This document shows, in pieces, positions 1 through 64,000 of a stretch of DNA of 64,000 nt. The first letter of the stretch is position 1, and every line of letters starts with the position of its first letter. A program made the position numbers and the translations under genes. The notes below the pieces were generated by a model that saw only the letters and a program-made list of their open reading frames with translations, had not been told where the DNA came from and did not search any database. Source of the stretch: a virus; the IMG/VR virus record IMGVR_UViG_3300032282_004151, positions 8,317-72,316 of that record. One strand, given 5' to 3'.

Positions 1-213
1 TGCTGACAGCATTTGCTACAGCATTTTTTTCATTTTTCAAGGACTATGATGTTTTATTTTATATATCATGCTTTGTTGTATTGTTCATCGCGTTCTATCG
101 ACATCATCAAACGATGAAAATCATAGAGCGCGAACAATATAAAAACAATATATACGACGACAACAAAAAGTAAGATTATATATATTATAGAACAATATAA
201 ACATTAACATATT

Positions 214-621
214 ATGAGTACAAAGAAAACAACAAGTAAGAAGGCAGTCAAGAAGAACACCGCCGCTAAAAAGAATACAAAAAAGGCTAAAGCAAAGAAA
301 GTTGAAAATGTAGTAGTAGATCAACCTATTGCAGTAGAACCCGCCGCTACATCTACAGAGAATAGTAACAATACTACGTTAACATATCCTCAGAACGATG
401 CTACAGAAACAACCGTATCTTCATACACAACAAATGAAGATGTTAATGTATATAACAATGTTCAAGCAGATAACGTTAATACTAACGTCAACAATGAAGT
501 TGTACGTGAAAACGCATCATATGATGATGTAAACTTGAACAATCAAAAAGACAATACTCTTATGTATATAGGCATTGGAATTGGAATAGCCGCGTTTCTT
601 TGGGTGCTATTCTTTCTATAA
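214..621 (+). CDS. hypothetical protein, Lys-rich N-terminus and C-terminal TM anchor
   Basis: ORF; KKTTSKKAVKK head; hydrophobic tail YIGIGIGIAAFLWVLFFL. Confidence 0.7.
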   Translation: MSTKKTTSKKAVKKNTAAKKNTKKAKAKKVENVVVDQPIAVEPAATSTENSNNTTLTYPQNDATETTVSSYTTNEDVNVYNNVQADNVNTNVNNEVVRENASYDDVNLNNQKDNTLMYIGIGIGIAAFLWVLFFL

Positions 622-655
622 GAATATATATAGTATATATTAAAGGGTTATATAT

Positions 656-874
656 ATGAAAGGTAAAGCTAAAAAAGCCGTTGTTGATAATGAAGCAACG
701 GCTATTTTTTATGGTAAAGAAAAAGATGCAGATATAGAGCAGCCATCATCTATTGTATCAAGCAACGCATCAATTCTTAATAAAAATACAATATACATAT
801 ATAAGGATGGATCATCTGCACGAGTATGTTATGACGGCAAAGATCCTAATTATGTGACAATAAGAATAAGCTGA
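656..874 (+). CDS. hypothetical protein
   Basis: ATG ORF co-oriented with neighbours. Confidence 0.55.
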   Translation: MKGKAKKAVVDNEATAIFYGKEKDADIEQPSSIVSSNASILNKNTIYIYKDGSSARVCYDGKDPNYVTIRIS

Positions 875-919
875 TATATATGCCTATTATTAAATAAAAG
901 TAATATAAAACTTAAACGT

Positions 920-1108
920 ATGAGAAACGACGAAATGATATATAGAGAAGTTAATGCTAATAACAACAATAACTTTGTTATGCTGTATCAAATGATGAAT
1001 GAATATAACTCGTTAAATAATGAGCAAAAAAAGAAGTATATGAATTTACTGACAGGTTGGCTTATGAAAGAAAAAGATATACTAAATCTGAATATCAATA
1101 AACAATAA
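920..1108 (+). CDS. hypothetical protein
   Basis: ATG ORF co-oriented with neighbours. Confidence 0.5.
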   Translation: MRNDEMIYREVNANNNNNFVMLYQMMNEYNSLNNEQKKKYMNLLTGWLMKEKDILNLNINKQ

Positions 1109-1445
1109 AGAAGGGTGGGTGTATACCCCCATATATATGTAAATCATATATATACAAAAATGTGGTATGATATGGGGCATAATGGAGTAAGATGGTAGAG
1201 AAGAGATAATAACATAGGATATAGTAGGATACTATAAAATATAAATCATATATAACATAATAAGTAAAGCTTAGATAGTATCTAGGTAGAATAGATAGAT
1301 AAACCCACGCCGCCTCTGTCAATCAAAAAATTTCTTATCCAATTTTTATATATATTGACAACGAATTTTAGGTACCCCCATAGTATATTTGTCAAGCAAA
1401 AAATAGTATCACAAAGTTCTTGACCATCTGATATATCTATGTACT

Positions 1446-1820
1446 ATGTACGTCATGGCTACTATCAATAAGACCAATAACGCTAAGAAGAACACTAACA
1501 AATCTCCTGTAGGCACTATGCCGAAGGACAAGATCACGCGCTATAAGCTGCATGGTAATTTTAGTGCAGAGCGAGGTAAGTTTGTGTCTAGAAACACAAA
1601 GAAGGTGGCGCAAAGCATTCGTATGATTAGTACATATAGAATGTTTGCTCATGGTGTAACAACTAATGTTGTACCATCTCAGTTAAAGCAGGTTGCTCAT
1701 TACTTTCTGACTCCTATGAGTCGTGCAGATAGTGACAATGCCAAGGATCGTAAGGGTCTTGAAGTTGCCGCAGTAGATAATACTGCTGCTATTGATAACA
1801 CATCTGACGCTGCTGAATAA
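1446..1820 (+). CDS. hypothetical basic protein
   Basis: 124-aa ORF with biased codon usage. Confidence 0.65.
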   Translation: MYVMATINKTNNAKKNTNKSPVGTMPKDKITRYKLHGNFSAERGKFVSRNTKKVAQSIRMISTYRMFAHGVTTNVVPSQLKQVAHYFLTPMSRADSDNAKDRKGLEVAAVDNTAAIDNTSDAAE

Positions 1821-1827
1821 GATATAT

Positions 1828-2001
1828 ATGATTATTATCATTACTGTATTAGCAATTCTATTGGCGGCAATTGTTATTGTTGCTGTTAAAGAAGCATCTA
1901 AAGATAAGATTATTCAGACCAAGTGTGGGTGTGGCAAGTCAGTTAGTGGATATTGTGATGGTAGTCATAATAACACAGCTGAAAAAACTGAAGAAAACTA
2001 G
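1828..2001 (+). CDS. membrane-anchored CDGSH iron-sulfur domain protein (mitoNEET-like)
   Basis: N-terminal TM helix, then CGCGKSVSGYCDGSH; start reassigned to ATG 1828. Confidence 0.75.
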   Translation: MIIIITVLAILLAAIVIVAVKEASKDKIIQTKCGCGKSVSGYCDGSHNNTAEKTEEN

Positions 2002-2038
2002 CTATAACTAAAAATATAAATTTAGGTACTAGGGTATG

Positions 2039-2068
2039 AAAGCACGCTGATACATAGCGTGCTTTTTT
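2039..2068 (+). terminator. intrinsic terminator
   Basis: AAGCACGCT-loop-AGCGTGCTT followed by T tract. Confidence 0.8.
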
Positions 2069-2138
2069 GTTATATAAATATTTAGGTAGTTGTGCCCAAC
2101 CCACCTAAAAATTATACATTTCATATACTTATTGGTAT

Positions 2139-2750
2139 ATGAAACTAATAATGGAAAATAATAAACTTGACATAATTGGCGCAAATGCCTGTGGAATATA
2201 TGGGTTCCTATTTCCAGATAATAAATGGTTGGTGGGATATAGCAGTAAAATGTCTGTAAGACTCGGTAGATACTTCTCAGAGGAAAGACTTAATTCCAAA
2301 TTTAAAGATGGATTGTCTAAATACGGATGGGCGCAAATAAAGATATTTGTATTGGAAGAATGTGAAGACAATAAATCAATATTACTTGAAAGAGAAAAGT
2401 ATTGGTCTGAAAAATTGAATTCATTCAATGACGGATATAATGTAGTGGCGTGCGGCTGTGACAGTTTCATAACAGGACGCGAAGGAGGTAAATTACAAAC
2501 TACTGTATATAATGAAGAGTTCAAAGACAGAGTAAGTGAAGGGATGAGAAAGCATCACGCCAACAAAAAGGCCAATGGACCTAAAAAATATAAAAATTGG
2601 AAGAAACTTTATATTTCCGCCAAACAAATAAATCCTAGTATATACCTACCAGAAAATTTAGGTACCCTACCTACTGATACAGAGTTTGGTATTGAATGGA
2701 ACAAGTTAAGTAAGTGGAATAGAAAAAGAGTAGCCAAAAAAATAATTTAG
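2139..2750 (+). CDS. GIY-YIG homing endonuclease-like protein
   Basis: GIYGF..WLVGYS..R..Y; LEREKYW; SFNDGYN. Confidence 0.8.
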   Translation: MKLIMENNKLDIIGANACGIYGFLFPDNKWLVGYSSKMSVRLGRYFSEERLNSKFKDGLSKYGWAQIKIFVLEECEDNKSILLEREKYWSEKLNSFNDGYNVVACGCDSFITGREGGKLQTTVYNEEFKDRVSEGMRKHHANKKANGPKKYKNWKKLYISAKQINPSIYLPENLGTLPTDTEFGIEWNKLSKWNRKRVAKKII

Positions 2751-2854
2751 GTACCCCCCTACCCCCACTTCTTATATATTGACAAACTAGCTATATAGTG
2801 TATGTTGGTACCTGACAAAGCTAATAAAGGCTAAAGTCTATAACAATAAACAAT

Positions 2855-3241
2855 ATGCTAAACGTAGTAACAATGGTAGGTAATGTGGTTTCGGACCCCA
2901 CAAATAGATCAACAGGCACAGGCAAGAATGTAAGTACACTTCGCCTTGCTGTTAATAATCCACTCAATGATAAGGAAGTTCTCTTTATCAATGTGGATAC
3001 ATGGGAAAAGCAAGCTGAGTTTGTCAGCAAGTATGTTAAGAAGGGCAACATGGTAAGTGTTGTTGGCCGTCTTAAGCAGGATGAATGGGAGAAGGATGGT
3101 GTTAAGCGCACCTCATATGCCATCATCGCAGAGCGTGTCAACTTTGTTGGCAGCAAGAAGAAGGAAGATAAAGCGCCTGATGCTCAAAGTGATGAGTTTG
3201 ATGACGCCGCCTTCGCCGCCGCCGCTGGCATAAAGAGTTGA
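2855..3241 (+). CDS. ssb: single-stranded DNA-binding protein
   Basis: NVVTMVGNV..DP; WEKQAE..KG..V.VVGRL; acidic tail. Confidence 0.93.
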   Translation: MLNVVTMVGNVVSDPTNRSTGTGKNVSTLRLAVNNPLNDKEVLFINVDTWEKQAEFVSKYVKKGNMVSVVGRLKQDEWEKDGVKRTSYAIIAERVNFVGSKKKEDKAPDAQSDEFDDAAFAAAAGIKS

Positions 3242-3264
3242 TAATCAAGTAGTTACAAAAGCAC

Positions 3265-3293
3265 AAAAACCCCCAATTTCTTGGGGGTTTTTT
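3265..3293. terminator. bidirectional intrinsic terminator after ssb
   Basis: AAAAACCCCCAA-TTTC-TTGGGGGTTTTT. Confidence 0.8.
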
Positions 3294-3450
3294 ACAACTT
3301 TTTTACATTTACAATTTTTTTACATTTACAACTTTTTTACAATTTACTTTTCTTTATTGAGCATATGCGCATACACGCATATTCTAAACTGTTGAATATC
3401 AAGCACTTACAAAAGTTGCAAGTTGTTGAGCTTCAAGCACTTGCGTAATT
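3290..3450. repeat. TTTTTACA(A/T) tandem repeats and two TGTTGA-N4-CAAGCACTT units
   Basis: seen directly; non-coding left border of the GC-rich array. Confidence 0.7.
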
Positions 3451-3559
3451 GTAAAAATTTGCCTAGCAGCATTTTTAAGCTTGATTTTTTTAATAAAATG
3501 TGCTATACTATTTGAGTCAGGGGGAGTCAAATTTTTGGGGGCACTTGAAGCAATCTGCC

Positions 3560-3660
3560 CAGGCGTCGGTCCCCTACCCATCGGCCACCCTCGCGGGACT
3601 CACCGTAGTTCGGTTTTTCGGATCTCTGTCCTACTTCCACCGTGCAATCATTCTAGCAGA
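3560..3660 (-). ncRNA. putative small structured RNA with own promoter, copy A
   Basis: TAGAAT-gattgcac-GGTGGAAGTA..CCGAAAAACCGA; nucleotide-level repeat of 4348-4437. Confidence 0.4.
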
Positions 3661-3729
3661 ATGAGTTTAAAATGAAAGCTCAACGAATTTTGTAACTCGT
3701 TGAGCTTGAACTACGGACCAAAAAACCCC

Positions 3730-4263
3730 TTAGTAGGGGTTGTTTCGGGCGATCTCGCGCTCAACTTCGGCGTCCGTCGGAAGGACGACGTTGACCTTCG
3801 CCACGTTCTCCAGCGCCGTGTAGACGCGGGAACCGTCGGCCAAACGCAGCCCGATGCGGTAGGCACCGTGCCGAAAGCCGTCCGCCCCAAACCAAAAGAC
3901 CTCGCCAACCGTGCCCTTGGCGATCTTGCGACCCTTCACAACCTTGACCTCGTCGTTGATGCGAACGGCGGCGGCGAGACGGTTCAGGCGATTGCGCGCA
4001 GCCTCGCGCACGTTGGCGTTGTTGGCGTACCAAGCCCGAGCCTTGGCTCGAACCTCGTCCGTAGCGTCGGCGCGGTGATACTTGCTGGGCGCGTAGGCGC
4101 GGGTCGTGCCGTCGTTGATCTCGCGCACGCAGCCCTGCTCCTCGTCCCATACGATGGCGTAGAAGTCGGAGTCGTCGTGATAGTTCGCCTCGCGAAGGCC
4201 GAGGACGCAGCCGTAGAAGTCGCGTTCGTGGTCGAGTTTCTTGGTGATGGTGGTGGTTTCCAT
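3730..4263 (-). CDS. hypothetical phage protein with KOW/SH3-like segment
   Basis: METTTITKK start follows promoter TCGACA-17-CAATCT; EVKVVKGRKIAKGTVGEVFW. Confidence 0.8.
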   Translation of the reverse strand: METTTITKKLDHERDFYGCVLGLREANYHDDSDFYAIVWDEEQGCVREINDGTTRAYAPSKYHRADATDEVRAKARAWYANNANVREAARNRLNRLAAAVRINDEVKVVKGRKIAKGTVGEVFWFGADGFRHGAYRIGLRLADGSRVYTALENVAKVNVVLPTDAEVEREIARNNPY

Positions 4264-4347
4264 AGTGCTGATAGATTGAACACTTTTTATTGAAATGTCG
4301 AGAAAAATCGTGTTGAGATTTAATCTCGGTACTTTTTTAAATCCGCG

Positions 4348-4437
4348 TAGGAGTCGGTGCCCGACTCTAGGAGGCTGATCTCCGCATCTCGGCTTTTCGG
4401 GTTCTCCCGTACTTCCACCGTACAATCAGTCTAGCAT
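4348..4437 (-). ncRNA. putative small structured RNA with own promoter, copy B
   Basis: TAGACT-gattgtac-GGTGGAAGTA..CCGAAAAGCCGA; GAGTCGG/CCGACTC hairpin. Confidence 0.4.
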
Positions 4438-4535
4438 ATCCTCATAGAAATACCAGCAAAATCGTTAGAAAAAGTGCAGGCCAAATCATCTTTTTTCTGG
4501 ACTTTCTTTAATTCTTCAACCATAATGTTCGAACA

Positions 4536-4793
4536 ATGAAGATCATTCCTATCTACTGCTCCTATTCCTTTGAGTGGAAAGGCAATCATGGCAGCACCGA
4601 AGAAAGCCGCCTGATGAAGGTTGGCACCACCGATGTTCCCAAGGATTGGCACGGCATTGCCATTAAAAGCCACAATACTGGCAAAGTTCTGCTTTTCGAC
4701 CCTGTGGAAGATCCCGGTGAAAATGGTTATGATGGTGAGTTTATGATTTATTCCCACAACGACAAATACTTTGTGCAAATCTGGAACTACTAA
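4536..4793 (+). CDS. hypothetical early protein
   Basis: own promoter TGGACT..CATAAT directly upstream. Confidence 0.8.
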   Translation: MKIIPIYCSYSFEWKGNHGSTEESRLMKVGTTDVPKDWHGIAIKSHNTGKVLLFDPVEDPGENGYDGEFMIYSHNDKYFVQIWNY

Positions 4794-4799
4794 TAACTT

Positions 4800-4958
4800 A
4801 TGAAAAAGTACAAGGTTACGTTCATTGATGAAATTGATGCAGAGAATGAAGATGATGCTTATGCCATCATTCTCAATTATCTTACCAAATGCGTTCAGTA
4901 TGAAGATGTTACGGCATTCGAATTCAAGGAGATCAAGAAAAAGAAGAAGCGCGCTTGA
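4800..4958 (+). CDS. small hypothetical protein (not in ORF track)
   Basis: MKKYKVTFIDEIDAENEDDA..; TGA stop overlaps the next TTGACA. Confidence 0.7.
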   Translation: MKKYKVTFIDEIDAENEDDAYAIILNYLTKCVQYEDVTAFEFKEIKKKKKRA

Positions 4959-4989
4959 CATTCTAATAAAAGTCTAGCACGATACACGT

Positions 4990-6381
4990 ATGCAAATTGA
5001 TACCACCGGTTTGCTTGAACCGCAATTCAAGCACGTGCAAACGCTCGTCGATAGCTTGTACCTCAACGGCCATGCCGTGGACATGAGTGAGACTGGCACT
5101 GGCAAGACATATGCAGCTGCTGCGGTCATTCGCGAGATGAACCGTCCGTTTGTTATCATCTGCCCCAAGAGTGTCATTCATCAGTGGGAGAAGGTTCTGA
5201 ATGCTTTCAAGCTGAAGGCGGTCACTGTGATCAACTATGAACTGATTGGTCGCGGCAATACCAAGTATATGAAGTGGAAGAAGCTTCCCGATCCTGTGCA
5301 GCCTTATCAGGAGAATGCTACTCGTGAACTTCCGCAGTTCAAGTTTGACCCCAACACTCTTGTGGTCGTTGACGAGGGTCACAAGTGCAAAGGCACTGAC
5401 ACCAGCAACAGTTGGATGCTTGTTGCCCTTAAGCTTCAAGGCTACAAGGTGCTGGTCTCGTCCGCCACCGTTGCGACTTCTCCGCTTGAGATGAAGGCGT
5501 TTGGCTTCATGACGAACCTTCATGCCTTGTACAACTTCCGCGACTTTTGCCGAGTGCACGGCGCGGAACTGCTTGCGCGTTATGGTGCCATGACTTTCAA
5601 CTTGAGCAACCCTCAAGCCAAGGAGTCTATGCTGCGACTCAATGAGTATCTGTTCGAAACTACCAAGTGCGCAAGCCGCATGAAGGTGGAGGATTTTGGC
5701 AAGCAGTTTCCCGAGAGCCACATTGTGGCGGAGGCTTATGACCTTGGCAGCAACGAGAGCAAGATCCAAGCCGTCTATGACGACATGGAGACTGAACTGG
5801 CCAAGCTTGAGGAGAAGGCGGAGAACTACAGTGAGCACATCTTTGCCGTCATGATGGAGGCTCGTCGCAAGGCGGAGCTTTGCAAGGTTCCCTTGTTCGT
5901 TGACATGGTCGAAGATCTGTTTGACGAGGGCAAGAGCGTTGTGCTGTTCCTCAACTTCACTGACAGCGTTGAGGCTGTTGTGAAGCGATTGGACAAGATG
6001 GCCAAGTTCAAGGACCAGATTGGCTACATTGTGGGCGGTCAGGCTGACAAGCAGCGCATTGCAGATATCGAAGCATTCCAAGCTGACAAGAAGCGAGTGA
6101 TGGTCGTCAATATTGCGGCGGGCGGCACTGGCGTCAGCCTTCACGATTTGAACGGCAACTTTCCTCGCGCCAGCATCGTCAGCCCCAATTGGAGTGCCTT
6201 CAATATGCGCCAAGCCTTGGGCCGTGTTTGGCGTCTTGAGGGCAAGACGAAGAGCTACCAGCACATCGTCTACGCTGCCAAGTGCATCGAGGAGAATATC
6301 TGTCACCGCGTGCAGCACAAGCTGGCATGCCTTGACACGCTCAACGACGGTGACCTTGCCGAGAGTTTGACCCTCGTCTAA
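4990..6381 (+). CDS. SF2 (SNF2/DExH-like) helicase
   Basis: SETGTGKT (Walker A), DEGH, SAT, AGGTGVSL, QALGRVWR. Confidence 0.92.
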   Translation: MQIDTTGLLEPQFKHVQTLVDSLYLNGHAVDMSETGTGKTYAAAAVIREMNRPFVIICPKSVIHQWEKVLNAFKLKAVTVINYELIGRGNTKYMKWKKLPDPVQPYQENATRELPQFKFDPNTLVVVDEGHKCKGTDTSNSWMLVALKLQGYKVLVSSATVATSPLEMKAFGFMTNLHALYNFRDFCRVHGAELLARYGAMTFNLSNPQAKESMLRLNEYLFETTKCASRMKVEDFGKQFPESHIVAEAYDLGSNESKIQAVYDDMETELAKLEEKAENYSEHIFAVMMEARRKAELCKVPLFVDMVEDLFDEGKSVVLFLNFTDSVEAVVKRLDKMAKFKDQIGYIVGGQADKQRIADIEAFQADKKRVMVVNIAAGGTGVSLHDLNGNFPRASIVSPNWSAFNMRQALGRVWRLEGKTKSYQHIVYAAKCIEENICHRVQHKLACLDTLNDGDLAESLTLV

Positions 6382-6392
6382 CGAGGGTTGGG

Positions 6393-6436
6393 GAGGTGGT
6401 GGAATGAGTGGTATCTTCCACCACCTCTCTTTTTTT
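6393..6436 (+). terminator. intrinsic terminator
   Basis: GAGGTGGTGGAA / TTCCACCACCTC plus T tract. Confidence 0.8.
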
Positions 6437-6472
6437 CTCGACTTTCTTTAATCTGCTGTCATGCTTCTGGGT

Positions 6473-6691
6473 ATGACGCTTCAAGAAATCAAGGACGCCA
6501 TCGACGACGGCAAGACGGTCTATTGGTCCAATGAGCGCTACGTGGTCATCAAAGACCCGCTCCGCGACGGCACGTTCCAATACCTCATCGGCTGCGACCA
6601 CGGTTCGCCTCGTGCGAACTACATCGGGCTGGTTTGGGCGGATGGCGTGACGGTCAATGGTCGCCCCGAGCAGTTCTTCGTCGGCAAGTGA
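6473..6691 (+). CDS. hypothetical early protein
   Basis: MTLQEIKDAIDDGK; promoter upstream. Confidence 0.8.
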   Translation: MTLQEIKDAIDDGKTVYWSNERYVVIKDPLRDGTFQYLIGCDHGSPRANYIGLVWADGVTVNGRPEQFFVGK

Positions 6692-6737
6692 GTTTTTGCT
6701 CGACTTTCTTTAATTTATCCACCATACTGATTGCACG

Positions 6738-6914
6738 ATGAAAACCTATCGCATCTACACTCCTTGGAACAGCATTGTGATTGAGGCCAAGAACGAGAAG
6801 CAGGCCAAGATTGACGCAGTTAAGCAACTGCTGTATGAGATTGAAAGTGACGCCGGAGCCAGTTTGGACGTTGAAGAAATCGAGAAAGACAGTTTGACCG
6901 ACTCTTTGGTCTAG
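6738..6914 (+). CDS. small hypothetical protein (not in ORF track)
   Basis: MKTYRIYTPWNS..; promoter TCGACT-17-CATACT. Confidence 0.75.
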   Translation: MKTYRIYTPWNSIVIEAKNEKQAKIDAVKQLLYEIESDAGASLDVEEIEKDSLTDSLV

Positions 6915-6923
6915 TCTTGACTT

Positions 6924-7313
6924 ATGCAATTCAACACGATCAAAATACGGTACAACGACGGTACTTTTAAGACAGAGTACAATAACGTCGAGTCTAAACT
7001 CAAGGCGGTTAGCGAGGTTTTGGAAATTGTCTTTGCCAATTGGAACAATGGTTCTGGCAGCGAGTGCCCTGAGTTTCTTGCCAGCAAGGTTCGCAGCCTA
7101 TCCGTAGGCGATTATGTGGCAGTGGATGGTCAATGGCATCGCTGCGAGGGCATTGGTTGGAGCGAGGTGAGCAAGGACGATGTGGCGAAGTGGTTCTTCA
7201 CCTTGTCAGAGGTTCGCAGCAAGCGGTCCTCTGGAGCCACTGAGGAGGAGGAGATCATGGCGCGATGGCGCGACCGTCGTCGTACCGAAGAACTTCTCGG
7301 AATTTTTTCTTGA
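6924..7313 (+). CDS. hypothetical early protein (YodL-like RSLSVGD motif)
   Basis: RSLSVGDYVAVDGQWHRCEGIGW. Confidence 0.75.
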   Translation: MQFNTIKIRYNDGTFKTEYNNVESKLKAVSEVLEIVFANWNNGSGSECPEFLASKVRSLSVGDYVAVDGQWHRCEGIGWSEVSKDDVAKWFFTLSEVRSKRSSGATEEEEIMARWRDRRRTEELLGIFS

Positions 7314-7354
7314 GGCTTGACTTTCTTTAATCCATCATCATACTTTCATTCATT

Positions 7355-7522
7355 ATGGATCACATCGACTTCATCATCGGCGTTGAAAACGGCACTCTGA
7401 GCAACGAGGAGTTTCATGACAATGTGCAGGCGTTCGTTGACTCTGGTGTGTGGCGGAACCTTCAGGGTTCTTGGCAGAGGGCGGTGCAGATTTGGGTTGA
7501 GGCTGGCTACGCCACTCTTTGA
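7355..7522 (+). CDS. small hypothetical protein (not in ORF track)
   Basis: MDHIDFIIGVENG..LQGSWQR; own promoter. Confidence 0.75.
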   Translation: MDHIDFIIGVENGTLSNEEFHDNVQAFVDSGVWRNLQGSWQRAVQIWVEAGYATL

Positions 7523-7568
7523 TCAGGAGGCTTGACTTTTTTTATTCCTCTGCCATACTGATACCACG

Positions 7569-7817
7569 ATGAAAAACCAGCACGCTATCACCCTCAAGAA
7601 GTCTGCTGACAAGTACATTGCTTGGCACAGCAACGCCTTCAAGGACGACCCCGAAATGACTGAAGGAGGCAAGAAGGACTACGACGATCTCATCAGCATC
7701 GCTGGTATGATCGAGAATGGTGAGGACAAGAAGAAGATTGGAATGACTATGTGGAAGCTTGACACGGCTGTTCGCGACATTATTCCTGACAATGTCTATT
7801 ACGCCTTCACTCGCTAA
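7569..7817 (+). CDS. hypothetical early protein
   Basis: own promoter; ORF. Confidence 0.8.
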   Translation: MKNQHAITLKKSADKYIAWHSNAFKDDPEMTEGGKKDYDDLISIAGMIENGEDKKKIGMTMWKLDTAVRDIIPDNVYYAFTR

Positions 7818-7856
7818 TAGCTTGACTTTTTATTAACCATCATCATTCTATCTTAC

Positions 7857-8234
7857 ATGGGCGTTTACATCTACGGAATCAAGTCTCCCAAGCACGTTGC
7901 CACGGTTGAATTGGACAACGGCAACGTCTGCACGGTGGCGAAGTATGCTTACGCTTACAAGCCGCTGTATTCCTTTTTCAACAAGGAGCCGAAGTGGCAG
8001 ACGCTCGCCAAGGCTCGCCTTACTCGAATGGACAATATCTGGAAGAAGTTCATCTCCGATGGTGGCAAGTATCCGCAGGGCGGCGTCATGGTTCATGGCG
8101 AAGGCAACGACAAGATCGAGATCGGTTCCAACGTGATGACTTGGCCACAGATTTCTTCTGTGCCGATTGCCATCGAAGATTGCACTTGCAACAAGGCATC
8201 GTTCATCGGCAAGATTGTGCGAGTGATTTCTTGA
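7857..8234 (+). CDS. hypothetical early protein
   Basis: own promoter; stop overlaps the next -35. Confidence 0.8.
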   Translation: MGVYIYGIKSPKHVATVELDNGNVCTVAKYAYAYKPLYSFFNKEPKWQTLAKARLTRMDNIWKKFISDGGKYPQGGVMVHGEGNDKIEIGSNVMTWPQISSVPIAIEDCTCNKASFIGKIVRVIS

Positions 8235-8268
8235 CTTTCATAAAAAAACTGCTACTCTTCTAAACACT

Positions 8269-8781
8269 ATGGGATACCACACTGATTTCCGAGGCAAGTT
8301 CGATCTGAACAAGCCCCTTTCTCCTGCTCACAAGGCTTATCTCCTGAAGTTCAGCGAGACGCGCCGCATGAAGCGCAAGCAGACCGTTGCGGCGAAGAAG
8401 CTAGACCCTATCCGAGTTGCGGCGGGACTTCCTATTGGCAAGCAAGGTGCTTATTTCGTCAATGGCGCTGGCTTTTGCGGTCAGGACAGCGATGATAGCG
8501 TCGTCAACAGCAACACCCCTCCCGAGGGTCAGCCGAGCCTATGGTGCCAATGGGTACCGAACGAGGACGGCACTGCCATTGAATGGGACGGTGGCGAGAA
8601 GTTCTATGAGTATGTGGATTGGATTGAGTATCTCATCAAGAACTTCCTAGAGCCGTGGGGTTATGTTCTCAATGGCGAAGTGGAATGGAATGGAGAAGAT
8701 CGTGATGACATTGGTATGATTGCCATTGACAGCAACGAAGTGAAGGTCAAGAATGGTCGAGTTGTTTACGAGGAGGTTTAA
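8269..8781 (+). CDS. conserved-looking phage hypothetical protein
   Basis: MGYHTDF..PSLWCQW..WDGGEKFYEY..LNGEVEWNGE. Confidence 0.85.
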   Translation: MGYHTDFRGKFDLNKPLSPAHKAYLLKFSETRRMKRKQTVAAKKLDPIRVAAGLPIGKQGAYFVNGAGFCGQDSDDSVVNSNTPPEGQPSLWCQWVPNEDGTAIEWDGGEKFYEYVDWIEYLIKNFLEPWGYVLNGEVEWNGEDRDDIGMIAIDSNEVKVKNGRVVYEEV

Positions 8782-8784
8782 TAA

Positions 8785-9057
8785 ATGGAAAACTCAGACA
8801 TTGTAAAAATCCTTATCATTGACAGCGCTCAGATGCCTATTCATACTGAGAAGTATGAGTTTGCTTCAAGTGAGGCTGATAAGATCAAGGACACCATCCT
8901 ATCTTCACTGAACCGACTTGGTAAGGCAACGCATGCGCTCATCAGGTTCAAGAACGAGTATTGGGTTGCTGACCATACTGCACAAGGCAAGCTTCAGTCT
9001 GAAACATATTATCGGCACAAGGTCAAGTATCATCCCTACATGAAAGAATTGGTTTGA
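8785..9057 (+). CDS. hypothetical protein
   Basis: ORF coupled to the upstream gene. Confidence 0.75.
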   Translation: MENSDIVKILIIDSAQMPIHTEKYEFASSEADKIKDTILSSLNRLGKATHALIRFKNEYWVADHTAQGKLQSETYYRHKVKYHPYMKELV

Positions 9058-9091
9058 CATTTTAAAAAAAGTAGTCCAAGATACTAGAACG

Positions 9092-9322
9092 ATGAAAATC
9101 TATCACCTACACATCAAGGACAATGACGCTGCGGAATATGATACCCACTTTCATTTCACGCACGCTACCAAGGATGGTTCAGATTTGTGGGGAGATTACA
9201 ACAGCGCGTATGCTTTTGTGATTGACAATCTGAACGATTGGGATATAAATGATGTCATTACAAAGCTGAAAGAGAGTGGTTGGACCGAAGTTGAAGTTGA
9301 GAAAGTGGAAGTGGAGTATTAA
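9092..9322 (+). CDS. hypothetical early protein
   Basis: own promoter. Confidence 0.8.
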   Translation: MKIYHLHIKDNDAAEYDTHFHFTHATKDGSDLWGDYNSAYAFVIDNLNDWDINDVITKLKESGWTEVEVEKVEVEY

Positions 9323-9384
9323 AAAAAGTTAAGAAAGTTGAAGTTTTTCGTTGACATTTGGATATATATCAGTAAGATGATGGG

Positions 9385-9580
9385 CGTTCTTTAAATAACA
9401 TAGTTGGAAAGCATCCCTTCGATGAACCTGTGGTGCGCTCTTCGCGCCGCCAGAATAATACAAGCGACGATAAAAAAACAGAAGCAAGTAAAGTAATGGT
9501 GGATAGGATAGGGTGAGGAAACAAAGCAGACAAAAGAAATACCGCTTGAATAAATCACAGGCTGTGGATGAATGGAAAAT
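9385..9580 (+). ncRNA. putative structured ncRNA
   Basis: promoter at 9351, no convincing ORF; nested pairings CATCC/GGATG, CCTGTG/CACAGG, CAAGCG/CGCTTG. Confidence 0.45.
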
Positions 9581-9605
9581 CAATCATATTGACAAATAAT
9601 TTTAC

Positions 9606-9680
9606 GGCAGGCTAGAGTATGTGGTAACTCGTCACGCTCATAATGTGAAGCATCGGATTCAAACGCCGGGCCTGCTCCCA
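9606..9680 (+). tRNA. tRNA with CAU anticodon (Met/Ile2), degenerate T-arm
   Basis: cloverleaf, CTCATAA loop, CCA end; A53-G61 mismatch, C discriminator. Confidence 0.7.
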
Positions 9681-9690
9681 ATTTCTTTTT

Positions 9691-9810
9691 ATGTCACAAG
9701 AAATACAAAAGTCAGAATTGGTAGTTTTGGTGGATAAAGCGATACAAAGCAACAAGGAGATCAGAGAGCTTCTTGTTCAATTGATGGACGAGATCAAGAA
9801 ACAACCTTGA
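9691..9810 (+). CDS. 39-aa hypothetical peptide
   Basis: MSQEIQKSELVV..; stop overlaps the next -35. Confidence 0.55.
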   Translation: MSQEIQKSELVVLVDKAIQSNKEIRELLVQLMDEIKKQP

Positions 9811-9843
9811 CATTTAAAAAAAGTCTGCTAGACTGATTGCACG

Positions 9844-10227
9844 ATGAAGAAAGACACGTTCTACGTCAACGAATACAATCTGCCCAGCATCATCCGCCAC
9901 AATGTGCGGATTGATTGGGTTAATCTGAACGAGGGTTATGATGGGGACTATGACCCCGAGAACCCCGAGGATGTGAACCTACTGCGGTTCGATGTGTTTC
10001 GCCACGAGGGTCCAGATTGGGCTGCTATCGAGGATGGCAGCTACTGCACGCAGGTTCCTTCCAAGACTGACCATGCCACTCTCAGTCGTATTCTGAGCAG
10101 CTTCATGGATTATATCTATGACGATGTGTCCTCTCACGGCAAGGCCAAGCGTCTGTGCGAAAGTTTGAGTTGGACCAGCCCAGATGGCAACATTATGATC
10201 AATTCGATGGACAACATTTTTTCCTAA
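9844..10227 (+). CDS. hypothetical early protein
   Basis: own promoter. Confidence 0.8.
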   Translation: MKKDTFYVNEYNLPSIIRHNVRIDWVNLNEGYDGDYDPENPEDVNLLRFDVFRHEGPDWAAIEDGSYCTQVPSKTDHATLSRILSSFMDYIYDDVSSHGKAKRLCESLSWTSPDGNIMINSMDNIFS

Positions 10228-10230
10228 ACT

Positions 10231-10554
10231 ATGAGCAACAACACGACATATTCGGATAACTTCGTTGGCTTTGTTGCCAATGACATTGATGGCAATGATT
10301 TCATTGGCTTCTGCCGCGCCATGCTGCGCGGTACAGGCTTGGTTGTGCGTCCTTATGCACGCAATAGGAACCGCAAGCAGTTTTACAAGAATGTCAAGAC
10401 CAGTGCATTTTCCAAGCACAAGTATGCCTGTAATCTGCCGCTGAAGTATGCCACGCATTATGCCCTTTACATCCACAAGAGCAAGAACTTCAATGGGGAC
10501 TATCTGTCCAAGCTTGAGCTTGCCAAGAGGGCTATCAGCAACATCGCTGTCTGA
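10231..10554 (+). CDS. hypothetical protein
   Basis: ORF coupled to the upstream gene. Confidence 0.75.
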   Translation: MSNNTTYSDNFVGFVANDIDGNDFIGFCRAMLRGTGLVVRPYARNRNRKQFYKNVKTSAFSKHKYACNLPLKYATHYALYIHKSKNFNGDYLSKLELAKRAISNIAV

Positions 10555-10600
10555 TTTTGGTCCTTGACTTTTTATATCTTGGTGTCATGATGGTGGCACG

Positions 10601-11320
10601 ATGAACGAACAACTGCTCAACAAGCTCAAGAAGCTGCTGAACCTCTCAAAGTCTGCCAACGAGCATGAGGCTGATCTCGCCCTTCAGAAGGCGACGGCCC
10701 TTGCCACGGAGGCGGGTATTGACCTTGCCATTGTGCAGGCTCGTGGTGAGACGGAGGCGGAGAAGTTGGAGATGGTCGAGGAGACTGCCTTTTCTGGCAA
10801 ACGCCTTCCCTCCCTCCAAAAGTATGCCAGTTGGCTGCTCAACAAGCACTTCAATGTGACGGTCATCTATTCGGGTGGCCGTTACTTTGGGCGCAGCGTC
10901 AACATCCTTGGCGACAAGAAGGACGTTGAGTTTGCCAAGTTCGTCAACGAGTTTGTGCAGGATGACTTTCAGCGCCGTTGGGATTACTACAAGAAGACCA
11001 ACAACCTCTCGGTGCGGATGAAGGCTACCTTCATGTACAACCTTTGGAGGGGCTTGGACACCAAGCTGGCTGACGCCAAGAAGGCGGCGGAAACTGCCAA
11101 GTTCGAGACTCTGCCCGTTGAGCAGCGCAAGGAGACGGAGGTGCGGTATGGGCTCGTGGTGTCGGACAAGAAGGCGGCGGTAAAGACTTTCGTCAACCAA
11201 AAGTATCCTCGCCTGTCAAACACAAAAACCACCATCACGAACTTTTCCAACTCGACAGTCGCCAAGGATGGGTATTCAATTGGGCAGTCGATCAACATCA
11301 GCCGCCCCATCTCGTGCTAA
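10601..11320 (+). CDS. DUF2786 domain protein
   Basis: KLKKLLNLSKSANEHEADLALQKA N-terminal signature. Confidence 0.85.
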   Translation: MNEQLLNKLKKLLNLSKSANEHEADLALQKATALATEAGIDLAIVQARGETEAEKLEMVEETAFSGKRLPSLQKYASWLLNKHFNVTVIYSGGRYFGRSVNILGDKKDVEFAKFVNEFVQDDFQRRWDYYKKTNNLSVRMKATFMYNLWRGLDTKLADAKKAAETAKFETLPVEQRKETEVRYGLVVSDKKAAVKTFVNQKYPRLSNTKTTITNFSNSTVAKDGYSIGQSINISRPISC

Positions 11321-11799
11321 CCTATCGCCAATCCATCCGCCACTACCATCAACTGGGCGCATACAACTGTGGCCCAGTTGCCCTTTCCTGCCTCTTTGAC
11401 GCCTCTTTGGAGACCCTTGAGACCCTCGTTGAGTGCCACAAGGACAAGGGAACCTACACCAGCAAGGTGGTTGAGGCAATGAAGGAGGAGGGGGTAGAGT
11501 GCAGCCACGTGAGCCTACAGGGCGACGGCAGCAACCATCTGTGGTGGCTTGAGCTTAACTCCTACCGCTTCCCCATCTACCTTGGTTGCCACTTCGTGGT
11601 GCAGGGCAAGAGGGGTCGCCCTAGCCATCGCCATCACGCTGTGCTGCTCGCCAATGGAATGATCTATGACGGCAACAGTCATCGCGAGGAGCCCATTGCC
11701 GCCATTGCTGAGAAGTTCAACAAGCAATTTGTGATCAAGGATGCAATCATCTTTCATCACGAACTGAAGAATTGGAAAGCTAATTTGGAAGCCGCGTAG
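11314..11799 (+). CDS. papain-like (C39-type) cysteine peptidase
   Basis: Q...YNCGPVAL..HAVLL..YD, a Cys-His-Asp arrangement. Confidence 0.65.
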   Translation: MLTYRQSIRHYHQLGAYNCGPVALSCLFDASLETLETLVECHKDKGTYTSKVVEAMKEEGVECSHVSLQGDGSNHLWWLELNSYRFPIYLGCHFVVQGKRGRPSHRHHAVLLANGMIYDGNSHREEPIAAIAEKFNKQFVIKDAIIFHHELKNWKANLEAA

Positions 11800-11874
11800 A
11801 AAAATCAAAAATTATTTAAAAATTTATTGACTTCATTGGGGGAAAGAATATTTATGAATGATTCCTTTCCTCCA

Positions 11875-12000
11875 ATGAAACTTCTCTCTTTTAACGGCAA
11901 AGTTTTCAAGGTAAATCACCCAAATCTTCCTGTCCCACTTCCGACGCAACCATTGTTGCCACCGAAGTTGATCACAGAGAAAAAGGTGAAAAAGCCTTGA
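11875..12000 (+). CDS. small Pro/Lys-rich peptide whose start lies in a hairpin
   Basis: MKLLSFNGKVFKVNHPNLPVPLP..; TGA overlaps TTGACT. Confidence 0.45.
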   Translation: MKLLSFNGKVFKVNHPNLPVPLPTQPLLPPKLITEKKVKKP

Positions 12001-12109
12001 CTTTATTTTACAAAAAATGTCGAGTCCCATATATTTCTAGTTGACTTTCATAAAAAGTCGGGTAGGATGTACGGGTAATCAACCAGAAAACCTCTAACTA
12101 AAAAATAAA

Positions 12110-12577
12110 ATGGGTTTGGATATGTATCTCACCGCCGAGCGGCTTGTCTCTGGCTACGACTACAACAAGGACGAGAACTTTGATAAGCTTCTTGAACTTA
12201 TGAACCTTAGCAAGGACGACGTTGGAGAGAGTGCCAGCGTAAGCCTTGAGGTTGGCTACTGGCGCAAGGCAAACGCCATTCACTCTTGGTTCGTCCAAAA
12301 TGTGCAGGATGGCGTGGACCAGTGCCAACGCTCGTATGTGACGAGGGAGCAGCTTGAGGAACTGCGTGACGAGTGCGTGGCTGCTTTGGCCGCGTACAAT
12401 GCTGGCGAAAAGATCGAGGCAGAGAACGTCCTTGCGCCCACAACCGGCTTCTTCTTTGGTTCTACGGAGATTGATGATTGGTACAAGAAGGACTTGGAAA
12501 AAACCATCAAGATCGTGGAGAAGTGCTTGAGTGACAAGTTCAAGGCTTATTCCTTTTTCTACCAAGCAAGCTGGTAA
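12110..12577 (+). CDS. conserved-looking phage hypothetical protein
   Basis: MGLDMYL..YWRKANAIHSWF..GFFFGSTE..YQASW. Confidence 0.88.
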   Translation: MGLDMYLTAERLVSGYDYNKDENFDKLLELMNLSKDDVGESASVSLEVGYWRKANAIHSWFVQNVQDGVDQCQRSYVTREQLEELRDECVAALAAYNAGEKIEAENVLAPTTGFFFGSTEIDDWYKKDLEKTIKIVEKCLSDKFKAYSFFYQASW

Positions 12578-12616
12578 GGCTTGACTTTTCATTTTCATCG
12601 AGTATCATTCCTCATT

Positions 12617-12772
12617 ATGAATGAAGCAAATGAAAATGGAGTTTTGTCTAGCATCCTTGAAGGTATTCTAAGTGTCACAGTTGGAATAATCAAGGTGCTG
12701 TTTATCTTGGTTGTTGGCGTTTTGTTCTTGGCACTTGGTGGTTGGATACTTGCCATGTTCAAGAATGATTAA
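12617..12772 (+). CDS. small membrane protein
   Basis: promoter upstream; long hydrophobic stretch. Confidence 0.7.
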   Translation: MNEANENGVLSSILEGILSVTVGIIKVLFILVVGVLFLALGGWILAMFKND

Positions 12773-12817
12773 AATAAGTCTGGACTTTCCATTATTATCT
12801 GCTAGAGTATTAGGACT

Positions 12818-13120
12818 ATGAACGCTACGAAAATTGAGCCGTCCATCTGCCATTACATCACCGCCAACACGCTTCACGAGATGAGCAAGCCTGCTGCCGA
12901 GGCCATCGACGCCCTATTCAATTCTGATCTGGATGTGTCCTTTGGCGATGCCAACCGCACGCTGATCGACATTCCTCACTTCATTCAGATGCTTGAGGAT
13001 GCCTTGGATCAGCAGGGCATCTTCTACGATGAAAATGACATCATTCACGGTGGGTTCATTGAAATCAAGGATGCGCTTGACGAAGTTGATCGTAACGTCT
13101 ACATTGATCTGGAGAATTGA
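12818..13120 (+). CDS. hypothetical early protein
   Basis: own promoter. Confidence 0.8.
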   Translation: MNATKIEPSICHYITANTLHEMSKPAAEAIDALFNSDLDVSFGDANRTLIDIPHFIQMLEDALDQQGIFYDENDIIHGGFIEIKDALDEVDRNVYIDLEN

Positions 13121-13140
13121 TTAATATTTATTGACATTAC

Positions 13141-13219
13141 GCTCTTGTATTGGCTCTGTCTTCTAAACAGATCGCGCATAACTGGATTAATGTGGGTTCG
13201 AGTCCCACCAAGAGCGCCA
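13141..13219 (+). tRNA. non-canonical D-armless tRNA-Arg(UCU)-like RNA with 20-nt variable region
   Basis: GCTCTTG/CAAGAGC-G-CCA; TCTGT-CTTCTAA-ACAGA; GTGGG-TTCGAGT-CCCAC; only 7 nt where the D-arm should be. Confidence 0.75.
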
Positions 13220-13263
13220 CTTTCTTCTTGATTTTTTAAAAAAAGTCTCCATACTATACCACA

Positions 13264-13443
13264 ATGAAACTCAAAGACTACATCAAGGAATTGCAAACTC
13301 TCGCCAAGAATTCTCGGCCTGACATTGAGGTTGCTTATGCTGCCGATGATGAAGGCAATCGTTTTGATTATGTGCGCTTTCGCCCAGCCGTCAATACTGT
13401 TGAGATCGACGGTGAAGAAGTTGAGGTTGTGACGGTCAATTAA
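13264..13443 (+). CDS. small hypothetical protein
   Basis: MKLKDYIKELQ..DDEGNRF; own promoter. Confidence 0.75.
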   Translation: MKLKDYIKELQTLAKNSRPDIEVAYAADDEGNRFDYVRFRPAVNTVEIDGEEVEVVTVN

Positions 13444-13446
13444 AAA

Positions 13447-13599
13447 ATGAAAAAATACGGCTATGTTCTTGTTGATGGAAACAAGATTTCCGTCAAGAAA
13501 ATCAAGTTCATTGACATTGAAGAAGATAGATTTGGCGTTGATCTTATGACCTTTGAATACAAAGGTAGGGTTCTTAAGTCATACATTTTTGCTGGATAA
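13447..13599 (+). CDS. small hypothetical protein
   Basis: MKKYGYVLVDG.. Confidence 0.65.
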   Translation: MKKYGYVLVDGNKISVKKIKFIDIEEDRFGVDLMTFEYKGRVLKSYIFAG

Positions 13600-13609
13600 T
13601 AATTTCAAT

Positions 13610-13685
13610 GGGCGGTTAGCTTAATGGTTAAAGCAGAGAACTCATAATTCTTTGAGTGGGGGTTCGAATCCCTCACCGCCCACCA
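13610..13685 (+). tRNA. tRNA-Ile2/Met (CAU)
   Basis: canonical cloverleaf with CCA. Confidence 0.92.
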
Positions 13686-13696
13686 ATTTTTAAACT

Positions 13697-13876
13697 ATGA
13701 AAGACAAAACCATCAAGTTCATCAAGTACGATCTCCCGTGTATTTTTGCGGCGCTGATCATTCCCATTGGCATTTACAACGGCGTTGTGGGCATTTACAG
13801 CAACAATGTATGGCAGTCTTCAACTGGCTTGTTCCAACTTCTTTTTGCTGCCGAGGTTTTTCGAACCAAGCCTTGA
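13697..13876 (+). CDS. small membrane protein
   Basis: MKDKTIKFIKYDLPCIFAALIIPIGIY..; stop overlaps -35. Confidence 0.65.
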   Translation: MKDKTIKFIKYDLPCIFAALIIPIGIYNGVVGIYSNNVWQSSTGLFQLLFAAEVFRTKP

Positions 13877-13909
13877 CATTTAAAAAAAGTCTGTTAGAGT
13901 ATCCTAACA

Positions 13910-14128
13910 ATGAGAACTGGATTTGTCATCGAGTTTAATGTTCGGGGGCAAGATGGGCGGATCTATCCGTCGTCTGTGATATCTTCCAAGCAATTTGGAG
14001 AGGCTGAGTTCAATGATCTAACAGGCAACAATTGCCCTCATGTTTCTGTTGACAATGATATCGAAGGTCACAATTATGAATACGATGTGCCTGTGAAGTA
14101 TGATAGGTGCTTCGTTGTATTGCCTTGA
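13910..14128 (+). CDS. hypothetical early protein
   Basis: own promoter. Confidence 0.75.
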   Translation: MRTGFVIEFNVRGQDGRIYPSSVISSKQFGEAEFNDLTGNNCPHVSVDNDIEGHNYEYDVPVKYDRCFVVLP

Positions 14129-14172
14129 CTTTAGATAAAAAGTAGTCATTCTAGTTCTTGTTCTTTTAGAAT

Positions 14173-14247
14173 GGGTTCGTAGCTTAACGGTGAAGCAGCA
14201 TCCTTTTAAGTTGTTGATTGTGGGTTCGAATCCCACCGAACCCACCA
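14173..14247 (+). tRNA. tRNA-Lys(UUU)
   Basis: cloverleaf, CTTTTAA loop, CCA. Confidence 0.93.
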
Positions 14248-14249
14248 AT

Positions 14250-14678
14250 TTATTCCACTCGCAAAGATTGGCCTTTGTAGGGTGACTCTGGAAGGTCGGA
14301 GTGAAGCCCATCGTGGATTTCACAATGACAATTCTTGCAGACAAGAATGACCTTCTTAAGTTCAGTTTCCAATCTGGAAATGTGGCCCTCGTTAAGTATC
14401 TTTGCTATCAAATGTTCTTTGTCATCTTTATCTTTATGATGAAAATCTAAAGCGGACAATGATTTGTTGTAATCACACAGGCAGCATTTCCCTCCGAAAA
14501 TGATGGATTTCACTTTGTGTTTTATTTCCCCACGACGTTTTCTTTTGTTAGCCAGAATGCTTTGTTTTGATTTTTCCGATGTGTGCCAATAGACTGTTCC
14601 AATAGAGCAATCCATAATTTCGGATATTTCTTTTGCCGATTTTCCTTGGTCGTGTAATTTAAGTATGTTTTCTTTCAT
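14250..14678 (-). mobile_element. free-standing HTH-HNH homing endonuclease inserted in the tRNA cluster
   Basis: HTH N-terminus; CCLC..LDFHH..LVCKNCHCEIH; antisense and AT-rich; ATATTTAT 4 nt before ATG. Confidence 0.85.
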
Positions 14679-14777
14679 ACAGATAAATATCGTCATTAAG
14701 TCTAAAACAGCGACTTAAATGCTATTTTGTTTGACAAATGATAGAAACTTTCCATACTTATTGTTGTTCTTTTCAAT

Positions 14778-14853
14778 GCCTTCTTAGCTCAATTGGCAGA
14801 GCACCTCATTTGTAATGAGGATGTTGTCGGTTCAAGTCCGACAGAAGGCTCCA
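14778..14853 (+). tRNA. tRNA-Thr(UGU)
   Basis: canonical cloverleaf with CCA. Confidence 0.95.
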
Positions 14854-14858
14854 TTTTT

Positions 14859-14933
14859 GCCCTCATCGTATAACGGTTAGTACACCGCCCTTTCACGGCG
14901 TAGATCGGAGTTCGATTCTCCGTGGGGGTACCA
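14859..14933 (+). tRNA. tRNA-Glu(UUC)
   Basis: canonical cloverleaf with CCA. Confidence 0.95.
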
Positions 14934-14938
14934 ATTTC

Positions 14939-15011
14939 GCAATGAACCCAAAGATGATGGAGGGGATGGCCTCGTGCCATAATAGCGCGTGAAAGCTCGC
15001 GCCTTGCACTA
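14939..15011 (+). ncRNA. tRNA-like multi-hairpin RNA
   Basis: GCAA/TTGC closing stem; ATGGC/GCCAT and GCGCG/CGCGC hairpins; ends ACTA. Confidence 0.4.
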
Positions 15012-15050
15012 TTTCCTTGACTTTCTGATAAAAAAAGTCATACTCGTTTT

Positions 15051-15108
15051 TGTTGGTTGAGATAGAATAGTCTATTAAAGATGGTTCAATGCCATTGCTT
15101 GACCAACA
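15051..15108 (+). ncRNA. small three-way-junction RNA with T-loop
   Basis: 11-bp closing stem, ATAGA/TCTAT hairpin, GATGG-TTCAATG-CCATT; promoter at 15017. Confidence 0.45.
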
Positions 15109-15136
15109 GTTATATTTTTAGTTCAATCTTATTTAC

Positions 15137-15346
15137 ATGAACACACCAACTCTAAATGAAATTGCTGGTTACAAAGAGCCAACTCATTTGATATCTACTA
15201 TGAATGATCTTGAAGAAAAAAATGCAGAACTTCGCAAGGAGTTTCTTCGGTTTGTTGAACATTTCAAATGCTTTGAAAAAACATCATCTGATCCTTCTGA
15301 CGCTGTTGCGTTCAAACGAGCCAGAGAAATTTTGAATAATTCTTGA
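15137..15346 (+). CDS. hypothetical protein
   Basis: ORF; stop overlaps -35. Confidence 0.7.
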   Translation: MNTPTLNEIAGYKEPTHLISTMNDLEEKNAELRKEFLRFVEHFKCFEKTSSDPSDAVAFKRAREILNNS

Positions 15347-15379
15347 CTTTTTATAAATAGGTGTTAGGCTATTATCATA

Positions 15380-15664
15380 ATGAAAATCAAACTCCAAGAA
15401 GCCCTTGACCTTATTCATGCTGCTGATGTGGTCAAGCTCAATGGATACATCACTCCTAGCATTTCCATTGAAGAGATCAATGGCGATTCTAATAACGAGG
15501 TGATGTACGTCAATTGGGAAGATGACGGCCTTCAGTTTAACTTGTGGGTCATTGAAGAGAACAACGTTGAGGTTGAGCGTGATGGTCACAAGCTGACTCT
15601 CATTGACGACGAAGGCGATCCTTTTGAGCTTCATCTTTTTCGCCAAGTGCCTATCTTGGCTTGA
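15380..15664 (+). CDS. hypothetical early protein
   Basis: own promoter. Confidence 0.8.
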   Translation: MKIKLQEALDLIHAADVVKLNGYITPSISIEEINGDSNNEVMYVNWEDDGLQFNLWVIEENNVEVERDGHKLTLIDDEGDPFELHLFRQVPILA

Positions 15665-15697
15665 CTTTTTTTAATTAACCACCATACTATCACGACT

Positions 15698-16105
15698 ATG
15701 GCCAACTACTACGAAAATGCTCGCACCAATTATTTCCGAGTCAAGGATGATGAAAAGTTCAAGGAGTTCATCAGTTCGTTTGACGGTTTGACAACTTATG
15801 AGGACGATGAGAACCGCCATACTATCCTCTTTGATTATGAGTCTGGTGTTCCCTTCAGCAAGTACAATGATGAGACCCAAGACTATGACGATGTTGATTT
15901 CTTGGGTGAACTGTCAAACCATCTTGCTGACAACAGCGTTGCTGTTCTGATTGGTGCTGGTGCTGAAAAGCTGCGCTACATCAATGGCTATGCTGAAGCC
16001 ATTGACAATACTGGTGAGCGCGTGAGCATCAACCTCAATGCCATTTACAACCGTGCATTGGAAAAGTTTGGCAGCGAAAAAGAAATTACGATGGCAGAGT
16101 ACTGA
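15698..16105 (+). CDS. conserved-looking phage hypothetical protein
   Basis: MANYYENARTNYFRVKD..GAEKLRYINGYA. Confidence 0.85.
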   Translation: MANYYENARTNYFRVKDDEKFKEFISSFDGLTTYEDDENRHTILFDYESGVPFSKYNDETQDYDDVDFLGELSNHLADNSVAVLIGAGAEKLRYINGYAEAIDNTGERVSINLNAIYNRALEKFGSEKEITMAEY

Positions 16106-16146
16106 GAGCTTGACTTATTTTAATTTTTAGGTACTGTACCACCATC

Positions 16147-16362
16147 ATGAAACAAGAATTCCGCAACCTCCTCATCAACCTGCTTGACTCTCCTGACGGC
16201 ATCCCCGAGCATACCTATCGGCAGTTGGTAACATTTACTGACAAGCATTTTTCAAACAGCTGTGAGGATGTTTGGAGCGCCACCGAAGGTGGTGAAGGAA
16301 GCAATGGCTATTGCATCTTTCTTGACGAGGATGTTGCCAACAAGCTTCGCACCAACTCTTGA
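16147..16362 (+). CDS. hypothetical early protein
   Basis: own promoter. Confidence 0.75.
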   Translation: MKQEFRNLLINLLDSPDGIPEHTYRQLVTFTDKHFSNSCEDVWSATEGGEGSNGYCIFLDEDVANKLRTNS

Positions 16363-16437
16363 CACTTAACACATAGGCGCGATAATTGACAGCCTATCAA
16401 CGTGGGGCCAACCAAGCACAACTCCACTTATTTTTTT

Positions 16438-16525
16438 GGCCGTATGGTGGAACTGGCGATACACTTTGGACTTAAAATCCAACGCCCGTAAGGGATTGAG
16501 GGTTCGAATCCCTCTGCGGCTACCA
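16438..16525 (+). tRNA. tRNA-Leu(UAA)
   Basis: cloverleaf with long variable arm and CCA. Confidence 0.93.
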
Positions 16526-16572
16526 AGATATTCTTGACATTTCTATAAAAAGTATCCATTATCCTACACGTA

Positions 16573-16878
16573 ATGAGCACTATTACATTCGCTACCATCA
16601 ACACAGCTATCATCACCGGTGATCTTGACGAGTCTCTTGACTTCATCAAGCACGCCATCAAGACCCGCGAGGAAATGCTGCAAGGTCAACTCAAGCGTTC
16701 CTTGAGCATCGGTGACAAGGTGAAGTTCAATGACCAAACCACGCCCATCTATATGCGCGGTATGGTCGCCACCATCATCAAGATCAATCGTGAGCGGGTT
16801 GTGGTCAATATGGACAATCCCACTGGCCGATTCCGCAACAACGTAACCGTGCCGTTCTCCCTCTTGGAGAAGGTTTAA
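16573..16878 (+). CDS. hypothetical protein with SH3/KOW-like C-terminus
   Basis: LSIGDKVKF..IIKINRERVVV..VPFSLLEKV. Confidence 0.8.
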   Translation: MSTITFATINTAIITGDLDESLDFIKHAIKTREEMLQGQLKRSLSIGDKVKFNDQTTPIYMRGMVATIIKINRERVVVNMDNPTGRFRNNVTVPFSLLEKV

Positions 16879-16886
16879 AATAGGCG

Positions 16887-16916
16887 GGTGGGTCGCGCAT
16901 ACCGTAAAACACGCGA
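16887..16916 (+). ncRNA. H-type pseudoknot motif, copy 1
   Basis: GGTG/TACC and TCGCG/CGCGA. Confidence 0.55.
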
Positions 16917-16952
16917 ATTTTCTTGCCTTTCTATAAATTTTAGGTCTTACTC

Positions 16953-17171
16953 ATGCACATGAAGCTTACCAAAACCCATCCACTGTTTATGCAGTTTCTT
17001 TCATTGTCATATGCATTAAGTCCAGAAAATTTAACCTGCGATGGCGAGTGCAGTCGTGCAGAAGTAAATTCTCGCTACAACAAGATTGCAAAACAGTGGG
17101 CCGAACTTGAAAAAAAGTTTGGCGGTCGCGTATCAGAAAACGATGTTTGGGATGCTGAATTCAGCAAATAA
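16953..17171 (+). CDS. hypothetical protein
   Basis: LSPENLTCDGE motif. Confidence 0.8.
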   Translation: MHMKLTKTHPLFMQFLSLSYALSPENLTCDGECSRAEVNSRYNKIAKQWAELEKKFGGRVSENDVWDAEFSK

Positions 17172-17176
17172 AAAAT

Positions 17177-17776
17177 ATGCCACGTAAAGCCCAACCTCGT
17201 ATTGTTCGACCATCTGGCATTGAGCAAAGTGCCAATGGCAGCTACTATTATTGGAAGTGCAATGTATCTGGCAAGGAAACATTTGCGCCGGAAGCTCGCT
17301 TCAATGATGTAGTCAAGAATTATGGTGGCGAAGAAAAGCTGTTCAATGAGTATGTGCTGCGATCTGTGCAAAAGTATGTGTCTGAAGGATTTGATGCAGA
17401 AACCATCAAGAGCATCATGGATGCAAATGATGGCACTTTGCCAAACCTAGACAAGAAGCCCATCAAGGAAAAGAAAGATAAGCGGCGCACAATCAATGCT
17501 TTGTCAGTTGGCGAGATTGAAGTTGCAAGCGAACCCAAGGTGCAGATTTTTCCTTGGAGCGGCAACCCAGACTATTTTAGGTCGCCCCCTTCAGTTTTTA
17601 GCGTGGAAGATGAAAGCAGAAATGCTTGCATCTACCCCAACAGAAATCTTGATGATCAATGTCTTGGATGCTCAATTTATGATCGCTGCCATTCATCTGC
17701 CAAGTTCAGCAAAGATGACATGAACAAGCCCAAGCATCAGATCAAAATCAAGAAGGTAAACTCGTTTTCAGTTTGA
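17177..17776 (+). CDS. hypothetical protein with Cys cluster
   Basis: CIYP..CLGCSIYDRC. Confidence 0.75.
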   Translation: MPRKAQPRIVRPSGIEQSANGSYYYWKCNVSGKETFAPEARFNDVVKNYGGEEKLFNEYVLRSVQKYVSEGFDAETIKSIMDANDGTLPNLDKKPIKEKKDKRRTINALSVGEIEVASEPKVQIFPWSGNPDYFRSPPSVFSVEDESRNACIYPNRNLDDQCLGCSIYDRCHSSAKFSKDDMNKPKHQIKIKKVNSFSV

Positions 17777-17808
17777 CATTCTAAAAAAAGTAGTCAGTCT
17801 AGTTAAAG

Positions 17809-18315
17809 ATGAACACCGAAGTGAATGCCAAGGCATTGCTTGCTTTGCTCAACCGAAGGGAACTTCCTGAGTTCAAGACCCTACCACAAGTCTGTGAGGT
17901 TGTCACAGATTTCCTTGTAAAGAAATATGAATTGAATGCACCAAGTGACATCAATCATGGCTATTGCTTCATTTGGGCATATCTTGTTTGGGCGCTTTGG
18001 AAGAAGCCATTGAAGTTTGTCAGCAGCGATGGTCACATCGTAATTGAGCATAATGGACTGTTTTACGACAGCATCAGTCACGAAGGCTGTGATGATCTGG
18101 AACTTATGGAAGTTAATTTGGATGAGGCTGCGGACCTTGGTATCAAGGGAATGGCGTGGTATTGGGCTCGCTGCGGCACATACAAGGTTGAGTTTCGTAA
18201 GATCTTGCGTGCCACTCACATGAAGCTTTACAAGGCGATATCCAAGGGTGGGCTGAACGCACATGACTCTGAAACGCTGTTCATCGACGACGTTCCTTTT
18301 CCCTCATACGTCTGA
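17809..18315 (+). CDS. hypothetical protein, possible Cys-His-Asp hydrolase fold
   Basis: INHGYC..GHIVIEHNGLFYD. Confidence 0.7.
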   Translation: MNTEVNAKALLALLNRRELPEFKTLPQVCEVVTDFLVKKYELNAPSDINHGYCFIWAYLVWALWKKPLKFVSSDGHIVIEHNGLFYDSISHEGCDDLELMEVNLDEAADLGIKGMAWYWARCGTYKVEFRKILRATHMKLYKAISKGGLNAHDSETLFIDDVPFPSYV

Positions 18316-18382
18316 GTTTTTTTATCTTTTTCCTTGATTTTTTTAAATGGTCTGCTACAGTATTCCCATACTGATCACCACC

Positions 18383-18727
18383 ATGAAGAACAACAAGAAG
18401 AACACCGTCGCCTTCGTCAAGCAGATGCTCGCCACCAACAAGGTCTGGGCTCTCAAGGCTCTGGTCCGCATCTATCAGGAGAACCAAACCCCCGACGAGC
18501 AGGCTGCGAAGCTGACCAGCCACGACAACGGCATCGGCTTCACGGGCGTGGATGCCAATTTCGCCAGCAGTCTGGCAGAGCAGTATCTGCGCCGTGGTGA
18601 TCTGTCTGAGAAGCAGATGAGCTTCGTCTTCAGGATCATGCCCAAGTATGCTGGGCAGGTCATCAAGATGAGCGACTCTGCCAAGCTGGAGTCTATGGTT
18701 TCCGCCGCCCCTGAGACGGTGGTCTGA
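18383..18727 (+). CDS. conserved-looking phage hypothetical protein
   Basis: QTPDEQ..HDNGIGFTGVDA..LSEKQ..KYAGQ. Confidence 0.85.
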   Translation: MKNNKKNTVAFVKQMLATNKVWALKALVRIYQENQTPDEQAAKLTSHDNGIGFTGVDANFASSLAEQYLRRGDLSEKQMSFVFRIMPKYAGQVIKMSDSAKLESMVSAAPETVV

Positions 18728-18735
18728 GTTTCCAC

Positions 18736-18763
18736 GGTGGGGAGCGCACACCAACTCACGCTC
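18736..18763 (+). ncRNA. H-type pseudoknot motif, copy 2
   Basis: GGTG/CACC and GAGCG/CGCTC. Confidence 0.55.
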
Positions 18764-18820
18764 ACTTTTTTTGATTTTTCCCTCGACTTTCTTTAATTCT
18801 TCAGCGATACTATCTGCCTA

Positions 18821-19051
18821 ATGACAACCTACGGAAACATCAGCAACGTGATTGTGTTCGCCACCGACGAGATCTACAACAAGGCGGTCAAGCTCCTCAC
18901 GGACAACGGCAATGGCTTTGAGACCAGCGGCTATCCTCTCGCGCTGAACTTCTACGTCAATGACCGCCACTACAGCTTCCCCTACGCGATGGCTGACCTT
19001 GCCTTCGCTGGCATTGAGGAAGGTGTGGATTTCAAGGTGATCTACCGCTGA
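18821..19051 (+). CDS. hypothetical early protein
   Basis: own promoter. Confidence 0.8.
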   Translation: MTTYGNISNVIVFATDEIYNKAVKLLTDNGNGFETSGYPLALNFYVNDRHYSFPYAMADLAFAGIEEGVDFKVIYR

Positions 19052-19093
19052 AAGCTTGACTTTCTTTATTTTATCCATCAACATTCTACCATC

Positions 19094-19297
19094 ATGAACA
19101 ACACCACTCCCAATTATGCTTATCTCGCTGGCGCTCTGCGCAGTTCGCTTGAGTTTCTCGCCTTTGACCAAACATTCTTCAAGATAGAGAGCGTCGAGAA
19201 GCGCATGGAGTATCTCAAGAAGATCTCTGAGAGCGCCAATCAAAGCGCCATCAACTACGAGAACGAGTTCAATCAGAGGTTGAACAAAGTTTCTTAA
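19094..19297 (+). CDS. hypothetical early protein
   Basis: own promoter. Confidence 0.75.
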   Translation: MNNTTPNYAYLAGALRSSLEFLAFDQTFFKIESVEKRMEYLKKISESANQSAINYENEFNQRLNKVS

Positions 19298-19375
19298 AAT
19301 AAATCTGGACATCTTAGAATAACCTGCTACAGTACTTTTCGTAAATACAACCAAAACATAAACACAAATACCAAC

Positions 19376-19666
19376 ATGACTGATACTGCTACCGAAACCA
19401 AGAAGAATAACCGCGCTCCGTATGGCTTCAAGCTGGAGTTCCCCGAGTCTTTCACTCTGCGTGACCTACGCAAGCAGAAGGCTCACAAGGTGAAATACAT
19501 CACGCTCTACATGCGCGTCAAGAAGGCGCTGGCGAATGGCGAGATCGTGGTGTCTGGTGAGAAGACCCCCAAGAACAAGCGCCGTGGCGCACGCGAGATC
19601 ATCTATTCTCGTGCCAATGTCGCCACAGCGGTGGTCAGCACAGAAGCGGCGGCTGCAACCGTCTAA
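19376..19666 (+). CDS. basic putative DNA-binding protein (winged-helix-like)
   Basis: FTLRDL..ITLYMRVKKAL..RRGAREIIY. Confidence 0.65.
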   Translation: MTDTATETKKNNRAPYGFKLEFPESFTLRDLRKQKAHKVKYITLYMRVKKALANGEIVVSGEKTPKNKRRGAREIIYSRANVATAVVSTEAAAATV

Positions 19667-19673
19667 CATACTC

Positions 19674-19710
19674 GCCCCACCGTCAATCTGGGCGGTGGGG
19701 CTCAACTTTC
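19674..19710 (+). terminator. terminator-like hairpin
   Basis: GCCCCACCG / CGGTGGGGC. Confidence 0.65.
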
Positions 19711-19715
19711 TTGGA

Positions 19716-20081
19716 ATGATCAAGCAAATCAGACTTCTGAACGACGCCACCCTTCTCTTGGAAAAGGGAGTCAAGGTTCTTGGGTTCGTTCAAGTCAAAA
19801 GCAGTTTCCGAGATCTGGACGCCTACTATCACCGTGAGCTTGGCATCATTCTGAAGCGTCCTGCGCTGATCCTAGAACCCCAAACGCCGCCAATCCTATG
19901 CGTTCCTACGGTCAAATTGGCGCGGGGGTGGGTGGTTCAGCCCATCGTCAAGAAGACCCGTTTAAAAGAGGCTGTAGAGCGTTTAAGGAGGCAGCTGAAA
20001 AAGTATCCCAACATTTATCCTGATTTACATACTCAGAATGTGGGGTGGTACAAAAATAAGCCTTTGATGTTTGATTGGTGA
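19716..20081 (+). CDS. minimal protein-kinase-like protein
   Basis: ILK, then DLHTQNVG catalytic loop and terminal FDW. Confidence 0.55.
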   Translation: MIKQIRLLNDATLLLEKGVKVLGFVQVKSSFRDLDAYYHRELGIILKRPALILEPQTPPILCVPTVKLARGWVVQPIVKKTRLKEAVERLRRQLKKYPNIYPDLHTQNVGWYKNKPLMFDW

Positions 20082-20126
20082 TTTACGCCTTGCTTTTTTT
20101 AATTAAATTGTCAGACTGGTTGCACG

Positions 20127-20492
20127 ATGAACAAGACCGACGCTATCGAGGCTCTGAAGAATGATATGCCGCTGACGGATTTCATCCGTGGCGTGAACAA
20201 GAAGATCAATGACTATTGGGTGCGCAACAACTTCACCTTCAATGAGCCGCCGCTCGTGATGGTGGACAACGTTGGCAAGCGTTACGCCAAGCTGGCGGTC
20301 TGCAAGAAGAATCCCCCGTTCACTGGTCCGCTCGTGGCTGAGAGCGTCTACTGCTTCTACGACATTGCCAATGGCGACCTTCTGAAGGGCACGTGGAAGG
20401 CTCCTGTGGCCAATGGCGTTCGTGGCAACGTGAAGGAGAGCAACGTGCTGGACAAGTTCACAGAGCATGGTCCCAAGTATCTGCGGGGCTGA
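20127..20492 (+). CDS. conserved-looking phage hypothetical protein
   Basis: GKRYAKL..SVYCF..GDLLKGTWKAP..VRGNV. Confidence 0.85.
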   Translation: MNKTDAIEALKNDMPLTDFIRGVNKKINDYWVRNNFTFNEPPLVMVDNVGKRYAKLAVCKKNPPFTGPLVAESVYCFYDIANGDLLKGTWKAPVANGVRGNVKESNVLDKFTEHGPKYLRG

Positions 20493-20540
20493 TGCTCTTT
20501 GGTCTTGCTTTTTTTTAAAAAAAAGTACATGCTTCAGAGT

Positions 20541-20765
20541 ATGAACTTCAACGAATCTTGGGAAGAGTGCTTCAGCCAGTTCAACCTTCTGGGCAGTCTC
20601 ACGCAGAACCTCCTTCGCAATTGGGCGGCTGACTTTCTGATCAGCCGTGGTTTTGATGAGATCGGTTCGTCTGATATCAACCACTCTCTTTATGGGATGT
20701 GGGAGGCAGCGAACGGCGATTGGCAGAAGGCGATCCTTCGCGAAGTTGATGCGCGGGTTCGCTAA
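20541..20765 (+). CDS. hypothetical early protein
   Basis: own promoter. Confidence 0.75.
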   Translation: MNFNESWEECFSQFNLLGSLTQNLLRNWAADFLISRGFDEIGSSDINHSLYGMWEAANGDWQKAILREVDARVR

Positions 20766-20810
20766 AATCGCCTTGACTTTTTATTCAAAACAAAACAACA
20801 TCAGCATCCT

Positions 20811-21107
20811 ATGATTAATCCTCCTAACAACACCATTTTTCAATACGTCCGCAATCGGCGGCGGCAGAAGGTCGGCGTCGTTGCCGCTGTGAAGCGTGAT
20901 GACGGTCTCGTTGGCCTTGGCTACAGCCTGTGTGCTGTGAACAAGGGCGACACGTTCAACGCTGTGCGTGCGCTTGAGATCGCCATTGGTCGGGCCGAGG
21001 CGTTCCCGCATTTCGAGTGCGAGTCTATTCCGCAGAGCGTGGAAAAGGACTGGTCCGAAATCTATGACCGCGCTACCCGCTATTTCAAGGGTGCGGACAT
21101 TGCGTAA
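20811..21107 (+). CDS. hypothetical phage protein
   Basis: GYSLC..DTFN..ALEIAIGRA. Confidence 0.8.
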   Translation: MINPPNNTIFQYVRNRRRQKVGVVAAVKRDDGLVGLGYSLCAVNKGDTFNAVRALEIAIGRAEAFPHFECESIPQSVEKDWSEIYDRATRYFKGADIA

Positions 21108-21118
21108 CTAGTTTCAAT

Positions 21119-21146
21119 GATGGGGTGCGCATATCAACTCACGCAC
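21119..21146 (+). ncRNA. H-type pseudoknot motif, copy 3
   Basis: GATG/TATC and GTGCG/CGCAC. Confidence 0.55.
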
Positions 21147-21187
21147 AATTTTCTTGCATTTTTTAAAATAACTGTCAGTCTTTCAGC

Positions 21188-21448
21188 ATGAACTCCTACA
21201 CCGAAACCCTTGGTCAGTCTATCGAAAAGATCCAAAACGATCTGATTGAGCGTGGTATCGTGCTGGCGGATAACAGCAAAGATTGGCTTGACAGTTTCAC
21301 TTTTGGTGGTCTTAATTATGGACAAGATAAAGAAGTTCACGCTGAAATTGAAACAGTCAAGGGCAAGAAGACTGGCAAGTATGCTCATGCTCATATTTGG
21401 CGTCACGACATTTCTGGTCGTTATGAGTGGCTCGTTTATGTCCTCTGA
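21188..21448 (+). CDS. hypothetical early protein
   Basis: own promoter; SGRYEW. Confidence 0.8.
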   Translation: MNSYTETLGQSIEKIQNDLIERGIVLADNSKDWLDSFTFGGLNYGQDKEVHAEIETVKGKKTGKYAHAHIWRHDISGRYEWLVYVL

Positions 21449-21452
21449 TTCT

Positions 21453-21572
21453 ATGAAAGACTTTTATTTATTTGCTGGCGAGCATCCTGTCGTCGTATGT
21501 TTTCTTGCTATGATTGCTGCGGGAATCATCTGCTCTGTTTTTGAGTCATTCTGCAAAATCTTTAGGAAGTGA
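21453..21572 (+). CDS. small membrane peptide
   Basis: MKDFYLFAGEHPVVVCFLAMIAAGII. Confidence 0.55.
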   Translation: MKDFYLFAGEHPVVVCFLAMIAAGIICSVFESFCKIFRK

Positions 21573-21617
21573 TCGAAAGTTCTTGCTTTTCTTAAAATAA
21601 CTGCCATAGTACTAAGC

Positions 21618-21920
21618 ATGAACTCGATTACCTTCACCACCAAGGATCTGTTTGCGGCGGCGGTCAATACCCTCGCCCTTGACGAGTCCCCCTCCTACGA
21701 GGTCGATACCGCGTACCTCACGATCCGCAGCGACGATCTCCCCGTGATCGTGAACATCCTTCACGACAACGGCATCTTCAACTTCGTCGGCAACGTCAGC
21801 GACGAGCCGTTTGACGGCTTTCGCACGGACGCGGAGGCTGACGCTGATGCCCTTGCCTCTGCGGGGTTCGGCACGGACGAGGACTACGGCGGCTGCAATG
21901 ACTACGGCTACGATGAGTAA
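21618..21920 (+). CDS. acidic hypothetical protein
   Basis: DADALASAGFGTDEDYG tail; own promoter. Confidence 0.82.
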   Translation: MNSITFTTKDLFAAAVNTLALDESPSYEVDTAYLTIRSDDLPVIVNILHDNGIFNFVGNVSDEPFDGFRTDAEADADALASAGFGTDEDYGGCNDYGYDE

Positions 21921-22116
21921 GGTGGTGCCTGCGGTCAGCCTATCCGACATTCTCAATGGGCCTCGCCCCAAGCTTGTCGGTAGGCTTGTCTTTGACCACA
22001 AGACAGCCCCTAGCCTCATGCTTCTCACAGAAGATCAGGCTAGGGCACACGACAAGGCAACACGCCGCCCCGGTTACGGAACCTGCCTTAAACGGATTTC
22101 GCCACACCGCTCTTGA
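21913..22116 (+). CDS. hypothetical protein
   Basis: overlapping start; stop overlaps -35. Confidence 0.55.
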   Translation: MSKVVPAVSLSDILNGPRPKLVGRLVFDHKTAPSLMLLTEDQARAHDKATRRPGYGTCLKRISPHRS

Positions 22117-22147
22117 CTTTCTTAAAAAAACATTCAACATCATCAAC

Positions 22148-22450
22148 ATGATCATCTCACAAGCTACCGTTTTGTCTGAAAACATTCTGTCGCCAAGTCG
22201 TGCCATCAATGGCAAGGCGATTGTGAATTATTTCCTCAACAAGGACGAACCTTCCAATTTCAACAAATATGTCAAGGTCAGCAACGTCTCTGTCAATTAT
22301 GCCAATGGTGGCGTTGACCTTTTTGCCGCAAATGAGCTTTCTGTTGAGACGCTTCGCACCATTGCCAACGCTCTGAATGACCTTGCGAACAAGGCTGATG
22401 CTGCTGCGGTAAAGTTGCGTGAGATTAACAAAAGCATTGACACGAACTAA
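22148..22450 (+). CDS. hypothetical early protein
   Basis: own promoter. Confidence 0.75.
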   Translation: MIISQATVLSENILSPSRAINGKAIVNYFLNKDEPSNFNKYVKVSNVSVNYANGGVDLFAANELSVETLRTIANALNDLANKADAAAVKLREINKSIDTN

Positions 22451-22473
22451 AAAAACCCTCAATCTACTACCCT

Positions 22474-23058
22474 ATGCCTAACTGGTGCTCAAACAACGTC
22501 GTCGTTTCTGGTAAGAACCTCAGTGCCTTCAAGGAGTGGCTTGGCGATGGCAAGGCTCTGCTGACCAAGATCGCCCCTACGCCCCAGCCTCTTGTCGAAA
22601 CGACTGCTGGTTGGAGTGGCGACCCCGAGGCTCAGAAGCTGAACGATGAACGCGAGAAGGCCAACCTCAAGGAGTTTGGCTACAAGAACTGGTATGATTG
22701 GAACATCGGTGCGTGGGGCACCAAGTGGGACGTTGATGCCGAGATCGACGAAAGCAGCAGCACTGAGAATGAGATCATTTTCAGCTTTGAGAGTGCGTGG
22801 AGCCCTCCGCAGGCTGCGTTTGCTCGTCTTGCCGAGAAGTTCCCTGACCTTAGCATCCGTCATGCCTACATGGAAGAGGGTATGTGCTTTGTCGGCGTGG
22901 ACACGTATGAGGACGGGGTTGTTGCTGACGAGGTCTACAGCGAAGAGCCCGATACGGACGAGTGGAAGGAGCTTGCCCGCGACGAGTTTGGTTGGGAGCC
23001 GTGGGAGGATGATGAGGACGCGGAGGATATGGAAGAGGAAAAGCCCGCGAAGAATTGA
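22474..23058 (+). CDS. DUF1281/YubB ferredoxin-like domain protein
   Basis: MPNWCSN..WYDWNIGAWGTKWD..FESAWSPP..EEG. Confidence 0.85.
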   Translation: MPNWCSNNVVVSGKNLSAFKEWLGDGKALLTKIAPTPQPLVETTAGWSGDPEAQKLNDEREKANLKEFGYKNWYDWNIGAWGTKWDVDAEIDESSSTENEIIFSFESAWSPPQAAFARLAEKFPDLSIRHAYMEEGMCFVGVDTYEDGVVADEVYSEEPDTDEWKELARDEFGWEPWEDDEDAEDMEEEKPAKN

Positions 23059-23068
23059 TTTGGGTAGG

Positions 23069-23120
23069 TAGGTGTTCATGGTGTGGGGAGAGCGTGGTGG
23101 CTCTCCCCACTTTATTTTTT
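23069..23120 (+). terminator. conserved leader plus terminator hairpin, copy 1
   Basis: TAGGTGTTCATGGT-GTGGGGAGAGC-GTGGTG-GCTCTCCCCAC-T tract. Confidence 0.8.
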
Positions 23121-23145
23121 TAAGGTTGACAAATGCAATAAAACA

Positions 23146-23400
23146 ATGTCTAATCGTTTCATCGTGGAAAACAGCAAGCAACTTAATCGAGATCAACTCA
23201 AGAAATGCTTCATTGATCTTGCTCAACGTGCTGGTGAATTGAATGAGCCATACATTCAGAGCGTATGTCTTGTGCTTGCTGGCAGCATTGTTGAAGAAAG
23301 TGATAACTTGCTTGCCATGTGGGTAAGTCAGTATGCGCAACTTAGAATTGATGATATCACAGAAGATTATCTGAAAGATGAAAATGAAGAAACTATTTAA
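23146..23400 (+). CDS. hypothetical protein
   Basis: ORF. Confidence 0.65.
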   Translation: MSNRFIVENSKQLNRDQLKKCFIDLAQRAGELNEPYIQSVCLVLAGSIVEESDNLLAMWVSQYAQLRIDDITEDYLKDENEETI

Positions 23401-23965
23401 TTTATTTATTTTTACAACTCTTGCGCCATTTTTATTTGGTGGCGTAGATGTACGTATTGAAGGAGCATTTGGTGTTAGGCTTGGTGATACTTACCAAGTG
23501 AATGACAAGTTAATTCAGCGAACAAGAGAATTTGAGTTTACTCCAGTTAGCTCATCTGACATTTTTCAGACATATCATGTTAAATTAACTCCAAAAAGCC
23601 GCAAGATTTATTCCATCTCTGCTGAAGGATATGTGCAGAATGAAATTGTTTATGAAAAGATGGACAGTCTTAGGTATGAGTTGGCAAAGAAATACCTAGT
23701 GCCCAATCTTAGGTTGGACACCATCACTTCTATCATGAACAGAACCAATAGGTTGTATGTTGAAGAAGCAATTTTAACTGACGGTGGCTCAATTACATTG
23801 TCTTACCCACATTCGCCCACTCGCGGCATTTTAAATGAACCTCGCGCTCATCTAACAGCATATTCTGAAGGCAATAAGTGCGTGATGGAAGTTGTTGATG
23901 TTGCGCTGTTTAAGCTAAGTATCCAAGAAGACGAAGAATTAAGAAAATTGCAGAATGACTCTTGA
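23378..23965 (+). CDS. putative exported protein
   Basis: signal-peptide-like N-terminus; GAFGVRLG. Confidence 0.7.
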   Translation: MKMKKLFNLFIFTTLAPFLFGGVDVRIEGAFGVRLGDTYQVNDKLIQRTREFEFTPVSSSDIFQTYHVKLTPKSRKIYSISAEGYVQNEIVYEKMDSLRYELAKKYLVPNLRLDTITSIMNRTNRLYVEEAILTDGGSITLSYPHSPTRGILNEPRAHLTAYSEGNKCVMEVVDVALFKLSIQEDEELRKLQNDS

Positions 23966-23998
23966 CTTTTAAAATAAGTCGTGTAGGATGTACGCACG

Positions 23999-24205
23999 AT
24001 GAAAGTCCCACTCCAAGACCTACTCACCATCATTCACGCCGACAAAAAGAGCTATATCGCCCAAGTGGGTGCTCGTGAGTATGAGTGCCTTGAGGCATTG
24101 GTGAAGGATGGCACGATCAACACCATCAAAAGTCTGATCGAGCATGGTGTGGCCATTGGCGACGATGTTTACCCCATCGCCAAGAAATACAGCAATCTGG
24201 CTTGA
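23999..24205 (+). CDS. hypothetical early protein
   Basis: own promoter. Confidence 0.75.
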   Translation: MKVPLQDLLTIIHADKKSYIAQVGAREYECLEALVKDGTINTIKSLIEHGVAIGDDVYPIAKKYSNLA

Positions 24206-24239
24206 TTTTTAAAATAAATAGGTCATACTTGTTCTCATC

Positions 24240-24521
24240 ATGAACATTGCCCAAACCATCCTTTCTCAGATCAAGGCTCTGGATCCGATGGCTCTGTTTG
24301 CTTGGGGTGCCAAGGATCTGATCAACATGGAAAATGGTCTGAAGTTCAAGACCACTGGCATTACTCCTTACAAAGGTTATGTTTACATCAAGCTGAATGG
24401 CAAGGACTTGTATGACATTCAGTTCTTTAAGGTTCGCAATCTTGAAGTCAAGACTGACAAGGTTGTGGAAGATGTTTATGCTGAAGATCTTGTGCGAGTC
24501 ATTGATGGAGTTGTTGGTTGA
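24240..24521 (+). CDS. conserved-looking phage hypothetical protein
   Basis: IAQTILSQI..DLYDIQF..DVYAEDL. Confidence 0.85.
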   Translation: MNIAQTILSQIKALDPMALFAWGAKDLINMENGLKFKTTGITPYKGYVYIKLNGKDLYDIQFFKVRNLEVKTDKVVEDVYAEDLVRVIDGVVG

Positions 24522-24562
24522 GCCTTGACAAATTAAAAAAAGTCGTTCAAGATATCTGCATC

Positions 24563-24697
24563 ATGAAGATCAACTCCACCATCAAGACCCGCAGCGTGTT
24601 CACCTCTGGCGTCAACCTCGGCGGTGTGGCGCACAAGACCAAGAAGGGCAAAGGCAGCTATCAACGCAAAAACAAGTATGGCAATCGTTGGGAGTGA
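24563..24697 (+). CDS. arfA: ArfA-like alternative ribosome rescue factor (44 aa, not in ORF track)
   Basis: HKTKKGKGSYQRKNKYGNRWE matches the ArfA KKGKGSY-RK-K motif; own promoter at 24525. Confidence 0.7.
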   Translation: MKINSTIKTRSVFTSGVNLGGVAHKTKKGKGSYQRKNKYGNRWE

Positions 24698-24741
24698 TTG
24701 CTGTCTTGACAAATTAAAAAAAGTCCTTCATCGTCTAACCC

Positions 24742-24969
24742 ATGAAGCCAATTCGTTATAACCCTGATGGGACTGAAATCCCCCTGACTTCCGGTCAACG
24801 TCGGCGTAACGAACGTGCAAGAGTTTGCAACCGAAAAAGAGAATCGGGATGGAGCGGGGATAGACGACCATGTGATTTGGGTTGTGGTGGAGAAATGTCT
24901 TGGTGCTCTTGTTGTGAAACATACACAAGCACTTGTTGCGTAGATTACGGAACTTGTATGTGTTCGTAA
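24742..24969 (+). CDS. Cys-rich small protein
   Basis: CDLGCGGEMSWCSCC..TCC..TCMC; own promoter. Confidence 0.7.
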   Translation: MKPIRYNPDGTEIPLTSGQRRRNERARVCNRKRESGWSGDRRPCDLGCGGEMSWCSCCETYTSTCCVDYGTCMCS

Positions 24970-24976
24970 CAATTTC

Positions 24977-25036
24977 GGGCCGGTAGCTCAGTGGTAGAGC
25001 GTTTCGTCGTTGGTTCGAATCCAACCCGGTCCATCA
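24977..25036 (+). ncRNA. anticodon-armless tRNA-like RNA with G3-U70 acceptor
   Basis: GGGCCGG/CCGGTCC, perfect D-arm and T-arm, 8-nt linker in place of the anticodon arm; ends A-TCA. Confidence 0.7.
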
Positions 25037-25078
25037 ATTTTTGTTGACAAATTAAAAAAAGTAGCCATAGTTAGCACC

Positions 25079-25432
25079 ATGAACTCCATTATCTCACCGT
25101 CTCTCGAAAACAAGCCTGTTGTGGTCAATGGACCCAAGGTGGGCGACATTCTGGTCAGCATCAGTGGCTATGAAGCCAGCATTGCTAGTTGGGCCAAGGT
25201 TGTGGGTGTGACTGGCAAGAGCGTCAAGATTGTGCGCTTGCCCGCCGACAACAAGTATACTGGCGGCGGTGGCATGGAATGGATCAGCACGCCCGCCACT
25301 GATCGCATCAAAGGTGATACTGAGACCAAGCGTTTTACTGCTGATGGCGACGGCTATAGGGTCAAGAACAACAGCTACAGCAACTATTATGTTTGGAGTG
25401 GCAAGCCAATTCAGTGCTACAACCATCACTAA
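25079..25432 (+). CDS. hypothetical early protein
   Basis: own promoter; KVGDILVS..VVGVTGKSVKI. Confidence 0.8.
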   Translation: MNSIISPSLENKPVVVNGPKVGDILVSISGYEASIASWAKVVGVTGKSVKIVRLPADNKYTGGGGMEWISTPATDRIKGDTETKRFTADGDGYRVKNNSYSNYYVWSGKPIQCYNHH

Positions 25433-25442
25433 GATTTTGGGT

Positions 25443-25494
25443 TAGGTGTTCATGGTGTGAGGGGCTCGCGTGGTGGCGAGCCCCTCTTTTTTTT
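25443..25494 (+). terminator. conserved leader plus terminator hairpin, copy 2
   Basis: TAGGTGTTCATGGTGT-GAGGGGCTCGC-GTGGTG-GCGAGCCCCTC-T tract. Confidence 0.8.
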
Positions 25495-25539
25495 ATCTAG
25501 GTGCTTGACATTTAAAAAAAATAGGTCATAGTACTTTAC

Positions 25540-25830
25540 ATGAACCTCACCCAACCCGAAACCAACCTCGTCGCCAAGCTGACCACCGAGTATGGTCTTT
25601 ACGTCAATGACAGCCTCACGACCGCCGTGAACCGCCTGTCTGGCGCTCGCGTTCAGACAACCCCTCTTGCGGCTGCTCTGATCCGTTTCGCCCAGATCGC
25701 CTACGGCAACTATGAGTTGTTTGGCAAGATGAGCGTCAAGAACAAGCCTGTGAGCATCAGCATGTATGACCGCGTGCGGTATCTTGTGCTCAAGCTGGAC
25801 CGCAATGCTTATGCCGAAGTGCTTGACTAA
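25540..25830 (+). CDS. hypothetical early protein
   Basis: own promoter. Confidence 0.8.
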   Translation: MNLTQPETNLVAKLTTEYGLYVNDSLTTAVNRLSGARVQTTPLAAALIRFAQIAYGNYELFGKMSVKNKPVSISMYDRVRYLVLKLDRNAYAEVLD

Positions 25831-25835
25831 CAACA

Positions 25836-25862
25836 AGAGGAGCAAAGGCTCCTCTTTTTTTT
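25836..25862 (+). terminator. intrinsic terminator
   Basis: AAGAGGAGC-AAAG-GCTCCTCTT plus T tract. Confidence 0.8.
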
Positions 25863-25907
25863 AACTTGGTACTTGCACTTTTAAAATAAATAGATCATAG
25901 TATTCCC

Positions 25908-26096
25908 ATGATGAACACCACCGCCAACTACGCCAGCTATCGCCTCCTCTCCAATGGTCGCTGCATTGGGGAGATCAGCTTCCCCAACAACACCGTCAAC
26001 GCCAACTTTGGTGGGGTCTGCTTCTATGACCCTGTTACGGGCACCTTCCTTGGCACCACCAACGTCAACGGCTTTGTCCTTGAGCGGGTCGAGTGA
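25908..26096 (+). CDS. hypothetical early protein (last of the array)
   Basis: own promoter. Confidence 0.75.
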   Translation: MMNTTANYASYRLLSNGRCIGEISFPNNTVNANFGGVCFYDPVTGTFLGTTNVNGFVLERVE

Positions 26097-26472
26097 CCCC
26101 ACCCCCATACGGGTGGGGCGGGGGTGTAGGGCTTTAACCCCCCACCCCTCCCCCCTCTAGGTGGGGGTTTAGGTGACTTCTAGGTGGGGTAAACCCCCCT
26201 CCCCCCTACCGGGCCATATACACTTTATTGTTAAGGTCAATTTTTCTATCAACTTTTCATATATACGGTTATTCAAGTTTAAGATATTACCTTCTATCCT
26301 TTATACTTTTTCATATACCATCTTTTTACCTTATGTTAGTCTATTTTTAGATTTTAAATTTTTGAAATTTTGTATATAGGATTTTTGTATATACGATCTC
26401 TATTTTTAAAATTTACACAGGTCAATTTTTTCTTATGGAAATTTTGTATATACAGTTTTTGTATATACAGTT
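26097..26472. repeat. G/C-run cluster followed by TTTTGTATATA repeats
   Basis: GGGTGGGGCGGGGGTGTAGGG, poly-C runs and four TTTTGTATATA copies. Confidence 0.7.
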
Positions 26473-26980
26473 TCACTTTATACCCATATTCATCATAAGG
26501 CGTATTATAGCTTTACGATGTGCTAATGGCAGTTTAAAGAATTCTTCTATGCCCGTTGCCCATAGTTCATCATTATTGCTCATACCATAATCATTTACCC
26601 AATTATGTATGTTCTTGAGATATTTTCTATGAAATTCAAAATCCTTGCCGCCTATGCCAGATGAAAATTCATCTTTTACTTTCTTTATTGCTGCTGGTGA
26701 TTTTAGGTTTTGAAATGTACCCATTATAGAAAAATCTGATGGTTTAAGATCATTACTTACCCATAGATAATCGTATATATCTGATACAGAGTTAGATATA
26801 TTGTTGTATAGCTCTGGATTTTTAGCTAGTTCAATTAGCACCTCTTTTTATATTGTACATATCTTTTTTAGATACAGAGGTGTCGATATATACAGAAAAC
26901 ATTGGCGCATCAAACAAATGAATTTGATTTTTTCTGTTTTTGAATTTGCCTTCAATCAAAGATATAAGCTTTATGTGCAT
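26473..26980 (-). pseudogene. frameshifted or split gene (26831-26980 plus 26473-26841)
   Basis: ATATTTATA-ATG MHIKLISLIE.. shifts frame at ATAAAAAGAG into VLIELAK..NDELWATGIEEF. Confidence 0.5.
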
Positions 26981-27026
26981 TTATTATTATAAATATATAT
27001 CATCTTGAAGTATATTTATATGCTAT

Positions 27027-28214
27027 ATGGCAACATACAGTGCTTCATTGTACAACTGGTGGGACGCGACGACGGGCTCGGCGTTTCAAGGTGGCATACC
27101 ATCTGACGGTGCGCAGATTACACAATGGTTTGATGCTGGTGTTGGTGGCATTACATTGAACAATGTTGCCGGTGGTAATAAAGTATCATATACTGCGAGT
27201 GTGCAGAACGGTCAGGGCGCTGTGTTCTTTGCTAATAGCCAAGATAAATTTCTTGATGCTGCATATACTGCATTTAACAACAAGACAGAAGCTACAGTTA
27301 TATTTGCTGGTCGTACACTAACAGCAAGTTTATACCAGCAAGTATTCAGTACAGATAGCAATCAGCTATTTTTAAGAGTATCTGGCTCACATTGGTGCGT
27401 TGGTGCGGCTGGTGCATTTTTCACATCATCCATTGTACCTGATCCAAGTATATCACACGTTTTTACAGTTGTATACAGCGGATCTGGTGCAACTACTGCG
27501 GATAAAATAAAATTTAGAAGAGACGGCGCAGATGTTCCTCTGCATCTTGTATCTGGTAGCATAAGTTCAAGTTTCAATAATACCGGCACCAGATTTTTGG
27601 TTGGTGACAATTCGTCACTCAACTTGGACTTTTATGGATATATTCATGAACTATATGTTTACACAAGTTCATTGACTTCGGCGCAACTGTCTCAAACTGA
27701 AAATTATATCGGTTCAAAATATGCGCTGAATTTGGCTACGCCGACACCAACTCCGACTCCCACAACAACACCTACGCCGACACCAACTCCGACTCCCACA
27801 ACAACACCTACGCCGACACCAACTCCAACTCCAACATCAACCAACGCGCCAACACCCACGCCATCATCAACTCCAGAGCCTTCTCCTACACCAACACCAT
27901 TGCCATCGGTATGTGCGATTGTATTGTTGGACCGCAAATATACAACAATTCCACTTGGTCAAGAATACGCATATGCAACTCCAGTAAATGACTCAACGTT
28001 TGGATTGTATTATCAATTGTCTTGTACACAGAAAAAGACCAGCTTTGACTATTATGCAATATATCCACCTCTTACGGTGTTTAGCAGTTATTATAGTTAT
28101 GTAACATATCTTGGCTTTACGGCGTCATATGATGCAAACACAAAGATTTACTTGAACAAAACTGGCGGATTAGACTGCAGTGAAAATTTGTTACAAGCAA
28201 TCTACAGACCTTGA
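27027..28214 (+). CDS. LamG/ConA-like lectin-fold virion protein with Thr-Pro repeat
   Basis: WWDA..W.D..; [17 protein letters not shown]...KY; (TP)n linker. Confidence 0.8.
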
Positions 28215-28231
28215 TATACTTATATGTACGT

Positions 28232-28426
28232 ATGAACCCAAATATAAAAGAAATTGGAAATGTAATCAAGCAAATGCAAGTTGTCGGCGCAGTAAGTAAT
28301 TCGCCAACCTTTAACCAAGCAGCAGCGGACATTGTAAAGCAGGGTATAGTAGATAAAACTAATGCCAGAATGAACTATACTCCCCAGCTATCAAGACCAA
28401 TAACAACGCCTAAAAAGCCGCTATAA
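28232..28426 (+). CDS. small hypothetical protein
   Basis: ATACTTAT motif upstream. Confidence 0.55.
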   Translation: MNPNIKEIGNVIKQMQVVGAVSNSPTFNQAAADIVKQGIVDKTNARMNYTPQLSRPITTPKKPL

Positions 28427-28459
28427 TACGGGTCTTTCATATATTTATATATTAAATAT

Positions 28460-30139
28460 ATGAGCAGAGTACCGTTTGATATCCAGTTTTTATTAGAAAG
28501 CATATTGTCTGAAGACCCAGACAGAGTGTATCTTACTAAAAACTCGGTGGCGAAGTTGCGCAAAGATGGCTCGGATGTGTTCGAGGATACACTTGATTGG
28601 GACACAACCCCTGACGCTATTCCTTTTTATATAGATCAGGAAGAGAACGTGGTTATTTTTTGCAAAATGAATACTCACGGTAGAATGGAGAGGGCATTAA
28701 GCCACGCCGCTAATGTATCCATAGATAACATAATGTATGAAAGAGATTGTGTTGAAAAAACATACATGAATTGTCATGGCATTTATGTAAAATCAGGCAT
28801 TGATGTTGCAGTTTATTTTTATGGCCTTCCTAAAAGCAATATGGAAGGCATCAAGGAATATTTGAAGGAAAACCGTACACGATTAAAGCGTTTGAAAATA
28901 CGCGGTACTGGTGATGAAAGCGAGGCAATCGAGTTGTGCGGAAGAATGTGGTATCAGCACAGCGCAATAAGTTTTTGGAATGAAAAAGCAAATGTAAGTG
29001 GACTATTTAATCTTGTCTTTAGTTTCATGAAGCAATGCGGAATGAACCCAAGCAAATGTGCATATGAGTTTATTGACAGCAAGCAGATGTTTTCTTACAA
29101 GGAACTTAGAGGCAACGTCGATGACAAAGAAAAATTAAGTCCTGAAGAAATCAAAGCATTACAATCAAAGCAGCATTTGGATCCAAAGGCAAAAGCCAAA
29201 TTGTTTGGACCAGAATATAAACAAAAGCACAAGGAAAAAGCTGCGAAAAGATTTGATTATCCTGCAAAGGCCGACGCATCAATGCCTGCACTTGAAGGTA
29301 GAATAAAACTGAAGGATCTTATCAAGGAAAGTCCAGATGTAATAATATCGGTTGATGGAAAAACTAATTTGGCGCATTATACTTCTGGGGATGCAATTGC
29401 ATTTTTTGCATATCCAAACTTTTCAGCATTAAATCCCGGCGGAGTTCATACCGACATAATGCAGGAGTTTCAAACCGTATATGATAATCTTGATCAGATA
29501 AACAGCGACCCCTCCGAAAAAAAATATTACGCGAATAGAATATATAAACATGGTGTAATTATTTCAAACGTTGATGATATGTTTGATGCATTATCTTCTG
29601 GTCCATTGCATGATTATATTAAAAGTGAAACTTGGAGAAGTGACGATGAGGATCCGGGCGCGTTTAGGGTAAAGTCCAGTGGATTGGGCGGAAGATTGTG
29701 GAAAAATAGAAAGCTAATTTCATTTTGGAACAGCAAGGAAGATGTATTAAAAGATTGGAGTTATGTGGAGAAAATGTTCAGAGATAATCAATTTGAAATC
29801 GGTAATCTCGAAGATTATAATGTAGATTGGATTGAAAGAGATGTTCGTGGTGGCGGAGAACTAACTCCCGCAAGTTCAATATCAAGCTATCGCAGTGAAA
29901 AGAAAGATGATCCCAGCCAACTGAGTTTCCTAGACAAACTTGCTGATGAAAAGCCAATAAGCAAAGAAGAAATCAAGAAGATACAGCAAAGATTGCACAC
30001 TATGTCTGCCCAAGAAAAGAAAAGTGCATTGATGAAACTTGGAGCAACTAACACAAAGGCAGCAGACATTGCAGATAAACTTGGTATGACCGTGGCAGAA
30101 TTCAATCACATAATGAATGTGAACGAAGGAGAAGAATAA
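28460..30139 (+). CDS. internally duplicated protein, probable internal head protein
   Basis: two halves: GRMWYQHSAISFWN and GRLWKNRKLISFWN; LLESILSE and LKDLIKE motifs. Confidence 0.7.
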   Translation: MSRVPFDIQFLLESILSEDPDRVYLTKNSVAKLRKDGSDVFEDTLDWDTTPDAIPFYIDQEENVVIFCKMNTHGRMERALSHAANVSIDNIMYERDCVEKTYMNCHGIYVKSGIDVAVYFYGLPKSNMEGIKEYLKENRTRLKRLKIRGTGDESEAIELCGRMWYQHSAISFWNEKANVSGLFNLVFSFMKQCGMNPSKCAYEFIDSKQMFSYKELRGNVDDKEKLSPEEIKALQSKQHLDPKAKAKLFGPEYKQKHKEKAAKRFDYPAKADASMPALEGRIKLKDLIKESPDVIISVDGKTNLAHYTSGDAIAFFAYPNFSALNPGGVHTDIMQEFQTVYDNLDQINSDPSEKKYYANRIYKHGVIISNVDDMFDALSSGPLHDYIKSETWRSDDEDPGAFRVKSSGLGGRLWKNRKLISFWNSKEDVLKDWSYVEKMFRDNQFEIGNLEDYNVDWIERDVRGGGELTPASSISSYRSEKKDDPSQLSFLDKLADEKPISKEEIKKIQQRLHTMSAQEKKSALMKLGATNTKAADIADKLGMTVAEFNHIMNVNEGEE

Positions 30140-30142
30140 TTT

Positions 30143-30676
30143 ATGGCACGTACAATACCTTTACACGGAAATCCAGAAGGAAATGTTTTTGGAATGGTTG
30201 GAGAAATAATATTATCCGATGATGGAAACTATTATATCAAAGTTTCAAATGACTCAAAGAATACTGGATGGCAAGCAATAGTTTATGCCGAAAGTAGTAC
30301 TCCAACCCCTACACCAACAATAACTCCTACGATAACGCCAACGATAACGTCAACACCAAACCAAGAATCGCCTACGCCAACAAGTACTTCCACTCCAACC
30401 GTTACACCAACAGTTACACCAACGGTGACCGTTACTCCAAGTGAAACTCCTCCAGAACCGTCACCATCTACTGTATATCAATGCCATAATTATGATTTCT
30501 ATTATGATCCCGCTGGAGTTTTGTATGGAACATACCATAACTGCGCAGGAACTCTAATATATGCCAATCAGACTGGAACTCCTTCGACATATGCATATTC
30601 AGATTGCGTGGACGATCTTAATTACACAGTTGACATAACTGATGGTACGTCTCAACAACAATCACCTTGCTATTAA
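30143..30676 (+). CDS. Thr-Pro repeat protein (paralog of 30941)
   Basis: IPLHGNPEG.VFG..KNTGW plus PTVT repeats. Confidence 0.8.
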   Translation: MARTIPLHGNPEGNVFGMVGEIILSDDGNYYIKVSNDSKNTGWQAIVYAESSTPTPTPTITPTITPTITSTPNQESPTPTSTSTPTVTPTVTPTVTVTPSETPPEPSPSTVYQCHNYDFYYDPAGVLYGTYHNCAGTLIYANQTGTPSTYAYSDCVDDLNYTVDITDGTSQQQSPCY

Positions 30677-30677
30677 A

Positions 30678-30935
30678 ATGAACGACGTACTTATTACCAA
30701 AACAATACAAGCTTTGTCCGCGTCATTCTCTGACACTAGACCAAGCGTGAATAGCACAAATTTTTATATACAATCAAATGGATCAAAAATTCCAATTTGG
30801 GGATATCGGGTTTATTCAACATACCCAACTAACGGTTTATTCGTTGTACTTACCAGAACAAAAAGCGGAGACAGTTATATCAATGCCAATTTAACGGACG
30901 ATGTATATTATTCGTCAACACCTTTCACAATTTGA
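30678..30935 (+). CDS. hypothetical protein
   Basis: ORF within the operon. Confidence 0.65.
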   Translation: MNDVLITKTIQALSASFSDTRPSVNSTNFYIQSNGSKIPIWGYRVYSTYPTNGLFVVLTRTKSGDSYINANLTDDVYYSSTPFTI

Positions 30936-30940
30936 TCGTT

Positions 30941-31822
30941 ATGAATAAAGGAATACCAACTCACGGAAATCCAGAATATAGTGTATTTGGCATCATAGGT
31001 ACGACGATTGGTACCGATGAAGGCAAATCGTATTACAAAGAAACTGATGATACAAAGAACATCGGGTGGGTGCAATCATATCCAATAACCACTGTAACAC
31101 CAACTATATCACTTACTCCAACCGAAAATGGAACTCCTACTGTAACACCAACTCCGACGGTTACACCAACGATTACGCCGACTATCACTCCTTCAAATCA
31201 AGAAACGCAAACGCCTACACCAACAGTCACCGAAACTCCCACGGTTACTCCATCTTTAACTCCAGATTTGACGCCAACAACCACCCCAACTCCGACTTCT
31301 ACACAGGGATTGAGCCCAACACCAACACCAACAGAAACTGTTACTCCAACAACAACCCCGACCCCAACGGTGACACCAAGTACTCAAATATATTCGTTAA
31401 CAGTATCTTCCGATGGAAATGGCAGTACCTCGCCGTTTGGAACAAATAGTTATCTTAGTGGAACTTCTGTTATACTATTAGCCAGTCCAAATGTTGGTTA
31501 TTTTTTTAATACTTGGGTATTTACAGGAACTCCAGATCCAAGTGATGGCCCTGAGTATGCCAATAGTACAAATATTATAATGAATGGAGATAGAACCGCT
31601 ACTGCATATTTCACCGCTATACCGCAGTCGTATCAAATATACATTACGCGAGATACAATAGGAAATTATGGATTTACGTATAGAGATAAATTTGGAAACA
31701 TTCAAAGTACAGGTAGTATAGGCGGAGTTCCAAATTCAACAGAATTCAATGTGGCATGTGGCTATGAGATAATCAGTTACAACACTGGTTCGTTTGCAGG
31801 GTTGTCAGCAGTTACTTGCTAA
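30941..31822 (+). CDS. Thr-Pro repeat protein with InlB-B-like repeat
   Basis: IPTHGNPEY.VFG..KNIGW; PTVT repeats; ASPNVGYFFNTW..TAYF. Confidence 0.8.
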   Translation: MNKGIPTHGNPEYSVFGIIGTTIGTDEGKSYYKETDDTKNIGWVQSYPITTVTPTISLTPTENGTPTVTPTPTVTPTITPTITPSNQETQTPTPTVTETPTVTPSLTPDLTPTTTPTPTSTQGLSPTPTPTETVTPTTTPTPTVTPSTQIYSLTVSSDGNGSTSPFGTNSYLSGTSVILLASPNVGYFFNTWVFTGTPDPSDGPEYANSTNIIMNGDRTATAYFTAIPQSYQIYITRDTIGNYGFTYRDKFGNIQSTGSIGGVPNSTEFNVACGYEIISYNTGSFAGLSAVTC

Positions 31823-31877
31823 TAAGATATTTCACAAAGACCTTGACTTTGTATATAATGTGTGCATTATTGTACGC

Positions 31878-32075
31878 ATGATGAATAACACATCTAATAC
31901 AAACACAGTCAAACGCGGTCGCGGTCGTCCTCGTAAGGATACCGTTGCCAATATTACCAATAAGAATAAGCCTATTGATAATTCTATTCCTGCTCTATTA
32001 GAACCCAACATTCATGATATCCACGACGAGCTTGTGCGTATGGATAGCTTTGCGTATTCCCGTTATAACGAATAA
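31878..32075 (+). CDS. small AT-hook protein
   Basis: KRGRGRPRK; promoter TTGACT-16-CATTAT. Confidence 0.7.
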   Translation: MMNNTSNTNTVKRGRGRPRKDTVANITNKNKPIDNSIPALLEPNIHDIHDELVRMDSFAYSRYNE

Positions 32076-32097
32076 CACAACAAAAAACAAAACAAGT

Positions 32098-32289
32098 ATG
32101 ACAAACACAATCAGTAACACAACTGAGACCAAAATGTATGCCATTTTTCGAAATGGCTTCCGCGTCAGCGATTCGGAGTATGACTCCAAGTTGGACGCCC
32201 AGCGAGAACTGGACTATTGGGAAAATATCATCAAGCGCCATCCCGATGGTAGCAAGCTTGAGATCCGTCAACTCAACTATCGTCGTTAA
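32098..32289 (+). CDS. hypothetical protein
   Basis: ORF within the operon. Confidence 0.7.
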   Translation: MTNTISNTTETKMYAIFRNGFRVSDSEYDSKLDAQRELDYWENIIKRHPDGSKLEIRQLNYRR

Positions 32290-32292
32290 TTT

Positions 32293-32502
32293 ATGACAGG
32301 ACTACGTCAAAAAATCCTATCGGCTACTTCTGAGGCGGAAGTGAGCAAGCTGATGGAAGAAGGTAAAACATATGAATTTGCGAGCGTGAAGACTCGGAAT
32401 TCATGGAAGAGCGCTGCGGCACGCAGGCTGCGGGGAGATGTTTACGCCCCCAAGGTTGTAGATGCTCCTGCAAAGAAGAAAAAGGTGCGCCGTAGTCGGT
32501 AA
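32293..32502 (+). CDS. small basic hypothetical protein
   Basis: ORF followed by terminator AAGGGGAGG/CCTCCCCTT. Confidence 0.7.
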   Translation: MTGLRQKILSATSEAEVSKLMEEGKTYEFASVKTRNSWKSAAARRLRGDVYAPKVVDAPAKKKKVRRSR

Positions 32503-32536
32503 CAAAAAGGGGAGGGAAACCTCCCCTTATTTTTTT

Positions 32537-33001
32537 ATGAAAAAACTTCCGAAACATGAATGGAAATGGGTTGAATGTGAACTGGGATACATCAATCCTT
32601 TATTTAAGGAAATGTGGCTGCGGTTTGAGCCTATGGTATTTGACAAAGATACCGAAACCGCCGAACTTGAATTGCACAATAATAACTTTAGAATTGTGGC
32701 AAATCCAAAATTTTGGAAATCATGTGATAGATATAAACAAATATTTATCATCTGCCATGAAATGTGCCATGTGATGTTTGGTCATTGGTTAATCGACCCT
32801 AAGATGAACAGAGAATGGTGCAACATTGCTCAAGATATTCAGGTCAACGAATTCTTGCTTCATCTGCACTTTAATAAAATGCGTTTGGTTGGCGACGACT
32901 TTGTTACACTTGAACTTGTGTTCAAAGACAAAGCAAATCTTGTAAAGAATAGCCAAGATTATAGGTACTATTATGAACTTTTGATGCAGTGTGCATCATA
33001 G
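32537..33001 (+). CDS. HExxH metallopeptidase-like (DUF2201 N-terminal-like)
   Basis: ICHEMCHVMFGH..NIAQDIQVN. Confidence 0.75.
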   Translation: MKKLPKHEWKWVECELGYINPLFKEMWLRFEPMVFDKDTETAELELHNNNFRIVANPKFWKSCDRYKQIFIICHEMCHVMFGHWLIDPKMNREWCNIAQDIQVNEFLLHLHFNKMRLVGDDFVTLELVFKDKANLVKNSQDYRYYYELLMQCAS

Positions 33002-33010
33002 TTATAATAG

Positions 33011-33220
33011 ATGAAAGTTGAAATAACAGAGGCAGAGTTAAAAACACGGCAATATAAAGGTGCCGTGTTTATCTGCCGTTCTTGCAAGGATAACAGTAAC
33101 AAAATAATGATGTTACGTTATGATGAAAGTAAAGATACTCCAAGGGGAGTATACTACCAATTTTGCAGCGATTGCGTAAAGATGCTAAAAGACTGTATTC
33201 CTTGCAGACTTAGGAAATAG
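33011..33220 (+). CDS. small zinc-finger protein
   Basis: CRSC..CSDC. Confidence 0.6.
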   Translation: MKVEITEAELKTRQYKGAVFICRSCKDNSNKIMMLRYDESKDTPRGVYYQFCSDCVKMLKDCIPCRLRK

Positions 33221-33539
33221 ACGGTGGTAAACTTAATGGAGTTGGGGTAGGCGTTGGATGTTGTTGATTTATTTGAATACTTTCCCATCTCGGAGGATTG
33301 TCTGGGCACCTTGAATGTGGAAGATATAATTTTCCAACCGAACATCCACATTTTCCACACGCACCAAAGTTATTATATGCCTCGGGTTTCCAATGTGGGC
33401 ATGCTATGCATATAGTTTTGCGTTGTTGAAATATTTCATCGGATACTCGCTGAAATTTATCGTTGACTGCCCAATTTACGGCGGCTTGACCTAGACTTTT
33501 TGCTTTGTCAATTAAATTTGGTTCTTTGTTCTCTTCCAT
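33210..33539 (-). CDS. Cys-rich hypothetical protein
   Basis: RKTICIACP..CGKCGC..CP..W. Confidence 0.75.
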   Translation of the reverse strand: MEENKEPNLIDKAKSLGQAAVNWAVNDKFQRVSDEIFQQRKTICIACPHWKPEAYNNFGACGKCGCSVGKLYLPHSRCPDNPPRWESIQINQQHPTPTPTPLSLPPSIS

Positions 33540-33553
33540 GATATTTATATGTA

Positions 33554-33931
33554 GTGTTCAACACTGATAAAAAATTACAGATACCTAAAGAATTTACCCT
33601 TTTTGGGCATAAATACAGTGTTGTTATAAAAAAAGATCTGTTTGAAACTGAGGATTGTTATGGTCACGCGGATGATGATTTAAAACAAATCGTCCTACAA
33701 GATGTCGGTGAAGTCAAGAAGATATATGAAGAGGATGGCAAGACGATTGAAGCAAATATGATCATAACGGAAGAAACAATGATCGAAACATTTTTTCATG
33801 AGGTTGTGCATATCATACTTGATGCGTCTGGAGAAATAGAATTATCCGAAAATGAAAAGTTTGTGAATATAATGGGCAAAGCTTGGTTAGAAATATATTT
33901 ATCTTCAACATATGAAAAAGACTCCAAATAA
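33554..33931 (+). CDS. HExxH metallopeptidase-like protein
   Basis: TFFHEVVHIIL..E..V. Confidence 0.75.
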   Translation: MFNTDKKLQIPKEFTLFGHKYSVVIKKDLFETEDCYGHADDDLKQIVLQDVGEVKKIYEEDGKTIEANMIITEETMIETFFHEVVHIILDASGEIELSENEKFVNIMGKAWLEIYLSSTYEKDSK

Positions 33932-34277
33932 GAAGTCTGGTTCAAAGAAAAAAGAAGTTTATGAAACAATAGAACTTCCGTGTAACAACGAAGACATGGA
34001 AAGTTATATCAAAGAGCATAGGGTGGAAATAAATAGAAAAATCGTTAACACCATAAATTATGCACTGCGCAATCATTTGGGCGCTGTTGAAGTATTTTCA
34101 TTCAAGAACTCAAACTTTGTGGTTGTGTTGAACCGAAAGTATTTCAAGGAAAGCTTGGAGAACATACTTGAATTCAGTCTTGGTACAGAAGATTTTGATA
34201 CCTGCGTCAAGGCTAAGAGTATCATAAAAAAGATAGATAAGTTGGACTATATGATTTTGTATAAAAAAATAAAATAA
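33912..34277 (+). CDS. hypothetical protein
   Basis: ORF; EDFDTC C-terminal motif. Confidence 0.7.
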   Translation: MKKTPNKKSGSKKKEVYETIELPCNNEDMESYIKEHRVEINRKIVNTINYALRNHLGAVEVFSFKNSNFVVVLNRKYFKESLENILEFSLGTEDFDTCVKAKSIIKKIDKLDYMILYKKIK

Positions 34278-34280
34278 ACT

Positions 34281-35048
34281 ATGTCAAAGAAAAAAAGACT
34301 ACAGAACAAGAAGATAAAACTTGAAGAACAAATTCACCCACAAGTAGTAAAAGACAAAAGTCCAGTAGTCTACCAACGAAACAAGATAGAACATTTCTTA
34401 ACAATATTTCAGAGAGAGTTAACAGAGAAGCAAAAGAAATTTATTGAACTAGCACTTGATAAGAAAGTCAAGTTGCTATTGGTGTCTGGCCCTGCTGGAT
34501 CCACAAAAACGTATCTGTCTGTCCTCGCGTCACTGATGCTTATGAATGAAAAAAAGATCAGTGACATTCTTTATGTGCGCAGCATTGTTGAAAGCGCAGA
34601 TGTTAAAATGGGAACATTGCCGGGCGAAGCTGATGATAAGCTAAGTCCATACAAGCGACCACTCATTGATAAACTTGACGAGCTTCTGCCGAAGGATGAT
34701 ATTCAATTTCTTATCAAAGATAATCGCATCGAAGGATTGCCAGTTGGCTATCTTCGTGGTTTGAATTGGAACGCCAAGGCAGTCATTGGAGATGAAATGC
34801 AGAACTGTACAAAGAAAGAATTGGTCACTCTTATGACCAGAACTGGTGAATTCAGCAAAGTATTCTTGTGCGGCGATCCTCAACAAAGTGATATTGGAGT
34901 ACGCTCTGGCTTCAGAGATATATTCAATTTATTCAATGATGATGACAGCAAGGCAAACGGTATATATACGTTTGAATTCACAGAAGATGATATCTTACGC
35001 AGCGCTTTGGTGAAGTTTATTGTACAAAAGATCAAAAATTTGGGTTAA
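34281..35048 (+). CDS. phoH: PhoH-like ATPase
   Basis: GPAGSTKT, G.LPG, YLRG, DEMQN, TR.GE.SK, GDPQQSD. Confidence 0.95.
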   Translation: MSKKKRLQNKKIKLEEQIHPQVVKDKSPVVYQRNKIEHFLTIFQRELTEKQKKFIELALDKKVKLLLVSGPAGSTKTYLSVLASLMLMNEKKISDILYVRSIVESADVKMGTLPGEADDKLSPYKRPLIDKLDELLPKDDIQFLIKDNRIEGLPVGYLRGLNWNAKAVIGDEMQNCTKKELVTLMTRTGEFSKVFLCGDPQQSDIGVRSGFRDIFNLFNDDDSKANGIYTFEFTEDDILRSALVKFIVQKIKNLG

Positions 35049-35135
35049 TTTTTGTATAAAAACTTCTTTATTATAAAACCTCGTCAAATGGTATATATTT
35101 TTCCATTTGATTGATATTTATAGTGAAAAGATATC

Positions 35136-37661
35136 ATGTCAAATCAGAAAACAACCGAACTTAGGCGCTTAGTATTGGGTGATTTGGTGCCCGGTGATCT
35201 AATACCAATAGTAGACGTAAGTGCCAGCACGAGTCCAACTGGAGAAACCAAGGCGGTTACTGCGGCTACGTTTGCGCAATACATAATTTCGGGTGGATTT
35301 CTTGAAATGTATTCTCCGGTGTTTCCACACCAAACGGCAAATGGATTGGCATTCGACGAGTCCATCACTCCAGCCGATGCTCCATATGAACAAGAAAATT
35401 GGAGATGCTATACAGAGTTTCCTTCAATCGGAACCGAATTCAGTTTGGCAGTCAGAGCATTTGTACCATCTTCATTCAATGCAGCGCCAACAGAGAAAGT
35501 ATTGATCGGTGTTGGTACGGATTTGAATGACATTACTGGATCTGCACAGTGTGCATATATTGGTGTCCAATCATATGATTTGATTGGATTTACCAACGAT
35601 GGTACAAACACAAAATTGATTGTGTTTCCAGATTATTTTTTGGATTTTCCAAATAGGGCATTTGAAACAATAATGACAAGAGATGCGGCTGGAACATTGA
35701 CACTGTTCTTGAATAGCACCGCAGTTGGTACACTAAGCGGTCCAATCACAGCAATTACCAGTTCATATTTGGTATTGGGAAATGGAAGTGCATATTACAA
35801 CAATCTTGCATGCACTATTTATGAGGCACATGTTTATACAGCATCTCTGAGCGAAGCTCAAGTTAATCAAATATTCTACGGAGGTACAAAAAATTCAGGA
35901 GATGGATTATTTGCTTCATATAAATCCATTAATCTAAATCCCGGCCCAACACAGTGGCTAGACTCGGTTGGAAATCATCATTTGTTGCTTCCTATCACTG
36001 GAGCATATGCTACAAATCCAGACAAGGAATTCAGTTTAAGATTTCATAGCGATGGATCGTCATCGTACCTTGGAAATGGAACCAAGAGAGATGTTCTACC
36101 AGAAAATTATGTATTGACCGATGCATTTGTATATTCGACTGGCTCTCCATTGCTTTCTATTGGATCCTCTGCATCGGTAGCAGGACCGGGAGAAAGTGCA
36201 ATAGACTCTTGGAACAATAACAGAGTTCCATTGACATACGCACAATACAGCAGAAACAATCTTCCGTTAATTGACTTAGGTGTGGCACACAAAGACAGAA
36301 GTATTTATGTGTTTTATAGCGCAAGTGCAGCACCATGCACATTTAGCTTTGAAGGGTATGTATCGGAATATGGTCCAGTGTATTATATCCCACCATCCCA
36401 AACACCTACACCTACTCCAACGCCAACGATTACACCTTCGACGACTATAACTCCAACTCCATCAATTACGCCGACGAATACATCGACTCCAACGGTGACA
36501 CCAACGATAACTCAGACTCCTACCGTAACTCCTACACCGGGTCTAAGTCCTACGGCGACACCAACAATAACACCAACGAGAACACCAACGGTAACTCCTA
36601 CTCGCACGACTGGTCTACCTCCAGTTAGCCCATCCGTAACTCCAACACGTACAGCAACTCCTACACCTACATCTCCTACATATACAGTGCAGGCTAACAA
36701 CAATACTGGAGGAAGTTCTGTATGCTTTAATGGTAACTGCAGTGGAACTCCAATCGCCGGAGTATTGGCGGGAACATATTCATTGGTGGCAACTCCTCTT
36801 AGCGGATATGGATTTACGAGTTGGACAATAAACAGCGGAACTCCAACAATTGCCAATATCGATAGTGCAAATACAACAATAACAATAAATGGATCGACGA
36901 CTGTAACTGCTAACTTCACAAACACAACATATTCAGTAACATTGAATGTTGGGGCCGGAGGATCCGCGCTTACCGTCAGTGGAATAGGGTCTGCACCGGG
37001 AACATATACGGGCATATTGCCGGGATCATATAACTTGGGATCAACAGCTGCGCCGGGATATGAATTTGTAAGCTATAATGTCACCGGTGGGTCAACAAAT
37101 ACTCCAATACAAGCTACGGTGCTCAATGTAACTGGTAATTGCACAGTAACAGGCGTGTGGAGTCTAATACCTTCTCCGTCTCCTACGCAAACACCTACAG
37201 TAACACCTACAGTAACACCGACACCAACAACTCCAACATATAAGATCAATGTAATCAATGGCGATGGTGGTTCGAGCGCATGTTTTGATTTGCACTGCGA
37301 TCCGAGCGATTATTACGCAACGGCAGGAACTCATACGCTATCCGCAACTCCGCTTTCCGGATTTACATTTAGCAGTTGGTCTGGACCGGGAGTGCAAAAT
37401 CCATCAAGCGCAACATCAAATGTGTCGGTGACTGGTACTGCAACATATACAGCGAACTTTGATCCAATATGCTATAGTGTAAGTATTTACTATGATGTAA
37501 ACGGCCAAGCCGCATTGTCGGGTGAAAATTGCGCTGGAAGTGATGTATCATTTGATACCGGAACGGGTGCGGGCATCGAAGGTGAATTGCATGGCACCTA
37601 CTGTCTAAGGGATGGATTTAATATCATTCACGGAACATTCAGCAACTTAGGCAGTTGCTAA
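35136..37661 (+). CDS. large virion fibre/appendage protein (LamG-like domain, Thr-Pro repeats, InlB-B-like repeats)
   Basis: long PT/PTVT tract; ATPLSGY.F.SW repeats. Confidence 0.8.
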
Positions 37662-37677
37662 AAGGTTCCTACATATT

Positions 37678-37953
37678 ATGATTAACAACCAAATAATATT
37701 TTCTGGCTCAAAGGCAGATACAATTCAGTATCTTAATACCAATTTTTCGTTATTAACCAATAAACCAAACAATCCAAACGTCGGAGATAGATGGATATTG
37801 GAAAACGAAAAAGGTCAGCCCGGCGCATTTTCTTGGTCTGAGCAATTGAATAGTCTCAATTTGTCCGGATCAATAAGAAATTTAGTTTATAAAGAGTGCA
37901 TAGCTCCAAATGTGTCGTCATCACTTTGGATTAAAGTAAAACTCACAGAATAA
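37678..37953 (+). CDS. hypothetical protein
   Basis: ORF. Confidence 0.6.
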   Translation: MINNQIIFSGSKADTIQYLNTNFSLLTNKPNNPNVGDRWILENEKGQPGAFSWSEQLNSLNLSGSIRNLVYKECIAPNVSSSLWIKVKLTE

Positions 37954-38015
37954 TATAATTAAAATATTTATTATAACTTGTATATATATGATATAAATCT
38001 ATAATACAAAGTTAT

Positions 38016-39320
38016 ATGAATAATAATGGTTATATCTTCATTCAAATTGCGGCATACCGCGATCCTCAATTGGTGCCAACAGTCAAGGACTGTATAGCTA
38101 AGGCAAAAAATCCAGATAAGTTGGTATTTTGCATTGCATGGCAACACTCGCCAGACGAAAACATCGACGAGATCAAAAGTTTGCCAAACGTGAAGATAAT
38201 TGACATTCCATATTTGGAAAGCAAAGGCGCATGTTGGGCGCGCAATCAAATTCAGCAAAGATATGATGGTGAAGAATATACTCTTCAACTAGACTCACAT
38301 CATAGATTTGTTGAAAATTGGGATGAGCTTGTGATTGGAATGTATAAGCAGCTGCAAGATATGGGACACAAGAAACCATTGCTGACTGGTTACATTCCAT
38401 CATTTGATCCAGACAATGACCCTGCTGGCAGAACACAATCGCCGTGGAGAATGGACTTTGATAGATTTATTCCAGAAGGTGCTGTATTTTTCTTACCCGC
38501 TACGATTGATGATTGGAAACAAAGAGATTGCCCAGTAACTTCTCGTTTTTATTCCGCGCATTTCTGTTTTACTTCTGGCCAATTCTGTTTGGAAGTTCCA
38601 CACGATCCTGAATATTATTTTCACGGCGAGGAAATCAGCATCGCGGTTCGCGCATATACACATGGGTATGATCTATTTCATCCACACCGTATTATTGCAT
38701 GGCATGAATATACACGCAAAGGCAGAACCAAGCATTGGGATGATCACAGTGGATCAAACAAAGACAAGATTTCGGACAAAAAGGATTGGGGAGAGAGAAA
38801 TTCTCAATGTCATAAGAGGAATAGAATATTGTTCTCTATGGACGGAGAGGATTATAACACAATAGAGTGGGGCAAATATGGATTTGGCAAAGAGAGAACG
38901 TTGAGAGATTATGAGAAATATGCAGGACTTCATTTCAAGAAGCGTGCAGTGCAACAAGAAACATTAGACAAGAAATACCCACCGAACAACTTTGTTAAAT
39001 ATGAGACAGAAGAAGAGTGGGAAAAATCATTCACTTCGGTTTTCAAGCATTGCATTGATTTGCAACTATCTCAATTCCCGCACGATGATTATACTTTTTG
39101 GTGTGTTGCATTTGAACGTCAAGATGGCAGCTTAATGCACCGCAAGGACGCGGATAAAAATGAAATACAAAGAATTTTGGGAGAAGCTCGCAATCCGAAC
39201 GGAGACAAATATATCAAGCTGTGGAGAGAGTTCAATTGTGAAGGCAAACCGCATCATTGGGTCGTATGGCCACACAGCGAGTCCAAAGGTTGGTGTGAAA
39301 GAATTACTGGAAATTTATAA
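38016..39320 (+). CDS. GT60-like polypeptide GlcNAc transferase (Pfam GlcNAc family)
   Basis: IFIQIAAYRD, SKGACWAR, LQLDSHHRF, F.GEEI..R.YTHG.D. Confidence 0.85.
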   Translation: MNNNGYIFIQIAAYRDPQLVPTVKDCIAKAKNPDKLVFCIAWQHSPDENIDEIKSLPNVKIIDIPYLESKGACWARNQIQQRYDGEEYTLQLDSHHRFVENWDELVIGMYKQLQDMGHKKPLLTGYIPSFDPDNDPAGRTQSPWRMDFDRFIPEGAVFFLPATIDDWKQRDCPVTSRFYSAHFCFTSGQFCLEVPHDPEYYFHGEEISIAVRAYTHGYDLFHPHRIIAWHEYTRKGRTKHWDDHSGSNKDKISDKKDWGERNSQCHKRNRILFSMDGEDYNTIEWGKYGFGKERTLRDYEKYAGLHFKKRAVQQETLDKKYPPNNFVKYETEEEWEKSFTSVFKHCIDLQLSQFPHDDYTFWCVAFERQDGSLMHRKDADKNEIQRILGEARNPNGDKYIKLWREFNCEGKPHHWVVWPHSESKGWCERITGNL

Positions 39321-40184
39321 ATGAATATCAAGGTATCTTTTCAAAAAGAAAATAGCGATTGGAGTCAACCGCATGTATATTGGAAATTTTTCCAATGGTT
39401 TGAGCGCGAATATTCCAAATTTAATATTCAATTTGAAGATACCTCAAATGCATCAAACAAGGATCCCGGGGGACCAAACTCTCCGCACATAATAACAATC
39501 AGAAATTTAGATACAAAAAAATATATCGTGGTTTCGTATTGGGATAGATGTTTTGATTTTGTAAACCCGCCGTGGGATCATGAAAATCTAGTTGAAATCA
39601 TAACGTCGATGTCGATAGACAAGTCTAAAAACATAGAAAAAAAGGTGTCACCTTTTTCGTATCTAATGTGGTTAAAAAGCGGAGAGATGCGGGCATTCAT
39701 ACGCCACAAGGAATTTGTAAGTAAGCAAAATAATGATTTGTTCTTTAGGGGACTTGTGTATGGATTTAGAAAAGAATTGATGGCGATTGCCAAGAACAAT
39801 ATCACCGAAGAAAAAATTGATATTGATGATTACTTCAAAGAATTATCAAACAACAAAATATGTTTGAGCTTGAATGGTGCGGGAGAAATATGCCACAGAG
39901 ACATGGAAATATTGGCTGTGGGATCCGTTCTTTTTCGCCCAATATTAGAACCATGTTTTCACTCTCCATTGATAGAAGGTGTGCATTATATTGGATTTGA
40001 AAAATCAAATGATCCAAAGACTCAGTGGGAAATAATCACTAGAAAATTCAATCAAATTAAACATAATGATGATTATTTGAAATTCATTGCGAATAATGGA
40101 TATAAATGGTATCTGGAAAATGGCACAATAGAAAACAATGTCGAGATATTGAAAAAAATTGTAAATCCAAGTGTGTTGTTATAA
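39321..40184 (+). CDS. glycosyltransferase (GT-B-like)
   Basis: LFFRG; CLSLNGAGEICHRDMEIL; IANNG. Confidence 0.75.
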   Translation: MNIKVSFQKENSDWSQPHVYWKFFQWFEREYSKFNIQFEDTSNASNKDPGGPNSPHIITIRNLDTKKYIVVSYWDRCFDFVNPPWDHENLVEIITSMSIDKSKNIEKKVSPFSYLMWLKSGEMRAFIRHKEFVSKQNNDLFFRGLVYGFRKELMAIAKNNITEEKIDIDDYFKELSNNKICLSLNGAGEICHRDMEILAVGSVLFRPILEPCFHSPLIEGVHYIGFEKSNDPKTQWEIITRKFNQIKHNDDYLKFIANNGYKWYLENGTIENNVEILKKIVNPSVLL

Positions 40185-41122
40185 TGACCAAAATAAGAGT
40201 ACATAACCCATGCAATGCTCATACCAGATATTACAGGTGTTATAATCTGTTTTGGGACAAGTTTACGGACCATCTTAAAACGGTATTTGATGTAGATGAA
40301 AACAGATACTTCGAGTATGCGCACATGCACAGGTTTCCAGTGAAGTTGCAAAAAGGCACAACTGATAATTTTTTGCTGATGGAGTGTGAGTATGTTGTTG
40401 AAAATTTGGACACTGGTGAGTTTGTGGTTTTGTCGGTATCTGACGATTTGAGTCACGCCACTATAAATGAAAAACACAATCCATACCTCAAAAAGGTATT
40501 AATTTCTCAATTTTTGCCAAAAAAGATATCCGATCACGTCGGTGATTTTTTGTACAAATATTCTCCTTGGACATATTTCCAATCATCCATTGAAGATTTG
40601 GAGCCTTATTACAAAAAAAGATTGGAAATGGATCCATCAATTGATACTATATATTTCAGAGGCACTTCCTTGGAAGATAGAAAGATAATTCATTATATAG
40701 ATAAAAACATCATCACTAATTTCAACCCAATCGTACCAGACCAATATTTCAATGAGATGATAAACCACAAGGTTGCATTATCTGTGGATGGCAGGGGAGA
40801 ATTTTGTTATAGGGATATCGAATGTCTGGCAATCGGAATTCCCATGCTAAGATTTGAGTATGCCAGCAAATTTTATAATGAACTTGTTCCAAACTATCAT
40901 TATATATCAATACCAAGACCGTCAGATATGGGCTTATATAGACTTGGAAATGAAAGGCACGCGAAAATTTTGGAAAACCGATACGGAGAAGTAATAAACG
41001 ACAAAGAATTTTTGAAGTTTATTGCGAAGAATGGTAGAAAATACTACGAGGAAAACTGCGAGATGAACCAAGTCATAAAGAATACTTTTAAACTTTTAAA
41101 CCTAGATTTTTGGATAAAATAA
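40184..41122 (+). CDS. glycosyltransferase (paralog of the upstream gene)
   Basis: YFRG; LSVDGRGEFCYRDIECL; IAKNG. Confidence 0.75.
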   Translation: MTKIRVHNPCNAHTRYYRCYNLFWDKFTDHLKTVFDVDENRYFEYAHMHRFPVKLQKGTTDNFLLMECEYVVENLDTGEFVVLSVSDDLSHATINEKHNPYLKKVLISQFLPKKISDHVGDFLYKYSPWTYFQSSIEDLEPYYKKRLEMDPSIDTIYFRGTSLEDRKIIHYIDKNIITNFNPIVPDQYFNEMINHKVALSVDGRGEFCYRDIECLAIGIPMLRFEYASKFYNELVPNYHYISIPRPSDMGLYRLGNERHAKILENRYGEVINDKEFLKFIAKNGRKYYEENCEMNQVIKNTFKLLNLDFWIK

Positions 41123-41123
41123 T

Positions 41124-42275
41124 ATGAAAATGTCAATTGGAGATGTGGTGGATAGATATTCAATTTGCAGACTAAAGCGAGAACGCCTCGGTTTGGATAA
41201 TGAAAAAGAAATCAATGAATTGAAAAATGAGATGGGCAAATATCAGGGCATTGACTCATATGTAGAAAAGTTGTATACAGTTAATGGTAATATATGGGAT
41301 TTGGAATCCGACATTAGAAAAGAAAAAGAGGCTACTTTAGGACTGGAAGAAGTTGGAAGACGTGCCATAAAAATAAGGGAATTGAATAATATAAGAGTTG
41401 GATATAAGAACGAAATCAATTCAATATATAAAGAAGGATTTATAGAAATAAAATTAAATCACGGCAGCGCAAAAGATCCTTCGTTGGTCATTTCATTGAC
41501 TACGGTACCAGAGCGATTGGCGAACCCAAATCAAGATGGGCTTTTTAAAGTCATAGAAAGACTATGTGAACAAAACGACCAAGACTATGAAGTACATTTT
41601 AATATACCATATGTGTATAGTGTAACAAAAGAGCCGTATATTATTCCAGATTGGTTGGAAAATTTTAAATTGAAGTATCGCCACTTGAAAGTTTTTAGAA
41701 CAGAAGATTTTGGTCCACCAACAAAGTTTGTCCCAACTCTCAAGAGATTATCAAACCCAGAAACAATAATGCTCGTCGTTGATGACGACATGATTTATTA
41801 CAAAGAAATGGTTTCTGAACACAGGAAGTATCAGGCTCAGTTTACAGACTCGGTGATATGTTACGAAGGCAGAGGATGCAAAAAAATGCTACACGAGGGA
41901 GACATACGAGATCATTGGATAATTTGTGTCACTCAAGTCAGAGAAGTGTCGGCACTGCAGCATTATAAATCCGCATCATACAAAAAGAAATTATTTACTC
42001 CTACATTTGATGAATTGTATTTGGGAAAAACCTTTTCCGACGACGTATTGGTTAGCAGATATTTTTCAGACAACGGAATAAAATTATATGTTGTTCCGTA
42101 TGAACCTCACATTCATCTGTTTGATACCAGAGAAAACTGGGATAAAAATCAGGGAGTTACCACCTTTCCAATAGAAAAATACTCACACAGTATTGAAGGA
42201 ACTGGATGCCAAAAGCCAGAAATGTTAAAGATACAACCCCGTTTCTATGAAGCCCCCGATCTTGGAAAAAAATAA
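41124..42275 (+). CDS. helical N-domain fused to GT-A glycosyltransferase
   Basis: ISLTTVPER; DFGPPTK; VDDD; SDD. Confidence 0.75.
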   Translation: MKMSIGDVVDRYSICRLKRERLGLDNEKEINELKNEMGKYQGIDSYVEKLYTVNGNIWDLESDIRKEKEATLGLEEVGRRAIKIRELNNIRVGYKNEINSIYKEGFIEIKLNHGSAKDPSLVISLTTVPERLANPNQDGLFKVIERLCEQNDQDYEVHFNIPYVYSVTKEPYIIPDWLENFKLKYRHLKVFRTEDFGPPTKFVPTLKRLSNPETIMLVVDDDMIYYKEMVSEHRKYQAQFTDSVICYEGRGCKKMLHEGDIRDHWIICVTQVREVSALQHYKSASYKKKLFTPTFDELYLGKTFSDDVLVSRYFSDNGIKLYVVPYEPHIHLFDTRENWDKNQGVTTFPIEKYSHSIEGTGCQKPEMLKIQPRFYEAPDLGKK

Positions 42276-42276
42276 T

Positions 42277-42966
42277 ATGAATTATATACAATATTGGGAT
42301 GAGAACATAGTGCAGGGGCATGTAAATTCGGAAATAGCTGTCGTTTTAGATTATCTGCACAAAAACAAAAAGTTAAAAATAAATTACATTGATATTGGAG
42401 CGAATGTTGGCAAATATTATGATGTAATTTCCCAGTCTGGAATATCCGTTGAAAAGTGTATTATGGTTGAAGCTTCCGTGGAGCTATACAGTTACATGAA
42501 AAATAAGTTTAAAAATATACAAGGATGTAAGATAATCAATCACGCCGTGTCAGATAAAGATGGTACTATTAGATTTGAGTCGAATATAAATCAAATATAT
42601 GCAAACAAGGAGCTTAACCGTTCTATAAATCTAGGAGTGCAGAAAATAACCAATTCAGATAGTGGTGTGGATACTAACATGATTTCGGGAGAAAGTTTAC
42701 TTACAAAGTTTGTAGATTTTATAAATGAAATTGATTTAATTAAAATTGACACGGAAAATAGAGATTATAACATACTAGACTCTATGACAAATGTCATACA
42801 AAATTTAAATACAAAACCATTCATTGTATTGGAGCACAATTATCATAATGATATGAGCGAAGAGAATGCACGAAGAATATACGAGACATTCATCCATAAA
42901 TGCAAATATACAGGACTTCCGTTTGACCAATTGCATGGAGTGGTATACTTGACTCCCCAAATTTAA
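42277..42966 (+). CDS. FkbM family methyltransferase
   Basis: IDIGANVG; AVSD; IKIDTE. Confidence 0.88.
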   Translation: MNYIQYWDENIVQGHVNSEIAVVLDYLHKNKKLKINYIDIGANVGKYYDVISQSGISVEKCIMVEASVELYSYMKNKFKNIQGCKIINHAVSDKDGTIRFESNINQIYANKELNRSINLGVQKITNSDSGVDTNMISGESLLTKFVDFINEIDLIKIDTENRDYNILDSMTNVIQNLNTKPFIVLEHNYHNDMSEENARRIYETFIHKCKYTGLPFDQLHGVVYLTPQI

Positions 42967-42973
42967 AAATTAT

Positions 42974-44668
42974 ATGCATAATACAACATTGGTTACTGGC
43001 CTTTTTGATTTGAAGCGAGGTGAGATGGATACGTCATTTAAGCGTCCATTTTCACAGTATTTGGTGCATTTTGAGAAATTGCTCAAGGCTTGCAAAGACA
43101 CTCCGATGATCGTGTTTATTGACAAAGAACATGAAGCTTTTGTTCAAAAAGCAAGAGAAGGATCTGTTGGAACAGATATACGCTTCAAGTCCGCGAATGA
43201 TTTCAGAACATGGTTCTCATTCTTTGACAAAGTAAACAATATCAGACAGAATTCAGAATGGTATAATCAAGTTGGGTGGTTATCAGAGTCTACACAAGCA
43301 AAGTTGGAGCTATATAATCCGTTGGTCATGAGCAAGATGTTCATGCTCAATGATGCGTGCATATTCAATCCATTTGACACAGATCATTTTTGTTGGATAG
43401 ATGCAGGACTTACCCAAACTGTGCATTCTGGTTACTTTAGCCATGATAATGTAATCGAAAAGATGGAACCTTTGCTTAAGAAGTTTCTATTCGTGTGCTA
43501 TCCATATGAAACCAATTCCGAAATACATGGGTTCAAGATAGAAGGTATGAACAAATATGCCAATGCAAAAGTCAATAGGGTTGCAAGAGGTGGATTTTTC
43601 GGAGGACATAAGAACGTCATATCTCAAATAAATTCAGCATATTATTCACTGTTGGATCAGACATTAAACGAGGGATATATGGGAACGGAGGAGAGCATAT
43701 TTTCACTACTCACTTATCAAAAGCCAGAGTTGGTAAATATTGAAATGATAAATGGCGATGGGTTGATGGGAACATTCTTTGAGCGCATGAAAAACATGCC
43801 AGTTCCAAAGAAGGAAATTGCAATATCAAAATCGCAAGTTCCAGACTCTGTGGAATATTTTCAAAGTGAAGAAGAAGTTGAAATGAACCGTTCTGGGAAA
43901 AAAACATATCTTTATATTGTCACGTTCAACTTTCCACAACAACTTCAACTGTTATTGGATACAATTCAATCTTCAAACCCAGAATTGCTGAACGTTGAAA
44001 GAAAGATACTCATAGACAACAGTATCGATACATCAACAGTTCCACAATATGATGAAATTGCAAAAAAGTACAATTTTGAGATTGTTCGCAAAGGTAATCT
44101 CGGAGTGTGCGGTGCAAGACAATGGGCAGCTGAACATTTTCATGAAAATGGTGGAAAATATATGGTTTGGTTTGAGGACGACATGCTTATGGTGGACAAT
44201 GTATCACTGTGCAAAAATGGATTGAATATGCATATGGACAATTGGTTGAGCAAATGCAAAAAGATCATCGAGCATGAAAATTTGGACTTCATCAAAATCT
44301 CATTCAGCGAATTCTATGGGGACCACCACAAGCAATGGTCGTGGCATAATGTACCAGAGCATATCAGAAAGAAGTATTTTCCAGACGGAACTCATCGCAT
44401 GCGTTGGAAAGAGTCTGGCTGCATTGATGGGTTAAGTTATTTGATAGGAGAAGTGTATTATAGCAATTGGCCGTCGGTGATGACAAGGGCAGGAAATTAC
44501 AAGATATTCTTGGAAACAAAATATGCTTCCCCGTTTGAGCAGACAATAATGTCCCATTGCTATCAATTACAGAAGAACGGCAGAATTCGTAGTGGTGTAT
44601 TGATGGCCAGTTTGGTCAATCACAATCGAGTTCATCATTATTCAAGAGAAATAAGAAAAGAAGTTTAA
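42974..44668 (+). CDS. HtrL/YibB-like domain fused to GT2-like domain
   Basis: TLVTGLFDL, NPFDTDHFCWIDAG, GGFFGG; C-terminal FEDD. Confidence 0.8.
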   Translation: MHNTTLVTGLFDLKRGEMDTSFKRPFSQYLVHFEKLLKACKDTPMIVFIDKEHEAFVQKAREGSVGTDIRFKSANDFRTWFSFFDKVNNIRQNSEWYNQVGWLSESTQAKLELYNPLVMSKMFMLNDACIFNPFDTDHFCWIDAGLTQTVHSGYFSHDNVIEKMEPLLKKFLFVCYPYETNSEIHGFKIEGMNKYANAKVNRVARGGFFGGHKNVISQINSAYYSLLDQTLNEGYMGTEESIFSLLTYQKPELVNIEMINGDGLMGTFFERMKNMPVPKKEIAISKSQVPDSVEYFQSEEEVEMNRSGKKTYLYIVTFNFPQQLQLLLDTIQSSNPELLNVERKILIDNSIDTSTVPQYDEIAKKYNFEIVRKGNLGVCGARQWAAEHFHENGGKYMVWFEDDMLMVDNVSLCKNGLNMHMDNWLSKCKKIIEHENLDFIKISFSEFYGDHHKQWSWHNVPEHIRKKYFPDGTHRMRWKESGCIDGLSYLIGEVYYSNWPSVMTRAGNYKIFLETKYASPFEQTIMSHCYQLQKNGRIRSGVLMASLVNHNRVHHYSREIRKEV

Positions 44669-44865
44669 ATATTATTTCTCATAGAGATAAAAAGACTCTC
44701 TATGAGCCAAGCGGACCCCCTGCGTGTGACAAATGGGCACCTTAATCGGTGCCCATTTCGTTTACCTCATAGGAGAAATACGGAAAATCGTACTGGCACG
44801 AAATGTGATATAGTGTATATGTCGGTGTCCATAATGGAGCCGATTTAAATAAAGGATACAAATAT

Positions 44866-45315
44866 ATGAGTACACTAACAAGATACACTCGGGATGAGTT
44901 TCTCACCCCATTCGATAAACTGTTCGATGAAGTTTTCAACAACTTCGGAGTAACACCGTATGGAGGCTCTTATGGTAAGTTGAGCTATCCAAAGGTAGAT
45001 GTCATAGAATATGAAGATCGACTTGTATTAGAAGCAGACGTTGCTGGACTAGCCAAGGAAGATGTAAGCGTTGAACTGGAAGGTGATACTCTCACCATTC
45101 GTGGCGGAAAGAAGCCAGCTTCCACCGAAGCAGATAGCAAGGCGCGTTATGTTTACAGAGAAATCAAACGTTCAAGTTTTGTTCGCTCTTTTGCCATTGG
45201 CGAAGGAGTTGACAAGAGCAAGATCAAAGTCGATTTTATAAACGGAACAATCAAGATTGTTTTGCCTCGCGTGAAACCCGAAGAGCAAAAGCCACAAAAA
45301 GTCAAACTCCTATAA
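44866..45315 (+). CDS. small heat shock protein (Hsp20)
   Basis: PKVDVIE..AGL.KED..LTIRG..F.RSF..NG. Confidence 0.93.
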   Translation: MSTLTRYTRDEFLTPFDKLFDEVFNNFGVTPYGGSYGKLSYPKVDVIEYEDRLVLEADVAGLAKEDVSVELEGDTLTIRGGKKPASTEADSKARYVYREIKRSSFVRSFAIGEGVDKSKIKVDFINGTIKIVLPRVKPEEQKPQKVKLL

Positions 45316-45429
45316 GATAAAGTTTGACAATCAACGAACCTTCATACAGTATATTGATTGAAAAGGTTATATAAGTTGTCAATTTCTATAAATTGACTGG
45401 TGGAGGGTGGTTTCCGATCATCCCTGACA

Positions 45430-45458
45430 GCCCCACAGAAATGTGGGGTTGTTTTTTT
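45430..45458 (+). terminator. intrinsic terminator
   Basis: CCCCACA-GAAA-TGTGGGG plus T tract. Confidence 0.75.
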
Positions 45459-45482
45459 AATATATACAGATATTTATATAAT

Positions 45483-47159
45483 ATGAAATTTTTAGCATAT
45501 TTGGTATTGTTGAGCGCCATCGTAATATCTGCTTGTGGTGCTTATTTTAGCATAGTTGGTTTGAAACTATTGTTTGTTGGCGGCGGCTTATCTATTGTTG
45601 TGATGGGAACGGCACTTGAAGTTGGCAAACTTATCACCGCAACTTTCCTAAAGCAAAAATGGGAAGAAATAGGATTGCTCATGAAGACATATATGGTGCT
45701 TGCTACATTGGCTTTGATGGGCATAACATCCATTGGTATATACGGATATTTGAGCGCGGGGTATACAGCAACATCTATAACAGTTCAGGGCTATGAGCAT
45801 CAAATAGAGTCAAATAACACAAAGATATCTGAGATAGAGAAGGAAATATCATCTCTCAAGCAATCAACTTATAACGAAGCCGAAATCAAAGGCGTGGAAG
45901 AAAACAGAAAAAAGGTAATAGAACAACGCACACAGCTTGTTGATCAAAAGAACAAGCAAATAGAAAACATACGAAAGTCTGCAAATACAAATCAAGATAC
46001 TTCCGTAGATATAGCGGCGGCAAAACAAGCACTTGAACTTGCTAAATCCTCCACAGACAATGATATATCAAGAGAACTCGAGCAGATAAAGCTCTTCAAC
46101 TCTCGTTTGGAAATATTGGACAAGGAAGTTCAGAAATGGATGGAAGAAGGAACGGGTGGATTATTCAAGAAGAATGGATTGGATAAGGCAAGAACAGTCA
46201 AAGAAGGTCAATCAAAAGAGCGTGGAGACATTGATGCTCAAATCAAAGCATCACAGGATAGAATATCAAAGTTGCGCGAGCAATATGCTTCTCAAGTCAA
46301 AGAATATAATGATCGCGTCGCGGCGATTGAAAACCGCAGCAAATCTCAACGCACTGGCATAGACAACAGCATAAAGAGTTTGGAGAAGGAGATATCAGAT
46401 ATAACAGCATCCATAGCAGCATACAATACAGAGATTGATGAAAAAGTATCTTCATTGAATGGAAAAAAGAACGAGTTGTCTGAACAAGGAAAGAAAAAGA
46501 TAGCCGATCAACTCACGGATATTCAGAATATCAGAAAACAAAACACTGAACTGCAGGAGAAGATTGTTCATACGGATGTTGGCACATTCAAGTTCATTGC
46601 CAATAGCTTAGGTATTCCTTTGGACAAGGCTGTCAACTATTTCATATGGACAATCATGGCTGTGTTTGATCCGTTGGCAATATGCTTGATATTGGCGTTC
46701 AATGTATTGATTGCTCAAAAGAAAAAAGAAGACACAGTCGTGGGTATATCTTCCGTAAAGAATGAGGTACCAATCGTTCCAACTGTTACTCCAACTGTTA
46801 CTCCAACGGCAACATCAATAGAACCAACGAAAGTTCCAGAAAAAATGGAAAGTTTGCCAATCCTAACCCCAACACCAACTCTATCGGTTGAACAAGTTTC
46901 ACCTAGTCTAAGCACACCACCGCTCGAAGAACCAATCGAGTCTGTTAGTATTAAGCCTATAGTTGAAGAGGTGCAATTACCCACTCCAACGATTGAAGCG
47001 GTTGAAGTAACCGAGACAGTTCCTTCAACACCAGAACCAACAATTATAAAAAATAATACAGTAGAACAAGCTGAAGCTCAGGTTGTTCATATTTCTGCAC
47101 CACCTCCTCCGCCATTTGCTCCACACGGAATTTCCAGTGGTAAAGTTTCTCCAAGATAA
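45483..47159 (+). CDS. membrane-anchored coiled-coil protein with Pro/Thr tail
   Basis: three N-terminal TMs, LEVGKL, long coiled coil, FDPLAI TM. Confidence 0.8.
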   Translation: MKFLAYLVLLSAIVISACGAYFSIVGLKLLFVGGGLSIVVMGTALEVGKLITATFLKQKWEEIGLLMKTYMVLATLALMGITSIGIYGYLSAGYTATSITVQGYEHQIESNNTKISEIEKEISSLKQSTYNEAEIKGVEENRKKVIEQRTQLVDQKNKQIENIRKSANTNQDTSVDIAAAKQALELAKSSTDNDISRELEQIKLFNSRLEILDKEVQKWMEEGTGGLFKKNGLDKARTVKEGQSKERGDIDAQIKASQDRISKLREQYASQVKEYNDRVAAIENRSKSQRTGIDNSIKSLEKEISDITASIAAYNTEIDEKVSSLNGKKNELSEQGKKKIADQLTDIQNIRKQNTELQEKIVHTDVGTFKFIANSLGIPLDKAVNYFIWTIMAVFDPLAICLILAFNVLIAQKKKEDTVVGISSVKNEVPIVPTVTPTVTPTATSIEPTKVPEKMESLPILTPTPTLSVEQVSPSLSTPPLEEPIESVSIKPIVEEVQLPTPTIEAVEVTETVPSTPEPTIIKNNTVEQAEAQVVHISAPPPPPFAPHGISSGKVSPR

Positions 47160-47232
47160 TTCTTTATATTTATTTATTATATATTGACAATATAAACATT
47201 TAACATATATATGTGAATCGTAATAAACATAT

Positions 47233-47847
47233 ATGAGTTACAAAATAGTCAAAAACAAAGATTATCTGCATAAGAAAACAGAACCAGTGGCAACGATTGA
47301 AGAAGGTGAAGCAATAGCAAAACAACTCATCGAAGCACTAGACGAACTATCAAACGGACTTGGATTATCCGCCAATCAAATTGGGATAAACAAGTCCGTT
47401 TCTGTTGTACGCGCAAGAAAAGATGCACAGCCAATCATTCTTATGAACCCAACCATTGTTGAGGCAAGTAAGGAAAAGCTGATATTCACAGAGGGATGTT
47501 TGAGTTTGCCGGGCAAGCTAGTGAATACAATTCGCTCGCTCAAAGTAACCGTGTCTACACTAAATCACGCCAATCCATTACCATTTGGTCCAGATACAAC
47601 CCCAGTTACACAAGAGTCAGTTCGTTCAGACTATGGATTGCTTGAAGCCATCTGCGTTCAGCATGAAATTGATCATACAAATGGAATATTGATGACGGAT
47701 GACGGCGTGAAATTTGTTCAAAAAGTAGAAAAAATGGTGAAGCATGGAAGAAATGATAAGGTTGTAGTGGAAAAAGATGGAGAAACCCAATATATAAAAT
47801 ACAAGAAAGCTCTAGAACTAATAGAGCAAGGTTGGAAAATCATCTAA
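47233..47847 (+). CDS. def: peptide deformylase
   Basis: GLGLSANQIG, EGCLS, QHEIDH. Confidence 0.95.
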   Translation: MSYKIVKNKDYLHKKTEPVATIEEGEAIAKQLIEALDELSNGLGLSANQIGINKSVSVVRARKDAQPIILMNPTIVEASKEKLIFTEGCLSLPGKLVNTIRSLKVTVSTLNHANPLPFGPDTTPVTQESVRSDYGLLEAICVQHEIDHTNGILMTDDGVKFVQKVEKMVKHGRNDKVVVEKDGETQYIKYKKALELIEQGWKII

Positions 47848-47856
47848 ATCTACAAT

Positions 47857-48015
47857 ATGAACATCAACACTGATAATCTTGAAGAAATCAAAGAACTGCT
47901 TGAATATGCATTGGAAGCCCGTAGTTGGCCATCAGTAGAAGACGCATTGGCTATTCTCAAAGAAGAACTGGGATATGAAGCCGAGGAAATAGACGAAGAA
48001 GAAACCGAGGATTAA
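47857..48015 (+). CDS. small acidic protein (not in ORF track)
   Basis: MNINTDNLEEIKELLEY..EEIDEEETED. Confidence 0.65.
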   Translation: MNINTDNLEEIKELLEYALEARSWPSVEDALAILKEELGYEAEEIDEEETED

Positions 48016-48019
48016 ACTT

Positions 48020-48274
48020 ATGTGGATAATTGTTACATTAATGATCATATTCTTTTTGAGCACATGCGCTCTTGGATATGCATGCTACAACATGATCAAT
48101 AAGATCGAAGTATATGAAGAATGGTTGGACTATTTCCGTACCGAAGTGGATGATGTATATAAGCAAATGAAAGCAGTAGATGATCGCAATCTTTTTGAGA
48201 AAGATGATGATGTTGGGTTTGTTTTTAGTGAGCTTGTAAGAATATCAAAGGAATTCAGCGAACGTATCAAATAA
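48020..48274 (+). CDS. small membrane-anchored protein
   Basis: N-terminal TM; FEKDDDVG. Confidence 0.75.
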   Translation: MWIIVTLMIIFFLSTCALGYACYNMINKIEVYEEWLDYFRTEVDDVYKQMKAVDDRNLFEKDDDVGFVFSELVRISKEFSERIK

Positions 48275-48277
48275 TAT

Positions 48278-49168
48278 ATGAAGAAGCGCAAACGGATTGA
48301 TAAATCCAAGAAGGCGACCAAAAAGGTCAAGAAGATCAAAAAAGTTTCTAAGGTAAATAAACCACGGAAAATTAAAAAACAAATCATAAAGGTAAGCGAA
48401 GTTCATATACCAGAAAAGATTTCCAGACCTCGTGGTAGACCAAAGGGGAGCAAAACCAATAAGCTGCTTTCTGATGGAACTGAGAAGAAAGTTTCCAACG
48501 TATATTTCACGTTGGAAACAGAAGCGGCAATTGTAGCTTATAATGAAACAGAAGATCCTCGTGAAAAAGATCGTATATACAATGAGCAAATACAAGCCGC
48601 ATTTGCCAAGATAGCAGAAAACGTATATAACACGTTTAAATTCAGTTACGCAGATGTATCTCCATTAGAGATCCAGAAACAAGCCATTTCACATATGGTG
48701 GCAAATATTGCCAAGTATGAGAAGGGAAAAGGTAAAGCATTCAGTTATTTCAGTATTGTGGCAAAGCATTGGTTTATTCTTGATAACAACACTACCTATC
48801 GCCGCTTTAAGAAACATGTAGAAATCTGCGAACAAGTTGGAGAGTCTGGAGAGTTTGTTGTTGAGCCAGAACATGAAAAGCAGGAAAGCGAAACCCGCGA
48901 GTTTATCAAGCTTATGGTTGAATATTGGGACAAGAATGTTGGAAGACACTTTACCAAAGAACGCGATCTAAAGATTGCCAATGCAGTTATTGAAATATTC
49001 AGAAATGCAGACCGTATTGATGTGTTTAATAAAAAGGCATTGTATCTGTATATACGAGAAATCGCAGATTGCCAAACTCAACATATCACAAAGGTTATAA
49101 ATAAGATGGCAGGTCCGCAGTCTCATATAAAAAGTGAATATCTCAATCGCGGATCTATTGCGCTTTGA
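48278..49168 (+). CDS. gp55-like late sigma factor with basic/AT-hook N-terminal extension
   Basis: YFT..E.AI..YN; KAFSYFSIVAK region-2 motif; RPRGRPKG. Confidence 0.7.
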   Translation: MKKRKRIDKSKKATKKVKKIKKVSKVNKPRKIKKQIIKVSEVHIPEKISRPRGRPKGSKTNKLLSDGTEKKVSNVYFTLETEAAIVAYNETEDPREKDRIYNEQIQAAFAKIAENVYNTFKFSYADVSPLEIQKQAISHMVANIAKYEKGKGKAFSYFSIVAKHWFILDNNTTYRRFKKHVEICEQVGESGEFVVEPEHEKQESETREFIKLMVEYWDKNVGRHFTKERDLKIANAVIEIFRNADRIDVFNKKALYLYIREIADCQTQHITKVINKMAGPQSHIKSEYLNRGSIAL

Positions 49169-49198
49169 AATATATATACATTAGACTATTTATAGTGT

Positions 49199-49582
49199 AT
49201 GGAAACATCTGATTTTGAGCTATACAAAGGAAAGACCTTCGCTTCGCTGTGTAAGGACATTGTTGGCAATTCTGAAGAGAAGAAACAACAGCTTGATATA
49301 CTCATAACTGACCTCAGAGACATGATTAAGACGGTAAATGATGCTGTTACAATCGTTCCGTTGCTTAAAGAGTACTTTGACGTTGGAATTAGGAATGATG
49401 AGCAATTAATCAAATTAGCGGCTATTATACAACGGCTAATGTCTGGAAAATCTGGTGCAGACGGTGAAGGTGGTTCGATGCTTTTAACGGAAGAAGAAAG
49501 AAAGCAGCTTATGGCGGCGGTTGAAGAAACCGCCAAAGCTATCAGAGAACCAAATAACTCGGAAGAAAAACAAAGTAAATAA
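49199..49582 (+). CDS. hypothetical late protein
   Basis: late motif upstream; helical. Confidence 0.75.
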   Translation: METSDFELYKGKTFASLCKDIVGNSEEKKQQLDILITDLRDMIKTVNDAVTIVPLLKEYFDVGIRNDEQLIKLAAIIQRLMSGKSGADGEGGSMLLTEEERKQLMAAVEETAKAIREPNNSEEKQSK

Positions 49583-49584
49583 TT

Positions 49585-51015
49585 ATGGCATTTTGGAATA
49601 CAGAGCGTAGAAATGATTTAAATGTCAAGCAGGACAGTGTCATTCCATCTGTGCGCATGCTTTTCGAACGCAAGCCAGACTTCAATTATTTTTATGAATT
49701 GGAAGAAGCGGTTGTATTGGATGTAATCTTGGACGAGACGCATCCAGAGTTTGCAAATTCGAAATTAGATCCAACCGATTGGCCACCCAATTCAAATGGT
49801 AGTAGACCAAATCCAAATGATCCAAATTATGGAAATATTGGAAAAATAAGATTTAGATTTTTACAGAGTGAAAGAGGAACTCCAAAAGACTCTTTGCAGT
49901 GGGCATATCCCATTGAAAACACGGGGGTAATTGAATATCCACTGATGAATGAAATAGTAATCGTTGCAAAATATTTAAACAAATATTACTATTCAAAAAA
50001 GTTAAATTCAAAGTCAGTCATGAATACAAATGCTTCATTTGTGACTGAAAAGGTTGCAGGCCATAATTCTGGAAATGTTGATACATACCACACTCCTCCC
50101 GCACCATTCGTTGGTCCAAGATCAACATTGAGTGCGGCGGGTGGAGAAAATTATCAAGGAGTGTTGGGAAAATATTTCAAATTTAACCATCATATACGAA
50201 CCTTGAAAAAATATGAAGGTGATACGATATTAGAGTCTAGATTTGGATCTTCTATACGATTTGGTGCATATGACAGTGTGCGCGCAAATGATAATGGATT
50301 GGGAGAATACTCGGATGGTGGTGGAAATCCAATGATACTTATCAGAAACCGCCAAGCTCCAATAACAAATCCACAGGGGCTTACTGCCAAAGGATATACA
50401 ATCGAAGATATAAACAAAGATGGAAGTTCCATTCATATTACGTCAGGAAAAACTGTATCCGGGTTTCGGCCTACAACAACAATTCCAGTAATAAATATAA
50501 CAAAGGCTGTCACCATTCCTCGCTTGAATGGAGATCAGATCGTAATCAACAGTGATAGATTGATATTTTCTTCAAAGGTAAACGAAACTTTACTTTATTC
50601 AAAGAGTTTTGTTGGAATAACCAGTGATAAATTTGTATCAATTACCGCAAAAGGAAATACTACAATTACATCTTCCGATGGAGTAATTGTTTTTAATGCC
50701 AAGAAAACTTACGTCGGAGTTGATAAATTGGGTGCCAATGACCAACCGGCGCTGCTGGGCGGCGTGACTTGCTTATTTTTATATGCATTGTGCGATTTTC
50801 AACTTTCATTGATAAATACACATATTCAAAGTCTTGCAACTACAATCGCTCACGTTCACGCATCACCAACGATCACAACATTCATAGCAATGCCTCCGTT
50901 TATAGTTCTTTGGGCAGAGCAATTACAGAGCTTATATGCAGCACAGGCACAGCTATTGATATTAAGATCGCAAATACCAACATTACAAAGCTCCAGATTG
51001 TTTTTGGGAGGATGA
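49585..51015 (+). CDS. baseplate hub/spike (gp5-like) protein
   Basis: P..NEIV; EGD.ILESRFGSSIRF; QIVINSDRL beta-helix. Confidence 0.7.
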   Translation: MAFWNTERRNDLNVKQDSVIPSVRMLFERKPDFNYFYELEEAVVLDVILDETHPEFANSKLDPTDWPPNSNGSRPNPNDPNYGNIGKIRFRFLQSERGTPKDSLQWAYPIENTGVIEYPLMNEIVIVAKYLNKYYYSKKLNSKSVMNTNASFVTEKVAGHNSGNVDTYHTPPAPFVGPRSTLSAAGGENYQGVLGKYFKFNHHIRTLKKYEGDTILESRFGSSIRFGAYDSVRANDNGLGEYSDGGGNPMILIRNRQAPITNPQGLTAKGYTIEDINKDGSSIHITSGKTVSGFRPTTTIPVINITKAVTIPRLNGDQIVINSDRLIFSSKVNETLLYSKSFVGITSDKFVSITAKGNTTITSSDGVIVFNAKKTYVGVDKLGANDQPALLGGVTCLFLYALCDFQLSLINTHIQSLATTIAHVHASPTITTFIAMPPFIVLWAEQLQSLYAAQAQLLILRSQIPTLQSSRLFLGG

Positions 51016-51016
51016 T

Positions 51017-52237
51017 ATGCCAGAACTGACCAATACAATACCATCTATAACCGCACCAACGACATTTTTGTCCAATACTCCCACATTTAGCACAGCGGCT
51101 ACCGTGACGACGACGGCAAATGAAACGGTGGCGACTGCGACCGAGGTATTCAGTACAAGACCGACAAGTTTGGCAAATAATACTACATCTATAGCCGGGG
51201 CTGTATCTACTGGGAATATTACCGTTGGGACGGGCACGGCTGCACAAACAACAACTGGATTATTATCAAATACGACAGCAACTCTATCTACAAGCGGAAT
51301 AAATACATTATCTGCTCCAAATTTATCATTAAATCAAATTAGCCCAACCGTAAATATAAATGGTCCAATAAATGTTTCAAATTTAAGTAATGTAAGTGTT
51401 TCGTCAATCGCTAGCAACGCCGGTATACCTACAAGTATTGGTGCAGCTGCTTCTACAGTTGCTTCTAGATTAAATATTGCAACCGCATTACCTTCAACGG
51501 GTGCGGCACTAAGGACTTTGGGCTTAACTCCAACATTGTCTAATTTAGGAATTACTTTTCCAAAATTTCCAGAATTCCCTGGATTGGATTTGCCAGCAGT
51601 ATTGATTGGAAAAAGTCCAAAATTTATAGCAGAGTATGTTGTTAAATTTAAAACAATTGTTTTGCCATTTATTCCGGGGGTAAAACTCAATATGGCAACT
51701 GCTCTTGCTGCGGCATCTATTCTAAGAACAATTGCATCTGGAAATGGAAAAGAAATAATAAAGCACTTGGTGTCTGGCTTGGTCAATGATATAGCAAATG
51801 AAACTTTGAAGGGGCTTCAAAAGTCCATAGACAGCACTGGTATCAAGAATGTGGGAACACAATTCAATCAAGCAATGGCTCAAGCGAAAAACGACGCCGA
51901 ACAGAATTTTAAAAGAACCAATCCTCCTATAAAAACTACAGATCCCGATACTGGGGAGACTACAGAAGAAGAGCAGGAAATGCCGGAAATGGATTTTCCA
52001 GATTTGAATGGAATTGGTGAAATAGATCCAGAAGAAGAGTCTAGGTTGCAAGCCGAACTAGAAGAACAAGCTAGGTTGGAAATGGAGCAAAATAGAGCGG
52101 ACGCCGAAGCAGAAGGCATAGAACCTTCGGAATCTTCTGCTCTTTCAGTTCCAAGTGTGGGTACAACCGAAATAAACAATGCCCAACCAACTGAACAGAC
52201 AACACCGCAGCCAACTCCAACCAATCCAACGGGATGA
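51017..52237 (+). CDS. Thr-rich hypothetical structural protein
   Basis: ORF in the baseplate region. Confidence 0.65.
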   Translation: MPELTNTIPSITAPTTFLSNTPTFSTAATVTTTANETVATATEVFSTRPTSLANNTTSIAGAVSTGNITVGTGTAAQTTTGLLSNTTATLSTSGINTLSAPNLSLNQISPTVNINGPINVSNLSNVSVSSIASNAGIPTSIGAAASTVASRLNIATALPSTGAALRTLGLTPTLSNLGITFPKFPEFPGLDLPAVLIGKSPKFIAEYVVKFKTIVLPFIPGVKLNMATALAAASILRTIASGNGKEIIKHLVSGLVNDIANETLKGLQKSIDSTGIKNVGTQFNQAMAQAKNDAEQNFKRTNPPIKTTDPDTGETTEEEQEMPEMDFPDLNGIGEIDPEEESRLQAELEEQARLEMEQNRADAEAEGIEPSESSALSVPSVGTTEINNAQPTEQTTPQPTPTNPTG

Positions 52238-52311
52238 TATAACCATTTGATATATCAAACTATTGAATTTAAATAAAAAAAGACTAAACAACCATTATAT
52301 TTATAGTATAT

Positions 52312-52767
52312 ATGAACAAGAAAGAACTAGTAGAAATTATAAGAACTGTTGTGCGTGAGGAAATCAACAATTCTCTACCACAGTATCTCATGGAAGTGTT
52401 GGCTGAAAGAATAACTGCGCAACCAGTTATTTCTGAGTCCAATGACGAGTCTAAGGTCAACAATACGATGTTGCCAAGAAAGAAGCCAAATGTATCGTTT
52501 GATGCTCCTATCAAACAGCAGCCAGTACAGGCACCAAAGACATTTAGCTCAAATCCAATATTGAACCAAGTATTGAATGAAACGGTTGGTGGAATTCCGG
52601 ATGAAAACTCCGTGGCTGCTCCATCCGCGATAGATACTCTAAAGAGTCTTCCGAGAGAAGTATTGGCCGAAAACAAGGAAGTTGCAGCCGTCGCCAATGC
52701 GATGACTAGAGATTACTCGAAACTTCTCAAAGCAATAGATCAAAAAGCAAAGTCAAGTCGTCCTTAA
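52312..52767 (+). CDS. hypothetical late protein
   Basis: IIRTVVREEI..LNQVLNET..RDYSKLLKA. Confidence 0.75.
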   Translation: MNKKELVEIIRTVVREEINNSLPQYLMEVLAERITAQPVISESNDESKVNNTMLPRKKPNVSFDAPIKQQPVQAPKTFSSNPILNQVLNETVGGIPDENSVAAPSAIDTLKSLPREVLAENKEVAAVANAMTRDYSKLLKAIDQKAKSSRP

Positions 52768-52773
52768 CTATAA

Positions 52774-53178
52774 ATGGCAGAAAACACACAAGCTTATGGT
52801 ATAACTTTGCCCATCACGCACGGGCCACAGGGTTATTTTAATCAAAGCTATAATGCAGTTGACCAAGTAAAATCAAACTTAAATCTTTTGCTGAGAACAA
52901 GAAAAGGAGAAAGACGATTGAACCCCGAGTTTGGTTCTGGGCTGTGGTCGTTGCTGTTTGAAAACATCGGAGAAGACATAGCGTTTGTAATCAAAAGTGC
53001 AATTCAAAAAGATATAAATAGATGGATGAGCTATGTAAAGATACAATCAATTGACGTAACAAACACTGCGGAAAATAGTTATAACAAAATACAAGTCTCT
53101 GTTATTTTTACTGTTCCATCAATTGGGGTCACATCCCCTCAAACGCTTGATGTTACAATGAACACCACCAATATATGA
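52774..53178 (+). CDS. baseplate wedge subunit, gp25-like
   Basis: NLNLLLRTRKGERRLNPEFGSGL..LFE. Confidence 0.9.
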   Translation: MAENTQAYGITLPITHGPQGYFNQSYNAVDQVKSNLNLLLRTRKGERRLNPEFGSGLWSLLFENIGEDIAFVIKSAIQKDINRWMSYVKIQSIDVTNTAENSYNKIQVSVIFTVPSIGVTSPQTLDVTMNTTNI

Positions 53179-55130
53179 TATTAGATACTCCAAAGTCTTT
53201 TCAACCGGGCAAGAAAAATGTCAAATATCTAAACAAGGATTTTTCTCAGCTAAAAGCCAGCTTGGTTGAATTTGCCAAGACATATTATCCAAATTCATAC
53301 AAAGATTTCAGCGATGCGTCAACCGGCATGATGTTCATCGAAATGGCTGCGTATGTTGGAGATGTACTTTCATATTACATAGACTATCAGTTTAAGGAGT
53401 CTATGTTGGTTAATTCTGAAGAAAGGCAGAATATCATAGACTCTGCACGTTCGTTGGGTTACAAGTCGAAGGTAACTGCACCAAGTGTGACAAAGTTGGA
53501 CGTATATCAGTTGGTTCCCGCAAAAATGGATGGGTCTGGAAACATGATCCCAGATTTAAATTATTCTCAGATCATAAAACCGGGCATGACGACGACAAGT
53601 GATACAGGAGTAACTTTCATGACAAATTCTCCTGTGGATTTTACAGTAGATACAAAGAACGACCCTCTTGAAATTTCAGTATACCAAAGAAATACCGCAG
53701 GACAGCCAGAATTTTTTGTTTTGAAAAAAACAACAGATGCATTTTCTGGTCAGCTTGTTACCAAACAATTTGCAATCGGAACACCTTCTTCTTTTTACAA
53801 GATATATCTTACCGATACAAATATCATAGAAATATTTGATATATATGACTCTGATGGCAATCGTTGGTATGAGACAGACTATTTGGCACAAGACCTTGTT
53901 CCAATAGATTATGAGAACATATACAAAAATGACTCTTCACTTGCGGCTTATAGAGACACCGTTCCATTTTTGCTTAAATTCTTAAGAACATCCAGACGAT
54001 TTGTTTCTGGTGTCGCGGCTGACGACACAACATTTTTGGAGTTTGGTTCCGGTACAAATATCAAGGACGATGAAGTAATCATTCCAAACATATATACGGT
54101 AGGAAAATCTTCAACATTCAGAAGAGAAAGCATATCATATGATCCAGCGAATTTCTTGTCTTCTAGAGCATTTGGACAAGCTCCTGCCAACACTACATTG
54201 ACAATAAGATACATTGTAGGCGGAGGTGTTGCTAGTAACGTAAATGCAAATACAATCAAAACCATAAACGGTATAGAGTTTTTTGGAGACATAACCTCTC
54301 TTCCAAATCTAGAACAGAATTTAACCAGTTTAGTTCGCCGCTCTATAAAAGTAAACAATCCATTGCCTGCATCTGGTGGTAGAGGCACTGAAACAAATGA
54401 TGAGATAAGAAACAATGCTTTGGCAAGTTTCTCTTCACAAGGAAGAGCAGTAACTCAAAAAGATTATGTCATCCGAACATATGCAATGCCATCCAAGTAC
54501 GGTGCCATTGCCAAGGCGTATGCTGTAACAGACACTCAATTGGATCCATCAAACATTCAAGCCAATCCAAATCAATTGGCAACAAGCTCATTGTCTCCAG
54601 TAAATACGAATGTAAAGGCTATCCCACCAAACAATCCGTTCGCAGTAAACCTATATATTCTGTGCTACGATAGAAATCAAAGACTGATTAACTCGAACGA
54701 CGCAATTCGCCAAAATCTAAAAAACTATCTCAACCAATACAGAATGCTTACAGACAGCGTCAATTTGTTGGATGGATTTATAATAAACATAGGAGTGGAT
54801 TTCTCGATCTTAACATATAAGAATTATAATAAACGAGAAGTGTTGGCCAATTGCATAACCTTGGTTCAAAACTATTTCAATATCAACAATATTCAATTCT
54901 GCGAGCCAATAAATTTGAGCAGATTACAATTGGAAATAGCAAAGGTAGATGGAGTGCAGTCGGTTCCTTCGATCAAGATAAAGAACTTAACATTGAAGGA
55001 TGGCGACTATTCTCCATACGAGTATGACATAGAAAAGGCAACTATGGATAATGTTGTATATCCATCCATAGATCCTAGCATTTTTGAAGTAAGATTTCCA
55101 ACCAAAGACATTGTGGGACGAGTAAATTGA
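53175..55130 (+). CDS. baseplate wedge subunit, gp6-like
   Basis: KDF..L..; YVGDVLSYY; ASGG..E; RAVT..DY. Confidence 0.88.
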   Translation: MILDTPKSFQPGKKNVKYLNKDFSQLKASLVEFAKTYYPNSYKDFSDASTGMMFIEMAAYVGDVLSYYIDYQFKESMLVNSEERQNIIDSARSLGYKSKVTAPSVTKLDVYQLVPAKMDGSGNMIPDLNYSQIIKPGMTTTSDTGVTFMTNSPVDFTVDTKNDPLEISVYQRNTAGQPEFFVLKKTTDAFSGQLVTKQFAIGTPSSFYKIYLTDTNIIEIFDIYDSDGNRWYETDYLAQDLVPIDYENIYKNDSSLAAYRDTVPFLLKFLRTSRRFVSGVAADDTTFLEFGSGTNIKDDEVIIPNIYTVGKSSTFRRESISYDPANFLSSRAFGQAPANTTLTIRYIVGGGVASNVNANTIKTINGIEFFGDITSLPNLEQNLTSLVRRSIKVNNPLPASGGRGTETNDEIRNNALASFSSQGRAVTQKDYVIRTYAMPSKYGAIAKAYAVTDTQLDPSNIQANPNQLATSSLSPVNTNVKAIPPNNPFAVNLYILCYDRNQRLINSNDAIRQNLKNYLNQYRMLTDSVNLLDGFIINIGVDFSILTYKNYNKREVLANCITLVQNYFNINNIQFCEPINLSRLQLEIAKVDGVQSVPSIKIKNLTLKDGDYSPYEYDIEKATMDNVVYPSIDPSIFEVRFPTKDIVGRVN

Positions 55131-55136
55131 TTTATT

Positions 55137-56351
55137 ATGCATTATTTTTTATACCCATCAAAAGATAGTACTATTACCGATAACTCCACATTCATATACA
55201 AAAATATGGGGTTGGATGAAATTCTGGAAATAGAAAAAAGAATTTCGTTGAATAGCTGCAGAAGTGTTAGTGGTAGTGCGGCGGCAGTTTTGTCCAGAGC
55301 ATTGTTACAGTTTGATATTGCCGAAATATCAAATGCAATCGCGGAAGGAAAAATAACAAATCCTTGCTTTTTCCTAACTTTGAAAACCTGTGATGTAACA
55401 GAAGTGCCAGTCAAATATACGATTGCAGCATATCCATTGTCAAAACCTTGGAACATGGGAACTGGATACAAGTATGATGGAAGTACAGTTACAGACGGAG
55501 TTAGTTGGAAATTCACAGATGGTATTTCTAATTTTTGGTACAGCGGTTCTATAACAGATTGTTCTGGTGGTGGAACTTGGTGGGTATCTGCAAGTTTGGA
55601 AGGCTCTGGATCTGGATATGTTGCCCCTCCGTTTATAAGCCCAGATCCATACAATCCTTTCCCAGAATGTCCAAATTCGGGTTCGCCTGCACCAACATCT
55701 TCATATATAGCTCCAGTTACTGGTGGATTTGTGTGCTATCAAACATTTGATTATCAAACCTCCGATATCAGGATGGATATCACCACGATAATGAATGCGT
55801 GGCTATCAAACACCATAGATAACAATGGTATCATTCTAATGCACAGTGATGAAACAAGCTCCATTGATTATGGAAGTTTGAAATTCTTCTCGAAAGAAAC
55901 AAATACAATATACTATCCATACATAGATGTTGCGTGGGATGACTCGGTGTATATTACCGGAAGCCAAGACGAAGTTCGCATCCGAGATGCGGTAGTAAAC
56001 ATCAAAAACATGGCAAAGGAATATAAACAGGGATCAATCATACGATTTGATGTAACACCTAGAAAACGTTATCCAATAAAGACATTCACAAACAAATTCT
56101 CAGAATATACTCAATATCCATATCGTCTACCAGAGTCTAGCTATTATCAAATCAAGGATGCGGAAAGCGAAGAAGTAATATTGAGCTATGACAGTTATAC
56201 AAAATTGAGTTTGGATGAATATGGAAACTTCTTCACATTAGACACCAATGGATTGCCTCAAGAAAGATATTTTAAAGTTGAAATTAGAACGGAGCAAAGT
56301 GGATCTATTTTGACATTCCCAATTCCTACAACATTTAAAATTTCTCGATGA
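55137..56351 (+). CDS. virion structural protein
   Basis: YPSKDSTI..SRALLQFD..NNGII..KFFSKET. Confidence 0.7.
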   Translation: MHYFLYPSKDSTITDNSTFIYKNMGLDEILEIEKRISLNSCRSVSGSAAAVLSRALLQFDIAEISNAIAEGKITNPCFFLTLKTCDVTEVPVKYTIAAYPLSKPWNMGTGYKYDGSTVTDGVSWKFTDGISNFWYSGSITDCSGGGTWWVSASLEGSGSGYVAPPFISPDPYNPFPECPNSGSPAPTSSYIAPVTGGFVCYQTFDYQTSDIRMDITTIMNAWLSNTIDNNGIILMHSDETSSIDYGSLKFFSKETNTIYYPYIDVAWDDSVYITGSQDEVRIRDAVVNIKNMAKEYKQGSIIRFDVTPRKRYPIKTFTNKFSEYTQYPYRLPESSYYQIKDAESEEVILSYDSYTKLSLDEYGNFFTLDTNGLPQERYFKVEIRTEQSGSILTFPIPTTFKISR

Positions 56352-56569
56352 ACACAACCCCATATTTGGAAGATTACGATCAAAAAGATATTGAGAAGCT
56401 ATATGCCACAGGTTCGATAGTTCCAAATATAGATGAGTATGGCAATCTCATCATTCAGAACGCTATGGATGAAATGTATTCTTCTTCAATAACAATACCT
56501 TTGCAAAACCAGATGTATCTTCCTACAAAAGTTGAAACGGTATACAATGTTAATTTTATAGAGTTATGA
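56348..56569 (+). CDS. hypothetical protein
   Basis: overlaps both neighbours (ATGA coupling). Confidence 0.7.
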   Translation: MNTTPYLEDYDQKDIEKLYATGSIVPNIDEYGNLIIQNAMDEMYSSSITIPLQNQMYLPTKVETVYNVNFIEL

Positions 56570-59500
56570 ATTTGGATCAAGACATAAAATATATAAATAT
56601 CTCAACTTCTTCTTTGAGTTATGGATCCGCTTTATCGAAATCCGAGTTGGATTTTTTGACAGATGGATTTACTTCTGTAAACTTTCCATTTGGAAAATCA
56701 GAAGACGATTTCATCAAATTTAGCGTATTTGATTTTTCCAATACTCCTATCACATCCTCGTTTATATATGGAGGAGGAACATACACTCCATATACACAAT
56801 CATATTACGACGTAAGAAACAATAACGTAATATATTCATACAAGACATACACGAGCGATTTTCCAATTTTGGAAGGAACAACAAGTTCATTGTTTATTGA
56901 TATAGCACGTGAATTGAGAGAACTGGGTATCAATGATGGAAATTACAAAATTTCGATTGAATTACTAAGAAATATGATTGGTTCCGAGACATCATCTTCG
57001 GACAAACTCATCATTGATAAGATTTCAAATTCAAGAACAGAAATTGCGCTCATTCCAAAAACATTAAAGGGAACGACTGCAAAGATTGTTGACCAATTTG
57101 ATTTATTTTCAAATAATCAAATAAGATTGAGTGAAGTTGCGGAACAACTTCTCAATTCAATTAGCTCTCCTCAGTTTTACAACATATACTATTCCGCAGT
57201 AAAACTGGATCCAACGGGATCCAATTCATTGAAATTCAACTATGGATTTACATCGCGCGGAACGGAATACAACAGCGATATAGATGTAATATCGTTCATT
57301 ACGGATTTGTATTACGGAGTAAGAAAAGGAAATCTAAAATCAAACGGACAATATGCGACAAACGACATATTGGGAATATATGATCAATTCAAGAATTGGT
57401 TATATCAGAATTACAGCGCAGGTGCCACATTCCAAGATATCAAGAATTATTACTATAGTTTGTTCAGATATATAGTTGACCAAGAACTCAACCGAATTAC
57501 AAACAAAAAGCCCGAAGATTATGACTCTATAGTCAACTTTCTTCAGATAATATACTACAACACGATATTTTTCCCAAATGCGTATGGACTTGAGTTTAAG
57601 CATAACATAGACGTATCTGGATATTTCAAGAATTATATCAACTTTAACAATGGTAAAAGTTTTGCGCTGATAAATAAGAAGTCGGTCGTTTCCACCGATC
57701 CAAGATTTTATAATAAATTGGTACTGAAACTCGAAGAGCCTTTGCCATTTGATATCTCGGTAGGAGACGATGTGTGGATAACAAACACATTTGGATTTCT
57801 TCCAATAATACAAAATCTGTATTATTTCACTAAGCAAAAAATACAAACATTTCCTTTAAGAGGGCCAAATTTTCTGATAAGAATAGAGAATGAAGGAAAT
57901 TCTACAGAGGCTCTGTCAATGGAGGAGCTTATAAATCAAACAGGTAGCCAATATAATGAAGTATTGTCAAAAATAAACACAAAGAAGCGTGGAGAAATAG
58001 ACAATACAAATTACAGATACTTTGAAAACTTCGTGAATTTTTCATCAGCAAACCTAAGAATGAGGGCATATGATGAAAAGCAAAAGCAAATAGAAAGATT
58101 GCAAGAAACAATCAGCTTGTTGGATCAAAAATTGATAAGCAACCCGAACGATCCATTCTTCACAAAGGAGAGAGAAGAATTTTCAAGTGAGCTTGATGAA
58201 GTAGAAGCGTCGATGGATGGCTATGAGAAATTCCTATACAACAATTATATTTGGTATGATATACACGACGCATCCGCATCGTTGTACGACAAAAACAATG
58301 CAAATTCACTAATAAATAATCTTCCACAATTTATGGTGGAGGAATATCAGGAAAATCAAGACTTCATAGTATTTGTAGGAATGATTGGTCATTTCTTCGA
58401 CAATATTTCCATATCGGTAAAACAATTCACCGAAAAAAATAATTACACAAATTCTCCAAGTTACGGAATATCGTTGGATGTTGTTGAAAATATGCTACGG
58501 TCACTTGGTTGGGACGCCGAGATTTCAAAAGAAAACTTGCCTTTGTTATTAGGATCTTTCTCGAAAAATAATTTTGATCCATCTTCGGAGTTATACAACC
58601 TATCGAATACAATATCCGAGGAACAGCGCAATCAAATCATATGGAAGAGAATACTCAACAGTCTTCCGTATATCTATAAGACCAAAGGTACTGAGGCATC
58701 TTTGTCCGCTTTGTTCTCATGCTTTGGAATACCAAAGAATATAATAAAGATCAAAGAATATGGAAATATACAGAATATACATGACGAACATAATGAGTCT
58801 TTGTATGTCATAGATGAAGTAAAATACGAGCCATACTTTCAAGGAAAGGGCGAATATTTCAGACTGAATTGGACAGGAAGCATACAGTCGATAGAATTCA
58901 ATTTTGCATTTGATCCAAACAATACCAGCGAAGAGGGAAAAGTATTCAGACTAGCCAATTGCCCAGATTATTGGGTGATTGGAGCGTATAGAGACAGGGG
59001 CAAGGATTGGGGTAGATTGTTCTTCAGTTTGGACGATGGTGTTGGAAATGTAAGAACCATCATGACGGACAGAGCGCCGATATTTGATGGAAACACATAT
59101 CATGCAGTATTGCGTAGAAATTACCCAGACGATCTTTTGAACTTGTCTGGCTCGTATCCACAGCAAATTGATCCATATCCTATAAAGTATGACATTTGTC
59201 TGCAAAAAGCAGACGACGCGCATATTACATTCAATGCCACAGCAAGTTTGTTTTTCAGTGGAAGCTATAATGAAAATTACAGAAGTGGTTCGTATGTATG
59301 CATCGGAAACTATAATCAAAACACGGCTTCATTGAACATAGATCCCGAAGCGTTCTTTGGAAACATAGATGAGATAAAGTTGTGGGAAACTCCACTGAGT
59401 GATGATGAATTTAAAAACCATACACTACATCAGAACTCATATGATTTGGCAGATCCAAAGAAAATGATATCTAGCAATATCTATAGGATTTCGTTTGAAA

Positions 59501-61203
59501 GACCTGTTGATTTGTTTGATATATCTGGCACTGCCTCGTTGAATAACTTATCATTTAGATCCGACTTCCCAACATTCCAAGCAATTAATTTCCCAGAAGT
59601 ATTAGGTTTAATAGATCAACCAACAGTATGCTCGCCAGCTTCTGGTTCTGTATTTCCTTATCAATTCTTAAGAAAAGACACAAGACAGACCGTAAAAATC
59701 CCAGACTATGGCGCAAGCAAGTTCAGAAGTAATAAGATCAATTATTTGGAACAAGACATGATTTCCAATCTTTCTTCTGATACAAGAGCCACGGTGAGAG
59801 TTGGTGAGTCAATTTTGTCAGATACAAACAAGCTTGGAATATTCTTCTCCCCTGCAGATATACAGAACACGGAGATTATAAAATTCTTTGGTGAATATCC
59901 TTTGAGCGATTTGATTGGCGATCCTTCGACTGTATATGAAAGTTCATATCAGAGATTTGAAACATTCAGACAGATGTTCTATGACCAAGGATTTGGAAAC
60001 ATAGACTATCAGTTCTTCATGAACATTGTGCGTTTCTATTTTGACAAAGCGATGTTCAAGTATATCAAGAGCATAGTTCCTGCGAGAGTAAAACTTGTAG
60101 ATGGTATATTGGTAGAACCTTCCATATTGGAAAGGCCGAAGATTGAATTGAAGCCAATGGTAAGAGAAAACATACCACAGCGAGTTTCTTCGATTGCAAT
60201 CTATAAAGATGTTGAGGGATATAAGTTAGAACAAAAAACTGCAAGCTTGTCAGTTAGAAATTCTGGCCTATCAATATTGAATGATATCAACCATACATTC
60301 TTTCCAACTGATTATAATGAGTACGGTACTGCGATATATGCGGAAAACGGAATTACATATTACAACGATGAATTTTATCGTGCAGATGTCATTGAAGTCA
60401 AAAAATCATATCAAGTACATAACAAATACAATCTGCCAAAATCTTCATTGGATGACCGAGAAATTAATGTCAACCTAAACGGTACAGTACAAACAGTTAG
60501 TCGTTCTTACTACAAGATAAATTTGGCAAAGCTGCCTACTTTGTATGAATATCCAATGACAATGTCATTTGTTCCTTCAAATCAGGTATTCTACTTTAGC
60601 GGAAGTGTAGGATTTTCTCACAGCGATGGCTATGACGGTGGATATGCCATAACATCAAGTCACAACATAAATGGAACGATAAGTGGATCTATTTATGGGT
60701 TTGATTACAGAAATACTTGGATCGACGGCAACATTGCTGATGTAAAAGTTAATGCAGACTATTTTGGATCTTCTGGAGTAACTTACGTTGGAAACTTTGT
60801 AAACTCTGGGTCGATTGTGTTTTTTGAAGGAAACATAACTGGTATATCTCCAACCAGCACATATCGCGCAAATTTCTATGTTACGGATCGAACGGTTTCG
60901 ATATTCACAGAGTTTAAAAACAAAACCACGGGGCCATTATTTGGACCTCTCGGATCGGGTATTAATTATAGAAAGCAATTTTCTATGGAATATTATCCAT
61001 ATAATGCCAAATTATTGAACGGTTATTCCCCTGACCATTATAAGTATGGTAAGACTCAGTTCTCGGTAAAAGAGATCACATCATACGACCAAAACAACAA
61101 GCAGTTTAAGTGGAAAAAAGGAAGTCAGAATAAAAAAACTACAGTAAATGCGGAAACTGGGCTATTGGATAATAGTGATCCAGTTGAAACAAAAACACTC
61201 TAA
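56566..61203 (+). CDS. large baseplate/tail structural protein
   Basis: 1545 aa; LPYIYKTKGT baseplate-like motif; LamG-like segment. Confidence 0.75.
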   Translation: MNLDQDIKYINISTSSLSYGSALSKSELDFLTDGFTSVNFPFGKSEDDFIKFSVFDFSNTPITSSFIYGGGTYTPYTQSYYDVRNNNVIYSYKTYTSDFPILEGTTSSLFIDIARELRELGINDGNYKISIELLRNMIGSETSSSDKLIIDKISNSRTEIALIPKTLKGTTAKIVDQFDLFSNNQIRLSEVAEQLLNSISSPQFYNIYYSAVKLDPTGSNSLKFNYGFTSRGTEYNSDIDVISFITDLYYGVRKGNLKSNGQYATNDILGIYDQFKNWLYQNYSAGATFQDIKNYYYSLFRYIVDQELNRITNKKPEDYDSIVNFLQIIYYNTIFFPNAYGLEFKHNIDVSGYFKNYINFNNGKSFALINKKSVVSTDPRFYNKLVLKLEEPLPFDISVGDDVWITNTFGFLPIIQNLYYFTKQKIQTFPLRGPNFLIRIENEGNSTEALSMEELINQTGSQYNEVLSKINTKKRGEIDNTNYRYFENFVNFSSANLRMRAYDEKQKQIERLQETISLLDQKLISNPNDPFFTKEREEFSSELDEVEASMDGYEKFLYNNYIWYDIHDASASLYDKNNANSLINNLPQFMVEEYQENQDFIVFVGMIGHFFDNISISVKQFTEKNNYTNSPSYGISLDVVENMLRSLGWDAEISKENLPLLLGSFSKNNFDPSSELYNLSNTISEEQRNQIIWKRILNSLPYIYKTKGTEASLSALFSCFGIPKNIIKIKEYGNIQNIHDEHNESLYVIDEVKYEPYFQGKGEYFRLNWTGSIQSIEFNFAFDPNNTSEEGKVFRLANCPDYWVIGAYRDRGKDWGRLFFSLDDGVGNVRTIMTDRAPIFDGNTYHAVLRRNYPDDLLNLSGSYPQQIDPYPIKYDICLQKADDAHITFNATASLFFSGSYNENYRSGSYVCIGNYNQNTASLNIDPEAFFGNIDEIKLWETPLSDDEFKNHTLHQNSYDLADPKKMISSNIYRISFERPVDLFDISGTASLNNLSFRSDFPTFQAINFPEVLGLIDQPTVCSPASGSVFPYQFLRKDTRQTVKIPDYGASKFRSNKINYLEQDMISNLSSDTRATVRVGESILSDTNKLGIFFSPADIQNTEIIKFFGEYPLSDLIGDPSTVYESSYQRFETFRQMFYDQGFGNIDYQFFMNIVRFYFDKAMFKYIKSIVPARVKLVDGILVEPSILERPKIELKPMVRENIPQRVSSIAIYKDVEGYKLEQKTASLSVRNSGLSILNDINHTFFPTDYNEYGTAIYAENGITYYNDEFYRADVIEVKKSYQVHNKYNLPKSSLDDREINVNLNGTVQTVSRSYYKINLAKLPTLYEYPMTMSFVPSNQVFYFSGSVGFSHSDGYDGGYAITSSHNINGTISGSIYGFDYRNTWIDGNIADVKVNADYFGSSGVTYVGNFVNSGSIVFFEGNITGISPTSTYRANFYVTDRTVSIFTEFKNKTTGPLFGPLGSGINYRKQFSMEYYPYNAKLLNGYSPDHYKYGKTQFSVKEITSYDQNNKQFKWKKGSQNKKTTVNAETGLLDNSDPVETKTL

Positions 61204-61254
61204 AAATAGTAAAAAAAGTAATAAGATATATATTTATTGAGAAAGTAACACTAT

Positions 61255-61884
61255 ATGGCATATATAAACAATGAAATAATTACGGTAGACGCTGTGCTTA
61301 CAAAGAAAGGCAGAGAGCTTCTCGCGGCAAATGGTGGGTTGAATATTACGTCATATGCTTTGTCCGACGATGAAATTGATTATCGTTTGTATCAACCAAA
61401 CCATCCACAAGGATCTGCATATTACGACTTGGCAGTAAGAAACACTCCAGTATTCGAAGCATTCACGGATGAGACTCAGCTACTGAAATATAAGCTTGTT
61501 ACTCTTCCATCCGGTGTTACATCCATTCCAGTCATATCTTTGGGTCAAAGTTCAATCAACGTTGCCAAGGATTACAAGGGTGAAGTTGTTATTGTTCCTT
61601 CAACCAATCCAGTATATAATACGACTCTTGGATATACCGCAATCTTGGCCAACAAGTCGGTTGGTACAATCATTGGTGAGCAACTTCAAGGAATTTCCAA
61701 TGCAACAATTCCAACATTTATTGGAGACGTTTCATCTACCACTGCACAAATTGCTTTGGGATTGAGATTTAGATTTGTGCCAAACTCCGCATTGACACAG
61801 ACCACGACAACTACTTTGACAGTGGTTGGTAATGAAAGCGGAGGATCGGTATCCATACCAGTCACAGTAAATGTTGTAACATAA
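61255..61884 (+). CDS. virion structural protein
   Basis: DAVLTKKGRELLA..ALSDDEIDY. Confidence 0.75.
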   Translation: MAYINNEIITVDAVLTKKGRELLAANGGLNITSYALSDDEIDYRLYQPNHPQGSAYYDLAVRNTPVFEAFTDETQLLKYKLVTLPSGVTSIPVISLGQSSINVAKDYKGEVVIVPSTNPVYNTTLGYTAILANKSVGTIIGEQLQGISNATIPTFIGDVSSTTAQIALGLRFRFVPNSALTQTTTTTLTVVGNESGGSVSIPVTVNVVT

Positions 61885-61895
61885 TATTTATACCC

Positions 61896-63044
61896 ATGAT
61901 CTTCAAGCAATTTGACTCAACGGATATAGTAGCAGGAAGAACACAACCTGTATCAACTGGATTGTGGAGCGATGGCACGTCTTCTTGGTCTGAATTTTAT
62001 ACAAGCAGCCGTCAGACAAACATGTCTTCTTCCCAATTTGAGCCACTCAATGGGTTGTATTATACGAATGTGTACGATGCTCCAACTGGGTCTGTAAATT
62101 CAGACATATATTTTTCTTTGGCATATGGTAACTACAATGGTTCAGGCTCTTCGGATTTTGATACAGGATCTGCGCAAGGTAGTTTATTGTTTCCAACCAA
62201 GGCCATCTATAATCAATACAGAAATCTGCTATTGTCTCCGGGCGACAACAAATTTACATTTGCCACGTCATCTGCAACTTCTGGGGCAACTGTTGACTCT
62301 GATGAAATTCTGGCAATTTCCTTCAGAAGTTCAAAATACAAGGATAGACTAGATCCGGGTCAATTTGAAATGACACTGTCTGGTTCGGGTGCATCGGATG
62401 GAAGAAAGATTTTACAAATCATAGACGACTCCAGAGAAAATCCAGATACCGGACTTCAGACTGGTGGAAAGAGATACAATCTTATCATCGGAGATCTGAA
62501 TTCTGGTGCAACTTATTCTGGAATATACCACGGTATTGGTTCATTGTATCCAGATCTTGGTATGGTCATTCTAAATCCTAAGAAAATCAATGAACTTATA
62601 GGAGACTCTCCAGTGAGCGGTAAGTCATTTTATTGGGTCAATTCTCAGTGGAACGGTGGATTTGCAAGACTTCAAAATGCATTCTTTGAGTCTATCAAGT
62701 TGGGAGCAAAATTCTACAACGGTTCGTTGGTTGGATCAATGAAGGCCCGTGTAACAGAATATGTTCCAGCAAGGCATTATTTTGTTCGTGTAAAAAATCA
62801 AGAATATAACTATTCCAATAATCCTACATTTGTAATTTCTCCAAAGGAAGCATCGGATGCAGGTACTCCACAGGATTCTGGAAAATTAAGATTTACCGAC
62901 TTTTACACCAATCCTAAAGTGTATATTACCACTGTTGGTCTATACAACGAAAACAATGACCTTGTTGCCGTTGCCAAGTTGAGTCAGCCATTGCTGAAAG
63001 ACTTTACCAACGAGTGCCTTATAAAAATCAAGATAGATGTATAA
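61896..63044 (+). CDS. virion structural (tail/baseplate) protein
   Basis: YITTVGLYNENNDLVAVAKLSQP C-terminal motif. Confidence 0.75.
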   Translation: MIFKQFDSTDIVAGRTQPVSTGLWSDGTSSWSEFYTSSRQTNMSSSQFEPLNGLYYTNVYDAPTGSVNSDIYFSLAYGNYNGSGSSDFDTGSAQGSLLFPTKAIYNQYRNLLLSPGDNKFTFATSSATSGATVDSDEILAISFRSSKYKDRLDPGQFEMTLSGSGASDGRKILQIIDDSRENPDTGLQTGGKRYNLIIGDLNSGATYSGIYHGIGSLYPDLGMVILNPKKINELIGDSPVSGKSFYWVNSQWNGGFARLQNAFFESIKLGAKFYNGSLVGSMKARVTEYVPARHYFVRVKNQEYNYSNNPTFVISPKEASDAGTPQDSGKLRFTDFYTNPKVYITTVGLYNENNDLVAVAKLSQPLLKDFTNECLIKIKIDV

Positions 63045-63099
63045 CTAATAAAGATTAAATTAGACGGTGTTTTTATCCGCCTGTTTGATATTTATTAAC

Positions 63100-63921
63100 A
63101 TGAACCATTTAACTTGTCGCTTATGCGGGGCAGAGGTGCTCCCAAAAATAATGTCAATTCACTTGCGGGCGCACCATCAAGTGAAATTTTTAGACTATGT
63201 AAAAGAAAATATTTGCGATTTTGAGATCTTGTCTTGGAGAAAATGTATAATATGCGAAACGCCAACACGAAAAGTCGGTGACAAGCATCCACCGACTTGT
63301 TCAAGAGAGTGTTTGTCAAAATATAGAAAAACTTTGACGGGTCATAAATCTCCTAGATTTGGATGCAAAAATACAGAAAAATCTAAAGAAATAATGTCCG
63401 ATGTTCGGAAAGAATGGTTAAAAACAAACAACCACCCAATGTTAGGAAAGCAGCATTCCGACGAAACTTTGGACAAGATGTCCAAAGCAAAAATTGGATT
63501 ATACGATGGAGAAAAAAATCCAATGTATGGAAAAAAACATAAACCAGAATCACTGAAAAAGATGTTTGTTTGTCGCCCGATGAATTCTCTCGAATCCAAG
63601 GTGGCAGCGGAACTCGACCGACTTGGACTGAAATACACTTATCAATTTTTCATACACGATGGAGAGTTATGTCGTTCGTATGATTTTAAATTAAAACGCA
63701 GGCCAATAATCATAGAAGCCGATGGAGATTATTGGCACGGTAATCCAAACACCGAACATCATTGTCCGAGTGTCAACGATATTCAAGAAAACGATAAACT
63801 CAAAGAGAAGATGGCCGAGGCACGTGGGTATAAAGTTATTAGATTTTGGGAATCGGACGTGAAGAGAAACCTGTCTATTATAGAAACAAAACTGCGTTCC
63901 GAGGGAATACTCAAGGGATGA
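63100..63921 (+). mobile_element. free-standing homing endonuclease (zinc fingers, NUMOD3, DUF559/Vsr-like nuclease)
   Basis: HSDETLDKMS, NPMYGKKH; YDF..IIEADGDYWH..RFWE. Confidence 0.82.
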
Positions 63922-63937
63922 TTATATTTATGTCTAT

Positions 63938-64000
63938 ATGATTAAGCAGTTCTCTGCGGGAGATATCACAGTCAGACCTTTCAGTACGTTCAAGAATTGG
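63938..64000 (+). CDS. partial structural protein resembling the 61896 N-terminus
   Basis: MIKQFSAGDITVRPF.. runs off the window; late motif upstream. Confidence 0.6.
   Translation, partial: MIKQFSAGDITVRPFSTFKNW

Follow-up and report, generated by a model that had tools for sequence, protein, structure and literature searches.

A tRNA-Arg(UCU)-like phage gene with an internally permuted core and the family to which it belongs

A tRNA-Arg(UCU)-like gene occupies positions 13141-13219 on the plus strand of the window, the 64,000-nucleotide stretch of viral DNA analysed here. The D hairpin of the gene is absent, and a D-loop-like stretch lies 3' of the anticodon arm. The locus raises the question of whether such an arrangement can belong to a working tRNA, or whether it marks an assembly error, a gene in decay, a decoy or a tRNA-shaped element of some other use.

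The canonical cloverleaf features present in the window element are a 7-bp acceptor stem, an anticodon arm with a 5-bp stem and a 7-nt loop, and a T arm with a 5-bp stem. The acceptor strand GCTCTTG (13141-13147) pairs perfectly with CAAGAGC (13209-13215), which is followed by the discriminator G73 (13216) and an encoded CCA (13217-13219). The anticodon arm TCTGT/CTTCTAA/ACAGA (13155-13171) carries the anticodon UCU (13162-13164) together with U33 and A37, and the T arm GTGGG/TTCGAGT/CCCAC (13192-13208) has a loop of the TTCRA type. The original prediction had described these perfect arms and the G-CCA end, and had noted that only 7 nt, TATTGGC (13148-13154), stand in the D-arm position and that a 20-nt insert with a D-loop-like stretch, TCGCGCATAACTGGATTAAT (13172-13191), separates the anticodon arm from the T arm; the sequence contains all of them. 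The accompanying term D-armless holds in part. There is no D hairpin, the site of canonical 10-25 between bases 9 and 26 being occupied by TTGG alone, but an equivalent of the D stem exists with its strands flanking the anticodon arm, and TATTGGC is not mere filler.

U8 and A9 (13148-13149) lead into strand X, TTGG (13150-13153), which corresponds to canonical 22-25, the 3' strand of the D stem, and continues straight into a position-26-like spacer C (13154) and the anticodon stem; in the main subgroup of the family one base always separates X from this stem. On the 3' side of the anticodon stem the linker TCGC (13172-13175), a bulge or an asymmetric internal loop, leads to strand Y, GCAT (13176-13179), the counterpart of canonical 10-13 and the 5' strand of the D stem. 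In 77 sequences the linker most often measures 4 nt (51), followed by 5 nt (16), 3 nt (six) and 8 nt (four). Strand Y continues straight into the D-loop equivalent AACTGGATTAA (13180-13190), with A14 at 13180, A15 at 13181, G18G19 at 13184-13185, A20 at 13186 and A21 at 13190, and the U48 equivalent, the Levitt-pair partner of A15, follows at 13191. The segments run in the order 8-9, 22-43 with the linker, 10-21, 48 and T arm, which by correspondence of sequence is an internal permutation of the tRNA core. The D-stem pairing 10-25/11-24/12-23 is present in an altered form, with its strands on both sides of the anticodon arm. The element lacks the normal D arm and self-paired variable stem-loop of a class II tRNA, and neither the single-sequence fold nor RNAalifold predicts a conserved stem inside the 20-nt stretch. 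It also differs from D-arm-less tRNAs of the mitochondrial type in retaining a canonical T loop and the whole D-loop motif, G18G19 included.

The helix formed by X and Y encloses the anticodon arm. In the window, bases 13151-13152 pair with 13178-13177, and the TGG of 13151-13153 is part of a conserved helix with the bases just 5' of TAA. The two central X:Y pairs form in 77 and 76 of 77 family sequences (153 of 154 cells, 99.4%) and include all four Watson-Crick types: CG 47, UA 15, GC 10 and AU 5 at one position, GC 36, CG 24, AU 10 and UA 6 at the other. Sliding the X:Y partner lowers pairing to 42-50%, and in a held-out Ile set the pairs form in all 104 cells. The third pair, equivalent to 10-25, occurs in 50 of 77 sequences against 32 expected, a count as high as in none of 1000 shuffles. 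All seven pairs of the acceptor stem and all five of the anticodon stem covary across the family, and none of 500 shuffles reaches the values observed for the whole 19-pair structure. The window's own X:Y helix has just two of its three pairs in Watson-Crick form, with Y1, G13176, mismatched opposite G13153; an alternative register in the window's subgroup pairs G13153 with C13175 and C13154 with G13174, leaving G13176 bulged. Two further pairs were considered and rejected: X1:Y4 pairs in 11 of 77 sequences against 10.6 expected and is U.U in 58 of 77, and base 26 pairs with the last linker base in only 8 of 77.

When applied to the family alignment, RNAalifold recovers the stems of the acceptor, anticodon arm and T arm and does not predict the X:Y helix. 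The single-sequence fold of the window element has z = -1.28, with 22 of 200 shuffles folding equally well. Single-sequence minimum free energy folds of this element and five others did not reliably reproduce tRNA-like structures and were excluded as evidence. What places the element beyond chance is therefore not thermodynamics but the recurrence of the same architecture, with covariation, in many independent contigs.

A covariance model (R1) and scans identify 202 permuted genes in 169 loci, mostly on viral contigs. The original prediction had proposed such a model as its first check, and the many homologs with the same arm order, their stems covarying, bear out its view of an intact, selected tRNA-Arg(UCU) in rearranged topology rather than one in decay. 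The first pattern scan, whose constraints were limited to the anticodon loop and T arm and left the D-loop free, found the same architecture in 36 of 64 viral stretches. In 181 sources R1 found 140 matches scoring 50 bits or more, with nearly all canonical tRNAs at or below about 41 bits. It gives the window element 86.4 bits and the canonical tRNA-Arg of L001, a related phage, 35 bits; the Rfam tRNA model gives them 38 and 75 bits, respectively. The search patterns themselves account for part of the apparent invariance of TAA, GGA and ATG; only the first scan and those members that turned up in flanks escape this effect. Cultured carriers include Agrobacterium phage Atu_ph04, Stenotrophomonas phage SOVA965, Limnohabitans phage DC31 and Alishewanella phages such as Slicko01, complete genomes among them. 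In bacterial genomes the pattern scan matched at least 120 stretches; among the 80 loci fetched, three contained family members, a total of four genes, all on MAG contigs 9-28 kb long. A blastn search with 1.1 kb around the element found no match among cultured phages, and queries with the 76-80-nt elements alone matched named phages. Full-text searches of the openly accessible literature found no description of this permuted architecture.

The breadth of the family bears on two of the alternatives. Composition changes sharply near 26 kb of the window, as it might in an assembly or chimera artefact of one metagenomic contig, but the element is covered by contigs of an independent run, and its architecture recurs in complete genomes of cultured phages, so that we give this explanation next to no credence. 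The single assembly rearrangement that the original prediction had named as its own possible undoing is contradicted by the same two observations. In the independent run, from freshwater, the element is present with one difference over 13097-13223, in a variant without the next two small ORFs, and a neighbouring ORF differs at many sites. A one-off functionless rearrangement, the decaying pseudogene of a canonical tRNA-Arg, would suit the low Rfam score of 38.1 bits, the missing ARAGORN call, the unremarkable folding energy and the normal tRNA-Arg(UCU) of a related phage. Such decay is nevertheless very improbable for an arm order that 202 members in 169 loci have in common and in which each stem, X:Y included, shows compensatory changes, and for an element that stays nearly identical in an independent sample beside a divergent ORF.

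The permuted core retains the nucleotides on which the canonical fold depends. The partners U8-A14-A21, R15-Y48 and G18G19/T loop are all present in the window and in each of 164 distinct members, considered as sequence partners alone. U8, A9, A14 and A21 are each found in 164 of 164 distinct members. Positions 15 and 48 are A:U in 160 of these members, G:C in three and A:C in one, and all three members with G15 have C48. In the scan without a D-loop constraint, an A directly follows GG in 34 of 36 loci. The retention of A14, G18G19 and A21 and the covariation of 15:48 favour the earlier suggestion that the displaced GG loop may serve the elbow.

Anticodons and identity bases are linked in the family. 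With the anticodon left free, the pattern requiring A20 recovers distinct members with UCU (72), ACG (16), CCU (12) and UCG (9); the other 10 members of this set have Ile anticodons, and all of them except L073 have U20 and came from flanks. The non-A20 pattern recovers UAU (33), GAU (13) and CAU (3), with A73 in all 51 complete sequences. Family anticodons are Arg, with A20, or Ile, with U20 and A73, and no others. The determinants of bacterial tRNA-Arg are A20, C35, U/G36 and A/G73, and the Arg and Ile identity bases seen in the family are the bacterial determinants given in the same list (PMC9976931, Table 1). The window element carries the bacterial tRNA-Arg identity set in A13186, C13163, T13164 and G13216. 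Judged by sequence, the anticodon class matches the synthetase identity rules at positions 20 and 73.

In several genomes the permuted gene fills the place of a missing canonical tRNA. The record of the closest relative (138 kb) has 28 tRNA-family matches, 25 of them called by ARAGORN, and its sole UCU is the permuted gene. In a more distant relative the Arg place of the same Met-[Arg]-Met-Lys-Thr-Glu array is taken by a canonical tRNA-Arg(UCU), and the permuted gene is absent. The permuted gene is the only tRNA match in Atu_ph04 (143 kb, complete), and SOVA965 has no tRNA-Arg besides it; in the tRNA region of Slicko01 none is annotated as Arg, and one further tRNA match lies at 45 kb. Canonical tRNAs with the same anticodon share the locus of 5 of 88 UCU members and of 9 of 22 GAU members. 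Because the record from which the window comes is only about 23% complete, this phage may have a canonical tRNA-Arg(UCU) elsewhere. The original prediction had described the late genes as visibly rich in AGA, and the codon counts bear this out for the structural genes: AGA makes up 207 of 373 Arg codons (55%) in the structural-gene block (ORFs of 27-64 kb, baseplate gene included) against 20 of 115 in the early block. GC content shifts sharply near 26 kb, from 45-50% to 33-42%. The anatomy, the covarying helix, the tertiary partners, the link between anticodon and identity bases and this filling of a genomic slot are all computed directly.

In this region tRNA genes and small ORFs are intermingled on one strand, and a PHROGs search with eight neighbouring small ORFs gave one match, of unknown function. 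A weak sigma-70-like promoter candidate, TTGACG-17-TACATT (13077-13105, plus strand), proposed solely from its match to the consensus in 9 of 12 positions, lies inside the end of ORF 12818-13120; it could start a transcript about 26-29 nt 5' of the tRNA. The original prediction had noted ATATTTAT (13124-13131), 9 nt upstream of base 1. As a signal this sequence finds no support: the promoter scan did not pick it up, and the site at 13077-13105 is the only promoter-like one a short way upstream. As tRNA promoters, both ATATTTAT and TTGACA (13131-13136) were rejected, neither having a -10 element at a usable distance or being listed by the scan. Between 12000 and 15200 there are 18 promoter-like sites, compared with an expectation of 6.5 from shuffles. 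A second tRNA-like element of the window, one without an anticodon arm, lies at 24977-25033.

The last two observations touch on the possibility that the locus is a tRNA-like element of another kind, its acceptor/T minihelix kept for a use outside translation, such as an integration site, a primer or a processing signal in a polycistronic early transcript. tRNA-shaped processing signals are conceivable where tRNA genes stand among small ORFs with many promoter-like sites, and the element at 24977-25033 lies in the same window. The anticodon arm, however, is fully conserved in shape, the anticodons are confined to Arg and Ile, and the identity bases are conserved, which makes a role of this kind quite unlikely; the complete, covarying 7-bp acceptor stem rules out a fragment of an att site.

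Somewhat less unlikely, though still improbable, is that the RNA is made and folded as described and acts chiefly against tRNA-cutting or tRNA-depleting defences, as a decoy, a sponge or a nuclease-resistant stand-in whose rewired core escapes or traps the nuclease. Defences that target tRNAs are reported, as are phage tRNAs that counter them (PMC10264068, PMC11464382, PMC13056530). The restriction of the family to two amino-acid classes could mirror a class-specific threat, and canonical and permuted tRNAs of the same anticodon do coexist at the UCU and GAU frequencies given above (5/88 and 9/22). A pure decoy, however, needs no identity bases, yet A20 accompanies Arg anticodons and U20 with A73 accompanies Ile. 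The anticodon loop is ordinary in its U33 and A37, several genomes have the permuted gene as their sole tRNA for the codon, and no defence or anti-defence gene was tied to a permuted tRNA in this analysis. The decoy role raised in the original prediction thus fits poorly with an anticodon class that tracks the identity bases at 20 and 73.

We put at roughly three in four the probability that 13141-13219 encodes a working elongator tRNA-Arg(UCU) with an internally permuted core, a decoder of AGA being its most likely role. In this gene the 3' strand of the D stem, base 26, the anticodon arm and the linker stand ahead of the 5' strand of the D stem and the D-loop. The chain runs from the acceptor through U8 and A9 to 22-25, 26, the anticodon arm and the linker, then through 10-13 and A14...G18G19 A20...A21 to U48, the T arm, the acceptor, G73 and CCA. 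Since the strands of the D stem still pair, the D stem and the anticodon stem are predicted to form a single long interrupted hairpin, and the D-loop would be a single strand running into the T arm. G18G19, A14, A21 and A15 would contact the T loop, U8 and U48 as usual, producing the L shape. The host ArgRS would charge this tRNA via A20, C35, U36 and G73, and it would read AGA, the commonest Arg codon of this phage's structural genes. Transcription, processing, three-dimensional fold, charging and decoding are all steps that we infer for the permuted tRNA.

The architecture likely originated by tandem duplication of the internal segment 10-47, with the outer copies subsequently lost. Certain 89-nt tRNA-Ile(UAU) genes have a normal D arm and a second D-loop-like motif; the 3' strand of their D stem shows no complementarity to the sequence preceding the second motif, and to regard them as an intermediate of the duplication therefore stays speculation. 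A synthetic D-arm-less tRNA is accepted by the HisRS, EF-Tu and ribosome of E. coli without adaptation (PMC11551756). A wider interpretation of the family, which we advance tentatively as possible but doubtful, is that it comprises widespread natural Arg and Ile elongator tRNAs of phages whose mature form is an internally permuted three-way junction, charged by ordinary bacterial synthetases and used by ordinary ribosomes, with a rewiring that is adaptive and not neutral; it would be the first natural non-cloverleaf class outside organelles. If the rewiring is adaptive, decoders of AGA and AUA could escape host factors for which the D hairpin or the variable loop is the recognition site, for example defence nucleases that cut tRNAs and enzymes of decay or modification.

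The family of phage tRNAs with the permuted architecture is large and conserved, and standard tools overlook its members or give them wrong labels. The Rfam model RF00005 scores the window element at 38.1 bits (gathering score 29, E = 1.8e-4), in an alignment where 4 nt stand for 15 D-arm positions of the model and 17 nt are inserted in the variable region, and some members fall under the gathering score, for example that of Slicko01 at 27.6 bits. ARAGORN does not call the permuted element when run on the window, and its predictions overlap only 10 of 202 family members. tRNAscan-SE reports the Atu_ph04 copy with an "undetermined" anticodon. The copies in Alishewanella phages are annotated as tRNA-Ser, probably owing to their resemblance to the D-arm-less tRNAs of mitochondria, some of which have UCU. 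Inventories of phage tRNAs and analyses of codon adaptation consequently omit some decoders of AGA and AUA.

The cloverleaf is taken, to our knowledge, as the universal form of bacterial and cytosolic tRNAs. A conserved natural family that keeps every core contact and rejoins the strands would demonstrate that the topology of the tRNA fold can change without any adaptation of the bacterial translation system. The family might serve as a ready natural experiment on how the L shape is built, and it bears on the reading of the D-loop by ArgRS and IleRS, the two bacterial systems listed with determinants at position 20. The permuted scaffold may also interest engineers of orthogonal tRNAs.

The closest comparison is with the canonical tRNA-Arg(UCU) of the related phage (L001:3364-3440). 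Both have a 7-bp acceptor stem, G73/CCA, a 5-bp anticodon stem with a CUUCUAA-type loop, a 5-bp T stem with a TTCGA loop, a length of 76 nt and the same place in the array, and they share U8, A14, G18G19, A20, A21 and the R15:Y48 partner. The permuted gene differs in having 22-43 ahead of 10-21, no D hairpin, a three-way rather than a four-way junction and the D-loop in place of the variable loop. Segment order is also rearranged in the circularly permuted tRNA genes of a red alga, the split tRNAs of Nanoarchaeum and the two-piece permuted tmRNA; in those cases the mature tRNA becomes canonical through processing, or is mimicked by two paired pieces. In the phage genes the acceptor ends keep their usual order and it is the interior that is permuted, so that the mature RNA itself would have the new topology. 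Mitochondrial D-arm-less tRNAs, some with UCU, likewise have no D hairpin between the acceptor and anticodon stems. They lose the D-loop wholly, and accounts of them speak of flexible molecules whose T arms are shortened and whose partners have co-evolved, whereas in the phage family the D-stem pairing persists, together with a complete D-loop whose G18G19 adjoins a canonical T arm, and the family must serve the ordinary bacterial translation apparatus. Class II tRNAs, of which the first pattern scan also found similar examples with a UCU anticodon, and allo-tRNAs resemble the family in the long stretch between anticodon and T arms; in class II tRNAs the long variable region is self-paired and the D arm is normal (PMC7609411), while the 20-nt stretch of the phage element pairs back to the 5' side and carries the D-loop motifs. 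Mini HisT, the synthetic D-arm-less tRNA used by E. coli and likewise a non-cloverleaf tRNA in bacterial translation, is artificial, is entirely without bases 11-25, has a predicted Y shape and depended on a pnp mutation (PMC11551756). The phage tRNAs are natural, and they keep all core elements in a new order at normal tRNA length.

The permuted tRNA gene occupies positions 13141-13219 (+) of the window, a 64-kb part of a viral record of 72,316 bases. CheckV places the completeness of this record at about 23%, and the window is therefore a fragment of a large phage. All parts of the layout originally predicted are present: an acceptor stem, GCTCTTG/CAAGAGC, with G73 and an encoded CCA (by sequence inspection), seven bases (TATTGGC) in the D-arm position, a perfect anticodon arm with the loop CTTCTAA (UCU), a 20-nt stretch, TCGCGCATAACTGGATTAAT, between the anticodon and T arms, and a perfect T arm. 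Every tRNA feature tested was found in the element, save a D hairpin at positions 10-25. The Rfam tRNA model scores it at 38.1 bits (gathering score 29), in an alignment that needs the D arm deleted and 17 nt inserted in the variable region; ARAGORN called six ordinary tRNAs in the window, the element not among them. Its single-sequence fold is no better than that of shuffles (z = -1.28), and the case must therefore rest on comparison with other sequences.

Relatives were collected with three patterns. The first, a UCU loop, 21-29 unspecified bases and GGGTTCGAGTCCC, left the D-loop unconstrained and returned 64 stretches of viral contigs; 36 of these share the exact layout of the element, with 19 nt from base 1 to the anticodon loop, while differing in their acceptor and anticodon stems. 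The second, requiring a D-loop GGA immediately before the T arm and leaving the anticodon free, returned at least 120 stretches of viral contigs, and the third required any base but A after the D-loop GG. A MAFFT alignment of 77 distinct sequences served to build a covariance model, which gave 140 matches of at least 50 bits over 181 sources. The element scores 86.4 bits under this model, nearly all canonical tRNAs about 41 bits or lower, and two borderline loci, L006 and L133, 48.4 and 46.3 bits. The homologs of the same arm order sought by covariance-model search number 202 members in 169 loci among the matches listed for the three scans, a count that excludes a dubious row and three others whose loops were not parsed. 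Carriers include cultured phages: Agrobacterium phage Atu_ph04, Stenotrophomonas phage SOVA965, Limnohabitans phage DC31 and two Alishewanella phages. In an independent freshwater run, a contig matches 13097-13223 apart from a single difference and joins 13223 straight to 13610 with two other letters between, so that the small ORFs at 13264-13443 and 13447-13599 are absent between the permuted tRNA-Arg and tRNA-Met. Since the layout recurs in the 202 members, in cultured phages and in an independent contig, a single decayed gene and an assembly artefact are both ruled out.

Some loci combine architectures. In record G004, permuted tRNA-Arg genes with UCU, CCU and ACG lie within about 360 nt (L019:1178-1539, -) and adjoin a canonical tRNA-Arg(UCG), four Arg anticodons being divided between two architectures. 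Among 80 loci fetched from bacterial genomes, only L228, L247 and L196 bear the family; they are short MAG contigs of 16, 28 and 9 kb labelled Proteobacteria, Levybacteria and Deltaproteobacteria, which may be binned phage DNA, and L196 contains a canonical tRNA-Arg(UCU) as well. In SOVA965 (L180, record 38439-39053), the permuted tRNA-Arg is unannotated and begins 4 nt after the end of an annotated gene for an HNH homing endonuclease.

Comparison of the members shows that strand X, the four bases that follow U8 A9 (13150-13153 in the window), is complementary to strand Y (13176-13179), just before the invariant U-A-A. In the 77-sequence alignment, 99.4% of the cells of the two central X:Y pairs are paired; one position has CG in 47, UA in 15, GC in 10 and AU in 5 sequences, the other GC in 36, CG in 24, AU in 10 and UA in 6, with one non-pair. 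The values observed for the whole 19-pair structure were reached in 0 of 500 shuffles, and a shift of the 3' partners by 1-3 columns lowers pairing to 42-50%. The third position is paired in 50 of 77 sequences against 32 expected, which 0 of 1000 shuffles reached, and its non-pairing cases are G.G (14) and C.A (12). The window's subgroup (xTGG C ... GCA) has G.G here; if the register shifts and a G bulges out, the pairs become G-C or G.U, plus C-G. The fourth position, with U.U in 58 of 77, was rejected as a pair. A separate set of 52 distinct Ile-type sequences, which played no part in forming the X:Y idea and whose alignment was fitted to the model, has 104 of 104 central cells paired, and sliding the partners collapses pairing to 42-52%. 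Strand X abuts base 26 and the anticodon stem, and strand Y abuts A14, which equates X with canonical positions 22-25 and Y with 10-13. The chain runs in the order 1-9, 22-43 with a linker of 3-8 nt, 10-21, 48, the T arm and 66-76, and the segment 10-47 is circularly permuted within an otherwise normal 76-nt tRNA. The original description of the gene as D-armless stands for the missing hairpin at 10-25 and fails for the D-stem pairing, which is kept as X:Y around the anticodon arm.

The sequence partners of the core tertiary contacts are all kept in the family. U8, A9, A14 and A21 occur in 164 of 164 distinct members among the matches listed, an invariance partly imposed by the second and third scan patterns; the first imposed none, and its 36 family members all have TA at 8-9, TAA, and AT before the T stem. 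G18G19 is retained. The 15:48 pair is A:U in 160 of the 164, G:C in 3 and A:C in 1, and the G15 members, which came from flanks, carry C48 in 3 of 3 cases. At the level of sequence partners, the displaced GG loop thus conforms to the elbow role proposed for it.

Family anticodons belong to two amino-acid classes only, Arg and Ile. The pattern requiring A20, with the anticodon free, gives 119 distinct matches among those listed: UCU 72, ACG 16, CCU 12 and UCG 9, all arginine anticodons, and 10 genes with Ile anticodons, which have U20 and come from flanks, save L073 (GAU with GGA). Under the first pattern, unconstrained in the D-loop, A follows GG in 34 of 36 loci. The 52 distinct matches to the non-A pattern include no Arg anticodon and comprise UAU 33, GAU 13, CAU 3 and three 89-nt oddities; the discriminator is A in 51 of 51 complete sequences. 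According to Table 1 and the Arg and Ile sections of PMC9976931, bacterial Arg identity consists of A20, C35, U/G36 and A/G73, with A20 the main determinant and described as unique among tRNA families, and Ile identity includes A73, U20 and the anticodon. Positions 20 and 73 follow the anticodon class, which argues that synthetases probably read the displaced loop as a genuine D-loop. That the element is a decoy, as had also been proposed, or a relic is hard to reconcile with a displaced loop that keeps Arg or Ile identity bases matched to the anticodon. The main idea of the original prediction, a tRNA-Arg(UCU) of rearranged topology, holds on the same-layout family, the X:Y covariation and the identity bases tracking the anticodon. 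We put at roughly three in four the probability that the element is a functional AGA-decoding tRNA-Arg and its class a previously unrecognised one of phage-borne, internally permuted tRNAs.

The gene lies in a same-strand array of Met, permuted Arg, Met, Lys, Thr, Glu and Leu genes with small ORFs between, downstream of a weak promoter-like consensus match at 13077-13105. The surrounding tRNA and small-ORF region (12000-15200) contains 18 sigma-70-like promoter matches against 6.5 expected in shuffles, nearly all on the + strand. The closest relative, G001 (138 kb, 64% complete), carries the permuted gene and has 28 tRNA-family matches, 25 of them called by ARAGORN; two further, uncalled matches are Gly(GCC) and an Ile(UAU), and no UCU anticodon occurs among its other tRNA-family matches. 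In the more distant G002 (185 kb, neighbour ORF 70% identical), the same array contains a canonical tRNA-Arg(UCU), and the permuted gene is absent. Atu_ph04 (143 kb, complete) has no tRNA match other than the permuted gene, which in SOVA965 accompanies four canonical tRNAs and no other tRNA-Arg. In the tRNA region of the cultured phage Slicko01, where the permuted gene is annotated as tRNA-Ser, 0 of 10 other annotated tRNAs are Arg, and one further match lies at 45 kb. A separate canonical tRNA of the same anticodon shares the locus with 5 of 88 UCU members and 9 of 22 GAU members among those listed, which speaks against strict replacement. Within this single contig, composition and codon use shift sharply near window position 26000: the 4-26 kb part, with the tRNAs, small ORFs and helicase, has 45-50% GC, and the 26-64 kb part, with large ORFs, the baseplate wedge gene and a glycosyltransferase, has 33-42%. 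The AGA-richness ascribed to "late" genes is evident, with AGA supplying 207 of 373 Arg codons (55%) in the large ORFs of 27-64 kb versus 20 of 115 (17%) in the ORFs of 1-24 kb; the ATA share of Ile codons rises likewise from 12/125 (10%) to 363/781 (46%). The two commonest family members read AGA and AUA.

The permuted gene would be transcribed together with its neighbours, and RNase P and 3' processing would cut the transcript at the usual acceptor ends. The X:Y helix would stack on the anticodon stem like the D stem of a normal tRNA, and the D-loop strand would span from the top of this helix to the T stem, docking G18G19 on the T loop, A14 on U8 and A15 on U48. ArgRS would recognise A20, C35, U36 and G73, and the charged tRNA would read AGA. 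Only three of the chain joins depart from the normal pattern (9 to 22, linker to 10, and 21 to 48), and in tRNA crystal structures each would link neighbouring core layers. The simplest origin would be tandem duplication of an internal segment, then loss of the outer halves. The very similar bodies of the Arg and Ile classes (e.g. linker AGAAA, loop TAAYTGGxxACAT) suggest a single origin with later switches of anticodon and identity. The rewiring may be neutral, or advantageous, for instance in escape from tRNA-directed nucleases or decay.

Other odd tRNA-like elements were observed. One at 24977-25033 (+) of the window is without an anticodon arm: its acceptor stem has 7 bp, its D arm is normal (GCTC AGTGGTA GAGC), and a linker of 8 nt leads from there to the T arm. 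It ends in A-TCA and is followed by TTGACA-17-ATAGTT (Rfam tRNA 49.3 bits; fold z = -2.93); viral contigs L414, L415 and L416 hold three more of this layout with different acceptor stems. Phage tRNAs of 83-86 nt with UCU anticodons, in which the D arm is normal and the long variable arm pairs with itself, occur at L009, L012, L014, L020, L022, L025, L029, L032, L036, L038, L047, L048, L050, L055, L059, L063 and others; these class II-like bodies with an Arg anticodon may be allo-tRNA-like or recoding tRNAs. A tRNA-Ile(UAU) whose D arm is canonical and whose variable region is very long is found in G001 (L429:3757-3857, -), with a 32-nt insertion, and similar 89-nt genes at L356:12875-12963, L327:6357-6445 and L345:988-1076. 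In the three 89-nt genes, a second D-loop-like motif (TAATTGG..AAT) lies immediately 5' of the T arm and may bear on how the permuted class arose.

No published account of the permuted architecture was found in the full-text literature searched, a scope exclusive of subscription journals and supplements. By term search, a 2020 review on non-canonical tRNAs mentions neither phages nor permutation (PMC7609411). A 2024 paper states that natural arm-less tRNAs occur in mitochondria only, and describes a synthetic D-arm-less tRNA accepted by the E. coli machinery, with PNPase as the obstacle (PMC11551756). The element is not an armless tRNA of the mitochondrial type, because its own D-loop and T loop are intact, and not a class II tRNA, because it has neither a D arm nor a self-paired variable stem. 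The permuted class, directly testable in cultured phages, would contradict the assumption that the cloverleaf is universal among tRNAs outside organelles.

Follow-up and report, generated by a model that had tools for sequence, protein, structure and literature searches.

The window analysed here is a 64,000-nucleotide stretch (positions 8,317 to 72,316) of the 72,316-base IMG/VR virus record IMGVR_UViG_3300032282_004151, for which CheckV estimates a completeness of 23%. The record is that of a large T4-like phage, with a baseplate wedge protein, PhoH, a peptide deformylase and an SNF2-type helicase. The locus of interest is a 44-codon open reading frame (ORF) on the plus strand, the product of which resembles the C-terminal part of ArfA (YhdL; PF03889), the RF2-dependent alternative factor of ribosome rescue in E. 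coli and its relatives (structures 5u4i, 5mdv and 5h5u). The features to which we refer throughout are as follows.

24525..24553, plus strand: early-type promoter motif, with a -35 TTGACA at 24525-24530, a conserved A-rich extension (AATTAAAAAAAGT), a 17-nt spacer and a -10-like CAAGAT at 24548-24553
24563..24697, plus strand: ArfA-like mini-protein gene, 44 codons plus TGA, with ATG at 24563 and stop at 24695-24697
24563..24619, plus strand: N-terminal module, residues 1-19, from the family alignment
24620..24694, plus strand: basic ArfA-like tail, residues 20-44 (HKTKKGKGSYQRKNKYGNRWE core), from hhalign, the PDB profile search and invariant positions
24742-24969, plus strand: ORF of 75 aa, with a promoter-motif copy of its own
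24977-25033, plus strand: 57-nt tRNA-like gene (Rfam tRNA, 49.3 bits), about 280 nt downstream of the ArfA-like ORF
25079-25432, plus strand: 117-aa ORF, function not assigned by match, found in 10 related loci no more than about 1 kb away from the ArfA-like gene
2139-2750, plus strand: GIY-YIG-type homing endonuclease-like ORF
34281-35048, plus strand: PhoH-like protein
47233-47847, plus strand: peptide deformylase, a second translation-linked gene in the same phage
63067-63921, plus strand: HNH-type homing endonuclease-like ORF

The G+C content is 40-51% in 4001-26000, the early region, where small ORFs, tRNAs and promoters lie, and 33-42% in 26001-64000, the structural or late region. ARAGORN calls six tRNA genes in the window and Rfam gives seven tRNA matches; the two disagree on a tRNA-Met at 9606-9680 (plus strand), called by ARAGORN alone, and on 13141-13216 (plus strand), matched by Rfam alone with 38.1 bits.

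By its baseplate wedge protein the phage is nearest, among named phages, to Microcystis phage Mel-JY01 (43.9% identical, with 98% of the query covered), followed by an uncultured 484-kb phage and by Flavobacterium phages. The mini-protein gene is absent from Mel-JY01 and two other named phages (0/3, with a positive control of 5/5), and the 4 kb around it give no megablast match to named phages. A tblastn search of named phages with the 44-aa protein returns only three Salmonella records at E 1, one of which, when examined, proved to lie between zntR and mscL and to encode ArfA; the same search with the tail of a distant relative returns no match.

A conserved 44-codon gene behind a recurrent promoter motif

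We find the 44-aa ORF in the window exactly as the first-pass annotation had quoted it, with the qualification that the start given there, 24525, marks where the TTGACA hexamer begins and the ORF itself starts at 24563. The frame is very short, is not preceded by a Shine-Dalgarno sequence, and is followed after only 9 nt by the next promoter motif, as might be expected of a chance ORF caught between two promoters. The comparative data speak otherwise. In a search of 5.8 billion proteins all 19 candidates are homologous protein clusters (E 3e-17 to 2e-10), 68-89% identical to the 44-aa protein and, in 18 of the 19, 43-47 aa long. A scan of IMG/VR places relatives at no fewer than 22 distinct viral loci, on contigs of up to 297 kb, and in all 22 the frame is closed by a stop shortly past the basic core. 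Length, start and stop are thus kept across both sets, as is the distance from promoter to ATG, and dN/dS against viral orthologues is 0.05-0.48, below 0.5 in each of the ten computable pairs, the eleventh pair being saturated. The mini-protein gene is under purifying selection. A family profile search finds exactly one copy per record in 5/5 related records, and a weak search for longer or fused versions of the protein found none among five candidates. We give next to no weight to the chance-ORF reading, which the 19 clusters, the 22 viral loci and the dN/dS values rule out: the 44-codon ORF is a real, conserved gene.

The promoter motif upstream belongs to a recurrent series. Its 19-nt core, TTGACAAATTAAAAAAAGT, occurs in three exact copies within 540 bases, at 24525, 24706 and 25044, and in seven copies when up to three mismatches are allowed, against 0.10 expected. 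An extended form of the motif (TTGACA, an A-rich run ending in GT, and a -10-like hexamer) marks 11 plus-strand sites between 4955 and 25540, all of which are followed by an ATG, 35-39 nt from the T of TTGACA, that opens an ORF wherever checked. Such spacing would imply leaderless or nearly leaderless early mRNAs. At the mini-protein gene the -10-like hexamer ends 9 nt before the ATG, and we infer a transcription start that would leave the transcript with little or no leader. In 9 of the 11 closer viral loci compared, the orthologue is preceded by the same layout. The motif is therefore a general feature of the early region of this phage and is not peculiar to the mini-protein gene. The earlier description of the gene as having its own early promoter holds as far as the recurrence of the TTGACA motif and its conserved placement are concerned; the -10 element is weak, CAAGAT fitting the -10 in only three of six positions, and for this reason the site is not called by a generic sigma-70 scan.

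Several neighbours share this early segment, and Pfam gave no translation-related match for the neighbouring ORFs. The C-terminal third of the 75-aa ORF is very cysteine-rich, and the ORF has no match in Pfam or PHROG. The 117-aa ORF is 92-94% identical to its counterparts in six related loci, where the ArfA-like protein is only 64-68% identical. It carries an invariant Cys and His at its C-terminus, and its AF2 model is all-beta (pLDDT 74.2), with no Foldseek match in the PDB at E ≤ 0.001 and a Gsp amidase domain as the best hit (E 0.09).

The 57-nt tRNA-like gene is not called by ARAGORN. Its acceptor stem of 7 bp includes a G3-U70 pair, both D and T arms are present, and 3 nt stand in place of the 17-nt anticodon arm; the fold z-score is -2.93. 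G3:U70 together with A73 is the alanine identity set, used too by the tRNA-like domain of tmRNA. As a conserved partner of the mini-protein gene it was considered and rejected, since no copy lies within the 4 kb flanking related loci, and of 90 tRNA matches in five records it alone falls below 71 nt. A decayed tRNA gene and a mini-tRNA confined to this lineage are both possible readings.

An ArfA-like tail on a phage-specific head

The 44-aa protein falls into two parts. In the C-terminal part, PF03889 is the only Pfam match, with residues 24-39 aligned to model positions 28-43 of 44. The match to the ArfA family that the first-pass annotation had proposed to look for is present (E 3.9e-5), at a score of 23.4 bits that lies below the cut-off of 25.5. 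All 20 close family members match the same model and nothing else at E ≤ 1 (best E 9.8e-6), as do all ten of the more distant viral relatives, three of which reach the cut-off (L017, 28.1 bits; L023, 25.6 bits; L020, 25.5 bits). Searches of the PDB agree, with E. coli ArfA chains found at E 0.0017 by phmmer with the single sequence, over a 19-residue stretch, and at E 3e-4 with a profile; up to E 10 these searches return ArfA chains, the sole exception being an unrelated row with E 1.1. Of the best 30 matches in the ESM Atlas, 29 lie in clusters carrying PF03889. Other libraries add little: NCBIfam gives no match for the 44-aa protein, PHROGs gives only phrog_37108 (function unknown; E 0.0019), and DUF7230 (PF23876) matches neither the 44-aa protein (E ≤ 10) nor any of the 20 close members (E ≤ 1), its only match being the distant relative L022 at 21.3 bits, under the cut-off of 27.

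A direct comparison of families places this similarity at the level of individual residues. An alignment of 29 viral relatives set against one of 14 enterobacterial ArfAs gives an hhalign probability of 97% (E 1.2e-10), with phage residues 20-44 on ArfA 26-54. Phage K28-G31, S32 and Y33 pair with ArfA K34-Y39, and N41 and R42 with N47 and R48. The residues that are invariant in the phage family, K28, G29, K30, G31, Y33 and R35, fall on ArfA positions that never or hardly vary (K34, G35, K36, G37, Y39 and R41). The E. coli ArfA motif that the first-pass annotation had given proves correct, since PDB chains carry it up to ...GNR and the Salmonella and Citrobacter proteins to ...GNRGNWE. According to passages of PMC5378476, ArfA cut at Asn47 is active and ArfA cut after Met40 is dead. 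As the alignment runs through the equivalents of Asn47 and Arg48, the phage tail holds the part that is needed, a KGKGS basic tail long enough, through the Asn47 equivalent, to fill the mRNA channel.

Short basic tails can converge, which is a caveat on the link to ArfA. A profile of the close family finds 19 short relatives and no bacterial ArfA at a library-wide E ≤ 0.001 among 1.84 billion proteins, so that the link to ArfA rests on about 25 residues. The protein could then be a small basic nucleic-acid-binding protein with no tie to the ribosome, its resemblance to ArfA a product of Lys/Gly-rich convergence. The shortness of the match and the sub-threshold Pfam score would fit such a protein, as would the AF2 model, which, even with the alignment of viral relatives, has no fold (mean pLDDT 66.4, pTM 0.17, no secondary structure). 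Composition alone also scores up to 15.9 bits against an HMM of the 14 enterobacterial ArfAs. The real protein, however, scores 19.2 bits, a value reached by 0/5000 whole-sequence shuffles (maximum 15.9) and 0/5000 tail-only shuffles (maximum 13.9), or none of 10,000 in all. Moreover, the same individual positions are invariant in both families, the similarity continues via GNR..WE to the end of the protein, and three relatives pass the curated Pfam cut-off. We therefore regard convergence as very unlikely and interpret residues 20-44 as homologous to the ArfA tail.

The N-terminal part is of another kind. Residues R10 to G20 (RSVFTSGVNLG, in a motif of about 12 residues) vary little or not at all in the 20 close members, making the head the most strongly conserved part of the phage family; wider viral relatives have looser versions of this stretch. 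No counterpart of residues 1-19 is found in positions 1-27 of the Pfam ArfA model, the hhalign alignment begins at ArfA residue 26, and a search of 185,579 species genomes for the RSVFTSGVN pattern confirms no locus. This bears out the first-pass remark that the N-terminal part is divergent, and adds that it has a conserved sequence of its own. In ArfA the corresponding region holds a minidomain in which Ala18, and Leu19, Leu24 and Phe25 set against RF2 Trp319, explain both RF2 dependence and activation, as described in passages of PMC5378476. The hydrophobic minidomain that sits on the RF2 switch loop (Ile11, Ala18, Leu19, Leu24 and Phe25) is not found in the phage protein. Because ArfA residues 1-25 have no aligned partner in the head, RF2 recruitment cannot be transferred to it from ArfA.

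Expression layout and relation to known rescue factors

ArfA is disordered off the ribosome, and the phage protein, similarly small, is likewise predicted to be unstructured alone. The two share a basic tail with the KKGKGSY.RK.K.GN..WE core, in which phage residues 20-44 pair one by one with ArfA 26-52, and differ in the N-terminal region, where a 19-residue phage-specific head replaces the minidomain of residues 1-25. They also differ in wiring. The phage-encoded gene ends in a normal stop, its TGA coming right after the last aligned residue at the equivalent of ArfA Glu52, as the first-pass annotation had proposed in placing a real stop just past the active core. We find no terminator-like site or hairpin inside the ORF (24563-24697), the RNA fold of which is unremarkable (z-score +0.81); the ArfA arrangement of a non-stop mRNA, with a terminator or RNase III hairpin before the stop, is thus not seen here. 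Mature ArfA is 52-55 aa long, as stated in a passage of PMC6299226. Since it stops normally at the equivalent of the mature ArfA end and holds neither a terminator nor a hairpin, the phage gene would lie outside tmRNA control and should be expressed constitutively from the early promoter, which supports the "pre-truncated, free of tmRNA control" layout. As judged from sequence, then, the protein falls strictly outside ArfA, in Pfam score, in N-terminal minidomain and in non-stop wiring. The first-pass identification of an ArfA-like factor is upheld for the C-terminal 25 residues, and not for the protein as a whole, which stays under the Pfam cut-off and lacks the ArfA minidomain.

ArfT of Francisella tularensis (40 aa), which works with RF1 or RF2, offers a precedent for a factor that ends in a stop and evades control by tmRNA. 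It is described, in passages of PMC6299226, as having a normal stop, no non-stop wiring and a short basic C-terminal stretch that recalls the KGKGS of ArfA. The phage protein might then dock as ArfA does and use its head to accept both RF1 and RF2, or the release factors of a non-proteobacterial host. Its length of about 40 residues, its normal stop without non-stop wiring and a head unlike that of ArfA would all suit such behaviour. So would the host range suggested by its relatives, as the nearest cultured phage relative, Mel-JY01, infects a cyanobacterium, and the tail has relatives in bacterial chromosomes. A scan of 185,579 species genomes yields nine of these, in Clostridia, Verrucomicrobiota and a Peribacteria MAG, groups that lie outside those where ArfA is known. 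They have other heads (the phage-family head is found in 0/9) and, in the cases inspected, normal stops. Against this, the phage tail has the ArfA-type sequence KKGKGSY, and the ArfT motif KKGGSTNKK, by which alone the two tails were compared and which is taken from passages of PMC6299226, is absent from the 44-aa protein. We consider ArfT-type behaviour unlikely, yet still a live alternative.

Among the chromosomal tail relatives, L054, L055, L057 and L058 (Verrucomicrobiota) and L051-L053 (Clostridia) are small ORFs with an HK.KKGKGSY tail, and the Verrucomicrobiota copies have a strong terminator hairpin directly 3' of the stop.

BrfA (YqkK) of Bacillus subtilis, an RF2-dependent rescue factor, is a small protein that places a basic tail in the mRNA channel and recruits a release factor (PMC6881298 and PMC11633108), much as proposed here for the phage protein. 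It is made from a non-stop mRNA, and the phage gene is not so wired. A structure of BrfA is presumably in the PDB; neither the single-sequence nor the profile search of that database returns a BrfA chain at E ≤ 10.

Phage genes have been annotated as ArfA before, namely g10 of Citromicrobium phage vB_CbaS-RXM (PMC8953757) and gp30 of Pelagibacter phage HTVC027P, the latter highly expressed early and late in infection (PMC12753301); the passages of these two papers that concern the genes give them as annotations and report no activity. Both are small proteins of about 58-60 aa that match PF03889 (29.2 and 19.4 bits, respectively), and neither carries the RSVFTSGVNLGG head: in RXM g10 an ArfA-like NPAFRQR stretch is retained ahead of the tail and the C-terminus is extended by hydrophobic residues, and HTVC027P gp30 has yet another head. 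The literature searched, which left most subscription journals outside its scope, contains no functional study of a phage ArfA. A phage ArfA is thus not new as an annotation; the value of the present family lies in a defined variant with a distinct head and in its co-occurrence with a phage tmRNA.

Possible action on stalled ribosomes

Related records carry further genes of translation and rescue. A tmRNA above the Rfam cut-off is present in four of the five records that carry the gene and have a completeness of at least 60%, and in 5/22 records overall; by order of search, these are four of the first five records, the exception being the window's own 23%-complete record, and one of 17 further fragments. 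The tmRNAs (related records G001-G004 and G008; loci L025-L028) are full-length and score 84-123 bits, and for three of four loci ARAGORN calls tags of 25-31 residues ending in LAAA, LVAA or AVAA, with none called in the fourth. The tmRNA lies about 4.5 kb from the ArfA-like gene in one fragment and far from it in large contigs. Relatives have 9 to 34 tRNA matches per record; SmpB and the RF-1 domain are each found in 0/5 records. The phage lineage invests in translation and rescue, which fits a role in rescue better than one in blocking.

The protein probably acts on stalled ribosomes. The explanation towards which we lean, at slightly better than even confidence, is that the protein, made constitutively, senses non-stop ribosomes in the manner of ArfA and prompts release via a host release factor. 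On this model an early gene of a T4-like phage would yield an intrinsically unstructured, two-part protein of 44 residues, the C-terminal 25 of which would descend from, or share ancestry with, the ArfA tail. The tail would thread into the empty 30S mRNA channel of a ribosome that has run to the 3' end of a broken mRNA and stalled there, a binding mode suggested by the aligned core, and the 19-residue phage head would stand in for the RF2-activating minidomain of ArfA. Peptidyl-tRNA would then be released through a host release factor, putatively RF2, RF1 or both, and ribosomes would return to the pool during infection, a presumed benefit as host and phage mRNAs are cut. The early promoter would have the protein made constitutively, and not only upon failure of trans-translation.

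The first-pass annotation had also raised the opposite outcome, inhibition. The ArfA-type tail would dock in vacant mRNA channels and the head would fill the A site without activating a release factor, so as to hinder factors of rescue or surveillance in the host, such as tmRNA-SmpB, ArfA- or ArfB-type factors or A-site abortive-infection nucleases, or to hold ribosomes idle. That binding without release can occur is indicated by the ArfA A18T variant, which retains RF2 binding and loses release (passages of PMC5378476), and the phage head does not align with the activating minidomain of ArfA. The head is also the most conserved part of the protein, suggesting a specific partner, which need not be RF2. 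The gene content of the relatives points the other way, however, as they carry their own tmRNA with normal-looking degradation tags, an indication that rescue is promoted, and, in the five records searched, no phage release-factor or SmpB gene by which the phage might escape its own block. We rate a blocker as possible, if unlikely. Doubtful to a like degree is a more novel arrangement, in which the ribosome-sensing tail of ArfA is joined to a new, invariant head of about 12 residues with a different output, such as plugging the A site of empty-channel ribosomes against host factors of rescue or defence, or recruiting a partner other than RF2. If true, this would be a viral ribosome effector built on the ArfA tail, and the tail would serve as a portable "stalled-ribosome address" which phages whose hosts lack ArfA have put to new use.

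Bacteria cannot do without ribosome rescue, which is also a target for antibiotics, and the known release-factor-dependent rescue factors, ArfA, BrfA and ArfT, are to our knowledge all bacterial. Being only 44 residues long, the phage peptide is easily synthesised and could be tested in existing non-stop ribosome assays. A phage family that has kept the sensor tail, swapped the head and dropped tmRNA control would show how viruses handle stalled ribosomes in the course of takeover, and would serve as a natural experiment to tell the part of ArfA that senses the stall from the part that activates release.
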